Position numbers and translations under genes: made by a program. Positions 1-64,000 of a stretch of DNA of 64,000 bases are shown piece by piece. Location of the stretch: positions 1,920,001-1,984,000 of the forward strand of contig OY970323.1 in assembly GCA_963716985.1 (NCBI GenBank), given 5' to 3'. Each line of letters begins with the position of its first letter. Within the stretch, counting starts at the first letter, position 1. Source of the DNA: an uncultured bacterium. GTDB lineage: Bacteria; Chlamydiota; Chlamydiia; Chlamydiales; SM23-39. The notes below the pieces were generated by a model. That model ran no database searches, was not told the DNA's origin, and saw nothing but the letters and a program-made list of their open reading frames with translations.

Positions 1-175
1 CGGGCACCGTGATATTGGCCAGACTCTTTAATGGCATAGGAGTATGATAGACATCGACTCGTACGTGATCCAAAATTGCAGGATTCGCACGTCCTGTTCT
101 CAGAGTTTTTAGATCTTGCTTAAAATGCTCGATCGCCGCCTGCATGGCAGCCTTTGTTTCTTTCTCTATATCCAT
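1..175 (-). CDS. frr: Ribosome recycling factor (5' part; runs off window)
   Basis: Manual translation MDIEKETKAAMQAAIEHFKQDLKTLRTGRANPAILD contains the RTGRANP motif; directly downstream of pyrH. Confidence 0.95.
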   Translation of the reverse strand, partial: MDIEKETKAAMQAAIEHFKQDLKTLRTGRANPAILDHVRVDVYHTPMPLKSLANITVP

Positions 176-176
176 T

Positions 177-902
177 TTATTCTCCCGAAACTAAGGTCCC
201 TATTGTTTCTTTTGAAAGCACGCTCTTTAACGAGCCCTTCTTAAAGAGATTGAAGACATGTATGGGAAGCTGATGCTGCCGACAAAGCGCCACAGCCGTT
301 GCATCCATAATTTTGAGCCCCTCATGCAGAAACTCACTATAGGAAATCTCCTGTTTCATCTGCGCGTCTTTATAACGCAGAGGGTCTTTGTCATAGATCC
401 CATCTACTTTTGTGGCCTTCAATACGATTTCTGCACCCATTTCCAGAGCTCTGAGAACAGCCGCGGTATCGGTAGAAAAATAAGGATTGCCGGTTCCTCC
501 GGAGAAAATCACTACATTGCCCTTTTCTAAATAGTCAATTGCTTTTTCCCAGGCATACCCTTCCACGATCGCATCGCAGGCAATCGCGCTCAAAATTTTG
601 CAGGGGCAGCCCACCTTTTCTAAAGTCTCTCGCAGGGCCAAACTATTGATCACGGTGGCGAGCATCCCAATCTGATCAGCTACCACGCGCTTCAACCCAT
701 ACGTATGGGCAGAAACCCCGCGGAGAATATTCCCGCCGCCAATCACAATGCCAATCTGGACACCTGATGCATGCACTTCGTGAATCGAAGTGATCATTTC
801 TTTAAGCCAGGCAGCTTCCTGATTTTCAGGCTTTTGAAATCCGGTGATCACCTCGCCGGAGAGCTTGAGCAAGATCCGTTGATAGACTGCTTTCGAGCAC
901 AT
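177..902 (-). CDS. pyrH: UMP kinase
   Basis: RILLKLSGE, IGGGNILRG and GTGNPYFSTD motifs; tsf-pyrH-frr synteny. Confidence 0.97.
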   Translation of the reverse strand: MCSKAVYQRILLKLSGEVITGFQKPENQEAAWLKEMITSIHEVHASGVQIGIVIGGGNILRGVSAHTYGLKRVVADQIGMLATVINSLALRETLEKVGCPCKILSAIACDAIVEGYAWEKAIDYLEKGNVVIFSGGTGNPYFSTDTAAVLRALEMGAEIVLKATKVDGIYDKDPLRYKDAQMKQEISYSEFLHEGLKIMDATAVALCRQHQLPIHVFNLFKKGSLKSVLSKETIGTLVSGE

Positions 903-908
903 GCGGTT

Positions 909-1766
909 TTATGTACCTTCTCCGACTTTCCATCTCCAAAAAGAGATCAGCGCTAAAGGCTTTCCAATCTTTTTTGCGTGGCTTTCAACTAGCTGCTGAA
1001 CGGTCATTGTAGGATCCTTAACATATTTTTGTCGAAGAAGACACACTTGATCATAGAAGGATTGCATCTTGCCGGCGACAATTTTCTCAACAATATTCTC
1101 AGGTTTTCCTTTGATTTGGATCTTGGCAATCTCTTCTTCTTTTTTCACAAGCTCTTGCGGAACGTTTTCCGGATTCAGATAATCGGGACCTTCGGCTACG
1201 ACATGCATGGCGATGTTGCGCGCAAGTTCTGCTTGTCCCTTGTCTCCTCGCAAAACGACAATCGCAACAATTTTTCCATTCATATGGGAGTAAACGCCAT
1301 AAGACGCATCGGCCGCTTTTGCGATAATCTCCATGCGCTTGATTTGAATGTTTTCTCCAAAGCTTTGGATCAGAGTATTGCGATATTGATCGATCGAAGT
1401 CTTTGCATCCTTTGCGTAAGTTTTATGCAAAAAATGTTCCAGGGAAACGGGTTTGTGGTGCGCTGCAATTTCGCAGATTTCGTCGACAAATTTCTTAAAT
1501 TTCTCATTTTTCACTACAAAATCAGTTTCGGCATTGATCTCAACGAGCGCTAAAGTTTGAGGAGTTTCCGCAACCCCGATGATTCCTTCCCGGGTCTCTC
1601 TTCCCTCTTTTTTTACCGCGGAAGCAGCACCTGTCTTGCGGAGATATTCAATAGCTTTTTCCATATCTCCATTCGCGTGGACAAGAGCTTCCTTGCATTG
1701 GACCATCCCGACGCCGGCCCTCTCGCGCAGTTCTTTAATTTTTTCAGGAGTTATGTTTGCAGCCAT
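909..1766 (-). CDS. tsf: Elongation factor Ts
   Basis: IKELRERAGVGMVQCKEAL and EINAETDFV motifs. Confidence 0.98.
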   Translation of the reverse strand: MAANITPEKIKELRERAGVGMVQCKEALVHANGDMEKAIEYLRKTGAASAVKKEGRETREGIIGVAETPQTLALVEINAETDFVVKNEKFKKFVDEICEIAAHHKPVSLEHFLHKTYAKDAKTSIDQYRNTLIQSFGENIQIKRMEIIAKAADASYGVYSHMNGKIVAIVVLRGDKGQAELARNIAMHVVAEGPDYLNPENVPQELVKKEEEIAKIQIKGKPENIVEKIVAGKMQSFYDQVCLLRQKYVKDPTMTVQQLVESHAKKIGKPLALISFWRWKVGEGT

Positions 1767-1768
1767 TT

Positions 1769-2566
1769 TTATTCTCCCTCTTTAGCGGATTCTTCTTCAA
1801 CAGGTTCGCCGTTATCTTTGGATTCGAATCCCTCTTCTTCAACGGGATTGATCGGAATGCGCAGCTCTTTTTTCTTTTCAATAATGGCGTCAACAAGCGC
1901 TCCTAAGATCATTTTGATGCTTTTTAACGAATCATCATTGCAAGCAATCACGTGATCGATCAGATCGGGATCTCCGTTGGTATCGACAAGAGCCATGATG
2001 GGGATGCCCAATTTTTTCGCCTCCAAAACGGCTGTTTTTTCATGTTCGGAATCTACAATCACGAGAAGGCCCGGAGTTTTTCTCATACCGCGAATGCCCG
2101 AGAGATTGCGCTCCAGCTTCAACTGTTCTTTAGAGAGCTGGGAAACCTCTTTCTTCGTCAATCCTTCTCCTCCTGCCGCAATCCGCTTTTCAATGCGCTC
2201 CAGCGTTTTGATCGATTGGCGGATCGTCGTAAGATTGGTCAACATTCCGCCCAGCCATCGTTCGCAAACGTAGAACTCGGCGCAAGATTCGGCCAGTTCG
2301 CGAATCACTACCTTTGCCTGCTTCTTCGTTCCAACAAATAAAATGGGCTTATGCTGAGTGACTACATCTTCCACTAGCTGAATCGCCGTTCGAATTTGCT
2401 GCATCGTCTTCGCAAGGTCGATGATATAGATCCCACCTCTTTCCTCGAAGATGAAACGCTTCATCTTAGGATTCCATCGGTGGCTCTGGTGGCCAAAATG
2501 GGCGCCGGCCGTAAGCAGATCTTTGATGGTTACTTTTAACTGAGTCTCTTTTTCTTTCGTTGCCAA
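1769..2566 (-). CDS. rpsB: 30S ribosomal protein S2
   Basis: AGAHFGHQ..RWNPKM, RWLGGMLTN and DTN motifs. Confidence 0.98.
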   Translation of the reverse strand: MATKEKETQLKVTIKDLLTAGAHFGHQSHRWNPKMKRFIFEERGGIYIIDLAKTMQQIRTAIQLVEDVVTQHKPILFVGTKKQAKVVIRELAESCAEFYVCERWLGGMLTNLTTIRQSIKTLERIEKRIAAGGEGLTKKEVSQLSKEQLKLERNLSGIRGMRKTPGLLVIVDSEHEKTAVLEAKKLGIPIMALVDTNGDPDLIDHVIACNDDSLKSIKMILGALVDAIIEKKKELRIPINPVEEEGFESKDNGEPVEEESAKEGE

Positions 2567-2598
2567 TTGTACATTCCTTCTTCTTCATTGTGTTCAAA

Positions 2599-2669
2599 AG
2601 CGCCTGATCAGAATCGAACTGACACTCGTAGCTTGGAAGGCTACTGTTCTACCATTGAACTACAGGCGC
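2599..2669 (-). tRNA. tRNA-Gly (TCC)
   Basis: Minus strand GCGCCTGTAGTTCAATGGTAGAAC...GTAGC-CTTCCAA-GCTAC...GTTCGATTC...CAGGCGCT folds as a cloverleaf with a TCC anticodon; CCA not encoded. Confidence 0.95.
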
Positions 2670-2774
2670 CCAATTAAATTTCGAAAGACCATTTTTACCG
2701 ATCATCCTGTTTTTTCCAAGGGAAATTTCGAGAAGGACATTTGCATTAAACACGGACAGATTATAAAAATGTAT

Positions 2775-5700
2775 ATGAGCGAGACAAAAAGCTCCTCTTT
2801 TCCCATGCCCTTGATCAAATCAGCAACAAAGACCAACCGCGTTCTTCAAATGATTCTTTTATTGTTGATCGTGATTTTTTTGCGCATATGGCATCTTTGC
2901 GTTTTGCAAAAAGAAGAGCGTTTGAAAGAGTCGCTAAAGCCGCAAGTGCGCATGATCTCTCTTCCGGCCGCACGAGGGACCATCTCGGACCGCAACCTCA
3001 TGCCCCTTGCGGTCAACCATATCCGCTATGACGCTACTATTTATTATTCCCATATCCGCCAAATTCCATCGGTTGCATGGAAAAAGGGAGACAGTGGAGA
3101 GAAAATCAAGGCTTTTCCAAGAAAAGAATATATCAAAAAGCTGACGGAGTTTTTGGCAAAAGAGCTCGCTCTCAATGCCGAATATCTGGAAGATAGCATC
3201 CATGCAAAAGCCTCTCTTTTTCCCCATATTCCCTTCATCATCAAGGAAAACATCTCTGAAAAGGAATATTACAAACTCCACATGCTAGAGCGCCACTGGA
3301 CGGGCCTCCACGCCATCCTCTCGTTCGAGCGCTACTATCCAGGCGGTCCTGCCGCTTCCGACATCCTCGGATATCTTGGCGCCATCAGCGAAGAGGAGTA
3401 TTGGACCCTATCCGGAAAAATTCAGATGCTTCAATCATTTCTTGAAGATGAGGAAAACGGCGAAGATCCTCCTCTTCCCGAAGGATATCGAAATCGCGAA
3501 GAGATTCTTCAAGACCTGTCCTATCTGAAAGAGCGTGCGGCGTCTATGAACGACCTCGTGGGAAAGTCTGGCCTCGAAAAAAGATTTGAAGAGCACCTGC
3601 AAGGCTCTGCCGGAAAGAAAATTTTTGAAGTGGATATCAATGGAAATTTTCTTCACCAGCTCCCGCAAAGCAAAGAGGCCATACCTGGAAAACCTCTCAT
3701 TTGCAGTATATCTTTGGAATTGCAAAACTTTGCCGAAGCACTGCTCGCAGAAGAGGAAAAGAATCGGGAAGAGAATCGCTTTGTTTACGATCCCGTCCAA
3801 AAAAAGAGAGTGGTCCAAAAGCTGCCCCCCCTCAAGGGCGGATCGATTGTTGCGCTCAATCCCAACAACGGCGAGATCCTGGCCCTTGCCTCCTATCCTC
3901 GATTCAACCCCAATGATTTCATCCCCTCCTCCAACCCCTCCATTCGCCGAAAGAAACAAAAAAAAGTGCTTCACTGGCTCGAACATCCTTCCTACATTGC
4001 CAATCTGTGGGATGGCAAAGAAAAATTGAGCTATGAGCACTATAATCAAAAGAAAAAAAGTTTTACTTCGGAAGAAAGGGAGCTCTCATGGGACCTCTTT
4101 TGCGCAACGATCTTGCCATTAGAAAGCCCTCTTTTCTCCGCCCTGAATCGAATTGCAAATCTCCAAAATGCCGTCGCCATTCAAGAATCGGTGGAATCGC
4201 TTCTTTATTTTTCCGGCCAAAGAAATGCCGCCCATCTCTTCGATCTGCTCTTCGTCGAAGAAGAAGGACATCTGCCCACAGGACAACTACTCCCGGAGAG
4301 TGTAAAGCTGCATATTCTGCAAAATTTGCGCTATAACCTTCCCGACGTCATAGAACTGAAAAAAAGAATGCTTTCTTTCGTTGCAGATATTGCGGAAAAT
4401 CAAAATAAGCTCTTTTTGATCGACCTCTGCCGTCTTGTCGTCAATAGTCCCGCCTTTTCCAATGAGCTTTTGGACAAAGTGGGAGGACAAACATTGGGGG
4501 AATACTGGAATCTTTCCAAGGCAAAATGCATTTTGGAAGAGGAGATTGCAGAACCTGTTTTCTCCCTTTTTCACGACCTTTCCTTCAAACGTTGGCGAGA
4601 AAGCAATGAAAAGAGCTTTCTCAAACAAAAAAGAGATCTGGAAAAAAGAGAAAAAAAATATGCGCGGCCCTACATCGATTACCTAAATGAGCAAGAAAGG
4701 AAGCTTTTCGAGGCCTTTTGGAAGGAAAATCGACTCTCTCTCCTCCTTTTTCTCTTAAAAACAGAAACCATCGACAAACCCGAGCTTACTCCCTATTTTC
4801 AGCTTTTGCGCTCTCTTTCCCCCTCCTTTTCTTCGGAACCAACGGCTCTTTTAAAAAATGCTCTCTCTTCCCTTTCTATTCCCTTAAGCTATGAATATAT
4901 TCGCTCGGTGCGCTCCTTTCAAGAGCTCGACCGCTGTCTTCTCTTCCCCTACCCCTCCTTGACCAAAAACGAATGCGAAAAAGATCTGGCCTCTTCTTTT
5001 TACTATCCGCATAGCTATGGTGTCTCTTTTGGCTATCGCCATACAGCTCCTTTAGGATCGATCTTTAAAATAGTCACAGCCTATGCAGCCTTAAAAGAGA
5101 AGTATCAAACGCTGCCGGACCCCTCGCTATCGCTCTTAAACCCCTTTACCATGATCGAAGAGCTTTTTTACGATGCAAAATCAGATAAGAAAAATGGTTT
5201 ATTTTTGGGACGCGACCTTCGCGGAAAACCCTACCCCCAATATTATAAAGGAGGACGATTGCCCAAGAGCATCCATCGCAATGCGGGAACAATCGACCTT
5301 ACCTCTGCCCTCGAGCAATCTTCCAATCCCTATTTTTCCATCTTGGCCTCTGATTTTCTGGAAAGCCCCGACAACCTTCTTCGCGCATCAAAAGATTTTG
5401 GCTTCGGCGAAAAAACATCCATCGATCTTCCCGGAGAGTCCAGCGGCACTCTTCCTTCCGACCTCTTTGAAAACAAAACGGGCCTTTACTCTTTTGCCAT
5501 CGGCCAGCACACCTTCCTCGCAACTCCCCTGCAAACAGCCGTCATGCTATCGGCACTCGCCAATGGAGGAAAGATCTTAAAACCGCAAATCCTCAAAAAT
5601 GCGCCGCTAGAAATACAGAATGAAGTGTTTCTGCCCTCTTCCGTCCGCAAAATTCTTTTCGAAGCGATGGACAGAGTCGTCTGGGGAGAAAAAGGAACCG

Positions 5701-6017
5701 CAAGGGCCTCCCTCATCAAAAGGCTATCGCAGAATCCCTCTCTTCTCAAAGACTATAAAGATCTAGAGCATGCATTCATCGGCAAAACAAGCACAGCGGA
5801 ATTCACATTTAAGTCCGACCGTCTTCCCACGTCCAAAGCACAAAAATATAACGACATCTGGTTCGGAGCGATCAGCTTCGATCCAGAATCGTCTCAATGG
5901 GAAAAGCCCGAACTCGTCGTCGTGGTCTACCTGCGCTTTGGAGAGCATGGCAGAGATGCCGCTCCCCTCGCTGCACAAATGATCAAAAAATATCGAGAAC
6001 TCAATCAGAAAAATTAA
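2775..6017 (+). CDS. mrdA: Penicillin-binding protein 2, long chlamydial form
   Basis: N-terminal TM, RGTISDRN, SxxK (GSIFK), SxN (QSSN) and KTS motifs; start moved downstream of the tRNA. Confidence 0.88.
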   Translation: MSETKSSSFPMPLIKSATKTNRVLQMILLLLIVIFLRIWHLCVLQKEERLKESLKPQVRMISLPAARGTISDRNLMPLAVNHIRYDATIYYSHIRQIPSVAWKKGDSGEKIKAFPRKEYIKKLTEFLAKELALNAEYLEDSIHAKASLFPHIPFIIKENISEKEYYKLHMLERHWTGLHAILSFERYYPGGPAASDILGYLGAISEEEYWTLSGKIQMLQSFLEDEENGEDPPLPEGYRNREEILQDLSYLKERAASMNDLVGKSGLEKRFEEHLQGSAGKKIFEVDINGNFLHQLPQSKEAIPGKPLICSISLELQNFAEALLAEEEKNREENRFVYDPVQKKRVVQKLPPLKGGSIVALNPNNGEILALASYPRFNPNDFIPSSNPSIRRKKQKKVLHWLEHPSYIANLWDGKEKLSYEHYNQKKKSFTSEERELSWDLFCATILPLESPLFSALNRIANLQNAVAIQESVESLLYFSGQRNAAHLFDLLFVEEEGHLPTGQLLPESVKLHILQNLRYNLPDVIELKKRMLSFVADIAENQNKLFLIDLCRLVVNSPAFSNELLDKVGGQTLGEYWNLSKAKCILEEEIAEPVFSLFHDLSFKRWRESNEKSFLKQKRDLEKREKKYARPYIDYLNEQERKLFEAFWKENRLSLLLFLLKTETIDKPELTPYFQLLRSLSPSFSSEPTALLKNALSSLSIPLSYEYIRSVRSFQELDRCLLFPYPSLTKNECEKDLASSFYYPHSYGVSFGYRHTAPLGSIFKIVTAYAALKEKYQTLPDPSLSLLNPFTMIEELFYDAKSDKKNGLFLGRDLRGKPYPQYYKGGRLPKSIHRNAGTIDLTSALEQSSNPYFSILASDFLESPDNLLRASKDFGFGEKTSIDLPGESSGTLPSDLFENKTGLYSFAIGQHTFLATPLQTAVMLSALANGGKILKPQILKNAPLEIQNEVFLPSSVRKILFEAMDRVVWGEKGTARASLIKRLSQNPSLLKDYKDLEHAFIGKTSTAEFTFKSDRLPTSKAQKYNDIWFGAISFDPESSQWEKPELVVVVYLRFGEHGRDAAPLAAQMIKKYRELNQKN

Positions 6018-6064
6018 GGAGGCCTTCTGAGAAACTATCCACCTGAATATTTAATTGAACGTTT

Positions 6065-6470
6065 GTGCCTAAAACCCTTTGTGCCAGTTGTTGTATCCGA
6101 GGCTCAATGAACCGAGAAGATTTTTCTTTGAAAGCGATCGCCTTTGATTGCGACGGAGTTCTCATAGATAGTGAGCCTGCCCATTATTTGGCATGGAAAC
6201 AGGCTTTGCAAAACCAACGATATAACCTCTCAGTGGACGAATATTGTTGTCATGCCGGAAAATCGACGGAGGCTATCCTAAAATGAGTGGCTCTTAAAAC
6301 CCGATGTGGTGATCGATTCGATGAGATTCTCAGAGATAAAAGATCTTACTTCCATCAGTTGCAGAGCCAAGGACTGCCTCCGATTCAAACAACCATAGAC
6401 TTTGTGCATCGCTTATTCCTGGAAAAAGAGAAGCTTGCCTTGAAATTATGCGTTGTGTCCAGTGCTCGGC
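6065..6470 (+). pseudogene. HAD-family phosphatase fragment
   Basis: AFDCDGVLIDSEP motif I; in-frame TGA at 6284-6286; C-terminal half missing. Confidence 0.75.
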
Positions 6471-6471
6471 G

Positions 6472-7222
6472 GGATTTGAACTCATTGAAAAAGTTGCCTC
6501 TCATATTGGCACAAAAGCGCAGCTCATTGTTGGAATCACTTCTATGAGCCTAGTGCTCTGTCACCCTTTAATTTTAGGATAAATTGACTTGAGTTTATGC
6601 CGACCGTTGCCAAACTTATAATCCTAAATTTTAACTATGACAGAGCACTAGCTGATTCTTTAGAACTAATGAAAGCCGCGCACGCGGTTGATGCACGCGC
6701 AAGCATAGTGATCCCTTCTCTTTTCTTTTGGGCGACAATATTGTTGCCGTTCTAGATGCTCTGCTTTCTTCTACATGCGGCGATCTTTTGCTCTATAACA
6801 ATCCGGCCCTGACTGCCAACATTTCCTTGCCCATTGATCAGATGGCTCTATTTTTTGGGGAAAAACGCATAGTAGGTATTAAAGACTCTTCAGGTGATTT
6901 AGGTTATCTCGACCGTCTCATCCAGGCAAGAGGAGAGCGATCAATTTCTATTTTTTATGGGCGCGAACATAAGCTCAAAGAGGCGCTTGCGAGGCCGATT
7001 AACGGAATAGTGCCCGGGTTAGGAAATGTGGAACCGCAACTTCTTTGTAAACTTTGGGAAGAAAAAGAAGGAGGACCCTGGGAACGATGGGCGGAGCTCA
7101 AGGCGGAAGTTCAGACAATGCATCCGGTTTACCTCTCAGCTCTAAAGCTTCTATTAAAAGAGAAGGGAATCATTACAGATTCTAGATTATGGCAATCAAC
7201 TACCTACTGCACAAGGCAGTAG
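6472..7222 (+). pseudogene. Dihydrodipicolinate synthase/N-acetylneuraminate lyase family fragment, interrupted by a MITE
   Basis: Removing the MITE gives QLIVGITSMSLADSLELMKAAHAV...; downstream ORF has LYNNP and GIKDSSGD; N-terminus absent; frameshift near 6725. Confidence 0.75.
6550..6651. mobile_element. CTAG-targeting hairpin MITE, copy 1 (102 bp including both CTAG)
   Basis: Ends CTAGTGCTCTGTCA...TGACAGAGCACTAG; identical to copy at 47663. Confidence 0.92.
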
Positions 7223-7454
7223 GCTTGTGACTGATCGTTTCCAATCGTCACGTTGGGTGATAGCAGCCTGCTCTTCAGGCACTTTTAGTGTAGAAGAGAG
7301 CATGTGACGATCATGAGAAACCTGTTTAAAGATTATGGTTGGGACAGAAATGACTCCAAGCAATCTTCTTTCACGCCTGAACAAGAGCCTACTTTAAAAG
7401 CTCTCATTGGCCAGATCGACAAGCTTCAGGAAGAAGCCAAAAAGAACCGAAACC

Positions 7455-7850
7455 TTAATGATGGCCTTTAGCTGCAAACTGACGAAATTGAGATATTGCA
7501 TCCGGCTGCTCAAACCATCTCACGATGTCTTTTGGCAAGGAAATCCGTTTTTTTGGCTCTTTCTTAGTGCCTCTTGGCCTTCCCGCCCCATCTCTTTTTC
7601 CTCCGCGACCTCTCGTTTGCTTTTCCGTGACCGGAGAAAGGTTGTGGTTTAGCCTTTGTTTAATGAATTCACGAAGATAAAGCGGATATCCTTTCAGTAC
7701 GTCTTCGGGAGAATCTCCTCCATATTCGACTGGATAAGAACGATGGCTAAAAACCCAAGCATTAACCTCTTTGTCAAACCAAGGTTTAATCTCTCCAATC
7801 TCATCTAGAGCTATTTTAAGATGTTTCTCTATTTCTTTTTTGGAGGCCAT
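7455..7850 (-). CDS. Putative antitoxin, HicB-like N-terminus with AT-hook-like/DNA-binding C-terminus
   Basis: YGGDSPEDVL resembles HicB G(D/E)T.EEA; RGGKRDGAGRP basic motif; overlaps upstream small gene. Confidence 0.5.
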   Translation of the reverse strand: MASKKEIEKHLKIALDEIGEIKPWFDKEVNAWVFSHRSYPVEYGGDSPEDVLKGYPLYLREFIKQRLNHNLSPVTEKQTRGRGGKRDGAGRPRGTKKEPKKRISLPKDIVRWFEQPDAISQFRQFAAKGHH

Positions 7851-8053
7851 TTCATCCCTCTTTTTTTAAATGCTTTTTCGGTCTTTCTCACACAGAGAGC
7901 TATGACCTCGCCCCCTTTTGTGTTCTTGCCGTGCGTTATCTTAATGGAGCAAACGTAATTTCCATTTTCGTCACATAGGCTATAGTCAAACCCGGACTTC
8001 GAAAGAGACCACCCAACGATTTTAATGAGTCGTCGGTAATCTCTTTCTTCCAT
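7829..8053 (-). CDS. Small basic protein, putative HicA-like toxin
   Basis: 74 aa; helix-GW-strand pattern and THG; coupled to downstream gene. Confidence 0.45.
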   Translation of the reverse strand: MEERDYRRLIKIVGWSLSKSGFDYSLCDENGNYVCSIKITHGKNTKGGEVIALCVRKTEKAFKKRGMKWPPKKK

Positions 8054-8267
8054 TATTTTAGATTGTTTTGGCAAAAAAATCAAATGACTTCTTAAAAATA
8101 TTAGCCTAAGAAGCATAAGAAATCTGTTTTTATCAAGAAAGTCCCTTCCAGGCCCATAGAAAGAAAATTTGAATTTAGACTGTTTCTATATCCCGGGATA
8201 AGATCGTGCCCCCGAAGCTTCTAATGCAAGATCCTGAAAGAGTGGAATGAGTTACGAAATAGCATTA

Positions 8268-9260
8268 TTAAGAAAGCGTCAGAGATCTTTGCGGATACTT
8301 TTCGCAAGAAAGGACCTTATCAAAGTAACCAATCGTTTTTGTAAGACCGGTTTCAAGATTTGTTTTGGGCTGCCATTGTAAAAGATGCTTGGCCGCAGAA
8401 ATATCGGGCTTTCTTTGCTTGGGATCATCTTCCGGAAGAGTTTTGAAAATCAAGGCAGAAGAAGACCCGGTAATCTTTAAGATCTTTTCTGCAAGCTCTA
8501 GAATGGTAAACTCTGTGGGATTGCCAAGATTCAATGGGCCAATATGAGAGTGTTGTGTTTTCATAAAAAGAAGAAATGCCTCGATCAGATCGTCCACATA
8601 GCAAAAGGATCTGGTCTGCATGCCATCTCCATAAATCGTGAGCGGCCGGCCCGTTAATGCTTGCACGATGAAGTTGGAAACCACCCTTCCGTCGTTGGGA
8701 TGCATGCGCGGCCCATAGGTATTGAAAATGCGTGCAACTTTGATGGGTACTTGATGGCGGCGCCAATAGTCAAAAAAAAGCGTTTCCGCGCAGCGCTTTC
8801 CCTCGTCATAACAGGAGCGCACCCCGATCGCATTGACATGTCCCCAATAGCTTTCCTTTTGCGGATGCACCTCCGGATCTCCATACACCTCGCTCGTCGA
8901 TGCTTGAAAAATCTTTGCTTTCAAACGCTTGGCAAGTCCTAAGAGATTGAGAGAGCCGCACACATTGGTCTTCAGAGTAAAGATGGGGTCCACCTGATAA
9001 TGGACGGGAGACGCGGGAGAGGCCAAATTATAGATCTCTTCTATTCCTTCAAGAAAAAGGGGGGAAGAAATGTCGTGTTCCAAGAGAGAAAAATCCGCAT
9101 GCTCCTGAAAAGAAAGAATATTTTTTCTGCTGCCCGTATAGAAATTATCCACACAGACAACCGCATTTCCCTCTTTTAAGAGCTCTTCGCAGAGATGAGA
9201 TCCCAGGAAACCCGCACCTCCTGTCACGAGAACTTTTTTCCGCGCCACAGGTTTTGTCAA
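8268..9260 (-). CDS. UDP-glucuronate decarboxylase (UDP-xylose synthase)
   Basis: [31 protein letters not shown] and DGRVVSNFI motifs. Confidence 0.93.
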
Positions 9261-9263
9261 AAC

Positions 9264-12182
9264 TCAATCCTCACTTTTTTTCTCAATCAGCATCAATCTA
9301 CTCTTCTTATCAAAATTTGCCCAGTCTGTAAATGGCTTTAATTCAGGCAGGGTCTCTTTCTCATAAGTTAGAAGAAGGAAATCAGAAAGGGGCAAAAGAA
9401 CTTGCGGCTCCATATTCTTCAAAGAAGACTTATTAAACAAAAGAATAGCATCATATTTTTCTTTTAAGCAAGCGATCATTGCACAAAATCCCCTCGAGCC
9501 TAAAACTTCTGCTCCATGAGGATATTCCTTGCCGCTCACCAGAAGGTCAAAGTTTGCATGATGCTCTATGGGACACTCTTTGATCTCGCAAGAGAGATAG
9601 TGCATAAAGCCGCATCTCCCACTCTCGTCAAAAGAGGTATCGATCAACAACACACTGCGCCCGCTCTTCGTCAAAAGATGAGCCAAAGAGTGCGCATAAT
9701 TAGGGCCTAGATTCGCAAGGATAGAAATCGTAGGACACAGCTCTTTTGCCTGCTGATTTTTTCCAAGAAAAACAACCATTTTTCGAAGGAGCTCCAAATC
9801 CCTTTCAGCGAGTCTAGATAAGGGGAGCTCTTCGCATAAATTGGAAATCCTTCCCAAGACCACAAATCCCCAATCCCTCCATCTCTCTTGAGTAACCGGA
9901 AATCCTCGCATCATGCCCTGAAGGAGCGAAGAGAGATAAGCAACAAAGACTCCCAATAGAATCGAGACGATAAGAGAGCTCATGAAAGGAACCGCTTTCG
10001 GCTGCGAAAAAGCAATGGCCGGATCGATCGCTCTTGCTCCCGCGTTCTGCAGATGCAAAAGAAGCGTCTTGTTTTCGATGCTCTCGCACAATTTTTCGAC
10101 CACCTTCAGTCCTATATTCGTTTCAAACTTCAGCTCTTTTTCCTTCTTCCACTTTTTGGGAAGATCGGACATTTCTTCTTTCAATCTCTCCAATCGCGCA
10201 AGCAGCTGCTTCTTCTCCTCTTGCAAACTCTCGATTTTTTGACCTACAAACTCCTTTCTTTGCTGGTCGAGTATGGATATTTCCTGATTCAAACGGTCCA
10301 GGATGATCCCTTGCAGAAATTGCAGCTTCTCTTCCAGCATCAAAGATTGCAATAGCTCCTTTTGGACAAGTTCCTGAATGTGATGGGAGAGAAAGGATTT
10401 GCGCACAAGGATTTCTTCTCGAAAACGCTCCCTCTCTTTTGGAGCATAATTTTTTTCATCGCAAAGGCGCAAAGAAAGCAGGCTTGCCTCCTTAATGAGA
10501 CCTTGCGTCACGCTATCCTCGAAAATCGAGGCAAGAGAGCTGATTTCAAAATGGGGGTCTAAAAACTCCTTTTGTATGCGGATGTATTCTGCTTGTTTGC
10601 ACCTGGAATTTTCTAATGCTGCGGAATACTCCTGAAACAAATTTCGAGCGCCCTCTAAGTCCAAAGAGGAGCATTCATCTAGCTTGGGGGAAGAGAATGG
10701 ATTTTCCTGGATCGTCATTTCTTCCACAGAAAGCAGATGGTAGAGATGAGAGAGGAGTCCTTGCAAATCTTCTTTCCGCACTCCTCTGCCATCCGCTCTC
10801 CAAGACTCTAAAAGCTTTTTCAGCTCGGCAAACTCAATAGTTCCATCGATCCGAGGGGTCTCTTTTTTTAATTCCTGAAGAACAAAGAGCGTCTCCTCTT
10901 TCTTTTTCCTGAGATCTTTCAAATGGCTTGTTTTGTTGTCGATCGCTTCTTTTCTTTGGAAAGGTTTCTCTTCGGCTAAAGAATTCCTCAACGACGCCCC
11001 TTCTTTTCCTGGCTCCATCGTTTGCAAAACCAGGGGAGGGCTGTCTCTTTTCTTATTCAATGCCAAATCAAGGGGATCTCTTTGTCTTTTCAACTCTTCA
11101 ATCTTTTGCGAGAAATGAACAGTCTCTTCTCCCAAAATGCTTTCCCCTTTTTCCTGAAGAAGGTTGATTTTGCAATCAAGATCGGAGAGTTTTTCTAAAT
11201 ATCTTTGCTGCAAAGAGAGATAACTTTTGGTTTCATTTTGAAGATCGACAAATCCCTTGGCCCCTAAATTTTTCTCCAAATAATCCACCTGCTTGCCAAG
11301 CGTCTTTTCCAGTCGAGAGGAGAGATCTTCATGTCTTTTTTCAAGATAGGCAATCTGCTCTTGCACCACCTTTTCGCTCTCCTCTTTTAAATAGCTTTCA
11401 TACTCCTTCATGATCTGATTGAGAATGCTGATTGCCGCATTGCGATTGGGATGGGAAAGGGTCAAGCGCACAAAGGAAGCGTTGTTTTTATCGGCGGCAA
11501 GCGAAATGTTTTTGAGGATTTGCCGGACTGCGTCTAGCCATGGGACCAACACAATGGAATACTTCTTGTGAAGAGAGATTTTTTTAGGGATCGACTCGAG
11601 CGTGAATCGAAAAGAGCCAAGGCAAACTTCTTCTCCCACACTTCCCGCGCCAACTTGCCGTCCCTTGCAATTGAACACAAGAAAGCTTTTCAAAGAATCG
11701 AACTGAAGAAAATATTTTTCTTTGCTTTCTAAAAGAAAAGAGACGCCGGAAAAAGAAAATGCCTCCTCCCTATCTTCTAAGAATCTATTCGGCACGGGGC
11801 GGAAATAGAGCCGCCAATTCCTTTGATAGCGAGAAAGCACCCCCTCCTCTCTTTGCACCTGAAGACCTAATCTTTCGACCACTCGCTTGAGAATCTGCTT
11901 GCTCTTCATTAAGGTAATCGCCTGCAGCTCCTCTTTAGAAAAATCCATGCCGGAGGGAAGCAGGTTCTCTATAAAACTTGAGACGGTTTTATTTTTATCG
12001 AAGGACTCTTTGAAGAGCGCTTCTGCTTTATAAAGCGGAGGGAACGCTCCCAAAGAGGCAAGAAAAACAAGAGCAAAGAGAGAGCCAAAAAGAAGAGCTC
12101 TTTTTTTGGAAGACCGTACTAAATGCAAAAGATCGGAAAAATAAAAAGCATAATATTCCTGAGGATCAACAATGGGGGTCAT
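9264..12182 (-). CDS. Wzc-like polysaccharide co-polymerase with degenerate kinase domain
   Basis: Two TM segments flanking a large coiled-coil region; C-terminal VLLID; ATGA overlap with upstream wza-like gene. Confidence 0.75.
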   Translation of the reverse strand: MTPIVDPQEYYAFYFSDLLHLVRSSKKRALLFGSLFALVFLASLGAFPPLYKAEALFKESFDKNKTVSSFIENLLPSGMDFSKEELQAITLMKSKQILKRVVERLGLQVQREEGVLSRYQRNWRLYFRPVPNRFLEDREEAFSFSGVSFLLESKEKYFLQFDSLKSFLVFNCKGRQVGAGSVGEEVCLGSFRFTLESIPKKISLHKKYSIVLVPWLDAVRQILKNISLAADKNNASFVRLTLSHPNRNAAISILNQIMKEYESYLKEESEKVVQEQIAYLEKRHEDLSSRLEKTLGKQVDYLEKNLGAKGFVDLQNETKSYLSLQQRYLEKLSDLDCKINLLQEKGESILGEETVHFSQKIEELKRQRDPLDLALNKKRDSPPLVLQTMEPGKEGASLRNSLAEEKPFQRKEAIDNKTSHLKDLRKKKEETLFVLQELKKETPRIDGTIEFAELKKLLESWRADGRGVRKEDLQGLLSHLYHLLSVEEMTIQENPFSSPKLDECSSLDLEGARNLFQEYSAALENSRCKQAEYIRIQKEFLDPHFEISSLASIFEDSVTQGLIKEASLLSLRLCDEKNYAPKERERFREEILVRKSFLSHHIQELVQKELLQSLMLEEKLQFLQGIILDRLNQEISILDQQRKEFVGQKIESLQEEKKQLLARLERLKEEMSDLPKKWKKEKELKFETNIGLKVVEKLCESIENKTLLLHLQNAGARAIDPAIAFSQPKAVPFMSSLIVSILLGVFVAYLSSLLQGMMRGFPVTQERWRDWGFVVLGRISNLCEELPLSRLAERDLELLRKMVVFLGKNQQAKELCPTISILANLGPNYAHSLAHLLTKSGRSVLLIDTSFDESGRCGFMHYLSCEIKECPIEHHANFDLLVSGKEYPHGAEVLGSRGFCAMIACLKEKYDAILLFNKSSLKNMEPQVLLPLSDFLLLTYEKETLPELKPFTDWANFDKKSRLMLIEKKSED

Positions 12183-13228
12183 GGAACTAAAACCCCTACA
12201 CTGCCCGCCCCCTTGCTTGCAATCTCCAGGCCTGAAAAAGAGGGAAGAAGCTGCGAAATAAACCGATTCCATTCCGTGATTGGCTTGGACGCAACATAGA
12301 CGATATCGCCCGGCATCAAAAGAAGGCTGTCGTTCGGAAGGTGGAGGACATGCTCCCAGCTCAGCTGATAAATCTTCGGCCTTTGAATACTTCCGCGAAT
12401 CACAAAAATACAGCTCTTGTCTCCGGTGTAGGGAATTCCTCTGGCTTCAGCAAGGGCTTCCCGCAGAGAAATTCTTCCGCTGGGCAGGGCCACCGACCTC
12501 TCGACGCCCACCTCTCCCATGATCATCACGGTAGCCGCATGGTGCTCTGCTATATATATTTTGTCGCCGCCTCTCATCACGATGTTCTGCGACATATCCC
12601 CTTCTTTGAGAAGCTTGCAAAGGTCCACGGGAACCATTTGCCCCTCTCGGACCACATAGCTTTTGAAGAGGTTCGCCTCCGCCGGAATTTTCGCAATTGC
12701 AATTGCATCAAAAAGGCGAATCTTCCCATCCACGGGAATGTGGCTCACCCCCACCTGTCCCGCCAGTTCGATTTTTTTCACCTTTCTCTCGCGAAAGTTC
12801 ACAAAAACTTCCACGTTGGAGATGAGCGAGCCGTACTCTTTTTGGATTTTTAAAGCTGCCTCTTTGAGCGTAAGCCCCCCCACGAACACAGGAGAAAGAT
12901 CGGGTAGGCAAACCTCTCCGCCCACCACGCGATAGCCCACCTCTTTTCCAATCGTTTGAACGGCGAGGACAAGATCGGCCCTCGTCGGATGAAAAAGAGC
13001 AATCTGCAACACATCTTCTTCGTGAATGGTATCTTTATACTCCTCCAAAAGTCCGGGATCGAGCTCGGAAAAAGATTTGCCTTCCATCTCCAAAATAGAA
13101 AATTTTCCCTCTCGAATCTTGTAAGAATCCATGACAAATTCATCGGCGCCAAATCGATCTTTTCCATAGTAGGTGGAAGAACAGCCAAAAAGAAAAAAAA
13201 CCGGAGCTAGTAAAAAAATAATTCGCAT
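12179..13228 (-). CDS. wza: Polysaccharide export lipoprotein (Wza family)
   Basis: Lipobox LFGC; VGGLTL..A; PGDIVYV...PITEWNRFISQLLP. Confidence 0.88.
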   Translation of the reverse strand: MRIIFLLAPVFFLFGCSSTYYGKDRFGADEFVMDSYKIREGKFSILEMEGKSFSELDPGLLEEYKDTIHEEDVLQIALFHPTRADLVLAVQTIGKEVGYRVVGGEVCLPDLSPVFVGGLTLKEAALKIQKEYGSLISNVEVFVNFRERKVKKIELAGQVGVSHIPVDGKIRLFDAIAIAKIPAEANLFKSYVVREGQMVPVDLCKLLKEGDMSQNIVMRGGDKIYIAEHHAATVMIMGEVGVERSVALPSGRISLREALAEARGIPYTGDKSCIFVIRGSIQRPKIYQLSWEHVLHLPNDSLLLMPGDIVYVASKPITEWNRFISQLLPSFSGLEIASKGAGSVGVLVP

Positions 13229-13303
13229 AATCCCTCTTTTAGAAGATCCTTTTCAGGATTGCAATTTTCTTGTATAACATATAGCTTCTTTTAAGAGAAA
13301 AGT

Positions 13304-14260
13304 ATGAGAAAAGTATTCGTCACCGGAGCTGCCGGATTCATTGGTTATCACTTAAGTCTTTTTCTGAAAAAGAGAAACGACCAGGTGATCGGCTTGGATA
13401 ATTTTAATGCCTATTACGATCCCCATCTCAAAAAGAATCGCGCCCACATTTTAGAAAAAGCGGGAATACCCATTATCTCCGGAGATATCAACGATCAAAA
13501 GCTGCTCCTCTCGATATTCGAGAAAGAAAAAATCACCCACTGCGTTCATCTCGCCGCACAAGCAGGCGTTCGCCATTCGATGATCGAGCCGAATGAATAT
13601 GTCCGCTCCAATCTGGCAGGTTTTGTCTCTCTTTTAGAAGTTTGCCGTCTCTTTCCCCATGTGCGCACCATATTTGCTTCCTCCTCCTCCGTCTATGGGC
13701 TCAACGAAAAGGTTCCTTTCAGCACCGAAGATCCCACCGAAAAACCCACCAATCTCTATGGAGCTACAAAAAAAGCCAACGAACTCATCGCCCATGCCTA
13801 CCACCACCTCTACAAAATACCTCTGATCGGCCTTCGCTATTTTACCGTTTACGGCCCTTGGGGACGCCCCGACATGGCCTATTTTCTATTCACCCGCAAT
13901 ATCCTTGAGGGCAAACCGATTCCGGTATTCAACTTCGGGAAGATGAAACGAGATTTTACCTACATTGACGACATCATCCGGGGCACTGCAGCCGCCCTTG
14001 ACACTCCTACAGACTTTGCCCTATTCAATCTGGGCAACAATAAGCCCGTCGCTCTTTTAGAATTCATTACGGAGTTAGAAAACGCTCTTGGCAAAAAAGC
14101 AGATAAGGAAATGTTGCCCATGCAAAAAGGAGATGTCTTAGAGACCTGCGCCGACATCTCGAAGAGTCAAAAAGAGCTCCATTTTTCTCCTTCCATTCCC
14201 TTAAAAGAAGGGATCCGTCATTTCGTCGACTGGTATCGCGATTATTACAAGGTTCTATGA
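13304..14260 (+). CDS. UDP-glucuronate 4-epimerase
   Basis: HLAAQAGVR, YGATKKANE and VYGPWGRPDMA motifs. Confidence 0.92.
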   Translation: MRKVFVTGAAGFIGYHLSLFLKKRNDQVIGLDNFNAYYDPHLKKNRAHILEKAGIPIISGDINDQKLLLSIFEKEKITHCVHLAAQAGVRHSMIEPNEYVRSNLAGFVSLLEVCRLFPHVRTIFASSSSVYGLNEKVPFSTEDPTEKPTNLYGATKKANELIAHAYHHLYKIPLIGLRYFTVYGPWGRPDMAYFLFTRNILEGKPIPVFNFGKMKRDFTYIDDIIRGTAAALDTPTDFALFNLGNNKPVALLEFITELENALGKKADKEMLPMQKGDVLETCADISKSQKELHFSPSIPLKEGIRHFVDWYRDYYKVL

Positions 14261-14299
14261 TTTCATATCATACAACCACTTCACAAAGGAAATAATCTT

Positions 14300-14900
14300 A
14301 TGCCATCTATCTCCTCATTTTTTTCAGAAATTTCGGGATCAAAAAGTTCTTATGAAAAATATGATAAAGCGCAAAAAATAAAATCTCGCACCACTGCCCT
14401 AATGGTTGCTCTGCTCGCGATTCCTATCATTACAACATCCATTCCGATACAACTATGCAGTTCCCTATCACTTGTTTTGTTGGCGTTATTTTCAACACGC
14501 CTCTTTCCCGTGGATTGGAAAAAAATAGGCATTGTTGGAGGGAGCACGATTTTGGCTGGAATGGGGATTGCAATTTTAGAGGGAATAACATCCGCTTTAT
14601 GCACTGTGGGAACTGTTTCTATGATTGCCTCCATCTTTTTTGATGCATGGCATGACAGCTCCAATATCCAAAAAAAAGAAATGGTCTACCACTCAACACT
14701 CATAAGAAGAACCATCGTATCGGTTAGCCTCGGCCTCTTGGGATTAGGCTCTCTCGCAGTAGTTTCTTTTAAAAACGCAATATTGCGCACAAAATACGCT
14801 ATCCTGTTCCCTTTTAAACGGGTCGACAGCCATCTTGGGGATCTTCTTCTTTGCTATCCTTTGCAAGTGTAGCTTATACTGTCATCGCACATGCGAATAA
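14300..14900 (+). CDS. Multi-pass membrane protein, paralog 1 (probable frameshift near 14770)
   Basis: Similar to 15436-16002; the homologous KTQYCAQNTLSC segment lies in another frame. Confidence 0.6.
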
Positions 14901-14960
14901 GTCTCCTGCGCATCGCACGCATTAAAGTTTTCAGAAAACCACTGTAATTGCAATCCTGTT

Positions 14961-15430
14961 TTGATCGCTGCAAAGCTTGACAAAAAGAAAAAAACCTCTA
15001 AACTTTTTTCTTTTACAAAAATAATGGGGATTTTCATGGATGTAAAAGGAGTTTGTATTGTTGCCGGGTGCGGTATATTGACAGCCGCCGGAGTTGGACT
15101 CTTAGGATTCGGTTTGACATCTAGTATTTGCGCAGCTGGATCAGCTGCTGCATTTGCGAAAAGTATTTTTGATGTCTGGAATTCCAAGGATGAAAAAAAA
15201 AATTTCACAGCCATGTTTTCAAGGCAGTGGCTATTGCAGCAACAACACTTGTCTTATTGGAATTAACCAATGTCTCTCTCAACGTTAAAACTCAATCCTG
15301 TGTACAAGACACTTTAAAATGTTTCCTTGCAAAAGGAGCTGTATATACCTCAGCCACATCTGTTTTGCTATCTCTTGGTTTCTTGGCGCATAGGATGTAT
15401 ACTATCATTTCCTATAAAAGCAGGGGGTAA
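14961..15430 (+). pseudogene. Multi-pass membrane protein, paralog 2, split at an A10 run
   Basis: ORFs 14961-15266 and 15227-15430 join if the A10 at 15193-15202 gains one A; KTQSCVQDTLKC matches paralogs. Confidence 0.6.
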
Positions 15431-15435
15431 ATATC

Positions 15436-16002
15436 ATGACACCTATTTCATCAGCGCTTGCAAAGGTTTTCAGCCCCCTCTATGAAGAAAAAGAAAGGGA
15501 TATTTGGGGCAACGGTTCGGTCATTTCAGCACTAGCAATTCCAATCATAACAAAATCCATTCCGGCACAAGTTTTCAGTTCATTACTACTTTTCTTGATA
15601 GCTTTATCTTCCGCGAGAGTGTTTCCCATCAACTGGAAAAAAATTGCGATTGTGGTAGGAAGCTCTGCATTAGTAGGAACGGGTGTTGGGATTCTAGGAG
15701 GAGGATTTGTATCTGGCTTATTTGTTGCGGGATTTGTCTCGACGCTTGTAGCACCTATTTTTGATGCCTTGCACAGCAATTCAAGGGAAAAGGATCGACT
15801 CTTAGTGACATTATTAACAAGCAGCGCCCTATCGATGGGACTCGGATATTTCACCCATGTTTCATCCTACGTAAAAACTCAATTTTGCGAGCAAAATTCC
15901 CTCTGTTACTCCATTTCAAACGGGTGGACGAATCTCTTGGCGGCGGCTACTTTACTGTCTATCGCGCATGCAGCATATACTGCTTTTTTGCTGAAGAAAT
16001 AG
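15436..16002 (+). CDS. Multi-pass membrane protein, paralog 3 (intact)
   Basis: Several hydrophobic segments; AIPIITKSIP and FPINWKKI shared with paralog 1. Confidence 0.75.
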   Translation: MTPISSALAKVFSPLYEEKERDIWGNGSVISALAIPIITKSIPAQVFSSLLLFLIALSSARVFPINWKKIAIVVGSSALVGTGVGILGGGFVSGLFVAGFVSTLVAPIFDALHSNSREKDRLLVTLLTSSALSMGLGYFTHVSSYVKTQFCEQNSLCYSISNGWTNLLAAATLLSIAHAAYTAFLLKK

Positions 16003-16020
16003 CCTTTTTTCAGCAACTCT

Positions 16021-16157
16021 TTATTCTTTGTGCATCGCTTTTTTGAAAACTTTGGGCAGATTTTCGAGCAGATCGGAGGCGATCCCAGCATAAGATCTCT
16101 TTTCTATGGCAAGCATCTCTCCGCGCAATCCGTGAAGATGGCCCTCAAAAGAGCCGC
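16021..16157 (-). repeat. Diverged duplicate of the nnr 3' end
   Basis: First 64 bp match 24717 onward with one mismatch, then weaker similarity to about 24854. Confidence 0.85.
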
Positions 16158-16316
16158 CGGGTGCGCTCCCCTCAAAACAAAGATCATTGTAGCACCTTTG
16201 ATGGACAATGCTTTCACAGAACCATTATTAATCTATTGGCAATTTTTTTTCTTAATGATACATAGATAAAATAGCACGAAAGCAGCTCTTTGGCTTGTAA
16301 AATTAAGGAAAATATT

Positions 16317-19300
16317 GTGAAAAAGATCTTCTTTTTCTTAATGGGGATTTTTCCAATCTTTACCTTTTCCGCCGTCTCTTCCACCTGGTCCGACACAACG
16401 GGAAGCTGGTCGATTCCGGCGAATTGGACTCCGCCTTCAGTCCCCCAGAGCACGGGAGACACGGCCGCATTCCCTGTTTCCGTAGCACTTCAAACCATTA
16501 CCGTAGATATTCCGCTGTCCATCGGAACTTTCAATGTAAATGACGGCTACAACTTTTCGTTTGGGGGCAGCGGCTCTTTTAATTTTAACACTCTGCCGAG
16601 CTCCACCATAACCATCAATACAGTCAATAATAGCGCATCATTTGCCAGTAATCTTCCCATCCAAATATCTGCCTTAACACAATTCACTATATCCACGAGC
16701 AACCTTTCTTATTCCACTCAGATTGCAGGCAGTATTACTGGCGGAGCGACACTCAGCTCTATGATAAGCAATGGCACAGGATCGCTCACTATGAGTGGAA
16801 TGATCTCCAATGGAGTAGGAGCTTTGAGTATTACCCAAAGTGGCACAGGAACGCTCACCTTATCAAATAATAATACTTTTTCGGGCGGAACAACCGTGAG
16901 TGCGGGAAAGCTTGTGATTGGAAATGCAAGCAGTCTTGGCACCGGCACTTTTACCATAAATGGAGGAACTTTTGACCTGAATGGTTTGCAACCGGTACTT
17001 CGTAATCTTACCGGTTCGGGAGGCACGATTAATTCTAGCGTTGCAGGGGCCATATTGAATATAAATAATAGTACTCCTACAAGCTATTCCGGAACGATCA
17101 CAAGTGACCTATCCCTTGTTTTGCAAGCAGGTATTCTTACTCTTTCCGGATCTAATAGCTATACAGGAAGCACCACGATCACAGCAGGAACACTAAAGGA
17201 TGGGACGGACAATGCTGTCAGCACAGGATCTGCCCTTATCATGAACAATGGAACGCTTGACCTGAATGGGCATAATCAGACATTTTCCTCACTTTCAGGG
17301 CCCGCCGGCAATATTACTTCCTCTTCGCCGGGCGTCTGCACATTGACAATCAACGGACCTGCTGTCACAAATTATTCCGGAACGATCACAAATGGATCGG
17401 GCACGATCGCTCTGATAAAAAATGGCACCGGAACACAGACTCTTTCCGGATCTAATAGCTATACCGGAAGCACTACGATCATAGCGGGAACACTACAGGA
17501 CGGGGCAGACAATGCTGTCAGCACAGGATCTCTTATCATGAACAATGGAACGCTTGACCTGAATGGGCATAATCAGACGTTTTCCTCACTTTCAGGGCCC
17601 GCCGGCAATATTACTTCCTCTTCGCCGGGCGTCTGCACATTGACAATCAACGGACCTGCTGTCACAAATTATGCCGGAACGATCACAAATGGATCGGGCA
17701 CGATCGCTCTGATAAAAAATGGCACCGGAACACAGACTCTTTCCGGCGTAAATTCGATAGGAACGGCACTAGTGGCAGGCGGCTTTCTTGTCATCAACAA
17801 TTCGTTTACCTGCCCTGGCGGTCTTACGGTGAATGCCGGCAGTACGCTTAAAGGCTCTGGCCCTATCATTGCAGGCATTGGACTCAGCGGCGTGAATATC
17901 AGCGGCATTCTTGCTCCGGGGAACAGTATAGGAACCATAAATATTACAGGAGACTTAACTTTTAACTCGGGATCCGAGCTCCAAAATGAAATCAATCCCA
18001 CAACAAGTGATCAGGTCAACGTTTCCGGAAACTTGACCATCAATCCAAACTCTTCTTTGGTTATTGTCGCAGATTCCGGCTTTTACTCTTCCACCACCTA
18101 TCTGATTGCAACAGCAAATTCTCTTTCAGGAACTTTTTCTACGGTGACGCTTCCTTCTTTTGTTCTGGCAGCCCCTCTCTTTTTTCATATGAATCTCATC
18201 TATTCCTCAAATCAAATTTTATTAAATTTGCAGCGGACCCCATTCGCAGATTTTTTCCCTAGCGGAAATGCCGGAGCTGTTGCCAGCTGTTTAGATAGTC
18301 TAGCTCCAACCGCAACAGATGATTTGGCCGACGTGATCAATTCTATTCTTTCGCTCAACACCATCGATCAAGTGGGACAAGCTCTGTTTCAGCTACAACC
18401 GTCTCTATTTACCGCCCTTGCTGTGGTCCAGGAAAATAACACGATTTTTATGCGCAATATCCTTTCCCATCACATGGAGGATTTTTTTCGCTGCTGCAAC
18501 AAAAAGGAAGGGATCACTCTTTGGGTAACACCCCTAGGAGCTTCCGTCCAACAAAAACGACATAAGCAAGAGGCTGGTTATTGTGCGAATACAGCAGGAT
18601 TTTTTTTGGGATTCGACAACTATTTCAACGAAGCCTCCTCTGCCGGTATTGGAATTGGTTATGATAGGAACCATTTGCATTGGCACCAAAAAGGAAGTTT
18701 TGCCGATACCGACTCCGTCTATTTTACTCTTTATGGGCAATGGGGAGTACCTCATGCTTATCTAGAGGGAGGAATGATTGGCGGATATAACTCTTATAAA
18801 ACGAATCGTCATATCCAATTTGGACCCAACATTGATCGACATGCGAAAGGAGATCACGCGGGTGCTGAAGGAGCCGGTTATCTGCAATTGGGAGTCATAA
18901 TCACAAATAGTTCTCGTTGGTTTCTTTGCCCCTTTGCTACTGTCGATTATTTGTATATTCGCGAGTTTGTGTTTAAAGAAAAAGGAGCCCAAAGCCTGAA
19001 TTTGCATATCGATGAAAAAAGTTCCGACCTTTTATCAACTGAGGGAGGATTGGATTTTAGGTATTGCGCCCAAAAGAATCACCATGCATTCAAACCCTAT
19101 CTACAGCTCAGCATCATTCGAGAAAATCGTTTCTTCGGAGAGCATGAAGATGCCCGGCTTTACGACTCCTGTCCTATGAATATTACCGGATATTATCCTT
19201 CTAGAACCTTAAGAGGAGTTTCTCTCGGGATGAATTGGACAGCTCCTCGGGGAGAGATCACTTTTTCCTATCAAGGAGCATTTCATTCTCATTACAAAAA

Positions 19301-19382
19301 CAACTCAGTCTATTTAGAGTTCACGCTCTATGGTCCCAAATATCAACCTCCACAAAGAAGCCATTACTACCGCAATCGCTAA
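16317..19382 (+). CDS. Autotransporter with passenger-associated repeats and C-terminal beta-barrel
   Basis: Signal peptide; repeated GTGTLTLS..NTFSGGTTVSAGKL; LAPGNSIGTINITG; aromatic-rich beta domain. Confidence 0.88.
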   Translation: MKKIFFFLMGIFPIFTFSAVSSTWSDTTGSWSIPANWTPPSVPQSTGDTAAFPVSVALQTITVDIPLSIGTFNVNDGYNFSFGGSGSFNFNTLPSSTITINTVNNSASFASNLPIQISALTQFTISTSNLSYSTQIAGSITGGATLSSMISNGTGSLTMSGMISNGVGALSITQSGTGTLTLSNNNTFSGGTTVSAGKLVIGNASSLGTGTFTINGGTFDLNGLQPVLRNLTGSGGTINSSVAGAILNINNSTPTSYSGTITSDLSLVLQAGILTLSGSNSYTGSTTITAGTLKDGTDNAVSTGSALIMNNGTLDLNGHNQTFSSLSGPAGNITSSSPGVCTLTINGPAVTNYSGTITNGSGTIALIKNGTGTQTLSGSNSYTGSTTIIAGTLQDGADNAVSTGSLIMNNGTLDLNGHNQTFSSLSGPAGNITSSSPGVCTLTINGPAVTNYAGTITNGSGTIALIKNGTGTQTLSGVNSIGTALVAGGFLVINNSFTCPGGLTVNAGSTLKGSGPIIAGIGLSGVNISGILAPGNSIGTINITGDLTFNSGSELQNEINPTTSDQVNVSGNLTINPNSSLVIVADSGFYSSTTYLIATANSLSGTFSTVTLPSFVLAAPLFFHMNLIYSSNQILLNLQRTPFADFFPSGNAGAVASCLDSLAPTATDDLADVINSILSLNTIDQVGQALFQLQPSLFTALAVVQENNTIFMRNILSHHMEDFFRCCNKKEGITLWVTPLGASVQQKRHKQEAGYCANTAGFFLGFDNYFNEASSAGIGIGYDRNHLHWHQKGSFADTDSVYFTLYGQWGVPHAYLEGGMIGGYNSYKTNRHIQFGPNIDRHAKGDHAGAEGAGYLQLGVIITNSSRWFLCPFATVDYLYIREFVFKEKGAQSLNLHIDEKSSDLLSTEGGLDFRYCAQKNHHAFKPYLQLSIIRENRFFGEHEDARLYDSCPMNITGYYPSRTLRGVSLGMNWTAPRGEITFSYQGAFHSHYKNNSVYLEFTLYGPKYQPPQRSHYYRNR
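17139..17747 (+). repeat. Near-identical tandem duplication (about 300 bp x2) within the autotransporter passenger
   Basis: ACTCTTTCCGGATCTAATAGCTATAC at 17139 and 17439; second unit is one codon shorter. Confidence 0.9.
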
Positions 19383-20465
19383 AAATTGCATCGGTCCTTG
19401 GACGCATTCAAAAGTTTTGACTGGCAAATATTCCAATAAAAAATAAAATTTACTGTTTTCAAATTGTCAATGGAGTTCACATATGGATCATCAAGAGGAC
19501 GCTCTGACACTACCTAATGATTTTTCGATTTGAACTGTTTCCATTTTGGAAACAGTTGCCTCTTGACTTACAGAACAAGTGAAAGAGCCCAACGATGCTT
19601 GACTTAAAGAATCCAGGAGAATGGGGGCGACTGGACGAATTCAAAACTGTTGACTGGGTAAAGTTAAAAAAAACTTATGGTTGTTTTTTCCAATCCAGCA
19701 ATAATTCATTTTCTTTAACGTGTTCCAGACCCACCTGAAGCTTTATATTGCCTCGAGTAGCATCCCATTGCAAAGTCGACAAAACAGTCTCGGCAAGAGG
19801 GCGAAATATCAACCCTGCTTCAATAGCTTTTTGAGAGCTGATGCTAAAAAAACCAGGCATCTGATCTTTGTTAGAAATCCAGAGAGGTAATTCAACCCAA
19901 CTCTTTACACCTTTTTTTAGCAAAAAATCATCACTCACCCAAATGATATGGGCTTTATGACGACTTGCTTTTTCACATTCTTGGAGCAAACATTCCAAAC
20001 TTATAGGTGCGCCTGTGGCATTGTAGATACCCGTTGATCTCTTTTCTACCATCCGAACAATCCACTTTGAAAGATCGCGCACATCGATAAATTGCACTAA
20101 TTGATTAGCCGGAGCCAACACTTCGCCCCCTTCTGCAATGCGTCTTACCCAGTAAGTGAAACGATCAGTCGGATCGTAAGGACCTACAATGAGACCTGGT
20201 CTTATGATCAACGATTTTTTAGGAAAGTAACGGTGAATAACGGCTTCGCATGCTCCTTTTAGTGGACCATAAGTCTTGTCTGTGATTATCTCATTTTTAG
20301 GATCTTCTAAGTCGGCGAGAGGATAATTTTCATCAATATCGCATTCAGAGAAGTCTTTATAAACACTGATTGACGAAATGAATACGTATGAGTTAACAGA
20401 ATCGGATAAAATTTTGGCAGACTTTTCAACAATCCGAGGAAGATAACCAGATGTGTCGATCACAG

Positions 20466-22431
20466 GGCTATTCGTTTAATTTCGTCCAGTTGGTAGCTTA
20501 AGCCGCCTGCTTTTCCATGCCATTTTTTGCCCGTCTCTTGTGATTTTTTCTGGGTCTCGGCAATTCCACCTTATCTAATAACCATGTGAACAGATCTCGA
20601 GGTTTTTGTTCGAAAAACCTTTCTGCCGCAGTAGTGCCATCCGCTCGTCGTATAAAAAAATTGTGCAACACTGTTAAGACCGTGAGTGTATGTGCAGTCA
20701 ATCGCCGAAATGCATGGAATTTTAATGACAACTGGCCATTTCTACCCTCCACACATGAGCTCGATCGTTGAAAAATTTGGGCGCATTCCAAGGCTCTACG
20801 CCACCATTCTACCTGCATAGAGCAATTTATTCCGCCCCATAACAGATTCTGTTTGAGGCCTTCTTCCAATTTGCGTAAAGTTGTCTTTATCGCTTCTTTT
20901 CGGACCTTCTTTTTAGTTCTTTGCAAACAGAGCTTTAAGTACTCTATCGCAACAAGCTTCTCGAATAACTGCCCATGCCACTCATCTAGTCCCATAGACT
21001 TGATTTGGACTGCAAGGAAGGAAAAGAAAAAACACAGCACGGCAATCATAGAGAGCAGCGATCCCTTGGATTTTTCCAGTTTTTTCTTTTGCTTGTCTGT
21101 GCAATCAGCCTCTTTGGCTACAGTTTCAAGCGTCTCGTAGGCAGTCTCAATCTTCGCTTTAACCTCCTCTGGAGCCTGCTTATCTCCTGTATCTAAACTG
21201 AAGGGATGATAAGCATGAGTGATGGCTCGTCTTGCTTCCTGAGCCATTCTATACTGCTTTTCGGTTGCCTCTATTTTCTTGCGATTCGCTTTTTCCTCTT
21301 TTTCTATTTCAAGAAGCCGATTTCCCACATTTATCCCTCTCTTAGATAGCTCTTCAACCCCACCTGCACGTTTCAACTGATCTCCAAATTTATTCAACGC
21401 TTCAAGTTTTTCTTTTTGCAAATCCTCTTGTTGCTTCTTCACTTGCTGGACAGTTCTTGCCAAGTGGCTTGTAAGTCCCTTGGTGATCTCTTGTTGGACA
21501 TGAAAAAGATCCGAGCCCTTTATGACGTTCAGTGAATGGGTGGCAAGTTTTTTGAGTCCTGATGCCTCATCTCCCACTAACTGATATAAAGTGACATTCA
21601 ATCCCTTGAGAGCAGATTGCGTGACCTTATGCCAGGTCTCAGCATCTCTTTGTTCTTCAAGCTGCTCTGCTAAAATATAGCCAGAGATCGGCTCCATCAA
21701 GATGAGAGTCATATCATCCATTATAAAGTTTTCATCAAGAGCTCCTGGGATGTTTTTATGTGGCATTTGTTTTGCAAGCCTTTCGAACTCTTCCTTCCCA
21801 AATACTGCCACCTGTTGGCCGAGCGTCTTGCAAACCTTCTGCAATGCAGACTCAGAGGTCCCTACAAATGTGTTTATATCAACTCTTTCAAAAAAATCAT
21901 GGAGCTCTGGAATACCGCTATTTCCATTCAGATGGAAATGCATACAAGTGGCTAAAACCATATTATGCAACCAGGTTTGTCCGGAGGGAGATTCGAAAAA
22001 ATGTACGACAGCCGGATCTCGCCTTCCATTAAGTGCTTTCTTCCGATCGATCCAGTGTTGCAAGGAAGTTCTGGGAATGTTATATTTTTTAGCTAGATTG
22101 CGCTGAGATAGGCCTCTTGCTTCATCTATAACCTTAGCCTGCGTGGATCGACCGATGATGCAATATTTTCTGGGCTTTTTTGCTTCCGTTTGACATGCTG
22201 TTTCCATAAGGCTTGCTCTTTCTTTATTTTTTTGTCCAAAAAAATTTTACTGAGCAAGTCCTTTTTATTTAAATATTTAAATGTCAGTTTCTGGAGAAAT
22301 CAAGCTTGTGGGGAATCTCGGCAGAATCCTAGATAGCGTTCAACAGAAAAGAATCCCAAGAGACGGGCAAAAAATAGCATGGAAAAGCAAGCGGCTTAAG
22401 CTACCAACTGGACGAAATTAAACGAATAGCC
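20466..22431 (-). mobile_element. Unclassified IS with 80-bp TIRs and 8-bp TSD GATCACAG
   Basis: GGCTATTCGTTTAATTTCG... TIRs (3 mismatches in 80 bp); TSD at 20458-20465 and 22432-22439. Confidence 0.93.
20498..22207 (-). CDS. Putative DDE transposase (DUF6399-type)
   Basis: N-terminal HTH; ALDENF, GDEASG, DLFH and RSSSCVEGRNG motifs; only long ORF in the element. Confidence 0.8.
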   Translation of the reverse strand: METACQTEAKKPRKYCIIGRSTQAKVIDEARGLSQRNLAKKYNIPRTSLQHWIDRKKALNGRRDPAVVHFFESPSGQTWLHNMVLATCMHFHLNGNSGIPELHDFFERVDINTFVGTSESALQKVCKTLGQQVAVFGKEEFERLAKQMPHKNIPGALDENFIMDDMTLILMEPISGYILAEQLEEQRDAETWHKVTQSALKGLNVTLYQLVGDEASGLKKLATHSLNVIKGSDLFHVQQEITKGLTSHLARTVQQVKKQQEDLQKEKLEALNKFGDQLKRAGGVEELSKRGINVGNRLLEIEKEEKANRKKIEATEKQYRMAQEARRAITHAYHPFSLDTGDKQAPEEVKAKIETAYETLETVAKEADCTDKQKKKLEKSKGSLLSMIAVLCFFFSFLAVQIKSMGLDEWHGQLFEKLVAIEYLKLCLQRTKKKVRKEAIKTTLRKLEEGLKQNLLWGGINCSMQVEWWRRALECAQIFQRSSSCVEGRNGQLSLKFHAFRRLTAHTLTVLTVLHNFFIRRADGTTAAERFFEQKPRDLFTWLLDKVELPRPRKNHKRRAKNGMEKQAA

Positions 22432-23784
22432 GATCACAGCGTCCCAATGACGTCCTAAAAGGGCTTGAAGATCGCTGTCACGATCGCCGCGGAGTTTTTC
22501 AACATCAGAAAATAAATCGAGATTATGAATTCCACGATTAAAAAGGGTGACTTCATGTCCTTGCTTTTGGAATTCTTCGGTTAAGTGAATTCCTAAAAAT
22601 CGCGTGCCTCCCAAGATCAAAATCTTTAAATTGTTTTTAAGATTGTTTTTAGATAAACATTGTTCTGTTTCTGCGTCGTTTAACCATTTTTTATTTTGTC
22701 TTAGATAATCAAACTGATATTTTATAACAAATTCATCTGGTTCTTTATAAAATCGTTTTGCACCGGTATATTGATAACCCCTAAAATCGATATTTTCATT
22801 CAAGGACTGCAATTCAGCCTTTACGCTATCCAGATTTTGAGGTACATCGTCGATGAAGACTATTTTAGAAGGATTGAATTTACGCCATTTTAAAAATGCT
22901 TTGAGAACTTCTCCTTTGGTGTATCCCCCTGAGAATAGAACACCCTCTTCATAGAGAGGCGCAGATTTTCCCGGTTTTGTAATTTCGTTGAAAGAGTGAC
23001 GTTCAACTTTTGGAAAAGAAAGTGAGAAGTCAATATTGACTGACTTTAAATGATCAATACGCCAGCGCTCAATTTTGGGAACAACACCAATTGTTCCGGA
23101 AGGCAAAGCGGTTAATGCAATGACCTTAACGTGCTTCTGCTGAAGATTTTTAATAAAAGAGGGAATTTCTTTTTCTATGAGCACACTTTTTGGCAGTACT
23201 AAACCTAAACTATATGCATTTTCGAGATCTTTTTTTTCTTCTTGAGTTATCGCCTTTTGCCTGGCTTGATCCAATAAAGGCATGACTATTTTGTCTGCAT
23301 TTTTATGAAAAACTTGATCTTCTTTCGTTATTAAAACCTCATCCACATCAAAAACAACTAAAGTTTGTTCGTTCAATTTTTCAAATTCACTCGCTAGTTC
23401 TTTAAAAGAAAAAACTTGAGCATAATTTGCATAGACAGGCGAAAAATCTAACAATAAAAGGGAAAATACACACAAAACTGCTATCAAGATTTTTTTTATC
23501 ACAAAACACCTATCCATCCATGTGTCGATCAAGCATTATCTTACAAAAAAAAGCACCTAATCAAGAAAAAAACCAAGAGGAAGCGATTTGATCTCAAAAC
23601 CATTACTCTTTCTGAATTCGAGTCACAAACGGAAGGCAAGCAGTTGGCTTTCTCCATCCACAAAAAAACGCAACTGCTCATAAAGTTGAGGCGTAAACTT
23701 TTTTTGAACGCTTCCGTCCTCTATGGATAAACCGTTGCTTAAAGCCCAAAAATTGGGATTTACCTCAACTTTATGAGCAGTTGC

Positions 23785-23816
23785 AAAAAAACCCCGCGTT
23801 TGCGGGGTGGTTTTTT
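23785..23816. terminator. Hairpin with A/T tails (terminator or IS-end remnant)
   Basis: AAAAAA-ACCCCGC-GTTT-GCGGGGT-GG-TTTTTT. Confidence 0.4.
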
Positions 23817-23906
23817 GGAGGCGGTTGGGCGAATTCATAACTTTTCGATGGGAAGATTTCGGAAAAGCTCTTATAATTGTTTTGTTTATGGAAAGGATGT
23901 AAGAAG

Positions 23907-24167
23907 TTGCCGACAATTTCTGAATTCTTTGGAATCTTGATTCTTATGTATTACAATGACCACATTCCTCCCCATTTTCATGCTCGATATGGAGACTATG
24001 AAGCTCTTGTTCAAATCTCCCCCCTTGCCTTGGTAAAAGGGAATCTGCCTCCAAGAGCTCTAAGCCTAGTAATAGAATGGGCTAAAATTCATCAAAAAGA
24101 ATTGCAAGAAGATTGGAATTATGCCGCAAACAACAAAAAACTTCAAAAAATTCCCCCTCTCGATTAA
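23907..24167 (+). CDS. DUF4160 family protein (putative toxin)
   Basis: MPTISEFFGI..MYYNDH.PPHFHA.YG. Confidence 0.85.
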   Translation: MPTISEFFGILILMYYNDHIPPHFHARYGDYEALVQISPLALVKGNLPPRALSLVIEWAKIHQKELQEDWNYAANNKKLQKIPPLD

Positions 24168-24177
24168 ATGGGAAAGT

Positions 24178-24438
24178 ATGAAGTTTAATAGATCAAAGAT
24201 AGTAGCTTGCGAACCGCGACCCAATTATCACGTTTGGATTCGTTTCGATGATGGATTGGAAGGAGAGGTCGATTTGAATCATCTTGTCGGCAAAGGCGTG
24301 TTCAAAGCCTGGAAATCCGTAGAATTTTTTAACCAAGTGCATGTCGATCCCAAAACTGACACTCTGACCTGGGGAAATGATCTTGACCTAGATCCTTATG
24401 TTTTGCGAGAAAAATTAGTTGAAAAGGGCCGTAAGTGA
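24178..24438 (+). CDS. DUF2442 family protein (putative antitoxin)
   Basis: IRFDDGLEGEVDL...TLTWGNDLDLDP; usual partner of DUF4160. Confidence 0.85.
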   Translation: MKFNRSKIVACEPRPNYHVWIRFDDGLEGEVDLNHLVGKGVFKAWKSVEFFNQVHVDPKTDTLTWGNDLDLDPYVLREKLVEKGRK

Positions 24439-24716
24439 GTATTTACAACCGATTGTCGTTCCCTTCAAATTGTCGTTTTTGATTGTTCCGAGAATCTATT
24501 TACTTGTTCGAATGCTACGAGGCCCCTCTTTCGATAATTTTTATCTTTGACGATAGAACAAGCTTCTCCTAACCATTTCCGAAAATTTTTCCAATCCTCA
24601 ATCCTGCCCAACACCTATCAATCTATTATCAAATACCTTCATACAAGCAGCTCGCAGAGCCCTTTCGCTTAAGAAATACTTTTTTCAAAAAACTCTCTTC
24701 TCCAGCAGCAAAGCTT

Positions 24717-26237
24717 TTATTCTTTGTGCATCGCTTTTTTGAAAACTTTGGGCAGATTTTCGATCAGATCGGAGGCGATCACGGAATAAGATCCCTTTTC
24801 CAGGGCAGCCACCTCTCCACACAATCCGTGAAGATAGACTCCTAAAAGTGCCGCTTTGTAAGGAGAAAGTTTTTGCGCACATAGAGCTGCGATGATCCCC
24901 GTCAACACATCTCCCGATCCGGCAGTTGCCATAGCGGGATCGCCGCGCATCGAAATCAAGGGCTTTTCGTGCGGGTGAAAAATAAAGGTAGGGGCACCTT
25001 TCAAAACAAGGATGATTTCTTTTTCTTCTGCATATTTTTGACAGGATGCAAGAAAGGCCAGATCTCTCTTTTCTTTCTTTTTGCCCAAAAGACGCTCCAT
25101 CTCCTGATGGTGGGGAGTCAATATGCTCTTTTTGGGCAAAGAGAGGTGCGGATGGTGGGAAAGAACAAAGAGAGCGTCCGCATCCAGAACACAGGGACCG
25201 AGTAGATCGGGTAAAAGAGTCGTCACCAGATGATCGATTGAGGCATTTCTGCCAAGGCCCGGGCCGAGATAGATAGCGGCAGCTTTTTGGCACTCCTCTT
25301 TCAGCTCTTTCAAGTCGCTGCTTTTCCAAAACTTTTTGACCAGCTCATCGGGAAAAGAAGAGCTTTCGACAAGCACATCGTGAGGAAGAAAAAGTTTTAC
25401 GATGCCCGCTCCCGATCGAAGGCATGCAAGAGCGCTTAGTTTGGCAGCTCCCTCCATCCCCAATGAGCCGGCAACCGCAACAACCGATCCCCGCTCATAT
25501 TTATTCGAGCTTCTTTCGATTTTGGGCAGATCTTTTGCAAGGGAACATTCATCGACAAGAAAAAAAGTCTCTGTGGCTTTTTCGAGAAATTCTTGAGGCA
25601 GTCCAATATCTTCTACAAAAAGCTTGCCGACATGATCCCATCCCTCATTGATAAAAAAACCCACCTTAGGAAGCGTAAAGGTAATCGTTAGATCCGCATC
25701 AATGGCCACGGGTTTCGCACATCCGCTATTGCCGTCGAGTCCGGAAGGAATGTCGATAGAAATTTTGGGAAGAGAGGATCGATTGGCCTTTTCGATCATG
25801 GCTCTGATCACACCTGACACCTCTCCCTTAAAACCGGTGCCTAAAAGCGCATCGACGATGAGGCCTTTTTCCGGAAAAAACAGATCCTCTTCTCGATGAA
25901 TTTCCAGAATTGTACCACCCATTTTGAGGAAATGATTGGCCTCTTTTTGACAAAGGGCAGAGGCAGAAAAAAGATCAGAGGCAAGATACGCTTGGACGGA
26001 AAATCCCTGCTTTAAAAGATGCTGCGCTACTACAAACCCATCGGCGCCATTATTTCCTTTGCCGGCAAGGAGCGTGATCTGTTTTTCGAAAGAAGTGGAA
26101 GAAAAAAACTGCAAGATGCGAGATGCGCTTTTTTTTCCGGCCTCCTTCATAAGGTCTTCTTCTTTGACCTTTTGAGAAAAAGCCAAAGATTCCACACGCC
26201 TCATCTCATCAGAAGAGAGTACTTTGAGTCCTTTCAT
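24717..26237 (-). CDS. nnr: Bifunctional NAD(P)HX epimerase/dehydratase
   Basis: GKGNNGADG, DALLGTG, DIPSG, LTPH..E and MATAGSGDVL motifs. Confidence 0.95.
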   Translation of the reverse strand: MKGLKVLSSDEMRRVESLAFSQKVKEEDLMKEAGKKSASRILQFFSSTSFEKQITLLAGKGNNGADGFVVAQHLLKQGFSVQAYLASDLFSASALCQKEANHFLKMGGTILEIHREEDLFFPEKGLIVDALLGTGFKGEVSGVIRAMIEKANRSSLPKISIDIPSGLDGNSGCAKPVAIDADLTITFTLPKVGFFINEGWDHVGKLFVEDIGLPQEFLEKATETFFLVDECSLAKDLPKIERSSNKYERGSVVAVAGSLGMEGAAKLSALACLRSGAGIVKLFLPHDVLVESSSFPDELVKKFWKSSDLKELKEECQKAAAIYLGPGLGRNASIDHLVTTLLPDLLGPCVLDADALFVLSHHPHLSLPKKSILTPHHQEMERLLGKKKEKRDLAFLASCQKYAEEKEIILVLKGAPTFIFHPHEKPLISMRGDPAMATAGSGDVLTGIIAALCAQKLSPYKAALLGVYLHGLCGEVAALEKGSYSVIASDLIENLPKVFKKAMHKE

Positions 26238-26240
26238 CGC

Positions 26241-27239
26241 TTAAAGATGTTCTTCCTTAATGGTCCTTTGCAACAGGGACTCTACGGCCTCTTTGGGCAG
26301 CATGCCATGATAAAGCATGGCATAGGTCGCATCGGTAATTGGAAGCGAAATCCCATGCTTTTTCCCAAGCTCGTAGGCGGAAACGACCGTATAAGCCCCT
26401 TCCACCACCATACCAATTTTTTCTTTTGCAGCAACTAAACTATATCCTTGTGCAATGAGATGGCCAAAACGATTATTGCGGCTCAGCTGGGAGGCGCAGG
26501 TGACAAAAAGATCTCCAAGGCCGGCAAGGCCGTTCAAAGTTTCAGGCTGGCAATTTTTGGCCACCGAAAGCTTGCGCATTTCGTGAAGACCTCGAGTCAT
26601 TAAGGCAGCTTTTGCGTTATCTCCAAAATGCAGAGCCTCGGAGATGCCGCACGCAATTGCAACGACGTTCTTCATCGCTCCGCCAAAACATATGCCGAGT
26701 ATATCGCTATTGGGATAGATGCGGAAATGGGGAGCTGCGAACATCTGCTGTACTTTGTGCATCAGCAAAGGGTCATAGGACGAGCAGACCACAGAGGTCG
26801 GAAGCCCTTGAATCACCTCTTCCGCGTGGCTGGGGCCGCTGATGCAGGCAATCAATGAACGATTTTCAAAGCCGAAAATCTCAAGCGCGATCTCGGGGAG
26901 CAGAAGCCCGGTGTTTTGTTCGATTCCCTTAGAAGTAAGAACGAGAGGGCATAAATTTTTTCTTAAAGCAACCACCTGGTTTAAAACAGTGCGGATGCTT
27001 CCGGCAGTGACGCTTTCAATGAGAATCTCTGCGTCTGCAATTGCGTCTTCGATCGAATCTACGTAGCGTATCTTCTTCGAAAGAGTTCTTCCTTTCAATT
27101 TGGGATGTTCTCTCTTCTCATCCAATAGACGGATCAGTTCCGGATTATAATCCCAGACAACGACCTCATGGCCATTTTGGGCCAAAAGCTGCGCTAGCGC
27201 CGTTCCCCATGTTCCGGCTCCCAAATATCCGATCTTCAT
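26241..27239 (-). CDS. gpsA: NAD(P)H-dependent glycerol-3-phosphate dehydrogenase
   Basis: GAGTWGTALA, SGPSHAEEV, GGAMKNVVAI and SRN motifs. Confidence 0.96.
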   Translation of the reverse strand: MKIGYLGAGTWGTALAQLLAQNGHEVVVWDYNPELIRLLDEKREHPKLKGRTLSKKIRYVDSIEDAIADAEILIESVTAGSIRTVLNQVVALRKNLCPLVLTSKGIEQNTGLLLPEIALEIFGFENRSLIACISGPSHAEEVIQGLPTSVVCSSYDPLLMHKVQQMFAAPHFRIYPNSDILGICFGGAMKNVVAIACGISEALHFGDNAKAALMTRGLHEMRKLSVAKNCQPETLNGLAGLGDLFVTCASQLSRNNRFGHLIAQGYSLVAAKEKIGMVVEGAYTVVSAYELGKKHGISLPITDATYAMLYHGMLPKEAVESLLQRTIKEEHL

Positions 27240-27295
27240 AAAACTCCTTAAAAAACTTTTTTTATAAGATCTATTTTATCACAAAGAAGAAGGTT

Positions 27296-28594
27296 TCACA
27301 AGTCAATGCCTTTAAAATACTCCTCTTCTAAAGAAACTTCTTTTTGATAGAGAGTGAAAAGCTTACGAGTTGGATAATAAAATTCTTGAGAAAGCTCAAA
27401 CTTTTTTTTAAGAGGATGTCGTTTCGTCAACTGATAAAAAATTTTACGCTCTTTTAAAAGAAAGGCTTTTCGAGAGGAGGATAGGCCATCTTTGCCCTTG
27501 GCTCGCTTCAAAGGCGCAAAGCAGGAGCTTTTGGAAGAGATAAGCGCTCCCGTTTTTTGAGAAGAAGGAAAGGCATCAAAGAGAAAACGCTCAAATTTGC
27601 ACACCTCTTTTTCCCCGCGGTTCCATCGGATTTTTTTCCGAACGCAATGAAGAGGAAGAAGAAGAGAGTCGGCTTTTTCCAAAAAGGCAAGACTCATGCA
27701 ATAAAGGCCGGTATTGGCAAAGGGGAAAGAGTGTAGTTCTTGCGGTGCAATTTCCATATATTCCACAACGCGTATTCCCGACGGCGCTTTTGCCAAAACT
27801 CCCATAGAAGCTTCTCCTTTGGGAGTTTGAATCGCCATGATTGCTACCTCACATTCATTTTCTTCCCTGTAGCCCAACAAATCGGCATCAAGAGGATCGG
27901 AAAGAGGATTGTCCACGGGGAAAACAAGGAGGTTTTCCACTCCTTTTTCCCTGCATATTCTTAAGAGATCCGCCCTCTGCAAACTTCGATAAAGGCCTCC
28001 ATTGCCGCAGGCTCTTGCGGCAAGAGATCCATTTTCTAAAAACCACTTTCCATGAAGATCGCAAAGCGGCAATAGATCTTGCGAAAAGAAAGCGACCTGC
28101 CTCTTTTTGAGGCCAAAAAAATGGTTCGTCTCAAAGAAAAGATTCGTCTCTTTTTGATTCAAAGAAGAGGTCATAATCATCAAGAATATTTCTTTTTGAT
28201 ACCTTTTTTGCGCTGCCAAAATTTTTTCGCAAAAGAGTTGAAAGAGGCTTTTTTGTTTGATTATTGTGAACGGAAGACATCCCTTAGGGCCGGGAAAACC
28301 AAGACGGCTTCCCTCTCCGGCAGCCAGCATCAACGCAGCCGCTTTCCCGCAAAAGAGCATTTCTTCCCCTCTGTCTCTATAGATCTTTTTCTTTCCTCCT
28401 TGCGCTTCCCATGGGACCGGCGGCCGATTTTCTTCTTGTTTTTTTTTCTTTTCGAAGAATTGCACCTCTTGGTCTAAAGCTTCTCTTTCAAAAGAATGGA
28501 TTTCCTCGAAAAGGCGCGATTTTTCTTCCCTTGTCGAAAAAAAAGAGAGCAAATGGGCCTGTCCCCACCGTTGTAAAAGCTTATCGGGATTCAT
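27296..28594 (-). CDS. UDP-N-acetylglucosamine pyrophosphorylase (UAP/UDPGP family)
   Basis: AAGEGSRLGFPGPKG, GNGG, VDNPL and KFERFLFD; adjacent to gpsA as in chlamydiae. Confidence 0.85.
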   Translation of the reverse strand: MNPDKLLQRWGQAHLLSFFSTREEKSRLFEEIHSFEREALDQEVQFFEKKKKQEENRPPVPWEAQGGKKKIYRDRGEEMLFCGKAAALMLAAGEGSRLGFPGPKGCLPFTIIKQKSLFQLFCEKILAAQKRYQKEIFLMIMTSSLNQKETNLFFETNHFFGLKKRQVAFFSQDLLPLCDLHGKWFLENGSLAARACGNGGLYRSLQRADLLRICREKGVENLLVFPVDNPLSDPLDADLLGYREENECEVAIMAIQTPKGEASMGVLAKAPSGIRVVEYMEIAPQELHSFPFANTGLYCMSLAFLEKADSLLLPLHCVRKKIRWNRGEKEVCKFERFLFDAFPSSQKTGALISSKSSCFAPLKRAKGKDGLSSSRKAFLLKERKIFYQLTKRHPLKKKFELSQEFYYPTRKLFTLYQKEVSLEEEYFKGIDL

Positions 28595-29564
28595 AGCAGC
28601 CACGCTGTGGGAAGAGATGCATGAGGATGTCATCGACTTGTATGTTGTTCATGTCTTCTTCTTCGGCAAGCAAAGGCACATGGATCAATTGCGTATTGGG
28701 AGATGCGACGCCCTGCTTCAAAATACCCTGGTTCGGATCAGACCAAAGAGAGATGATTTTTATTGGGAAAGGAGTGTCAAGAAAGTAGGTCATAGAGAGT
28801 ATTCCGGAATCGGGGACGATGAGATGCGTACACCGATTCTTGATAATTGAGAGCATCTGAAAAAGATCGGTTTTCTCACGCAGATCGATCACACAGGAAT
28901 GTTCAAAATCCATTTCCGAGCAGAGCCCAAAAAGCAACACCTGGACATCTTTGTGCATCTCGAGCCTATCAAAGAGCTCCTTCCACCTCTCGTTTGGCCA
29001 ATTGCGATAAAGTCCGTAGGCCGCCTCCGCCAAAGGATGCGCGCCGATCACAAGCGGCTTTTGGGGAATATCAAAAGAAGAATGCAGCGAATCTAACGAT
29101 TTCTTCCAGTGCATTTTTGGACAGAGATTGCCCAGCTGCCATTGCACCCAATAGGTGGGGTCGGGCTTTTCGATGATAAGATCAAAAGAAGAGGGATCAA
29201 TCTTTAGTTCTTTCAGCGTTTGCTCGACGGAATAAGGAACTCCCCTTTCCCATTCAGGAGCTTCAATGACCTGGACATTGCTGAGAAATTGAAAGCCCTG
29301 GACCAAATTTTTTCTCGTTAAAAAAGTAATGCGAGCGTCGGGAATATATTCACGAATGCGCGCGACAATTGCATAAAGGCCAAGAGCAATATCTCCGAGG
29401 CCCCGATTCCAGCCAAGAAGGATCTTTTTTTTACGCGCTCTTACGCTTCGCTTCAAAAGAAGCTCGAGCGGGTTGGGGCTGACTTTTCGGCAGATCGTTC
29501 TAAACACTTCCTTCCTTCCTTTCAAGCAGGGTTGCAATGGCTTGAAATACTTCCTCTGCTTCAA
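28581..29564 (-). CDS. Glycosyltransferase family 9-like protein
   Basis: RGLGDIAL, RNWPNERW, IDLREKT and PDSG motifs. Confidence 0.75.
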   Translation of the reverse strand: MKQRKYFKPLQPCLKGRKEVFRTICRKVSPNPLELLLKRSVRARKKKILLGWNRGLGDIALGLYAIVARIREYIPDARITFLTRKNLVQGFQFLSNVQVIEAPEWERGVPYSVEQTLKELKIDPSSFDLIIEKPDPTYWVQWQLGNLCPKMHWKKSLDSLHSSFDIPQKPLVIGAHPLAEAAYGLYRNWPNERWKELFDRLEMHKDVQVLLFGLCSEMDFEHSCVIDLREKTDLFQMLSIIKNRCTHLIVPDSGILSMTYFLDTPFPIKIISLWSDPNQGILKQGVASPNTQLIHVPLLAEEEDMNNIQVDDILMHLFPQRGCYESR

Positions 29565-30552
29565 TCTCTTTCATGCAGCGAAAATCCTTCGGACATACCC
29601 GATAAAAGCAAGGAGAACAGATCGCCTTCTTGTTGATGACAACTCCCTTTGCAAAAGGGCCCGTCATGATTTCACTCGTAGAGCCAAAAAGAGCGACAGA
29701 GGGAACTTCTAAAGCAGAGGCGATATGCATGGGCCCGCTATCATTTGTTAGAAGAAGATCGCACTCATGGATCAAACAGGCAAGCTCTCGGATCGTCGTT
29801 TTTCCCGCCATATTGACCGACTCTTTCGGCAATCCATCGCAGATGAACTTGATCAGAGGAGATGTCCGATCATCTCCAAAAAAAAGCACAAATGCATTTT
29901 TCTCTTGGATCAAACGCAAAGCCACCTCTTTGAAACGCTCGGGAATCCAGCATTTTGCCGATCCATAGGATGCGCCCGCATTGATCCCAATCAATCGTTT
30001 TCCCCTCTGATATCCGACCCGCCGTAAGAGTTCTCTTGCGCGAGAAAGCTCTTCTTCTTGAAGAACGAGGTAGGGAGCCGTTGCGGAGATCGGGATTTCA
30101 AGTTTTGTCAAAAGCTGCTTGTAGGTAAGAATTTGATGCTGCTCTTTGATGTTTTTCGGAAAAGAAACGGGCAGATTGAGAAGGGGTCTTCGAAAAAAAT
30201 TCGAAAAGCCTAGCCTCCATTTTACTCCTCCCATAAAAAACCACCAAGCCGAACGAAAGGAGTTGGTCAAAAGGATGCCAAGATCATATTCTCCTTGAAC
30301 CAGCTTATCGATGATATTCCCTTGCGCCTCTCTTCTAAAAAAACTGCCATCGTCTTTATGGAAGCAAAAAAGCTCGTCGAGATGAGGATCCTCTTGCAAA
30401 AGGGGGCAAAAAGGCGCGGGACACATAGCCGTAAGACGCGCTTGAGGGAAAGCCTTTTTCACGTCGTAGATGATAGGAGTTGCCATCACAACATCGCCCA
30501 GCCAGTTAGGCATGCGGATGAGAATATTTTTGGGTGAAAAAGGAAGGACCAT
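29500..30552 (-). CDS. waaF: LPS heptosyltransferase II (GT9)
   Basis: PNWLGDVVMATP, GASYGSAKCW and TNDSGPMHIA motifs. Confidence 0.85.
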   Translation of the reverse strand: MVLPFSPKNILIRMPNWLGDVVMATPIIYDVKKAFPQARLTAMCPAPFCPLLQEDPHLDELFCFHKDDGSFFRREAQGNIIDKLVQGEYDLGILLTNSFRSAWWFFMGGVKWRLGFSNFFRRPLLNLPVSFPKNIKEQHQILTYKQLLTKLEIPISATAPYLVLQEEELSRARELLRRVGYQRGKRLIGINAGASYGSAKCWIPERFKEVALRLIQEKNAFVLFFGDDRTSPLIKFICDGLPKESVNMAGKTTIRELACLIHECDLLLTNDSGPMHIASALEVPSVALFGSTSEIMTGPFAKGVVINKKAICSPCFYRVCPKDFRCMKEIEAEEVFQAIATLLERKEGSV

Positions 30553-30736
30553 TTGCTTTTTTCTCCTGCAAAAAATTGTGGCACAATTGAGCAATAAAAG
30601 AAAAGAAAGCTTCACGATTTGAAAAATCTAAAAAATTTTTTTAAGCATCGTCTCAAAGATGCAGAGCGAATATCGCTTAGCGCTTGCTCGGCAAACAATA
30701 ATAAGAAAAGCCTGCAAGCTTCAAACACGAACAGGA

Positions 30737-30991
30737 TCAGTTAAAAAGATCGGCATGAGAGCCAGTACTAACCAGGATAATTTCCGCTTCGGTTTTTTTG
30801 TAAATTAACAGCCAATCGGGTTCGATATGGCATTCCCAATATCCGCTAAATGAGCCCTTAAGCTTGTGGCTATGGTATTTTTGCGGAAGTGGTTGGTCCT
30901 CTATAAGCAGCTTCAAAACAACGCGTAGCTTCTCAATCTTTTTACATGTCCAATTTTTTAAAAAGATCGTTGATGTCTTTGCTATGTACAA
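30737..30991 (-). CDS. yafQ: YafQ/RelE-family mRNA interferase (5' end uncertain)
   Basis: HKLKG...ECHIEPDWLLIY...TGSHADLF. Confidence 0.8.
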   Translation of the reverse strand: MYIAKTSTIFLKNWTCKKIEKLRVVLKLLIEDQPLPQKYHSHKLKGSFSGYWECHIEPDWLLIYKKTEAEIILVSTGSHADLFN

Positions 30992-31193
30992 GGTTTTTCC
31001 CTTTTTCGACCTGCTCGATCGCTTTCATAGTTTTGGCATTAGGGATATGGGAACCATAAAGATGTTCATGGATCCATTCAAGTACCAACTCTCTCATGCT
31101 TTTACCCGAAATGACTGCCAAAGTTTTTAATCTTTTATGATCCTCTTCTGGGACATCAATAGTCATGCGCGACAAATGACCCGCTGCGCTCAT
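30942..31193 (-). CDS. RelB/DinJ-like antitoxin
   Basis: RHH-like RMTIDVPEEDHKRLK plus PNAKTMKAIE; upstream of yafQ. Confidence 0.75.
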   Translation of the reverse strand: MSAAGHLSRMTIDVPEEDHKRLKTLAVISGKSMRELVLEWIHEHLYGSHIPNAKTMKAIEQVEKGKNLVHSKDINDLFKKLDM

Positions 31194-31468
31194 TGAAAAC
31201 TCCTTTTTCTTTTATGGTATCATATTTAAAGAAATAAAGAAAAACACACCATAGAAGATTCGAGACGTCAAAATCATCAAAAAGCCAGTACATTTGACCT
31301 TATCTTGCGCAATCCCTGAGCGCGATTATCGATCCTATTTTGCCGAATGGATCCCTATGGATTTTCAAGAACTCGTGCGAAAAATCAAAAAAGCGTCTAT
31401 GGTTTCAAAATAGGAACAACGCTTCCTCCCATACACAAAGGAATGGGTTTTTCGCGCTGCCAAATAGG

Positions 31469-32008
31469 ATGAAAGAAAAAACCAACCTTACGCTTCCAAA
31501 TCCCAAAAAAATCCTCTTGGGCATCGATCCCGGCACCCGCATTACCGGGTATGGCGTTCTCGACGCAACCTCCCATTCTTTGATGGCTCTCGACTATGGA
31601 TGCATTCGCCCACCCGCTTCTCTGCCTTTAGAAAAACGCTACCTCATCATTTTTCAAGCGCTCCAAAAGCTCATTGAGCTCTATGCGCCCATCTCCATTG
31701 CGGTAGAGACGCAGTTCGTGAAAAAAAACGTGCAGACCACTCTGAAGCTAGGCGGCGCGAAGGGCATCGTGCTTTTGGCTGCAGCTCTTCATGACATTCC
31801 GATCTATGAATATGCTCCCAAATCGGCTAAACTGGCCGTTGTCGGCCATGGGAGTGCGAGCAAAGAGCAGGTGCAAAAAATGATGCAGATGCTCTTAAAG
31901 CTGCCGTCTCCTCCCGCTCCGGAAGATGCATCCGATGCCTTAGCTTTAGCTCTTTGCCATGCGCATAACCTTCAAAAACATGAGAGGATAAGATGTTCGA
32001 TTATCTAA
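31469..32008 (+). CDS. ruvC: Holliday junction resolvase
   Basis: LGIDPG...TGYGV, G.G.ASKEQV and DASDALA motifs. Confidence 0.96.
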   Translation: MKEKTNLTLPNPKKILLGIDPGTRITGYGVLDATSHSLMALDYGCIRPPASLPLEKRYLIIFQALQKLIELYAPISIAVETQFVKKNVQTTLKLGGAKGIVLLAAALHDIPIYEYAPKSAKLAVVGHGSASKEQVQKMMQMLLKLPSPPAPEDASDALALALCHAHNLQKHERIRCSII

Positions 32009-32595
32009 AAGGCTGCCTTGCTTTTTTTGATCCAACAAAGGTCGTTCTGGACGTAAACGGGGTTGCCTACCGTCTGCAGATTCCCTTAAGAAGTTATTCC
32101 GAACTGCCTCCGATCGGCTCCTCTCTTCAGCTTTTTTCTTCCTTTGTCGTACGGGAAGATGCGCAAACTCTCTATGGATTTCTCAAACAGCAAGACCGAG
32201 ATCTATTCGAGCTGTTGATCACCATTTCCGGAGTCGGCCCCAAAACGGCCCTTTCTCTCATTGGACACCTGGATTATGAACATTTTTATCGAGCCATATC
32301 AGAAGCTGACATTCGGCTTTTGGGCAAAGTTCCGGGAATCGGAAAAAAAACAGCCGAGCGTCTTGTGATCGAAATGAGAGACAAACTCAAAATACTCGAT
32401 AAACATTATCCCCTCTCTTCCACACCGACCGATCGCAAAGCATCGGACGCCATTCAGGCGCTCATGAATCTTGGCATACCCGCTTTTGAAGCCCAAAAAG
32501 CCGTCAAAACCGCACAAATCAAAGCAGGCGCTGCCGCGGATACAGCCATTCTGATTTCTCTAGCGCTCCGGCAGAGCAGGCAGTCCAAAGAATAA
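31993..32595 (+). CDS. ruvA: Holliday junction branch migration protein
   Basis: VREDAQTLYGF, SGVGPKTA and PGIGKKTAERL motifs. Confidence 0.96.
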   Translation: MFDYLKGCLAFFDPTKVVLDVNGVAYRLQIPLRSYSELPPIGSSLQLFSSFVVREDAQTLYGFLKQQDRDLFELLITISGVGPKTALSLIGHLDYEHFYRAISEADIRLLGKVPGIGKKTAERLVIEMRDKLKILDKHYPLSSTPTDRKASDAIQALMNLGIPAFEAQKAVKTAQIKAGAAADTAILISLALRQSRQSKE

Positions 32596-32600
32596 ATCAT

Positions 32601-33299
32601 TTATTCATTCTTTGCCCCAAGCAATTCCCATCTACTCAACAGTTTTTCTACATCTCCCCACGGAAGGCGACTACCCTTAGCTCTCATAGCATCAAAACTC
32701 CCCGTAGCTTGACTCTTCTGTATCATTTTCTGGTTCAGCAACTCCTCAATGATCCATATCGTTCCATGTACTTCAACTCCTTCCTTTTTTGCTGCGACGC
32801 GAAGATCTTTATCTCCGGTCAAAAGGGGGCATTGTTCTTGAAGTGCCAGAGCTAAAGCGGAATGATCCATCATGCTAGGTCGCGGATACTGTTGAGTTAG
32901 AAACTCTGTCTTCTTGACCGATTCAGCAGTAAGGCTTTTCTCTTTTAAACCTAAAAACGGCAGTTGAACCGCTCCGCATGGCCTAAAAACTGTAAATTTC
33001 CCTTTCAGGAATCAATTTTATCTTTTACTTTCACGATCACCCAATGGGTGACCGGATAAATTTGAGCAATAACACTGATTTTTAGAGGAGATTCACAAAA
33101 TTTTTGGTTGTGCGGAGCGGTTCAACTGCCGTTTTTAGGTTAAACCGGCCTCCAGAAGATGACTGTGTCGCTCTCTGAGTTCTAATTCAAAAAGGATGTC
33201 AGGGACTGCGATTTCATAAGGAAGTCGAAAAATGACAGGCATTAAATTACCGACTTCCATGTCGATAAGAATATTAGCATCGCTGATGAGTAAGAGCAT
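32601..33299 (-). pseudogene. PIN-domain protein interrupted by a MITE
   Basis: Reconstructed 167 aa MLLLISDANILIDM...LLEAGLKEKSL...LLTGDKDLR...VHGTIW; insertion gives an immediate TAA. Confidence 0.85.
32949..33140. mobile_element. 192-bp MITE, perfect 30-bp TIR, TAA TSD
   Basis: ACCTAAAAACGGCAGTTGAACCGCTCCGCA and its exact reverse complement at 33111-33140. Confidence 0.92.
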
Positions 33300-34350
33300 T
33301 TCCGTTTTGCACCTGACGAAGAGCTTTTAATTGTGAGAGAGAGCAGGATAACAGCTCTGCGGCTTTTGGTTCCCCAATATACTCTTCACCGAGAGCATGA
33401 AATAGCATTTGGTTAAAGGTATGAGCTTTTTCTGAAGTGACTTCTAATCCAGGCTCTTTACGATGCCACCCCTTCTGTCGGAAACGAATTACAAGGCTTT
33501 TGTAATAGAACTCTTGAATAATCCCCAAATCTCTAAGGCGATAACAAATCGCTCCCATGCTTAATTGAAACTGTTCTTTAAACAGAAGAAGTTCCTGCCA
33601 TTCAATAGCTCGACGTTCTTTTCCCGCCGCTTGAAATACAGCTTCGCGAGGAAATAGAAAAGCGCCTGCAAATCGATTGCAAGCTTGTTCTTCATCCAAT
33701 TTAGGAGAAAGACGATTGATAAAAATATAATGAGCAAGTTCATGAGCCAAATTGAAGCGCTGTCGATCGCCAGGCCATCTTGAGCTAATCACAATGATTG
33801 GCTGATCATTGATAATAGTAGAGAGACCGTCAAAGTATTCTTCATCAATATCGATGATAAACACTCTTATTCCCTGACTTTCAAAAGCATCGGTAAGATC
33901 ATGGATTGGAGCAAGTCCTAGTTTCCAAAGATTACGCAGTTTCTCAGCGACTGACTCTATCTCTTCGGGGCTATTAATTTTCTGAGGTAAATCAGCTGGA
34001 AGTTCAAATACAGGTACCGGAGAAGAAGGATAAAGATTCTCTAATTCTAAGCGACGTTCGATCTGACTAATCACCTCAAATTTAATTGCTTCTTTCGCCT
34101 TTCCATTTAGTTTTTTTCGTTTTCGAAACTTTACATTTTCAAGAGAGACCTTGATTGGACGAAAAAAGAAATCAACGCGAACTTTAAGAGCCTTTGCCAA
34201 CTTTATGAGCATATCTGAAGAGGGATAGACGTCTCCGTCTTCGTATTTTTTAATAGCGGCATGGCTTAAGCTCACAAGATCAGCGAGAGCGCGCAGACTT
34301 AGACCGCCAGCCTTTCTTGCCTGCTGGAGACGAACGCCTAAGTTGTTCAT
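33274..34350 (-). CDS. XRE-HTH plus ImmA/IrrE-type Zn metallopeptidase (DUF955/COG2856)
   Basis: N-terminal HTH; RQRFNLAHELAH (HExxH); EQACNRFAGAFLFP. Confidence 0.92.
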   Translation of the reverse strand: MNNLGVRLQQARKAGGLSLRALADLVSLSHAAIKKYEDGDVYPSSDMLIKLAKALKVRVDFFFRPIKVSLENVKFRKRKKLNGKAKEAIKFEVISQIERRLELENLYPSSPVPVFELPADLPQKINSPEEIESVAEKLRNLWKLGLAPIHDLTDAFESQGIRVFIIDIDEEYFDGLSTIINDQPIIVISSRWPGDRQRFNLAHELAHYIFINRLSPKLDEEQACNRFAGAFLFPREAVFQAAGKERRAIEWQELLLFKEQFQLSMGAICYRLRDLGIIQEFYYKSLVIRFRQKGWHRKEPGLEVTSEKAHTFNQMLFHALGEEYIGEPKAAELLSCSLSQLKALRQVQNGNALTHQRC

Positions 34351-34383
34351 ATATAGACACCTCTATTTAAGTTCATTCCCGTT

Positions 34384-34423
34384 TAGTTTACATTATGACA
34401 AAAATAGACTATCTTGTAAACTA
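34384..34423 (-). promoter_or_regulatory. Sigma70-like promoter overlapped by an inverted-repeat operator
   Basis: Minus strand TTTACA-17 bp-CATAAT, framed by TAGTTTACA...TGTAAACTA. Confidence 0.6.
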
Positions 34424-34511
34424 TATGTTTCTTAACGCTGGTAATAATTTTAATCGATAAGCGCATCAGAGAAATGGAGCATCAAAAAAATTTGGGAGAC
34501 TCAAGAATCAA

Positions 34512-35139
34512 TCATAATGGGCGAATGACAATATCTTGCAAATAAGAGTTTTGAAAATTGGTTTTTTGCCCAATTTTTGCTACCCCATCACTCACAAATC
34601 GAGCAGAAAGAGGTTTTTGGAACTTTGCGCTTAATTTTTGCGTGAGCTTCAGAATTTCAAGAACGCGGGAAGGATTTTGATCTACTCCAATGGGATAAGT
34701 GTCTATTCCCACTCCAGAATGAAGGCTTAAAAAAAGATTTCTCTCAATGGAAAAATTCCCTTTTTCATATTCGTTTGCAAGAACTGAATCTTCTAAGCAT
34801 GGAAACATCAGACCACAAAGCCCAACAGGCCTGGGATTAGATTTTTTTATGAATTCTGAAATCGTTGTATAGATATCTGTGGTAGCTGAATGAGAAAAAT
34901 CAAGACCCAACTGGTTGATAAAATGAATGAAGCGGCCCGCTCCATTAAACAAGGGCGCGATCGAAGAATCAATGCCTAGATAACCTTCTAAAGGCGATAA
35001 AAGCTGATCCATTTCTTGCCAGATCATTTTCATGTTGTTGAGCCATTGATTCAGCGTTGTGCAGTTTTTGTCTAAGTTGGTTGGCTGCAGTCCGATACTA
35101 AATCCATTTTTTTCATATTTAGCAGATGGGAAATAGGGA
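34512..35139 (-). pseudogene. DUF711-family C-terminal fragment ending at a MITE
   Basis: SPYFPSAKY..NGFSIGLQ, GLCGLMFPCLED and GVGIDTYPIG; frame does not continue beyond the MITE. Confidence 0.65.
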
Positions 35140-35241
35140 CTAGTGCTCTGCCATTCTTTAATTTTAGGATAAATTGACTTGAGTTTATGCCGACCGTTGC
35201 CAAACTTATAATCCTAAATTTTAACTATGACAGAGCACTAG
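35140..35241. mobile_element. CTAG hairpin MITE, copy 2
   Basis: Three substitutions relative to copies 1 and 3. Confidence 0.92.
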
Positions 35242-35549
35242 GCTGCAAACGCGACTTTCAAGATCAAGGTTTTCCTGCCGATCCATCTTAGGAAAAAAAG
35301 ATTCTTCTCCATCCATAGGCACAGAGTTTGGGTCACTCGGAGCTGGCACGTACATGCAACCTTCATTTCTGATTTTGTTTTAAAAAATTTTTTTACAAGT
35401 TGCAATTAGGCTCAAAAAACAAGAAACGCTTTTGTCCTTGAATTCTCAAGGAGCAGCCGCGCATGATCCATTAATGATTTTTTTAAAAAAGAGCTTTTGA
35501 AAATTACTCCTTTTCTCTGCTATTCTGCAAATTATTCAATGATTGAGAT

Positions 35550-36911
35550 ATGGACTTTCACACCAAAGAAGATACGATTGCTGCGATTGCCACTCCTCCA
35601 GGAGAAGGAGCGATTGCCATCGTGCGTCTCTCGGGTCCGAATGCCCTTTCTATCGCAGGCAAGGTTTTCTCCGGCGATCTTTCGCAATTCCAATCCCACA
35701 CTGCCCATTATGGAAAAATACACGATGCAGAAGGGACCGTCGTGGATGCCGTCCTGCTTTTGCTTATGAGGCATCCCAATACCTACACGGGCGAAGATCT
35801 TGTGGAAATTCACTGCCACGGCGGAAGGATGATCACAAGAAAAGTGCTCGAGCTGCTTATAAGCTCCGGCGCCAAGCCAGCAAAACCCGGCGAGTTTACC
35901 CTCCGCGCTTTTTTGAACGGAAAATTGGACCTCTCCCAAGCAGAAGCCGTACAAACCTTCATCGCCTCTCAAAATGAGGTGGCCATGCATGCAGCGTCCC
36001 AGCAATTAGAAGGCTCTCTGTCTAAAAAGATCGAACATTTTCAAAAAACACTCATCGAAACTGCTTCTTTTCTCGAAGCTTGGATCGATTTTCCCGAAGA
36101 AGATCTAGGACAAGAAGACTTGACAAAGATCAGGAATGATCTGCAACAGATTTCTTCTGAAATGCAAAAGCTTGCAGATAGTTTTTATGAAGGAAAAATT
36201 GCCACTGACGGCATTTCGCTTTGCATCGCAGGGCCACCTAACGTGGGCAAATCCTCCCTGTTAAACGCTCTTTTGGGAAAAAATCGCGCCATCGTCTCTC
36301 CTCTTCCCGGAACAACACGCGATCTGATCGAAGAGACCATTCAGGTGGGCTCTCTTCATTTTCACCTCACCGACACGGCAGGCATTCGAAAAACTAAGGA
36401 ACCCGTCGAAAAAGAGGGTATCGATCGCACGCTCTCTACTATGAAAGAGGCAGATCTCATTTTGTTTGTTTTGGATTCCAGCCGGCCTTTGACAAAAGAA
36501 GATTTTGAGCTCATCTCCTCTTGTAACCCCGAAAAAACGCTCTTTCTCTGGAACAAAATCGATTTGGGAATGCCGGAGAGAAGATTTGACCATGGAAGCG
36601 AACTTCTGATCTCCGTCAAGAACAAAATCGGACTCGAAGAACTGAAAAATGCTCTCGAAAAAAAGGTTTGGAAGCGGGGCGTTCCTTCCAAAGAAGAAAT
36701 CATCATCACCAAAGAAAGACACCGCCACGCCCTTCTCCAAAGCATCTCCTGCTGCCGGCAAGCGCAAGAGAGCCTCGAAAAAAAAGCTTCTTATGAATTT
36801 ATCGTCTCCGATCTTAGAAAAGCTCTCGAAGAGCTCAATGCCATCATTGGCCTGAACATCTCGGAAGAAATCCTTACCTCCATTTTTTCTAAATTCTGTT
36901 TGGGAAAATGA
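35550..36911 (+). CDS. mnmE: tRNA modification GTPase
   Basis: DTIAAIATP, GPPNVGKSSL, PGTTRD, DTAGIR and FCLGK motifs. Confidence 0.97.
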   Translation: MDFHTKEDTIAAIATPPGEGAIAIVRLSGPNALSIAGKVFSGDLSQFQSHTAHYGKIHDAEGTVVDAVLLLLMRHPNTYTGEDLVEIHCHGGRMITRKVLELLISSGAKPAKPGEFTLRAFLNGKLDLSQAEAVQTFIASQNEVAMHAASQQLEGSLSKKIEHFQKTLIETASFLEAWIDFPEEDLGQEDLTKIRNDLQQISSEMQKLADSFYEGKIATDGISLCIAGPPNVGKSSLLNALLGKNRAIVSPLPGTTRDLIEETIQVGSLHFHLTDTAGIRKTKEPVEKEGIDRTLSTMKEADLILFVLDSSRPLTKEDFELISSCNPEKTLFLWNKIDLGMPERRFDHGSELLISVKNKIGLEELKNALEKKVWKRGVPSKEEIIITKERHRHALLQSISCCRQAQESLEKKASYEFIVSDLRKALEELNAIIGLNISEEILTSIFSKFCLGK

Positions 36912-37537
36912 TGAAGAGAAAAGAAAGGGCAAAACTCGTCTATGAAATTCTAAACGAGCTCTTTCCCCACCCAAAGATTCCCCTGATCCACAAAAACCCC
37001 TATACTTTGCTCATCGCCGTACTGCTTTCCGGACACTCGACCGACAAAGCGGTCAACAAAATTGCGCCACTCCTTTTCAAAAAAGCGCCGACGGCAAAAA
37101 AAATGCTGCTTCTTTCACAGAAAGAACTCGAAGAGCTCATTCGTCCTTGCGGCCTTTATAAAAGAAAAGCAAAAGCCATTTTAGACCTCTCTCATATCCT
37201 CATTAAAGAAAACAGAGGGAATATCCCCTCTTCTTTGGAAGAGTTGGAAAAACTTCCGGGCGTGGGACATAAAACCGCAAGCGTCGTTTTGTCTCATGTG
37301 TTTCACACACCCGCATTTCCCGTTGACACTCACATTCACAGATGCGCAAAGAGATGGAAGCTAAGCTCTGGGAAGAATCGGGCAGTGACCGAAAGAGATC
37401 TCAAGCGGCTTTTCCCCAAAAAAGACTGGGGAAAAATCCATTTGCAAATGATCCTTTACGCAAGAAAATTTTGCCCTGCAAGGAACCACCAAATAGAAGA
37501 GTGTCCTATTTGCCGCAAGCTACAGAAGTGCCCATAG
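36908..37537 (+). CDS. nth: Endonuclease III
   Basis: HhH LPGVGHKTA, VDTH and C-terminal Cys motifs. Confidence 0.94.
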   Translation: MMKRKERAKLVYEILNELFPHPKIPLIHKNPYTLLIAVLLSGHSTDKAVNKIAPLLFKKAPTAKKMLLLSQKELEELIRPCGLYKRKAKAILDLSHILIKENRGNIPSSLEELEKLPGVGHKTASVVLSHVFHTPAFPVDTHIHRCAKRWKLSSGKNRAVTERDLKRLFPKKDWGKIHLQMILYARKFCPARNHQIEECPICRKLQKCP

Positions 37538-38420
37538 ACTGGCCAAAAAGTCCGCGCACCTCGATCTTTTTTTGAGAAGCTTGGATCAGATCTTCGTCAA
37601 AGTGAATATTCCCCCTTTCAAAAAGCATCACAATCGTAGATCCGCCCAGCTCGAAGGTGCCCTTCTCTTCCCCCTTTTTGCATTTTTTGTAAGGGACAAA
37701 ACTCTGGTGGACCTTCCCGACGCAAGTAGCCCCAACCTCGACGAAAAGAACGTTTCCGAAAATGGGAGAAGAGAGAGACGTAATGAATCGTCTGTTTTCC
37801 CAAAAAATCTTCCAACCGCCCTTTAGTGCAATCGGGCTGACCGAATAGAGGGCGCCCCGGATCCCTCGCGCCTCTGTCGGAATGCAATCAAAAGGAAAAT
37901 GAAATCGGTGATAGTCGACGGGAGCCAAACGCGCGATCACCATGGAGCCCTTTTCATATTTTTTTGCAAGAGGGGCATCTTGTAAAAATTGGGGCAGATC
38001 AAAAGATGATCCTTTGATAAAAAATTCATCCGCCTGTCCGATCTCTTGAAACACAAGATAGCGCGCGTCCGCAGGAAGGATGGCTTTTTTTTCATCCCAT
38101 AAAATGGGACGATATTGGGGCTTCAATTGCCGGACAAAAAAATCTGCAAAGGAGCTAAACTCGTCAATGCCTTTGACAAATTCGTGCGCATCGATCGCAA
38201 ATTTGCGTATGAAGGGCAAGATCTTTTTTCGACTTTGTTTTTTGCTTTGAAAATAGGCAAATAGTGCGGACGGAAAGATGGTTTTTGCCATCAAAAATTT
38301 CACTATCTTTGAAAAAAAACCCTCCTTTTCATAAAGAAAAAGCAGGCCCTTTTCGCCAAAAACCTTTTCGGAAAACTCTTTTCCGGAAAGTCGATCGATC
38401 ACTTTGATTTCCGATGGCAT
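37506..38420 (-). CDS. psd: Phosphatidylserine decarboxylase
   Basis: RLAPVDYHRFHFP, EVGATCVG and GGST cleavage motif. Confidence 0.93.
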   Translation of the reverse strand: MPSEIKVIDRLSGKEFSEKVFGEKGLLFLYEKEGFFSKIVKFLMAKTIFPSALFAYFQSKKQSRKKILPFIRKFAIDAHEFVKGIDEFSSFADFFVRQLKPQYRPILWDEKKAILPADARYLVFQEIGQADEFFIKGSSFDLPQFLQDAPLAKKYEKGSMVIARLAPVDYHRFHFPFDCIPTEARGIRGALYSVSPIALKGGWKIFWENRRFITSLSSPIFGNVLFVEVGATCVGKVHQSFVPYKKCKKGEEKGTFELGGSTIVMLFERGNIHFDEDLIQASQKKIEVRGLFGQSMGTSVACGK

Positions 38421-38435
38421 TGCCTTAAGGTCCTC

Positions 38436-38969
38436 TTATGTTTTTTCAAAGCCTTTCACGTCGTTTCTGAGCATAGCATAAATGCAAAGATCCACATACT
38501 TGCCCTTGCTGAAAAGCGCCTCTCTTAAAATGCCTTCAAATGAAAAACCGCATTTTTGCGCTACCGCCATAGCGGCCCTATTATAGTTTGGAATGTGCAA
38601 TTGTAGGCGATTGATTTTTTTTGTAGAAAAGAGATATCGAGAAAAAAGCAAAAGCGCTTCGCCCATCAATCCCTTCCCTCGATCCTGAGGAGAAAAAATA
38701 AAAAAACTCAAATCGAGCATTTCGCTAAAGCCAATTTTATAAAACGAAATAAAGCCCAGCATGCGCTCCTTTCGGTCCAAAAGCAGAATCGATCCCTCTT
38801 GATCTTCCCAAAAGCCCGTCTTCACAAATTTTTGTTTGAATTTGAATTCCGAACTCAAATTGTCGAAAAATAGATTCTCCCCGCTCAAACGCATCTTTTC
38901 TTTGAGGCGAAAAAACTCTTCTAGATCTTTTTCCTTCAGAGGACGAAGAATGATATTTTTACTTTCCAT
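38436..38969 (-). CDS. GNAT (RimJ/RimL) acetyltransferase
   Basis: RGKGLMGEA and N.AA..VAQKCGF..EG motifs. Confidence 0.85.
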   Translation of the reverse strand: MESKNIILRPLKEKDLEEFFRLKEKMRLSGENLFFDNLSSEFKFKQKFVKTGFWEDQEGSILLLDRKERMLGFISFYKIGFSEMLDLSFFIFSPQDRGKGLMGEALLLFSRYLFSTKKINRLQLHIPNYNRAAMAVAQKCGFSFEGILREALFSKGKYVDLCIYAMLRNDVKGFEKT

Positions 38970-39233
38970 AACTCCCCCCTGTCCTCTTTGAAGCTATTTT
39001 CAAAAAGCAAAATAAACAGGCCATTTCATTTTAAAATATTTTTAGATAAAAAGCAACATTAAACGCTTTAAAGCAAATTTTTTTTAGAATGTATTTTCCT
39101 GAGCCATCGATCTTTGCGCCAAAGAATAAAAATTAAACCTTACGCTTGCCGAAGAATTCGGCTTTTCCGCCTCTTCTCCTTGAGAGAAATGGAATTTTGT
39201 TATAAAATTTTATCATCCAATGAAGAAGTCCTT

Positions 39234-42200
39234 ATGTTTGCATTCTTAAAGAAAATTTTTGGAACCGCCCAGGGGCGATTGCTCAAGAGATATTCCGGAA
39301 TTGTCACCGACATTAACGAATGGGAAAAGAAATTCCAAGCTCTTTCTGAAGAAGAGCTGAAGCAAAAAACCTTCGAATTTAAAGAAAGATTCCAGAAAGG
39401 CGAGTCGCTCGATGCGCTTCTCCCCGAAGCCTATGCTGCGATCAAGAACGCTTGCCGGCGCCTTTGCGGCACCGACATCCACGTCTTTGGATATGATCAA
39501 AAATGGGATATGATTCCCTATGACGTTCAGATGCTGGGCGCTATTGCCATGCATTATGGATCGATTGCCGAAATGCAGACGGGAGAAGGAAAAACATTAA
39601 CCGCTTCGCTTCCTCTTTATCTCAACGCTCTTTCCGGCAAACCTGTGCACCTGGTTACCGTCAATGATTATCTGGCCAAACGCGATTGCGAATGGATCGG
39701 CATCATCTTCCGATATCTGGGCTTAAGCGTCTCTTCTCTAACCAACGACACTCCTCTGCATAAAAGAAAAGAGGTCTATGCAGCCGACATCGTCTATGGA
39801 ACATCGTCGGAGTTCGGTTTCGATTACCTGAGAGACAATTCCATGGCCTCTTCGTTAGAAGAGCAGGTGCAGCGCAAGCCCTACTACTTTGCCATCGTCG
39901 ATGAAATCGACTCCATCCTGATCGACGAGGCAAGAACGCCTCTCATTATTTCCGGACCCTCCGATGTCAATCGCCAGATGTACGACACCTTGAAAGACGG
40001 CGTTGCTACACTCGTCAAACTGCAAAGAGATCTATGCAACCGTTTGGCAACGGAAGCGAGAAAAACACTGGAATCCTTAGGCGTCGTAAAAGAAGAGCCG
40101 GCCCCGCCCAGGCTTTCCAAAGAAGAGCAGGAGCTGGCAGAAGAGGCGTTTCGCAAGCTTTGGCTCGTAAGCAAAGGCACGCCGCGCCATAAGATCTTGA
40201 TGCGTTTGAAAGAAAATCCCGACCTTCGTGCCGCAATCGACCGCTGGGAGACCCACTTTTATTCCGAACAAAGCAAAGAAGAGAAGATCAAGGCTCTGGC
40301 GCACCTCTTCATCATCGTCGATGAAAAAGCCAATGAATATGAGCTCACAGATCGAGGCATCCATGCATGGGCGGAAATGCACCCAAACAACGAGGGCAGC
40401 GACGATTTCGTAATGCTCGATTTAGGCTACGAATATGCCAAAATCGAAGGAGATCTTTCCTTGAGCGAACAGGAGAGAATGGAGCGCAAGGTGCGCGTTC
40501 GAGAAGAGGATGCGAACCGAAAGGAAAGGGCGCACAATTTGCAGCAGCTTTTCAAAGCGCATCTTCTCATGGAAAAAGACGTCGATTATATCGTCCAGGA
40601 AAACAAGATCATCATCATCGATGAAAATACAGGACGACCGCAACCGGGGCGCAGATTCTCCGATGGCCTTCATCAAGCAATCGAGGCCAAGGAATCGGTT
40701 GCCATTCAAGGGGAAACTCAGACCTACGCAACGATCACCTTGCAAAATTATTTCCGCATGTATGAAAAGCTCTCCGGCATGACGGGAACCGCCATGACGG
40801 AAGCCAATGAATTTAAGGAAATTTACAAGCTTGAGGTCGTTGAAATTCCCACTTACTGTTCCTGCAACCGCAACGATGCAGATGATGAAATCTACATGAC
40901 GGAGAGGGAAAAATACAATGCGATCATCAAAGAGATACTCTTCATCCATAATCAAGGAAGGCCGATCCTTATTGGAACGGAGTCGGTCGAGATCTCAGAA
41001 AAGCTTTCCCGCATCTTAAAACAAAACCACCTGCCCCATACCATTCTCAACGCAAAAAACCATTCCAAAGAAGCCGAAATCATCGCAGAGGCAGGAAAGA
41101 GAGGGGCGATCACGCTTGCCACCAACATGGCAGGAAGGGGAACAGACATTAAGCTCGCTTGCGAGGTCAAAGATCTCGGCGGGCTTCACGTCATTGGAAC
41201 CACGCGCCACCAGTCCAGACGAATCGACCGCCAGCTGCGCGGACGATCCGGCCGTCTGGGAGATCCCGGATCTTCCAAGTTTTACGTCTCCTTTGAAGAC
41301 TCTCTCATGCGGCTCTTTGCCTCTCCCCGCTTAACATCCATGCTGCAAAGATTTCGTCCTCCCGAAGGAGAGCCCATCTCGGCAAAAGTTTTAAACAAAT
41401 CGATCGAAACCGCGCAAAAAAGAATCGAACAGCGCAACTACATGATCCGCAAACACACGTTGGAATATGATGACGTCATGAATCGGCAAAGGCAGGAAAT
41501 TTACTCCTTCCGCAATGAACTTCTCTCAAGCAACGATCCCATTTCTCTTGCTAAAGAGCTCCTGACCATCGTCTCTTTCGCAGTGATTCCCCAATATTTT
41601 ACCAATCGTTTTTCAGAAAAGGATTGGAGAGCAGAAGAGTTTCGCCAATGGATCTTAGTGCATTTTCCGGTCCATTTTGAAAAGGGCGCATTTGACGGGG
41701 AAAAGGTCGATCTCGAGCAGATCGAGCAGCTGGTCAGCGAAAAAATCGTCTCAGCGTTTGTCCAAAAAATCGCGTTTCAAAAACAGATGATCCTGCACCT
41801 TCATCCCAACGGAAACGAGGAAGATACGATCTCCTTTTTGAACAATGTGATTCGCAACATCATGATTCGAAAAATCGATCATCTCTGGCAGGAGCATCTG
41901 CTTTCCATCGATCATCTGAGGGCCGACGTGCACCTACGCGTTGTGGGACAGCGCGATCCTCTTTTGGAATTCAAGCATGAGGCCTTTGCTCTTTTTGACC
42001 ATTTCTCCCAACGGGTCAAGCTCGAGATAGCAGAAGACTTTTTCCGCTTTGAGCTCATCCCTCCCCAACAAAAAAAGGTACAAGAAATACTCTCGCAGCT
42101 CCAAATGGACAAAGAGCGCTCGTTTGTTCCTCAGCCCACGCAAGAAGCTCCTCCTAACGAAGGAGAGGTCCCGGCAGCTGTCTCTTCAAGCCCTGCCCAT

Positions 42201-42284
42201 GCAGAAGAGAAGATCGGACGCAATGATAACTGTCCCTGCGGCAGCGGAAAGAAGTATAAAAAGTGCTGCGGAATTCCTTCTTAA
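39234..42284 (+). CDS. secA: Preprotein translocase ATPase
   Basis: EMQTGEGKT, DEIDSILIDEARTPLIISG, TNMAGRGTDI and C-terminal SEC-C CPCGSGKKYKKCC. Confidence 0.98.
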   Translation: MFAFLKKIFGTAQGRLLKRYSGIVTDINEWEKKFQALSEEELKQKTFEFKERFQKGESLDALLPEAYAAIKNACRRLCGTDIHVFGYDQKWDMIPYDVQMLGAIAMHYGSIAEMQTGEGKTLTASLPLYLNALSGKPVHLVTVNDYLAKRDCEWIGIIFRYLGLSVSSLTNDTPLHKRKEVYAADIVYGTSSEFGFDYLRDNSMASSLEEQVQRKPYYFAIVDEIDSILIDEARTPLIISGPSDVNRQMYDTLKDGVATLVKLQRDLCNRLATEARKTLESLGVVKEEPAPPRLSKEEQELAEEAFRKLWLVSKGTPRHKILMRLKENPDLRAAIDRWETHFYSEQSKEEKIKALAHLFIIVDEKANEYELTDRGIHAWAEMHPNNEGSDDFVMLDLGYEYAKIEGDLSLSEQERMERKVRVREEDANRKERAHNLQQLFKAHLLMEKDVDYIVQENKIIIIDENTGRPQPGRRFSDGLHQAIEAKESVAIQGETQTYATITLQNYFRMYEKLSGMTGTAMTEANEFKEIYKLEVVEIPTYCSCNRNDADDEIYMTEREKYNAIIKEILFIHNQGRPILIGTESVEISEKLSRILKQNHLPHTILNAKNHSKEAEIIAEAGKRGAITLATNMAGRGTDIKLACEVKDLGGLHVIGTTRHQSRRIDRQLRGRSGRLGDPGSSKFYVSFEDSLMRLFASPRLTSMLQRFRPPEGEPISAKVLNKSIETAQKRIEQRNYMIRKHTLEYDDVMNRQRQEIYSFRNELLSSNDPISLAKELLTIVSFAVIPQYFTNRFSEKDWRAEEFRQWILVHFPVHFEKGAFDGEKVDLEQIEQLVSEKIVSAFVQKIAFQKQMILHLHPNGNEEDTISFLNNVIRNIMIRKIDHLWQEHLLSIDHLRADVHLRVVGQRDPLLEFKHEAFALFDHFSQRVKLEIAEDFFRFELIPPQQKKVQEILSQLQMDKERSFVPQPTQEAPPNEGEVPAAVSSSPAHAEEKIGRNDNCPCGSGKKYKKCCGIPS

Positions 42285-42456
42285 TTTTATTTCAATTTCA
42301 AAGCAAAAGGCATCAAGAAATAGAACAAAAGATTTGGGTGCATCTATTTTGTGACGACCCAAGTTTTTATAGATAAAATTTAAAAAAAATTATTTGCATA
42401 AAAATTCTTTTTTTCCGAACATATCAACCTTTGATTTTATAAGTCGTCCCTTTGAC

Positions 42457-42624
42457 CAGGGAAATTGCAAGAAGATTTGCGCTCATTGACTCTTAGTTGT
42501 TTATGTTTTTCAGGCGGATGAACAATCAAGGCTGAAAGGTTGGTTGCGTTGCTAAAAATTGGGTCTTTTCAAGGAGATCCATTTTTAAAGCAAAAATCAA
42601 GAAATTTTTCGTGCAATTTCCCTG
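42457..42624. mobile_element. 168-bp ISAs1-type MITE, copy A
   Basis: CAGGGAAATTGCA...TGCAATTTCCCTG; inverted homolog at 53036-53329; flanks do not match here. Confidence 0.85.
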
Positions 42625-42802
42625 CAGATCCGCCAAGGTTTTGCTTTCCTTCAATGCCTCGAGAGCAACTCTTCCTTTAAATTGGGCTTGATATGAAGCT
42701 CGTTTAGCCATAATATTTTTCTCCTTTTTTTGTTTTTTTGGAGAAAATCTTACACATGACTTTATTGCTTATTCAAGTGTCCAGTTTTTGGGGGGCAGCG
42801 CA
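42625..42802 (-). mobile_element. IS3-family left-end remnant with orfA start
   Basis: TGCGCTGCCCCCCAAAAACTGGACAC end; MAKRASYQAQFKGRVALEALKESKTLA. Confidence 0.7.
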
Positions 42803-42872
42803 ATTATTAATGGAGCGAAAAAGGAAAAATCCCTGCCTAAACTCATTAGAGATAGCGTTGGCAAGCGCGATC

Positions 42873-44591
42873 GTAAGTTCTCAAAAACCCTTGGTAAAGC
42901 ATAACGCCTCAAGTAAACTTAAATTTTTATTTTGTCTTTAAGGCTATTTCCATATATGATTTCAGGAATGAAACTGCAAATTCCTGAAATTCCCGAGAAT
43001 CTTGTTCTAGATCCAACCATCAACAAGTTGGTCGAATTGCTTCAGGTTTGCCTTAGGATCATTCAGGAATTGACGGAAGAAAACGCTCATCTCAAAGATG
43101 AAATTGCAAAACTTAAAGGTCAAAAACCACGGCCAAAATTATCCCCTTCAAGAACAGCTGATGATGCAAAAAATAAGCCGCCTCCCAAAAACTCTGATAT
43201 TCATCGTTCTTCTTCTCGCAGACAAAGAAAAAAAGAGCAAAAGACAGTTTTGCCCAACAATATTCCTGCCGGATCGATTTTTAAGGGCTATGATACCTAC
43301 AACGTTCAAGATCTCCGCATAGAGTCTCTTGAAATACAATTTCGCCTTGCGGTCTATTTGAGTCCTGACGGGTCACGTATTCGTGGAGAACTTCCCCCGG
43401 AATATCAACAAGGTCATTTTGGGGCGGAACTGATTGCTTATTGCCTTTCGCAATATCATCAATGCCATGTGACAGAGCCTCTTTTGTTAGAACAGCTTTA
43501 TGAAATGGGAATCGACATTTCCCCGGCGCAACTCAGCAATATTCTGATTCAGAACAAAGAAAGCTTTCACCAAGAAAAAGAAGAGATTCTCAAAGCCGGC
43601 CTGGTTTTCAGTAAATTTCTTAATGCAGATGATACGGGTGCAAGACACGATGGGAAGAACGGATACTGCACAGCCATCGGCAGTCCTTTGTTTACCTACT
43701 TTGAAAGCACAGGTTCTAAAAGTCGAATCAATTTTTTAAAAATCTTGCAGGGCAAGGAAGAATTGTATGCTCTAACGGAAGAGGCCATAAATTATGCTTT
43801 CGAGCATGGGATTGGAGAAAAATCTCTCGCAGCTCTGGAGAAGCATAAAGGTAAACAATTTCAAGAAAGCGCTTTTTGGGAAAATTTTCTTAAAAAACAA
43901 AAAATCGAATCTGAAAAAGATCGTAGAATTGCTACTGAAGCGGCTCTTTTAGGCGGGGCTTTGGAAAAAGGAGTCAACCCATTTCTGATTACGATAAGTG
44001 ATGCTGCAAGACAGTTTGCAATTTTTCTAAATGGGCTTTGTTGGGTCCATGAAGAACGTCATTATCGAAAACTGATTCCTCTATCAGATGTTGAAAAAAT
44101 AGAGCTTGAAATGGTTCGTTCAGATATTTGGGATTTTTATGAAGCGCTGAAAGAATACAAGAAAAAACCGACTCTTGTCCTGCAGAAAACTCTTGAAGAT
44201 CGATTCGATCAGATTTTCGGCAAAGCATACAAAAGTGCAGCCATAAATTCACTTCTTGCGAATACCCGGTCAAGAAAAGACGGGCTCTTGCTCGTCCTTA
44301 AGTATCCATTTATTCCTCTTCATAACAATGACTGCGAAAGAGATATCCGTGAATATGCAAAGCGGAGAAAGATCTCTGGAGGCACACGAAGCGAAGCTGG
44401 CCGCAAAGCCAGAGACACTTTTGCAAGTCTCAAGAAAACCTGCATGAAATTAGGCATCAGTTTTTGTGACTATTTGAAAGACAGGCTTGTAAATGCAAAA
44501 AAAATTCCCCGGATGAAAGATCTTATTGAACAAAAATCACAGGCATCGCCGGCAAGTTTTTAGTTTTTCCCAGACGTTTTTGAGAACTTAC
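42873..44591 (+). mobile_element. IS66-family element (single ORF)
   Basis: TIR GTAAGTTCTCAAAAAC; 8-bp TSD GCGCGATC. Confidence 0.92.
42968..44563 (+). CDS. IS66-family transposase
   Basis: ADDTGARH, LCWVHEERH and PLHNNDCERDIR...RKISGGTRS motifs. Confidence 0.9.
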   Translation: MKLQIPEIPENLVLDPTINKLVELLQVCLRIIQELTEENAHLKDEIAKLKGQKPRPKLSPSRTADDAKNKPPPKNSDIHRSSSRRQRKKEQKTVLPNNIPAGSIFKGYDTYNVQDLRIESLEIQFRLAVYLSPDGSRIRGELPPEYQQGHFGAELIAYCLSQYHQCHVTEPLLLEQLYEMGIDISPAQLSNILIQNKESFHQEKEEILKAGLVFSKFLNADDTGARHDGKNGYCTAIGSPLFTYFESTGSKSRINFLKILQGKEELYALTEEAINYAFEHGIGEKSLAALEKHKGKQFQESAFWENFLKKQKIESEKDRRIATEAALLGGALEKGVNPFLITISDAARQFAIFLNGLCWVHEERHYRKLIPLSDVEKIELEMVRSDIWDFYEALKEYKKKPTLVLQKTLEDRFDQIFGKAYKSAAINSLLANTRSRKDGLLLVLKYPFIPLHNNDCERDIREYAKRRKISGGTRSEAGRKARDTFASLKKTCMKLGISFCDYLKDRLVNAKKIPRMKDLIEQKSQASPASF

Positions 44592-45084
44592 GCGCGATCG
44601 CTCTATCAATCTGTTCTTTCTGAACTAAAACTCAGGTAATGCGTTTTAAAGCTTCTCCTCGGGTAGGTTCATCAGAAATAGCGTTGGCAAGCGCGCGCGC
44701 CCTATCAATCTGTCCTTGCCAAACTAAAGCCTCTAAAGCCTCGGTAATGCATCCTAAAGCCGATCCTCGCAAGAACTCATCAGAAATAGTGTTAGCAAGG
44801 GCGATCGCCCTATCAATCTGTCCTTGCTGAACTAAAACCTCGGTAATGCCTTTTAAAGCATGTCCTCGCGTGAACTCACGAGAGATAGTGTTGGCAATCT
44901 CGATCGCCCTATCAATCTGTCCTTGCTGAACTAAAGCCTTGGCGATACATCCTAAAGCCGATCCTCGCTTGGACTCATCAGAGATAGTGTTGGCAATCTC
45001 GATCGCCCTATCAATCTGTCCTTGCTGAACTAAAGCCTTGGCGATGCATCCTAAAGCCGATCCTCGCAAGAACTCATTAGGGAT

Positions 45085-46130
45085 ACGCGATGTGCGAGTT
45101 TTTCAAAGCAAAAAATCACACGTAAAAAAATAATTGAAAAATGACAAGTCCTTACTGCACACTGTTTTGCGACAAAACAACAACAGGAGTTCAGGACATG
45201 TCGATTGATGATTTTATCATAACCACCTTTTGTTTGATAGATGATGAGATGAAGAAGGTTCTTGCAGACGAGAAATTTCGTCAAAGAGGTCCCTCGCCTA
45301 GATTGAAAGACAGCGAGGTTATTACGATGGAGGTCGTTGGAGAATTTTTTGGAATGGACCGTGACAAAACCATTTGGGAATATTTCAAAAGGCACTGGTT
45401 GCATTTCTTTCCAAATATTCCTGCACGTTCGAATTTTGTCAGGCAAGCGGCCAACCTTCATGTAGTAAAGCGATTGTTACAAGAGAGTTTAGCAACTGAC
45501 CTACATGCTCTTTCTGATTCATTGCACATAATAGACGGGCTTCCTATTCCAGTTTGCAAATTTGCCAGAGCTCACTTTAGCAAAAATTTCAAGGGCGACG
45601 CTGCATATGGATATTGTGCTACAAAAAAAGAGCACTTTTATGGTTTTCGAGGCCATGTTGTCATCAGTTCAATAGGGGTGGTGACAGCAGCTACATTCGC
45701 CAAGGCAAACATTGATGAGCGCGATGTGTGTCCTGAGATTGTGGAAAAAATCGGAGGGCTTTTGTTGGGAGACAAAGGTTTTATACGACCTGGATTGAAA
45801 GAGTTGCTCAAAAAACAAGGGTTGTACTTGCAAACTTCGCTGAGAGAAAATATGAAAGATGAAAGACCGAAGAAATTTTTGAAATGGCTGGTAGGGACTC
45901 GGCGACTGGTTGAAACAGTTATAGGGCAGCTCAATGATAGATTTCGGATTGAAAAAGTATGGGCGCGAGATTTATGGCATCAATTTTCAAGATTTTGGAG
46001 AAAATTACTGGCGCATACTGTCGGCATTAAACTTAATGTAAACGCAGGGAACGAGCCTTTACAGTTTGACCAGTTGCTTTGTTCTTAAAAGCATAGGCGA
46101 TTTTTCGCTTTATAAACTCGCACATCGCGT
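45085..46130 (+). mobile_element. IS982-family element
   Basis: TIR ACGCGATGTGCGAGTTT; TSD TAGGGAT. Confidence 0.92.
45198..46088 (+). CDS. IS982-family transposase
   Basis: LKDSEVIT, IIDGLPIPVC, FYGFRGH, GDKGF and RRLVETVIGQL motifs. Confidence 0.9.
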   Translation: MSIDDFIITTFCLIDDEMKKVLADEKFRQRGPSPRLKDSEVITMEVVGEFFGMDRDKTIWEYFKRHWLHFFPNIPARSNFVRQAANLHVVKRLLQESLATDLHALSDSLHIIDGLPIPVCKFARAHFSKNFKGDAAYGYCATKKEHFYGFRGHVVISSIGVVTAATFAKANIDERDVCPEIVEKIGGLLLGDKGFIRPGLKELLKKQGLYLQTSLRENMKDERPKKFLKWLVGTRRLVETVIGQLNDRFRIEKVWARDLWHQFSRFWRKLLAHTVGIKLNVNAGNEPLQFDQLLCS

Positions 46131-47662
46131 TAGGGATAGTGTTGGCAATCTCGATCGCGCTATCAATAGAGATAGTGTTGGCAATCTCGATCGCTCTATC
46201 AATCTGTCCTTGCTGAACTAAAACCCGGGTAATGCCTTTTAAAGCTTCTCCTCGCTCGGACTCATCAGAGATAGTGTTGGCAAGCGCGATCGCGCTATCA
46301 ATAGAGATAGTGTTGGCAATCTCAATCGCCCTATCAATCTGTCCTTGCTGAACTAAAGCCTTGGCGATACATCCTAAAGCCGATCCTCGCTTGGACTCAT
46401 CAGAGATAGTGTTGGCAATCTCGATCGCCCTATCAATCTGTCCTTGCTGAACTAAAGCCTTGGCGATGCATCCTAAAGCCGATCCTCGCTCGGACTCAAC
46501 AGAGATAGTGTTGGCAAGCGCGCGCGCCCTATCAATCTGTCCTTGCTGAACTAAAGCCTCTAAAGCCTCGGTAATGTCATATAAAGCCGATCCTCGCTCG
46601 GACTCAACAGAGATAATGTTGGCAATCTCGATCGCCCTATCAATCTGTCCTTTCTGAATTAAAGCCCGGGTAATGCCTTTTAAAGCTTCTCCTCGCTCGG
46701 ACTCAACAGAGATAGTGTTGGCAATCTCGATCGCCATCTCAATCTGTTCTTGCTGAACTAAAGCCCGGGTAATGCGTTCTAAAGCCGATCCTTGCTTGAA
46801 CTCAACAGAGATAGTGTTGGCAAGCGCGATCGCCCTAGCAATGTGTCCTTTCTGAATTAAAGCCCGGGTAATGCATTCTAAAGCCGATCCTCGCTCGGAC
46901 TCATCAGAGATAGTGTTGGCAATCTCGATCGCCATCTCAATCTGTCCTTGCTCGAGCTGAACTAAAGCCTTGGTAATGTCGTATAAAAATTCTCCTCGCC
47001 TATTCTTGTCAGAGATAGTGTTGGCAAGCGCGATCGCCCTAGCAACCTGTCCTTGCTGAACTAAAGCCCGGGTAATGCATCCTAAAGCCGATCCTCGCTC
47101 GAACTCAACAGAGATAGTGTTGGCAATCTCGATCGCCCTATCAATCTGTCCTTTCTGAACTAAAACCTCGGTAATGCGTTCTAAAGCCGATCCTCGCTCG
47201 GACTCATCAGAGATAGTGTTGGCAATCTCGATCGCCCTATCAATCTGTCCTTTCTGAACTAAAACCTCGGTAATGCGTTCTAAAGCCGATCCTCGCTCGG
47301 ACTCATCAGAGATAGTGTTGGCAAGGGCGATCGCCCTATCAATCTGTCCTTGCTGAACTAAAGCCTTGGCAATGCATCCTAAAGCCGATCCTCGCTTGAA
47401 CTCAACAGAGATAGTGTTGGCAAGGGCGATCGCCCTATCAATCTGTTCTTGCTGAACTAAAGCCCGGGTAATGCGTTCTAAAGCCGATCCTCGCTTGAAC
47501 TCAACAGAGATAGTGTTGGCAATCTCGATCGCCCTATCAATCTGTCCTTTCTGAACTAAAACCTCGGTAATGCATTCTAAAGCCGATCCTCGCTCGGACT
47601 CATCAGAGATAGTGTTGGCAATCTCGATCGCCCTATCAACCTGTCCTTGCTGAACTAAAGCC

Positions 47663-47764
47663 CTAGTGCTCTGTCACCCTTTAATTTTAGGATAAATTGA
47701 CTTGAGTTTATGCCGACCGTTGCCAAACTTATAATCCTAAATTTTAACTATGACAGAGCACTAG
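47663..47764. mobile_element. CTAG hairpin MITE, copy 3
   Basis: Inserted in a repeat unit; sister repeats show a single CTAG-equivalent site, supporting the duplication. Confidence 0.93.
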
Positions 47765-49324
47765 TAATGCCTTTTAAAGCAAATTCTCGCACAAACTCAT
47801 TAGGGATAGTGTTGGCAAACATGATTGCCCTATCAATCTGTCCTTGCTGAACTAAAACCTCGGTAATGCGTTCTAAAGCCGATCCTCGCTCGGACTCATC
47901 AGAGATAGTGTTAGCAATCTCGATCGCCCTATCAATCTGTTCTTGCTGAACTAAAGCCCGGGTAATGCATCCTAAAGCCGATCCTCGCCCGAACTCAACA
48001 GAGATAGTGTTGGCAAACGCGATCGCCCTATCAATCTGTCCTTGCTGAACTAAAGCCTTGGTAATGCATCCTAAAGCTTTTCCTCGCAAGAACTCATTAG
48101 GGATAGTGTTGGCAAACGCGATCACCCTATCAATCTGTCCTTGCTCGGACTCAACAGAGATAGTGTTGGCAATCTCGATCGCCCTATCAACCTGTCCTTG
48201 CTGAACTAAAGCCTTGGTAATGCCTTTTAAAGCAAATTCTCGCACGAACTCATTAGGGATAGTGTTGGTAAACATGATTGCCCTATCAATCTGTCCTTGC
48301 CAAACTAAAGCCGTAGTAATGCGTTCTAAAGCCGATCCTCGCTCAGACTCAACAGAGATAGTGTTGGCAATCTCGATCGCGCTATCAATCTGTCCTTGCT
48401 GAACTAAAACCTCGGTAATGCGCTCTAAAGCCGATCCTCGCTCGGACTCAACAGAGATAGTGTTGGCAATCTTGATCGCGCTATCAATCTGCCCTTGCTG
48501 AACTAAAACCTCGACGATGCATCTTAAAGCCTTGGTAATGCATCCTAAAGCTTTTCCTCGCAAGAACTCATTAGAGATAGTGTTGGCAATCTCGATCGCC
48601 ATCTCAATCTGTCCTTGCTGAACTAAAGCCCGGGTAATGCATCCTAAAGCTTTTCCTTGCCCCGACACACCAGAGATAGTGTTGGCAAGGGCAATCGCCC
48701 TATCAATCTGTCCTTGCTGAACTAAAGCCGCGGTAATGCATTCTAAAACTTTTTCTCGCTCGAACTTATCAGCGATAGTTTGCGCGCGATCGATATCTTT
48801 GTAAATTTTTGTTAACTCAAAAACATCCTCAAAGAAATCGGGGATGCATAAACCTTTAGACAGTTTTAAACTTTGTAAGACTTCATCCGGTAAGGTTTTT
48901 AAGACATTTAAAACGATCTCTTTCTGCTGCAAAATTGATGTTTTCATGACCAGTAGATTTACTGAGCCGGAAACTATTTTAACTCCATCAATTTTTAAAA
49001 GTGTTTCCTTTTGCTCGGGAGATAGGTTTTCGCCTAGATTTTCAATTAGAAATTTTATAAAACAGTTTATTGAAGACGACTCTTTAGTGCCAACACTGGC
49101 TATCGCATTCATTTTCCATTGCTTGCTTGTGCAGCAGACTGCTGTCATACTCTCTTTAGGCAAAAAGCTAAAAAGATGTTGCAGCAATTTTGGTGGAAAA
49201 TCATCTGTTGTTGCCGCTTCTTCAGGGATAGCTATTTGTTGTGCTCTAGTTGCTAATGTAATTGCTGTCATGGCTTTGCCAAGCTCCGATAAATTTTTTT
49301 TTAAGAAATTGTGTCATTTTTGCT

Positions 49325-49530
49325 AGGGAAATTGCAAGAAAATTTTTGAAGCCTGTTGACGAGTAATTCTTTATAAATGTGTACTTTGTGGGTTTTTTAT
49401 AGCATGGAGACACTTATGAGTTTTTCATTACCAGCAAACGCACCCTTACTTCTTGCTTTCAGCGATTTACCCGATCCACGTAAGGATCTGTGAAAAAATA
49501 ACTTGAACCATTTCCTAACCCAGATTCTAT
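49325..49530 (+). pseudogene. ISAs1 left end and transposase 5' remnant
   Basis: AGGGAAATTGCA end; ATG at 49416 gives MSFSLP...FSDLPDPRKDL* then NLNHFLTQIL. Confidence 0.6.
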
Positions 49531-49727
49531 TTTTGGATACAAGGAGCTTAAGAAGGTATGCCCGAGCAATATGCTTCAAGCAAACGTTTCGGTTCAAGTC
49601 ATGACGCCCTCGCAAAGCGAGGGGCTTGATAGTTGTGAGCAGCCCTATGGGCTGCCAAGGAACTCCTAACAACTTTTTTTACCAAGCCACTTGGACTTGC
49701 CTGGATATGGTAGTGAGCAGCCCCAAG

Positions 49728-49992
49728 CTGGAGTTTGGACTAATTTCGCGTCTGAATCTGGTACAAAATCAGTTCAAATCTTGATTTGTGCTCTATAGCG
49801 ATTTCTGTCGGAAAACCATATTGCTTGATTTATTCGGGGGTTTGAGAAAATTGTCCAAAAATCTCAAACCCCCAGATAATTCGACTGCAACATCCTTTGT
49901 TGCTCTTGTTCTGCAGGTTAATCATAGGAGATGACGTTTAATTTAGACTGATTTCTGCGCCTCCTGGTCCCAGAAATTAGTCCAAACTCCAG
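49728..49992. mobile_element. 265-bp MITE, 20-bp TIR, 6-bp TSD CCCAAG
   Basis: CTGGAGTTTGGACTAATTTC...GAAATTAGTCCAAACTCCAG. Confidence 0.88.
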
Positions 49993-50034
49993 CCCAAGGG
50001 CTGCAGATGGCCTAACGAGCTTTAATTTTAGATG

Positions 50035-52390
50035 TTAAAACGAACCCTCTTCTTCATTTTGACTGTCTAAGCGCTCCTGATCTTTGATGTATGCTCGGAT
50101 TTTCTCTACTTCAAATCCAACGGTTGATATTGCATACCCTCGAGCCCACAACTGTTCTCCTGTGAAATTTCTCTTTTTACCACGAAATTGACGAGCAACT
50201 GCGATTGCACTTTTTCCTTTTATGTACCCTATCACTGATGCGGCTGGATACTTGGGAGGAATTTGAATCAACATGTGGACATGGTCAGGCATCATTTTCC
50301 CCTCCATAATTGTGCATTCTTTTTGACGAGCCAATTCTCGAAAAACGGGACCTAAAAATTTTCTTACTTGACCATACAATTTCTCTTTCCTGCATTTTGG
50401 GATAAATACCACGTGGAATTTGCAATCCCACCTGGAATGGGCTAAACTATTATATGACGATGTTGTATCGTTGGTGAGTAGAGGAGCGGATTGCTCCGCT
50501 TCCCCCTCCTCAGAACCAGGACTTGCAGGTTTCCCGCATCCGGCTCCCGAACAGTCCTTTTAGGTTTTGATTACCTTAGGAGTTCCTATGATGCATTTGA
50601 TTTTCCACTTCATTGGAAAGCCCACTTTTTCCAGAACTTTCTCGAATTTCTCCCAACTCATTTTCTTTCTGCCACCTTTCCTGTTGATCCATTTGAAGAT
50701 AGCTCTTTCGCATTGGAAGATAAATCCGTTTACCGCTCTAGAGTTGTCGGTCACTGCATGATAGTTGATCCACCCTTTGATGATTGGCAGTATCTGTTGA
50801 AACATTATCAAGGTTTTCATGGCTTTATTCTCTTTCAGAAATTTTGATAATCCCTGAAGTTTCGAGTGCTTCCGATCTCCTCTGCTGCGGACTTTTAATC
50901 TCCAGAAGTTCCCTTTCTGCGCTTTTTCCCAGAAGAAGGTAAATCCCAGAAATTTGAAAACAGGCAGCTTTTGTTTCTTGGCCGCCATTTCTGCTATTCT
51001 TTTCGATCCCGAGGAGTGCAGATGCGACTTGTCTTCGTGAACCGCAAGTCCATATTTCTGCAACCTTTGGGTAAACGCTCTATAGAACCTTTCCGCATCT
51101 TCACTGCATTCGAATACAAATACCATATCATCGCAGAAACGAATCGGAAAGATCTTTCCCTTGAGATATGTTCGAATGGATTCTATCCAACTATCCACCA
51201 CTTCATGTAGGTAGATATTTGATAAAATCGGTGAAGTGACCGATCCCTGTGGGCATCCGACTAAATTCTTTTGCACTACCCCATCGTTTGTGATGGTTTC
51301 TGCTTGCAACAGAATATGTATCAGCCTCAGGAATTTTGGATCGTTGATTTTCTTCTGTAGTATAGCCTCCATTTCCATATGTGGAATAGAGTTAAAATAC
51401 TTCCGAATATCAATCTCCAATAGAGCGCCATCTTTGCACTCGTATACTGCTTGGTGCAAAGCGGTAATAGCATCATGGCAGCTTTTCCCGGGCCTATATC
51501 CAAAAGAACTCGGCAGAAAGAGCGGTTCATAGATTTTGTTCAAAATCTCTCCCGCTGCCATCTGCACCAATTTGTCCTCTATGCAGGATATTGCCAGAGG
51601 TCTTTTGCCTCCATCTGCTTTGGGTATTTCAACTATCTTTGATGGTTGTGGCGCATATTGCGCCCGATGCACTTTCGCAGCGAGCATTCGGAGATTTTCC
51701 TCCAGATTTTTGCCATATGCTTCTTTTGTTATACCATCAATTCCTACAGCTTTAGTTCCATCAAGCTGTGCAAATGCTCTCATCAGCATTTCCTCGTTGA
51801 TAAGATGTCCCAGATTATTGAACACCAGATCATGATTTCCTGCCGAAAGATCTCCTATACGATCCAGCTTCATTGACACTGTATATCTGTCTTTGCTGTG
51901 TACAGACATTGTTTCCACCTTTTCGTTCGTTTCTGTTCTATCCACCCTTTGCTCCCCGATCGTTACTCGGTTCCTCGCTACTATGGTGGACTCCGCCATC
52001 CTTATCCCATCTTTGCAGTCTTACGTTCATGGCGCTTGAACCACAAATACTCCCTTCGGAGAGCAATAAGGACTTCCCAAGTTCCGTCACACTTCTCTAC
52101 AAGCTCGCCAATGCTTAATATCCCGGTGCTTGATGATCGCAGGGTTTCGCCATTTTGACCCGCTTCCCATCTGTTGCCTGCTCCTAATACGAAAGTTTCG
52201 GCTTGCACGATATACCTCTCGAGACTTAACGCATTCACCTCACGGTTTTGGCTCGAATGTTTCGCTATCTACGCTTCAGCTCTTTTGTTACCTCCGGAGT
52301 TGCAAGATTCGCTACATAATGTGGTGGCTATCCACTTTTTATGCCTGGACTTTCACCAGTAGAAGTGCGCAGCTTCTCTTGGCGCACCAT
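50035..52390 (-). CDS. tnpA: IS200/IS605 Y1 transposase, spliced: exon 1 = ATG 52388-52390, exon 2 = 50035-50469
   Basis: Joined MDTTSSYNSLAHSRWDCKFHVVFIPK; HUH motif DHVHM; LWARGY; YIKDQ. Confidence 0.88.
50470..52387 (-). ncRNA. Group II intron (1918 nt)
   Basis: 5' GTGCG; domain V GAGCCGGATGCGGGAAACCTGCAAGTCCTGGTTC; domain VI hairpin; 3' AC. Confidence 0.92.
50560..51909 (-). CDS. ltrA: Group II intron reverse transcriptase/maturase, no endonuclease domain
   Basis: KAVGIDG, IPKADGGKRPL, SFGYRP, GCPQGS, RFCDD, FLGF and GWINY motifs. Confidence 0.93.
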   Translation of the reverse strand: MSVHSKDRYTVSMKLDRIGDLSAGNHDLVFNNLGHLINEEMLMRAFAQLDGTKAVGIDGITKEAYGKNLEENLRMLAAKVHRAQYAPQPSKIVEIPKADGGKRPLAISCIEDKLVQMAAGEILNKIYEPLFLPSSFGYRPGKSCHDAITALHQAVYECKDGALLEIDIRKYFNSIPHMEMEAILQKKINDPKFLRLIHILLQAETITNDGVVQKNLVGCPQGSVTSPILSNIYLHEVVDSWIESIRTYLKGKIFPIRFCDDMVFVFECSEDAERFYRAFTQRLQKYGLAVHEDKSHLHSSGSKRIAEMAAKKQKLPVFKFLGFTFFWEKAQKGNFWRLKVRSRGDRKHSKLQGLSKFLKENKAMKTLIMFQQILPIIKGWINYHAVTDNSRAVNGFIFQCERAIFKWINRKGGRKKMSWEKFEKVLEKVGFPMKWKIKCIIGTPKVIKT

Positions 52391-52392
52391 AT

Positions 52393-52440
52393 TCTATACT
52401 CCTTTTGGTTGACTCGCTAAGCCATCCAAAGGAGTATAGA
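52393..52440 (-). promoter_or_regulatory. Stem-loop sequestering the tnpA ribosome-binding site
   Basis: TCTATACTCCTTT...AAAGGAGTATAGA pairs over AAGGAG just before the ATG. Confidence 0.65.
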
Positions 52441-52535
52441 TATGTTTGTCGTTTCCTTCTTTACTGAATTTTAAGGCCAAGCCTTGAGAGTCCACTGGTC
52501 AAACCAGTGGCTTACCTATTGAGAGTTATTTTTTC

Positions 52536-52988
52536 ATAGATCCTAAGCAGAGGAACCAACACTACCCATTGATTGATATTATCGCAGTTGTTGTCATGGA
52601 CATTATTTGCACGGCTGACGATTTCGTTGCCGTTTACCGATGGGCTTGTCATCGTGGTGAGTGGCTTAGCTCAATGGGATTATGCCTAAATGAAGTTCCC
52701 TCTCATGACACCATGAATCGAGTATTCCGTTTGCTTGATCCGAAGCACTTTAACGAATGTTTTATGCAATGGGTTCGTACGATTGCAGCAACCATTGAAG
52801 GTGTCATTGCCATTGATGGGAAAACTCTCTGCAATTCAGGAGATGAGTTTCGACAGACAAGTCCACTGCACATCGTCCATGCATTTGCCGCCGAGAATCA
52901 TCTGCTGCTAGGGCAACTAGCCACCGACGCAAAATCAAATGAGATTACGGCAATCCCAGAACTGCTTAAGATGCTGACCATGCATTAA
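52536..52988 (+). pseudogene. ISAs1 transposase N-terminal fragment
   Basis: PSHDT..RVF, IAIDGKTL and KSNEITAIPELL; truncated. Confidence 0.85.
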
Positions 52989-53035
52989 TTCATAAAGATT
53001 TTGATCTAAAACAATCTCGCGGTAAGCCCTCCTTG

Positions 53036-53329
53036 CAGGGAAATTGCACGAAAAATTTCTTGATTTTTGCTTTAAAAATGGATCTCCTTGAAAAGACCCA
53101 ATTTTTAGCACCGCAACCAACCTTTTAGCCTGATTGTTGGCCTTGTTCACCTTGAGAGAGAAAGTTTCGGTCAGGGGCAATAAGACGCAAGTTCAATGTC
53201 TTCATTAAAAAACACAGACAGCAGTCTAAGAAACTGACCGAAGAAGTGAACAAGGCCTGATTGTTCATCCGCCTGAAAAACATAAACAACTAAGAATCAA
53301 TGGGCGCAAATCTTCTTGCAATTTCCCTG
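53036..53329. mobile_element. ISAs1-type MITE, copy B, 10-bp TSD GCCCTCCTTG, with nested MITE
   Basis: CAGGGAAATTGCA TIRs; TSD on both sides. Confidence 0.9.
53139..53257. mobile_element. 119-bp MITE, GGCCTTGTTCAC TIR, 8-bp TSD TGATTGTT
   Basis: Absent from copy A, which shows the empty site. Confidence 0.9.
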
Positions 53330-53633
53330 GCCCTCCTTGAATGTCGCAGTCTGAATGAAAATAACCAAATTCTTCTGATATTTTGATTCTCATCGAGAAA
53401 TTTTCCGAGCTCTCCAAAGTCCAATTCCAGATCCCTTCCGGGAAAGGTGGATCGGACCATGACGGGTGGGGTGTGACAAACAATCAGAAGACGTCCAACA
53501 ATGGCCCAAGAGAGCCGTAGTACTACCCCCCTATTTTTTGTCCAACTTTACTACACAAACCTTTCAATAAAATCTTGACTTCACAACAACAAAACCGTCA
53601 CAATGTTTAGTCATTTTTCCCGATAGGATAAAA

Positions 53634-53999
53634 ATGAAGAAAGAACGGCCTGGTGAATTGCACCAGAAAATCAAGCGGCTACGAACATCCAGAGATGCGC
53701 TGAAGCATCACAATTATGAAAAAACCCAGCAGAACAAAAAACTTCGCGACAGGAATGTAGAGATTGCTGAAAGTCGCGATCATTGGAAAGATCGTAATAA
53801 AGAGCTTGACCAGCAAAAGGAAGGCCTGGAGCAACAAATACAAGTTGCGCAGGAGAGATTACTGGAGGCTCAAGAGAAGATACAGACTGCAAAGAAAGAG
53901 ATAGAGCGCGAGCGAATACGAGCTGATGAGGAACGCAGGCGCGCAGATCAACTCCAAACTGAAATTGAAGCAGCTCGAAAAAAAAAACAGGGGTCTTGA
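53634..53999 (+). CDS. Coiled-coil ORF A of the unclassified IS
   Basis: Charged heptad-rich 121 aa ending at the A10 run. Confidence 0.7.
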   Translation: MKKERPGELHQKIKRLRTSRDALKHHNYEKTQQNKKLRDRNVEIAESRDHWKDRNKELDQQKEGLEQQIQVAQERLLEAQEKIQTAKKEIERERIRADEERRRADQLQTEIEAARKKKQGS

Positions 54000-55350
54000 A
54001 AATTTGATTCCAAAGATGGGAGAGAAAGCCCCGCGTGGTTGGTATCCCATCTTGATGATCATCATGTGCATTAGGCTAGTGCTCCAAGCTACTATTTCAT
54101 TTCGCGCAGCTCCTAAGGCGATTCATATTGCATTTTCTCAATTCGATGCTGTCAAAGATCAACCGATTCCAACATACAAAAGCATCAGCAGATGGCTAAC
54201 GCAGATAGGTCTCTATAAGTTGAATTGCCCGAAAGAACAAGCAAATGACTGGGCACTAGTCATTGACAATTCAGTCCAAATTGGTACTCAAAAATGTCTT
54301 GTAATTTTAGGAATGCGTCTGAGTAAGTTTCAGAAGGGAAAAGCACTAACTCTCGAGGACATGGAAGTACTGATTATAGAGCTCCATGATCAGTCCAACG
54401 CGAATATTGTCTGCAGGGCATTGGAGAATGCACAGAAAAAAATTGGAAAGGCTGCTATGGTATGCGCTGATGATGGTTCAGATCTCCGAGGCGGAATTGA
54501 ACTGTTTTGTCAGAAGCATGGTGCTGGCCGCGTTTTTGACACTATTCATAAAATTGGCACTTTTTTAAAAAAGATTTTCGAGGATGATTCGGAATGGCAA
54601 GCTTTTTCAACAGCTGCGGCAGCTGCCAAGAATAAGATGCAGCAAACACAGGCAGCTCATCTCATGCCACCCAACCAAAGGACGAAGTCTCGATTCCTCA
54701 ATATCGAGATTCTTGCGCGATGGGGAATTGACATTATGGTTGCCATAGATACGCCGAACCATCCTGACAAGGATCTGCTCGAACAATACTGTGGCTGGAT
54801 TCGTCAATATACAGGGCTCATTGAAAGATTGAAACAATTTGACCTCATCAGTCGGAAAACTAGACAGTATATCCGCGAGAATGGAGTGAGTTTTAGCACA
54901 GGAGAGCAGATAGATGCATTTTTGGAAGAGGAAATGAAGTCCTTAAATTTTAATGCAGAAGCATGCGAATACGCTGGAGCGCTGATAGATTTCTTCTACG
55001 AACAGTCGAAAGTCGTCCCTTTTGGACAAACCTGGCTTGGTTCAAGCGAAATCATAGAATCTCTATTTGGAAAATTGAAAAGTCTCGAGAATGACCAAAG
55101 CAAGGGAGGCTTCACGCCGCTTATTCTGGGAGTAGCTGCGTGCGTCGGTAAAGTGGATATTGCTTTGGTGAAGGCAGCCATGACACATATAAAGATAAGT
55201 GATGTCGACACGTGGACAAGAGAACAGGTCGGATCGACGCTACTTTCCAGAAGAAGGAAAGCTTTGGCGTTCTGGAGAAAAAAGAATTTTCAAAAAAATA
55301 TTGTACACGAATCGGCTGGAGCCGTCAGGAGCGAAGCGATTGGTTTTTAG
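53926..55350 (+). CDS. Putative DDE transposase, ORF B
   Basis: IDNSVQIG, ADDGSDL, DTIH and SSEIIESLFG motifs. Confidence 0.75.
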   Translation: MRNAGAQINSKLKLKQLEKKNRGLENLIPKMGEKAPRGWYPILMIIMCIRLVLQATISFRAAPKAIHIAFSQFDAVKDQPIPTYKSISRWLTQIGLYKLNCPKEQANDWALVIDNSVQIGTQKCLVILGMRLSKFQKGKALTLEDMEVLIIELHDQSNANIVCRALENAQKKIGKAAMVCADDGSDLRGGIELFCQKHGAGRVFDTIHKIGTFLKKIFEDDSEWQAFSTAAAAAKNKMQQTQAAHLMPPNQRTKSRFLNIEILARWGIDIMVAIDTPNHPDKDLLEQYCGWIRQYTGLIERLKQFDLISRKTRQYIRENGVSFSTGEQIDAFLEEEMKSLNFNAEACEYAGALIDFFYEQSKVVPFGQTWLGSSEIIESLFGKLKSLENDQSKGGFTPLILGVAACVGKVDIALVKAAMTHIKISDVDTWTREQVGSTLLSRRRKALAFWRKKNFQKNIVHESAGAVRSEAIGF

Positions 55351-55940
55351 TGGTCAACTATCAATTTGTCACACCCCACATGACGGGTTCTATCTTCCTG
55401 GGGAAATATTTCGCGCGATAACGCCTGATGACTTGCACATCACAGGGACATTTTTCCTGCAATAATCTCTGGATGACAACAGAGGAAAGCCCCTCTTGGC
55501 ACCATTTTTCTATCTGTTCTTTATAAGAATCAAGAGAATGTTCTTGGACCTCTGTTTTTTTATTCCATACTTTTTCAACTTCTTCATCGCTTGGCATCGC
55601 CAATGTAGGATCCAGCCATTGATGAATAACGGCCAAGTCTCAAACGATGAATGATATTTCTTATCTCTGTCATGCTTTTCTCCTTGCCTTTCATAAATTT
55701 CTCTCCGCTGCTTAGATTTTTTCTCAGTTTTTGAGAAAGACCATAAAGCACGGATAGTAAAAAAGTAGTATGTGGGTCAATAAGACGTTAATTTAAGGCA
55801 AGGGGTGGGTCATTCTCAGTGATTGTTACCACATGGTGACATTTCCATTTTGCGTTGACAGGCAAAGAACCATTCCTTGCTTAATATGGTTAATGTTTTG
55901 TAAGCTTTTTTTCTTAAATAAAAAAGTGTGGGGGGTTTTT

Positions 55941-56237
55941 ATGTCTGGTTTATCCATTTTTTTTCCTAAGACTACTTCAGGGGTGACTTTTTTTTGGCAG
56001 GGGAAAGACGCATCAACGCAAGAGCCTTTTCTAGAAACTGTAAGAAAAACTCTGATTGTCATGTTGATATCTTTGGCCGTCATTGGATCGATCTTTAATA
56101 TGGCAGCAGCCCTCCAGTTTCTGGCCACCGGGTCTCTCACACCTGGAGGCGTGTACTCGCAATTTGCCTTCGCTTTAGTAATGTCTGTCGTGACAGCCGT
56201 AGTGTCTACTGTCGTAGACAGATACTTTCGCAAATAG
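55941..56237 (+). CDS. Small two-TM protein (Inc-like hydrophobic pattern)
   Basis: 98 aa with two long hydrophobic segments. Confidence 0.55.
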   Translation: MSGLSIFFPKTTSGVTFFWQGKDASTQEPFLETVRKTLIVMLISLAVIGSIFNMAAALQFLATGSLTPGGVYSQFAFALVMSVVTAVVSTVVDRYFRK

Positions 56238-56349
56238 AAATCAATCCAAAGCAAACCTTAAAATGCACGGATTTTCCTAAATTTTTAGTAACCGCATGTC
56301 AAAGTGCGGGCATGTTTCAGATTTCTTATTTTCAGAGAGAGCTGCTGTT

Positions 56350-57871
56350 CTCGACTTTGCAACTTTTAGCGGCTTAGCTCAGGCCGCCTGAAGCACTCGC
56401 CTTACTATATCATCCATCCAATCCACCATTTCCGGAGTAATATTTTCCACGGAAGGTGTGATTTTAGTCTTCCCGGAAATTAAATTATCCCTCCATATTA
56501 CCATGCGCACAGCCCTCAACATATCGGAAAATGTGACTTGTTCTTTTTGGTGCCAAGCAGTTGCCTCTACTTTCAGCAACTTTACCTGTCCCAATCGATT
56601 TGCCATTAGGCATACACAACTATATAGCCCCATCAGTATGGGAGTCGATCGGGCTATTGCTCGATCCGACCATTGCCGCTGGGTCTCTACGCCAAGATGT
56701 TCACGTGTTTCCTCGAATGTGACCTCAAGTCCCCAGCGATCGATAAATAATTCTATCATACGTTCTGCCGTCATGAGTGGATCTGTGCTCATAAGAGGTA
56801 GAGGATCAAGTTTTCCTGTAGGATCCACCACCAAAGTCCATCGGATGGGAATAGGAGTCACTCCATCGGCTCCCCACATACATGTGTTAGACAGCACGCG
56901 AGCTACCCGTTTCTCTCCGCCGTAACCGACTACTTCCATTTCTTTCCAGGGCAATCCCTTCAGAGATAGCATCTGTTTAAAATTTTGCAATTTGACGCCT
57001 TTCTGTGCAGTACGTCCCCTTTGGCCGGGACGCTTTTCGGCCGGGAAATCGAACAGGGCTGCATTCATTTTCAGTCGCGAAACAAGAGTCACCCCAGAAC
57101 AGATACAGTTCAGAGCCAACTGTCCCGCAGCATATCCTCCATCGCCAACAAGAATTAGTGATCGCGCCTTACCTACCCATCGACGCACCTGTAAGACCAT
57201 CTGACTCGCCCATTTTAATGAGGTTTTGTGCCGACGTTTCTTCGCTTCATCACATTTTTTAGAAGGCTCCAGTGCACTCAAAAAAGGCAATGCAAGTGCT
57301 CTCGACATAAACGGCAATTTCACAGAGAGCGCCATAACCTGCCACTTCAAACCCATGGCTTTGACCACTCGAGACTGTGACGATCGAACCGCATCTCGAT
57401 AATAGCCCTTTGCTTTTATCTTCTTGCCACGCCTGCGCTCCAATGTCTCGTCAATGAGCAGAACCAAAGGATGCTGATCGGAGACAAAGATAAGCAACAT
57501 AAAGAATAGGATTTTCGCTGCCTTGAGTGACGACCATTCCGCCCGGTTTAAAAGGTGATGGTACTTTGAAAAACCCGACTGATGCTCAAGACCCATTGCG
57601 CGCAGAGCCGCACACACGGTTCTCTTGCCAGTGCATAAAAGCGTGCCAAGTAATAAGGTCAGGGCTTTTTTCCAAGAAGGATTTGAAAAAAGTACTGAAA
57701 AAGGGATGAGTACTGCTAAAATGTTTGACGATAGAGAGTCCATGAGAGCCTGCCATTTTGTTTTACTGAACCAAATAGTATGCGCGAAGCGGCACTCTCT
57801 ATCAACTTTTTATTTTACAGATTGAAGCAAATGACTTTGGGCTATCAGATCGAAAAATGTACAAAGTCGAG
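56350..57871 (-). mobile_element. IS701-like element with 27-bp flanking direct repeats
   Basis: TIR CTCGACTTTG; DR at 56323-56349 and 57872-57898. Confidence 0.9.
56379..57743 (-). CDS. IS701-like (DDE) transposase
   Basis: IDETLERR, GDGGYA and RWGLEVTFEETR.HLG.ETQRQW motifs. Confidence 0.85.
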   Translation of the reverse strand: MDSLSSNILAVLIPFSVLFSNPSWKKALTLLLGTLLCTGKRTVCAALRAMGLEHQSGFSKYHHLLNRAEWSSLKAAKILFFMLLIFVSDQHPLVLLIDETLERRRGKKIKAKGYYRDAVRSSQSRVVKAMGLKWQVMALSVKLPFMSRALALPFLSALEPSKKCDEAKKRRHKTSLKWASQMVLQVRRWVGKARSLILVGDGGYAAGQLALNCICSGVTLVSRLKMNAALFDFPAEKRPGQRGRTAQKGVKLQNFKQMLSLKGLPWKEMEVVGYGGEKRVARVLSNTCMWGADGVTPIPIRWTLVVDPTGKLDPLPLMSTDPLMTAERMIELFIDRWGLEVTFEETREHLGVETQRQWSDRAIARSTPILMGLYSCVCLMANRLGQVKLLKVEATAWHQKEQVTFSDMLRAVRMVIWRDNLISGKTKITPSVENITPEMVDWMDDIVRRVLQAA

Positions 57872-57972
57872 TTCTTATTTTCAGAGAGAGCTGCTGTTGG
57901 CATTAAATGAGGATTGTGCTAATTGTATACCTAGGTATACAATTAGCACAAACAACAAGCATAAAAAAACGC

Positions 57973-59187
57973 ATGGAATTCTTAAGAAGAGATCTGTCGC
58001 AAACCCTAAAGAAATTCACCAAGTTCCCTGTGATTGCCCTGCTAGGTCCTAGACAATCCGGCAAAACCACATTAGTGAAAAAAGTCTTTAAAAATTATCA
58101 ATTCGTGAATTTAGAGGCTCCGGATGTTCGCGAGCGTGCTATTTCAGATCCAAGGAGATTTTTGCGAGAATTGGAAAACAAACATGGAGTTATCTTAGAC
58201 GAATTTCAGCATGCGCCACAGATTCTCTCTTATATTCAAATTGAAGCTGATGAAAAAAACCGACCCGGCTATTTTGTTTTAACCGGATCGCAAAATTTTC
58301 TAATGAACCAAGCGATTTCACAATCACTGGCAGGAAGAGTCGGCCTTTTGACTCTTTTACCTCTATCTCTAAATGAACTAAAAAAAAACAGCCTTTTACA
58401 ATCTTCCATAGATGAAGTTTTGCTTAAAGGCGGCTATCCACGTCTATATACAGGCAATTTTCTCCCTAATGAACTTTATCAATCCTATCTTCAATCCTAT
58501 GTTGAACGTGACGTAAGACAGCTGGTAAATGTTGGAAATTTAAGAAACTTTCAAAAATTTATGCAGCTTTGCGCCGGTCGTATTGGTCAACTAACTAATT
58601 TTACTGATTTAGCAACAAATTGTGGAATTAGTCGCAAAACAGCAGATCAATGGATTTCTTTATTGGAAGCGAGTTATATCATTTTCCTTCTCCCGCCTCA
58701 TTTTAATAATTTCAACAAACGCCTCGTCAAAACACCAAAGCTATATTTTTACGACACGGGGCTCGCCTGTTCTCTTTTGGGTATACAATCGACCAAAGAG
58801 CTTTCAGTGAGCACTTTTAGAGGCCATCTATTTGAAAATTTGATTATTGCCGATCTTTTTAAGCAATATTTCAACCTGGGTCAAAAGCCGCCGCTTTCCT
58901 TTTGGCGCGATCGAAATGGTCGGATTGAAATTGACTGTCTGATCAAAAAAGGGACTGCTTTAATTCCTGTTGAAATCAAATCTTCCGAGACCATAGTAAA
59001 TGACTTTTTTCATGCGTTTCCTCTATGGGCCAGCACCATCCAAAAACAACCTGCTTCAGGCTATGTTATTTATGCAGGACCATCGCACCAAACGCGCCCT
59101 CACGGTGAAATTCTAAGCTGGAAAATGGCGGGTCAATTTGTGAATCGACAGATTTTGAACAAGAAGGAAAAAACCAAAAGAAAATAA
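57973..59187 (+). CDS. AAA+ ATPase with DUF4143 C-terminus
   Basis: GPRQSGKTT, ILDEFQ, LTGSQ, KLYFYDTG and EIDC...PVEIKS motifs. Confidence 0.9.
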   Translation: MEFLRRDLSQTLKKFTKFPVIALLGPRQSGKTTLVKKVFKNYQFVNLEAPDVRERAISDPRRFLRELENKHGVILDEFQHAPQILSYIQIEADEKNRPGYFVLTGSQNFLMNQAISQSLAGRVGLLTLLPLSLNELKKNSLLQSSIDEVLLKGGYPRLYTGNFLPNELYQSYLQSYVERDVRQLVNVGNLRNFQKFMQLCAGRIGQLTNFTDLATNCGISRKTADQWISLLEASYIIFLLPPHFNNFNKRLVKTPKLYFYDTGLACSLLGIQSTKELSVSTFRGHLFENLIIADLFKQYFNLGQKPPLSFWRDRNGRIEIDCLIKKGTALIPVEIKSSETIVNDFFHAFPLWASTIQKQPASGYVIYAGPSHQTRPHGEILSWKMAGQFVNRQILNKKEKTKRK

Positions 59188-59428
59188 TCCAAGATCTGGA
59201 AAACAGTCTTGCAACTACAAAAAATTGAGGAAGAGGGACGCAACGATCCCCCCCTCTAATCCGTCGTCGTTTGCATGCTTTATCCTTGAAGAATCTTGGC
59301 TATTCTCTTCAGGACATTTCTGCATGCAATTTTTCTCAAAAAAGCTTTTTACTAAAAGCAACGGCGTAAAAAATATTATTTTAAAATGTTAAATTATTTT
59401 TTTAATTATCCTTAAAATTTTAATTTTG

Positions 59429-59458
59429 TTGACTTGTCTTTTTCAAAAAAGCTATAAC
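59429..59458 (+). promoter_or_regulatory. Sigma70-like promoter
   Basis: TTGACT-18 bp-TATAAC upstream of GAGGA RBS and ATG 59490. Confidence 0.5.
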
Positions 59459-59489
59459 TTTTTCGTCATAACTAATTAATGAGGATTTT

Positions 59490-60227
59490 ATGAAAGCAAA
59501 TCTCCTCAAGCATTGTTTATGGTTCAATCCTTGGGGTCTTTTCCAAAAAAAAGAAGAAGAGCACATCTTCGGTCTTTACTGCGTCACTCATCTAGGACGA
59601 AGAACAAACAGTATCAAAAATCCCTTTCTCAAAATAGTAGCAAAAGTCGGAGGCTATACATTGGACTTTTTCATAGCTCTTGCGATCAATCTCCCCGATT
59701 TGTTGCAGAAAAAAAAGGAGCCGCCAAAAACATTCGCCTATCTTAAGGCGCTCGCTTTTGGGCTTGTCCTTTTCGGGGTAACGATCTATCTCATTAAACA
59801 ATACTGTTTTTTTCCCTTTATCACTCGCCATCATTTACCACCCGCTCCTCCGGTTGTACAACCAATCGTGAAAACTCCCCCCATCCCTACGCAAGTCCCC
59901 TCTTTTTTTCCTCGAATGATTTATTCTTTTATAGAAAGGTCGATCGACGAGCGCTATTTCATTGCCGATCATATGGCCAGGTGTATCGGCTTTTTTATCT
60001 GCTTTCGATGGATTCTGCTCCATTTGCCGCCAGGAGAACAGAATCTTCGGGGCCTTGCCCATCATCTCCTCATCACCTTTGGGCTAGAAAAGTCCAAGGA
60101 GGAGAAAGCGCGAGAGCTCAAAGAGCAAGAGAGTAAAAAAGAGCAAAAATCCGGCGAGATAATACAAAAAACTCAACCACCTACAGAGAGTGGCGGCCAT
60201 GATACAGCAATTCCTAAAACGAACTAG
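59490..60227 (+). CDS. Hypothetical membrane protein with Pro-rich segment
   Basis: 245-aa ORF with RBS and hydrophobic segments. Confidence 0.6.
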   Translation: MKANLLKHCLWFNPWGLFQKKEEEHIFGLYCVTHLGRRTNSIKNPFLKIVAKVGGYTLDFFIALAINLPDLLQKKKEPPKTFAYLKALAFGLVLFGVTIYLIKQYCFFPFITRHHLPPAPPVVQPIVKTPPIPTQVPSFFPRMIYSFIERSIDERYFIADHMARCIGFFICFRWILLHLPPGEQNLRGLAHHLLITFGLEKSKEEKARELKEQESKKEQKSGEIIQKTQPPTESGGHDTAIPKTN

Positions 60228-60751
60228 GCAGAGGGAGTTTCGCTATCAGAAAATCTCTTGTATCCAAAAATACAAAGCGGCAGGCCCGCCATGAAATAGA
60301 TCACCCACCAATATCCTTTCCAATGCAGCTCAACCTCTCCGTCCGATGAAAAGAAAAACAGGAAGAAGGCGAGAAAGAGCAGATTGATTCCGATGGAAAA
60401 AAGAAAGAATGGCAGGAAAAAAGATTTTGAAGAGATTACGTCCGCCTGCCTTCTTGTTTCTTCAAATAAAGCCTCTTCTTTGACCGATTCCTGAAAAAAA
60501 GAAGGGGTTTCTTTTGGCTGTTGCAAAAGACCCTCTTCTGATTTCGCACGATAAGGCGGAGGGTAGAGGGAAGCTAGCGTCTCCTGAGGAGAAAGAGAAC
60601 GAACATCTTTCGTTGCAGGCCCGCTTTCCTCTTCCACATGGCCAATCTCTGCCCCGCAAAAAGGACAAAGGGCCGCTTGAATTTCGACTTGTCCTTCACA
60701 ATAAGGACACATTTTCATTCGCTTTTTTGGTTGCATAGGACTTTCCGTCAA
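60224..60751 (-). CDS. Zinc-ribbon plus two-TM chlamydial conserved protein (CT556-like)
   Basis: CPYC..CPFC, LYPPPY and C-terminal TMs; divergent from lpdA-lipA. Confidence 0.7.
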   Translation of the reverse strand: MTESPMQPKKRMKMCPYCEGQVEIQAALCPFCGAEIGHVEEESGPATKDVRSLSPQETLASLYPPPYRAKSEEGLLQQPKETPSFFQESVKEEALFEETRRQADVISSKSFFLPFFLFSIGINLLFLAFFLFFFSSDGEVELHWKGYWWVIYFMAGLPLCIFGYKRFSDSETPSA

Positions 60752-60870
60752 AGAACAGCTATCTACTTCGCATCATAATACTGAATCGATTTTTTCCCCA
60801 AGTAGAATGAAAAGGTGGCGTCTTTTTTTTCTCAGCGCTAAGATCATTTTTGGAGCGGAGGTTTCAACTT

Positions 60871-62271
60871 ATGGAAAAAAAAATTTTTGACCTTGCGGTC
60901 ATCGGAGCCGGGCCCGGCGGGTATGTAGCTGCTATTAGAGGAGCCCAGATGGGACTCAAGGTGGCGCTCATCGAAAAATGTTACGTAGGAGGCACCTGCC
61001 TAAACGTCGGATGCATCCCGACAAAGAGCCTGCTTGCTCATGCAGAGGCTCTCACAAACATTCAAGAGGCCCAAAAATATCATATCCACGTAAGCGGCAT
61101 CTCCTTTGATTACGCACAGATGGTCGCTACAAAAAATCGGGTGGTGTGCGATCTGAGAAAAAGCCTAGAACAGCTCATTCTCTCCAATCAAATCACGATT
61201 TTTCGAGGAGAAGCCAAATTCACATCTCCCAAAGAGCTTAAGATCATCGGTCAGGACAACCTTTTTCTTCATGCGCAAAAAATCATCATTGCCACCGGCT
61301 CGGAGAGCTTTGAAATCTCCTCTTTTCCGTTTGATTGCCATCGCATCCATAACTCTACATCCATTCTCTGCATGACCCATCTGCCTTCTTCTTTGATCAT
61401 CATCGGAGGAGGCTATATTGGATGCGAATTTGCCTCGCTCTTTTCCGGCCTCGGAGTCAAAATCACCATCATCGAAGCGCTTCCTTCCCTTTTAGCTACC
61501 CAAGAACCTCTAATCGCAAACGAGCTGACCAAAATCTTCAGAAAACGGGGCATCGACATCCGCACAAACAGCAAAGTAGATAACATCGAAAAAAACGAAA
61601 ATGGCCTAACCGTCCGTCTTACCGACAAAACGCCCATCGAGGGAGAAATTGCACTGATCTGCGTCGGCAGAAAACCCCATACGGAAAGTCTAGAACTACA
61701 GAATGCCGGCCTTGGAACAACCGATCGCGGAGCGATCGTCGTCAATGAAAAAATGGAAACAAGCGTTCCCGGTATTTACGCGATCGGGGATGTGACGGGC
61801 AAATGGATGCTCGCCCACGTAGCTTCCCATCAAGGGCTCGTTGCCGCAGCCAACGCTGCCGGACAATCAGAGCATATGCACTACCATGCCGTCCCCGCCG
61901 TCGTCTTTACAAATCCCCAAATTGCGACCGTCGGCTTGACGCTCGAACAGGCAAAAAAAGAGAGCCCCTCTGCCGCTTCTTTCGTCTACCCCTTCCAGGC
62001 TCTGGGAAAAGCACAGGCAACGTTAGACACAACGGGATTTGTGCAGATTATATCCGATACAAAAACAGGACAAATTTTCGGCGCGCATATGATCGGACAT
62101 GAAGCCGCTTCTTTGATTGGAGAAATGGCTGTAGCCATCCAGAACGAGCTCACCATCCAATCGATCGTCGACACCATCCACACACACCCCACGCTTACAG
62201 AACTCTGGATGGAAGATGCGATGATCGCAAACCAAACTCCCATCCATTTCCCCCCCAAGAAAAAGCCATGA
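60871..62271 (+). CDS. lpdA: Dihydrolipoyl dehydrogenase
   Basis: GAGPGGY, GGTCLNVGCIPTK and HPTLTE motifs. Confidence 0.97.
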   Translation: MEKKIFDLAVIGAGPGGYVAAIRGAQMGLKVALIEKCYVGGTCLNVGCIPTKSLLAHAEALTNIQEAQKYHIHVSGISFDYAQMVATKNRVVCDLRKSLEQLILSNQITIFRGEAKFTSPKELKIIGQDNLFLHAQKIIIATGSESFEISSFPFDCHRIHNSTSILCMTHLPSSLIIIGGGYIGCEFASLFSGLGVKITIIEALPSLLATQEPLIANELTKIFRKRGIDIRTNSKVDNIEKNENGLTVRLTDKTPIEGEIALICVGRKPHTESLELQNAGLGTTDRGAIVVNEKMETSVPGIYAIGDVTGKWMLAHVASHQGLVAAANAAGQSEHMHYHAVPAVVFTNPQIATVGLTLEQAKKESPSAASFVYPFQALGKAQATLDTTGFVQIISDTKTGQIFGAHMIGHEAASLIGEMAVAIQNELTIQSIVDTIHTHPTLTELWMEDAMIANQTPIHFPPKKKP

Positions 62272-63134
62272 ACAAACCCCACATTCCCTCTTGGATGCGC
62301 CGCTCCCTTTCCGATCAAGCAGGCTTAGGCTCGATGCAGCAAAGGCTCAAAGGCCGCTCACTTGAAAGCGTCTGCGAACAGGCTCTTTGCCCCAACCGCG
62401 CGGAGTGCTATGCAAAAAAAAGGACCACCTTTCTTGCTCTCGGAGACATTTGCACCAGATCATGCGCTTTTTGCCATATCGGATCCTCTTCCCGGCCCAA
62501 AACTCCCGACCCCAAGGAGGGAGAAAGGATCGCGTCTTTGGTCGCAGAGCTCAATCTGCGCCACGTAGTGGTCACGATGGTAACGCGCGACGATCTTCCC
62601 GATGGAGGAGCCTCCCACATGGCTGCCATCGTCCGGGAAATTCGAAAGAAAACAACAGCTACGATCGAGGTCTTAAGCTCTGATTTTTCCGGCAACTTGG
62701 CCCATTTGGATCTCTTGCTTCGAGAAGAAATCGACATTTTCAATCATAACCTGGAAACGGTCAAAGAGCTGACGCCCAAAATCCGCCCTTCTGCCCGATA
62801 CGAACGCTCCCTGTCCCTTCTTCGCCATGCCAAACACTCTTCTTTTGCCGGCAAGGTCAAATCGGGCCTGATGGTCGGCCTTGGGGAGACAAAGCAACAG
62901 GTGGTGCAAACTCTCTTCGATCTTCACTCTGTCGGGTGCGATATCGTGACCATCGGGCAATATCTTCAGCCGAGCAAAAAACAGCTAGAAGTTCAAGAAT
63001 TCATCTCTCCCAAAACCTTTCAAGAATATGAAGAGGCAGCAAGATCCCTTGGCATTCCCACCATCTTTGCAGGGCCCTATGTCCGCTCCAGCTACTGCGC
63101 AGAAGAGGTGTTCAAATCGCGTGCAAGCAGTTAA
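62268..63134 (+). CDS. lipA: Lipoyl synthase
   Basis: CEQALCPNRAEC, CTRSCAFC and VRSSY motifs. Confidence 0.97.
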   Translation: MNKPHIPSWMRRSLSDQAGLGSMQQRLKGRSLESVCEQALCPNRAECYAKKRTTFLALGDICTRSCAFCHIGSSSRPKTPDPKEGERIASLVAELNLRHVVVTMVTRDDLPDGGASHMAAIVREIRKKTTATIEVLSSDFSGNLAHLDLLLREEIDIFNHNLETVKELTPKIRPSARYERSLSLLRHAKHSSFAGKVKSGLMVGLGETKQQVVQTLFDLHSVGCDIVTIGQYLQPSKKQLEVQEFISPKTFQEYEEAARSLGIPTIFAGPYVRSSYCAEEVFKSRASS

Positions 63135-63283
63135 GAAATCGTAGCATTTCAAAAAGCGCCTTCGTTCTACAGAAAGCTCAAGATATTGAGGAGTATTTTT
63201 GTCTATACGTAAAAAAATTTCTTCAAAAAAATTTAAGAACTTAGCAATGAATTGGTTAAGATGTTTTTGCTATTGATCGTGAT

Positions 63284-63436
63284 GGCCTTGTTCACCTTTA
63301 CGGGCAAAATTTCGGTCAAGCGAAAGGCTAAGATGCCGCGATTTTTCGAGGAATCCATAGCTAACGCACAATGGATGATAAGAAAAGCATAGTTGGGACA
63401 GCCGGTCGAAAAGTGCCCGAAAATGTGAACAAGGCC
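63284..63436. mobile_element. 153-bp MITE, GGCCTTGTTCAC TIR, 8-bp TSD ATCGTGAT
   Basis: Same TIR as 53139-53257 with a different interior. Confidence 0.88.
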
Positions 63437-63591
63437 ATCGTGATAAAGTCAGGTTTCAAGTGATCTTCTTTAATCTTAATTAAAATATCCAATCCATTTA
63501 AATCATTTATATTCACTGACATACGCTCGTATATTAAGTCGCCTCCTCTTGGTTATCAATAACTTGTGATTACCAGAAAGAGGACATTTTA

Positions 63592-63856
63592 CTATGGGCG
63601 CAAAATCCAGTTGGATTTGACATATGATGTTAAATTTTAACTTGTTGTAGTAGTCACAATTGTATCATTTATGCGAGACAAAATATGGCTTTTGACCCCG
63701 ATGTAACTCACCTTCATTTGCATAATACGCTGATGTTTAGTTTTTTGTGGTAAAATGCGTTTCGTGATATGCGCCAAATGGTGATACAATTAGAACTCCG
63801 TAACGCATTAAAATTTAATGTTATATACAAAATCCAACGGGATTTTGCGCCCATAG
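63592..63856. mobile_element. 265-bp MITE with long imperfect TIRs, 8-bp TSD ACATTTTA
   Basis: CTATGGGCGCAAAATCC(A/C)GTTGGATTT at both ends. Confidence 0.85.
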
Positions 63857-63958
63857 ACATTTTAACTTAACGCTAATAACTTAACGCTAACATTTATCAA
63901 ATTTTTCTAGAAAAAAATTAACCGATCCTCTAAATTTTTTTTCACCTAGGAGGTTTTT

Positions 63959-64000
63959 ATGTCTTTTAAAATACCGGCTGGAGGGTCTTTTGCTTATGGA
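63959..64000 (+). CDS. Start of an unknown gene (runs off window)
   Basis: AGGAGG RBS followed by ATG. Confidence 0.4.
   Translation, partial: MSFKIPAGGSFAYG

Follow-up and report, generated by a model that had tools for sequence, protein, structure and literature searches.

Does an insertion sequence that carries an intron directly behind the start codon of its transposase form a single mobile unit with this intron, or is it one landing site among several? The question is raised by a window of 64,000 nt (the whole stretch of DNA analysed here, positions 1,920,001 to 1,984,000 of contig OY970323.1) of a chlamydia-like bacterium, in which a group II intron lies on the minus strand within an element of the IS200 group. 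The reading that we favour, and regard as probable, is that a mobile group II intron was inserted, in sense, into the IS200 tnpA, where it separates the ATG of codon 1 from the AAC of codon 2. All coordinates below are those of the window.

The intron spans positions 50473..52387 of the minus strand (1915 nt, GTGCG...CTACTCACC). Its 5' end at 52387 directly follows the tnpA start codon (ATG at 52390-52388), the minus strand reading AAGGAGTATAGAAT-ATG/GTGCGCC, and the conserved GUGYG 5' end is present as GTGCG. The Rfam model of group II domains D1-D4 (RF02005) covers the D1 core at 52353-52112 with 81.2 bits, well above its cut-off of 49 (E 4e-21). The model of D5/D6 (RF00029) is matched over its full length, with a score of 38.9 bits that misses the cut-off of 40 by 1.1. 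Hence the Rfam check proposed for the identity of the intron turned out positive, with the second model just below its threshold. The predicted Domain 5 has 34 nt (50513..50546, minus strand) and is followed by Domain 6 (50473..50512, minus strand), with a putative bulged branch A at 50479. In the predicted fold of D6 this A is the seventh nucleotide from the 3' end as corrected below and has 4 pairs below it, which is the canonical spacing.

The sequence-only reading had correctly let the intron begin right behind the tnpA start codon, but had put its 3' end at 50470, for a length of 1918 nt ending in ...CACCAAC, a junction ATG/GAT and a TnpA of 145 aa. The reading frame is open with either boundary (50473 or 50470), and the ...AAC of the longer version conforms to the textbook AY ending of group II introns. 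The unoccupied copies of three other target sites (respectively, 7, 8, and 5 copies) nevertheless all read ACG/AAY, and because AAT or AAC is kept as exon sequence between the flanks in 20 out of 20 empty sites, the intron is 1915 nt long with its 3' end at 50473. This is also where the match to the Rfam D5/D6 model stops. The longer version would furthermore increase the distance of the branch A from the end from 7 to 10 nt, and would give a protein shorter than the TnpA homologues, which have 146 aa and start with MN.. or MD... We thus give the 1918-nt anatomy practically no chance. Motif rules alone misplaced the boundary by 3 nt, and it was the empty paralogous sites that settled it.

With this correction, the predicted spliced junction becomes ATG/AAC, i.e. 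...GAATATG/AACGATACA, and the spliced TnpA has 146 aa with the N-terminus M/NDTTSSYNSL, where uninterrupted homologues start with MN(E/K)TTSSYNSL. Homologues of 146 aa are 79-88% identical to it and have the starts MDETT, MNETT, MNKTT, MNEIT, and MNVTT. Exon 2 (50035..50472, minus strand) holds codons 2-146 and the stop of a Y1/HUH transposase that has both the HVH motif and the catalytic Tyr (Y1_Tnp PF01797: 6.8e-33, 113.8 bits; NF033573: 127 bits for a cut-off of 55), and residues H64-V65-H66 and Y113 are invariant among the 17 sequences compared. The earlier expectation of an uninterrupted TnpA with HUH and Tyr motifs after splicing therefore stands, with 146 residues in place of 145.

The element has the traits of the IS200 group: a Y1 (HUH) transposase as the sole gene and, at both ends, subterminal hairpins instead of terminal inverted repeats. 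Its left end (52388..52529, minus strand) consists of the 5' UTR and the ATG, which is exon 1 of tnpA, and carries the hairpin CCACTGG-TTTGA-CCAGTGG (52492..52510, minus strand) 19 nt from the end; identity between the two composite copies of the genome begins at 52529. The right end (49597..50034, minus strand) terminates in ...GGGCGTCATGACT at 49597 and has hairpins at 49639-49655 and 49607-49623. In the window copy it is interrupted by a MITE of 271 bp (49722..49992), whose terminal inverted repeats are perfect over 21 nt. This MITE comes with a CTTGGG duplication, occupies the loop of a hairpin of the right end (GCAGCCC-TTG-GGGCTGC), and is missing from the other composite copy. The left border has ATAAC in both IS200 copies and TAAC in a relic of the element. 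The genome offers no empty IS200 site by which to fix the ends of the element, as each of the three right and two left ends has unique flanks. A GTGCGAC... stretch after the IS200 relic (~75 kb in the genome) was considered as a further intron and discarded, since it has no Rfam match. The IS200 of Salmonella, of ~700 bp and with tnpA only according to the text of the corresponding paper (PMC4513863), lacks an intron, unlike the element described here.

The intron encodes a protein of 479 aa from the first ATG (50560..51999, minus strand); the start at 51909 has a ribosome-binding site and is better placed. The protein has reverse transcriptase and maturase domains (RVT_1 3.7e-32, GIIM maturase 2.3e-6), scores 296.2 bits with TIGR04416, just short of the curated cut-off of 300, and has FCDD as its reverse transcriptase motif, instead of the usual YADD. 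The domain search found no endonuclease domain. The nearest intron proteins of solved structure are 7uim, 5hhl, 5hhj, and 6ar1 (1.4e-33 to 3.5e-30), with LtrA at 2.5e-29; GsI-IIC is the sole solved neighbour explicitly labelled as class IIC, and we take the remaining ones of these four to be of the same class. Relatives of the protein in representative genomes have only 34-46% identity, and across 400 further genomes from the phylum the matches reach at most 45% over partial and 42% over near-full-length alignments.

Introns of class IIC typically insert directly 3' of a stem-loop or terminator and use a short IBS1, and a strong hairpin indeed ends 5 nt upstream of the IS200 site. Yet two of the three other sites lack an upstream hairpin and the third has a weak fold only, so that we rejected hairpin targeting in the style of this class as a general rule for the intron. 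The sites have more in common at the sequence level. In all four distinct ones, position -3 is A, position -1 is G, and +1/+2 are AA, and they offer 3 to 6 contiguous pairs with the candidate EBS1 CGUAUU (52191-52186), the longest run (6, one G-U) being that of IS200. There, IBS1 is AAUAUG (52393-52388), and the pairing proposed from the sequence, with its single G-U, is upheld, since the position of EBS1 in a hairpin loop fits the Rfam D1 model. The loop UUCGUAUU (52186..52193, minus strand) comprises EBS1 plus two U on its 5' side, which face the conserved AA at +1/+2 of the 3' exon. Site selection would thus involve pairing of the ligated exons AAUAUG/AA with this loop, and the presence of a start codon within the paired exon sequence would be incidental. 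The genome has 175 AATAYGAA sites without an intron, and pairing over 8 nt alone is therefore insufficient to account for the choice of target. As to EBS2, a scan of the four 5' exons (positions -7 to -19) for matching intron 6-mers gave only AU-rich, non-specific candidates.

The census of intron copies bears most directly on the initial question. The genome has five near-identical copies, with at most 2 differences per 1915 positions: two are in two identical copies of IS200 and three in three other transposase genes. All four sites are occupied in sense and within transposase ORFs, namely those of IS200, of an IS4/Tn5-like element, of an IS66-family element, and an unnamed ORF of 474 aa. 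The window itself holds an unoccupied target of the same intron (55303..55315, plus strand; GTACACG/AATCGG, break at 55309/55310), close to the 3' end of the 474-aa ORF, which is multicopy. Since three of the five copies are in other transposase genes, the intron is not tied to IS200; it invades insertion sequences in general. In this IS-rich genome it would have inserted, in sense, into those three genes just as it did into tnpA. We also considered a bias relative to replication. With an origin at ~0.10 Mb and a terminus at ~1.20 Mb, as placed by GC skew, four of the five copies run in the direction of the fork, the exception being that at 1.12 Mb; these are too few to claim a trend.

The rival reading is that IS200 and the intron move together by peel-and-paste as a unit of ~2.66 kb, the group II counterpart of an intron-IS symbiosis, in which TnpA is deliberately gated by maturase-dependent splicing. 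Intron and IS200 show no difference between the two composites, which sit at two loci with unrelated unique flanks. At intron position 1887, both IS200-resident introns have a derived A and the three remaining copies a G, and no intron-less copy of IS200 remains in the genome. Moreover, both full IS200 copies are filled, compared with 1/8, 1/9, and 1/6 of the copies in the three other transposase families, an excess that incidental landing does not by itself predict. However, retrohoming from one copy of IS200 into a second, empty one would account for all these facts just as well, a step that would have used single-stranded DNA as the target. The intron copies outside IS200 and the MITE in the right-end region of the window copy also speak against the shared movement, as does the fact that no relative of either partner has the pairing.

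This last point comes from several searches. The start of tnpA is uninterrupted in 78 of 80 metagenomic relatives of IS200; none of the 80 has a D5 by our own pattern, which was validated on the D5 of this intron only, and none of the 20 loci with at least ~1.5 kb of upstream sequence has an Rfam match. Conversely, IS200 was not found beside related intron proteins in any of 30 non-self loci, and among 33 loci the only TnpA adjoining such a protein belongs to a copy from this genome. In 60 related genomes, most of them draft assemblies that may be missing repeats, there were no matches to the IS200 DNA and three short partial ones (47-120 nt) to that of the intron. The intron possibly rides on IS200 transposition, but we regard a dedicated co-mobile unit as unlikely.

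Independently of how it arrived, the insertion would affect the expression of the transposase. A stem-loop at 52388..52444 (minus strand) pairs the ribosome-binding site AAGGAG (52404-52399), the ATG, and IBS1. The 142-nt leader folds with z = -4.9 and its last 70 nt reach -28.4 kcal/mol, so the hairpin said earlier to hold the ribosome-binding site is strong by folding. Such a hairpin is an ordinary trait of IS200, as the text of PMC4513863 describes it. In the unspliced message the ATG opens a peptide of 20 aa, and the 29 codons that are open ahead of exon 2 offer no in-frame start. As a complete sense intron separates codons 1 and 2, full-length TnpA needs splicing. Hence, of the composite with a splicing-dependent transposase suggested before, the anatomy supports the dependence, whereas the three copies elsewhere show that the intron is not tied to IS200. 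Under the reading we favour, IS200 TnpA would be translatable from spliced mRNA only and the intron would be mainly a brake on IS200, to which the hairpin hiding the ribosome-binding site and IBS1 would add. The full scenario, where a 2.66-kb composite transposes as single-stranded DNA, where TnpA is on only after the maturase removes the intron from the start codon, and where translation initiation and recognition of the 5' splice site compete on the same 20 nucleotides because one hairpin contains the ribosome-binding site, the AUG, and IBS1, appears to us quite unlikely. In practice, automatic annotation will probably report this tnpA as a truncated 125-aa gene that starts at an internal GTG.

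Part of this arrangement has precedents. The intron RmInt1 is not known to have an endonuclease domain, and the F4 introns of Thermosynechococcus elongatus are ORF-less and mobilised in trans, their reverse transcriptases carrying an endonuclease domain. From the text of two papers, RmInt1 resides in ISRm2011-2 of Sinorhizobium meliloti, where splicing limits the expression of the transposase and hence the spread of the insertion sequence, with exon ligation in vivo of only 0.07% (PMC3035460, PMC4238363). An intron in an insertion sequence whose splicing limits the transposase is thus already published. As here, it is a group II intron in sense inside the transposase region, but its host belongs to another family than IS200 and its site is not at the start codon. 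By this parallel, the IS200 described here may in practice produce no TnpA. The extreme form of this idea is that the insertion silenced IS200 and that both composites are inert relics. Besides the low ligation of RmInt1, the burial of IBS1 in a hairpin of -28 kcal/mol, the MITE within the right end of the window copy, and the A at position 1887, which weakens the predicted D6 from -24.4 to -21.7 kcal/mol in the IS200-resident copies, are all in line with it. Nevertheless, we deem it very improbable, because the HUH and Tyr residues are retained, and because tnpA and the intron ORF are intact and the two copies 100% identical, a sign that one or both elements were active recently.

A close case with respect to the host element is that of T. 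elongatus, for which the text of PMC2882425 reports three F4 introns at one conserved site in ISEL1, a member of the IS200 family, F3 introns that form twintrons, and a preference for inserting into other mobile elements as a proliferation strategy; this text does not state the position of the site within ISEL1. In the published texts searched, among them the running text of PMC2882425, we found no account of an intron directly after the start codon of IS200. IStrons such as CdISt1 also join a self-splicing intron to a transposon of the IS200/IS605 family, according to the text of PMC4227781, but their ribozyme is a group I intron. We rejected this identity for our nest, as the ribozyme is here of group II and internal, 142 nt from the left end of the element, rather than of group I at its end. 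The consequences also differ: the whole IStron leaves host transcripts and its insertions are harmless, whereas here the IS200 mRNA would lose only the intron, and any host transcript keeps IS200.

Taken as a whole, this is a clean yet fairly ordinary case of one mobile element inside another. With the 5' splice site, the start codon, and the ribosome-binding-site hairpin within ~20 nt, it could be used as a well-resolved natural case in studies of competition between the ribosome and exon recognition, and it adds the IS200 of a chlamydia-like bacterium to the insertion sequences known to host group II introns.

On the minus strand of the window, the start codon of the IS200 tnpA gene (AAGGAGTATAGAAT-ATG) is immediately followed by GTGCGCC, and the identification of the sequence beginning there as a group II intron is well supported. 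The Rfam search gave a full-length match to RF02005 (group II D1-D4) at 52353-52112 (81.2 bits, E 4e-21), above the cut-off of 49 bits, and under relaxed thresholds a full-length match to RF00029 (D5/D6) of 38.9 bits, below the cut-off of 40, which ends at 50473. Between the two lies a 479-aa ORF with RVT_1 (3.7e-32) and group II maturase domains. These observations bear out the sequence-only reading, which had placed a group II intron directly after the tnpA ATG. The intron protein scores 296 bits against TIGR04416 (cut-off 300), and the domain search found no endonuclease domain in it. Its reverse transcriptase active-site motif is FCDD (window 51100-51130, minus strand), versus the usual YADD; the intron has clearly moved recently.

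The intron is complete, and its boundaries can be fixed from the other copies in the genome (2.07 Mb, one contig). There are five, differing at no more than two positions: two in IS200 and three in three different multicopy elements, of which 7, 8 and 5 unoccupied copies are also present. All 20 empty sites read ...ACG/AAT... or ...ACG/AAC... across the insertion point (slash), and differences between the flanking bases leave neither boundary room to shift. The intron therefore spans GTGCG...CTACTCACC (1915 nt, window 52387-50473), and the AAC previously taken as the end of a 1918-nt intron is exon. Three independent facts are consistent with a 3' end at 50473. The Rfam D5/D6 model ends at this same position, the D6 fold has a bulged A seventh from it with four pairs beneath, and the spliced TnpA, M-NDTTSSYNSLAH, has 146 aa instead of the 145 first predicted. 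This product is 79-88% identical to uninterrupted metagenomic homologues of the same length, whose N-termini read MDETTSSYNSL, MNETTSSYNSL, MNKTTSSYNSL, MNEITSSYNSL and MNVTTSSYNSL.

The exon-2 frame encodes a Y1/HUH IS200 transposase (PF01797, 113.8 bits; NF033573, 127 bits). Comparison of the two composites (IS200 plus resident intron) and a 3' fragment sets the extent of IS200 at window 52529 to 49597, or 747 nt once the intron and a secondary MITE are subtracted. The latter is a 271-bp block at 49722-49992 that carries perfect inverted repeats of 21 nt and shows a CTTGGG duplication. In the window copy it occupies the loop of a right-end hairpin, and it is absent from the other composite; its 93-nt end occurs at about ten places in the genome with 99-100% identity. 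The left end has one hairpin, 19 nt from the end, and a second stem-loop, in which the ribosome-binding site, the ATG and IBS1 (the pairing sequence of the 5' exon) are all base-paired (z = -4.9; -28.4 kcal/mol), in agreement with the earlier suggestion that the ribosome-binding site is held in a hairpin. The same architecture, two left-end hairpins and a sequestered Shine-Dalgarno sequence, is described for Salmonella IS200 (PMC4513863). The sequences flanking the two composites and the 3' fragment are unique and unrelated, and IS200 has therefore inserted at at least three places. Since its left end lies 40 nt upstream of a transposase fragment (window 52569-52988, plus strand; DDE_Tnp_1_assoc and DDE_Tnp_1, without the first ~20 profile positions), it probably inserted into that gene. 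A diverged, truncated 5' relic of an IS200 (genome 74910-75084, minus strand) lacks the intron and starts with ATG ACA ACA TCG at the homologous place. It breaks off after codon 19, and the adjoining GTGCGACACGAGG resembles another intron 5' end; Rfam gave no match in the sequence after the relic. A third IS200-type tnpA (genome 55054-55381, minus strand) is frameshifted, intron-less and without DNA similarity to the studied IS200. Another gene in the window (47748-49271, minus strand) encodes a protein of 507 aa whose N-terminus is F-box-like and which contains many ~36-aa TPR-like repeats (QGQIDRAIEIANTIS...), a eukaryote-like type typical of amoeba symbionts.

The three intron copies outside IS200 lie in three other transposase ORFs, so that each of the four distinct sites falls within a transposase ORF in the sense orientation. 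Insertion is between codons 1 and 2 of IS200 tnpA (filled in 2/2 full copies), near the 3' end of a 474-aa ORF that matches no family (1/8), around codon 288 of an IS4/Tn5-like DDE transposase (1/9) and around codon 137 of an IS66-family transposase (1/6). The insertion at the start codon is thus one of several landings, and the intron is an invader of insertion sequences generally. One of the eight copies of the 474-aa ORF is in the window (53926-55350, plus strand), with its target empty between 55309 and 55310; the ORF has no Pfam or NCBIfam match and probably encodes the transposase of a hitherto undescribed IS family. Replication-fork direction is shared by four of the five intron copies. 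The whole genome has 15 D5/D6 matches, ten of them above the Rfam cut-off, from several intron families, and about ten come from other introns.

The proposed EBS1, CGUAUU, is confirmed by the EBS1 hairpin loop of the Rfam model, UUCGUAUU (window 52193-52186; complement also seen), and it agrees better with the 3' exon as corrected. Contiguous pairs with CGUAUU number six at the IS200 site (ligated exons AAUAUG/AA, one G-U), five at the IS66-family site (UAUACG/AA), four at the IS4/Tn5-like site (GUUACG/AA) and three at the 474-aa ORF site (UACACG/AA). The AA at +1/+2, common to 4/4 sites, can face two U 5' of EBS1. A scan of the intron allowed no assignment of an EBS2 partner. The genome has 175 unoccupied AATAYGAA sites, and other target determinants must therefore exist.

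The two IS200 composites are identical, and intron position 1887 is A in both and G in the other three copies, making the two composites sisters; the A slightly weakens D6 (-21.7 vs -24.4 kcal/mol). Their identity and common A are explained equally well by transposition of the whole as a unit and by retrohoming out of one IS200 copy into another that was still empty, and joint mobility is therefore retained here as the less favoured interpretation.

We found no sign that the pairing of this intron with IS200 recurs elsewhere. Among 80 metagenomic IS200 relatives (58-74% identity), 78 have an uninterrupted start and none has an upstream match to our own D5 pattern, validated on the studied intron's D5 alone; Rfam at gathering thresholds gave no match in the 20 of those loci with at least ~1.5 kb upstream. 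Sixty related genomes contain no DNA match to IS200 and only three short partial matches to the intron. Among 33 loci with relatives of the intron protein, TnpA adjoins one of the three that are this genome's own copies and none of the other 30. For Thermosynechococcus elongatus, group II introns occupying a conserved site in the IS200-family element ISEL1 are described, as are introns situated between start codons and a preference for insertion into other mobile elements as a proliferation strategy (PMC2882425). IStrons differ in kind, having a group I ribozyme whose position lets the element exit the host RNA as a whole (PMC4227781). In the literature searched, including the text of PMC2882425, we found no description of an intron that immediately follows the start codon of an IS200. 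The start-codon nest is well resolved, with its 3' boundary corrected, and this kind of nesting is already known.

The near-identity of the copies implies recent mobility and hence an RNA that is able to splice in one context or more. Endonuclease-less introns reverse-splice into transiently single-stranded DNA, using the nascent strand as primer, and the studied intron probably does likewise. When the intron is removed in silico, tnpA is again intact and both HUH and Tyr are preserved. TnpA synthesis would require splicing, since the ATG begins a 20-aa peptide when the intron is retained, the 29 in-frame codons preceding exon 2 hold no start, and an internal GTG ORF (125 aa) is without the conserved N-terminal strand. 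If a ribosome on unspliced RNA read through the stop, the intron protein and TnpA frame would be fused (window 50560-50562 and 50472), an arrangement that is probably a coincidence. A ribosome initiating at the tnpA AUG would sit over IBS1, and the leader hairpin buries both, so competition is expected among initiation, the hairpin and exon binding. In the case of RmInt1 in ISRm2011-2, in vivo exon ligation is 0.07%, and its authors argue that poor splicing restricts the spread of the host IS (PMC3035460, PMC4238363). By analogy with RmInt1, the net effect of the intron would most likely be that of a brake on IS200.
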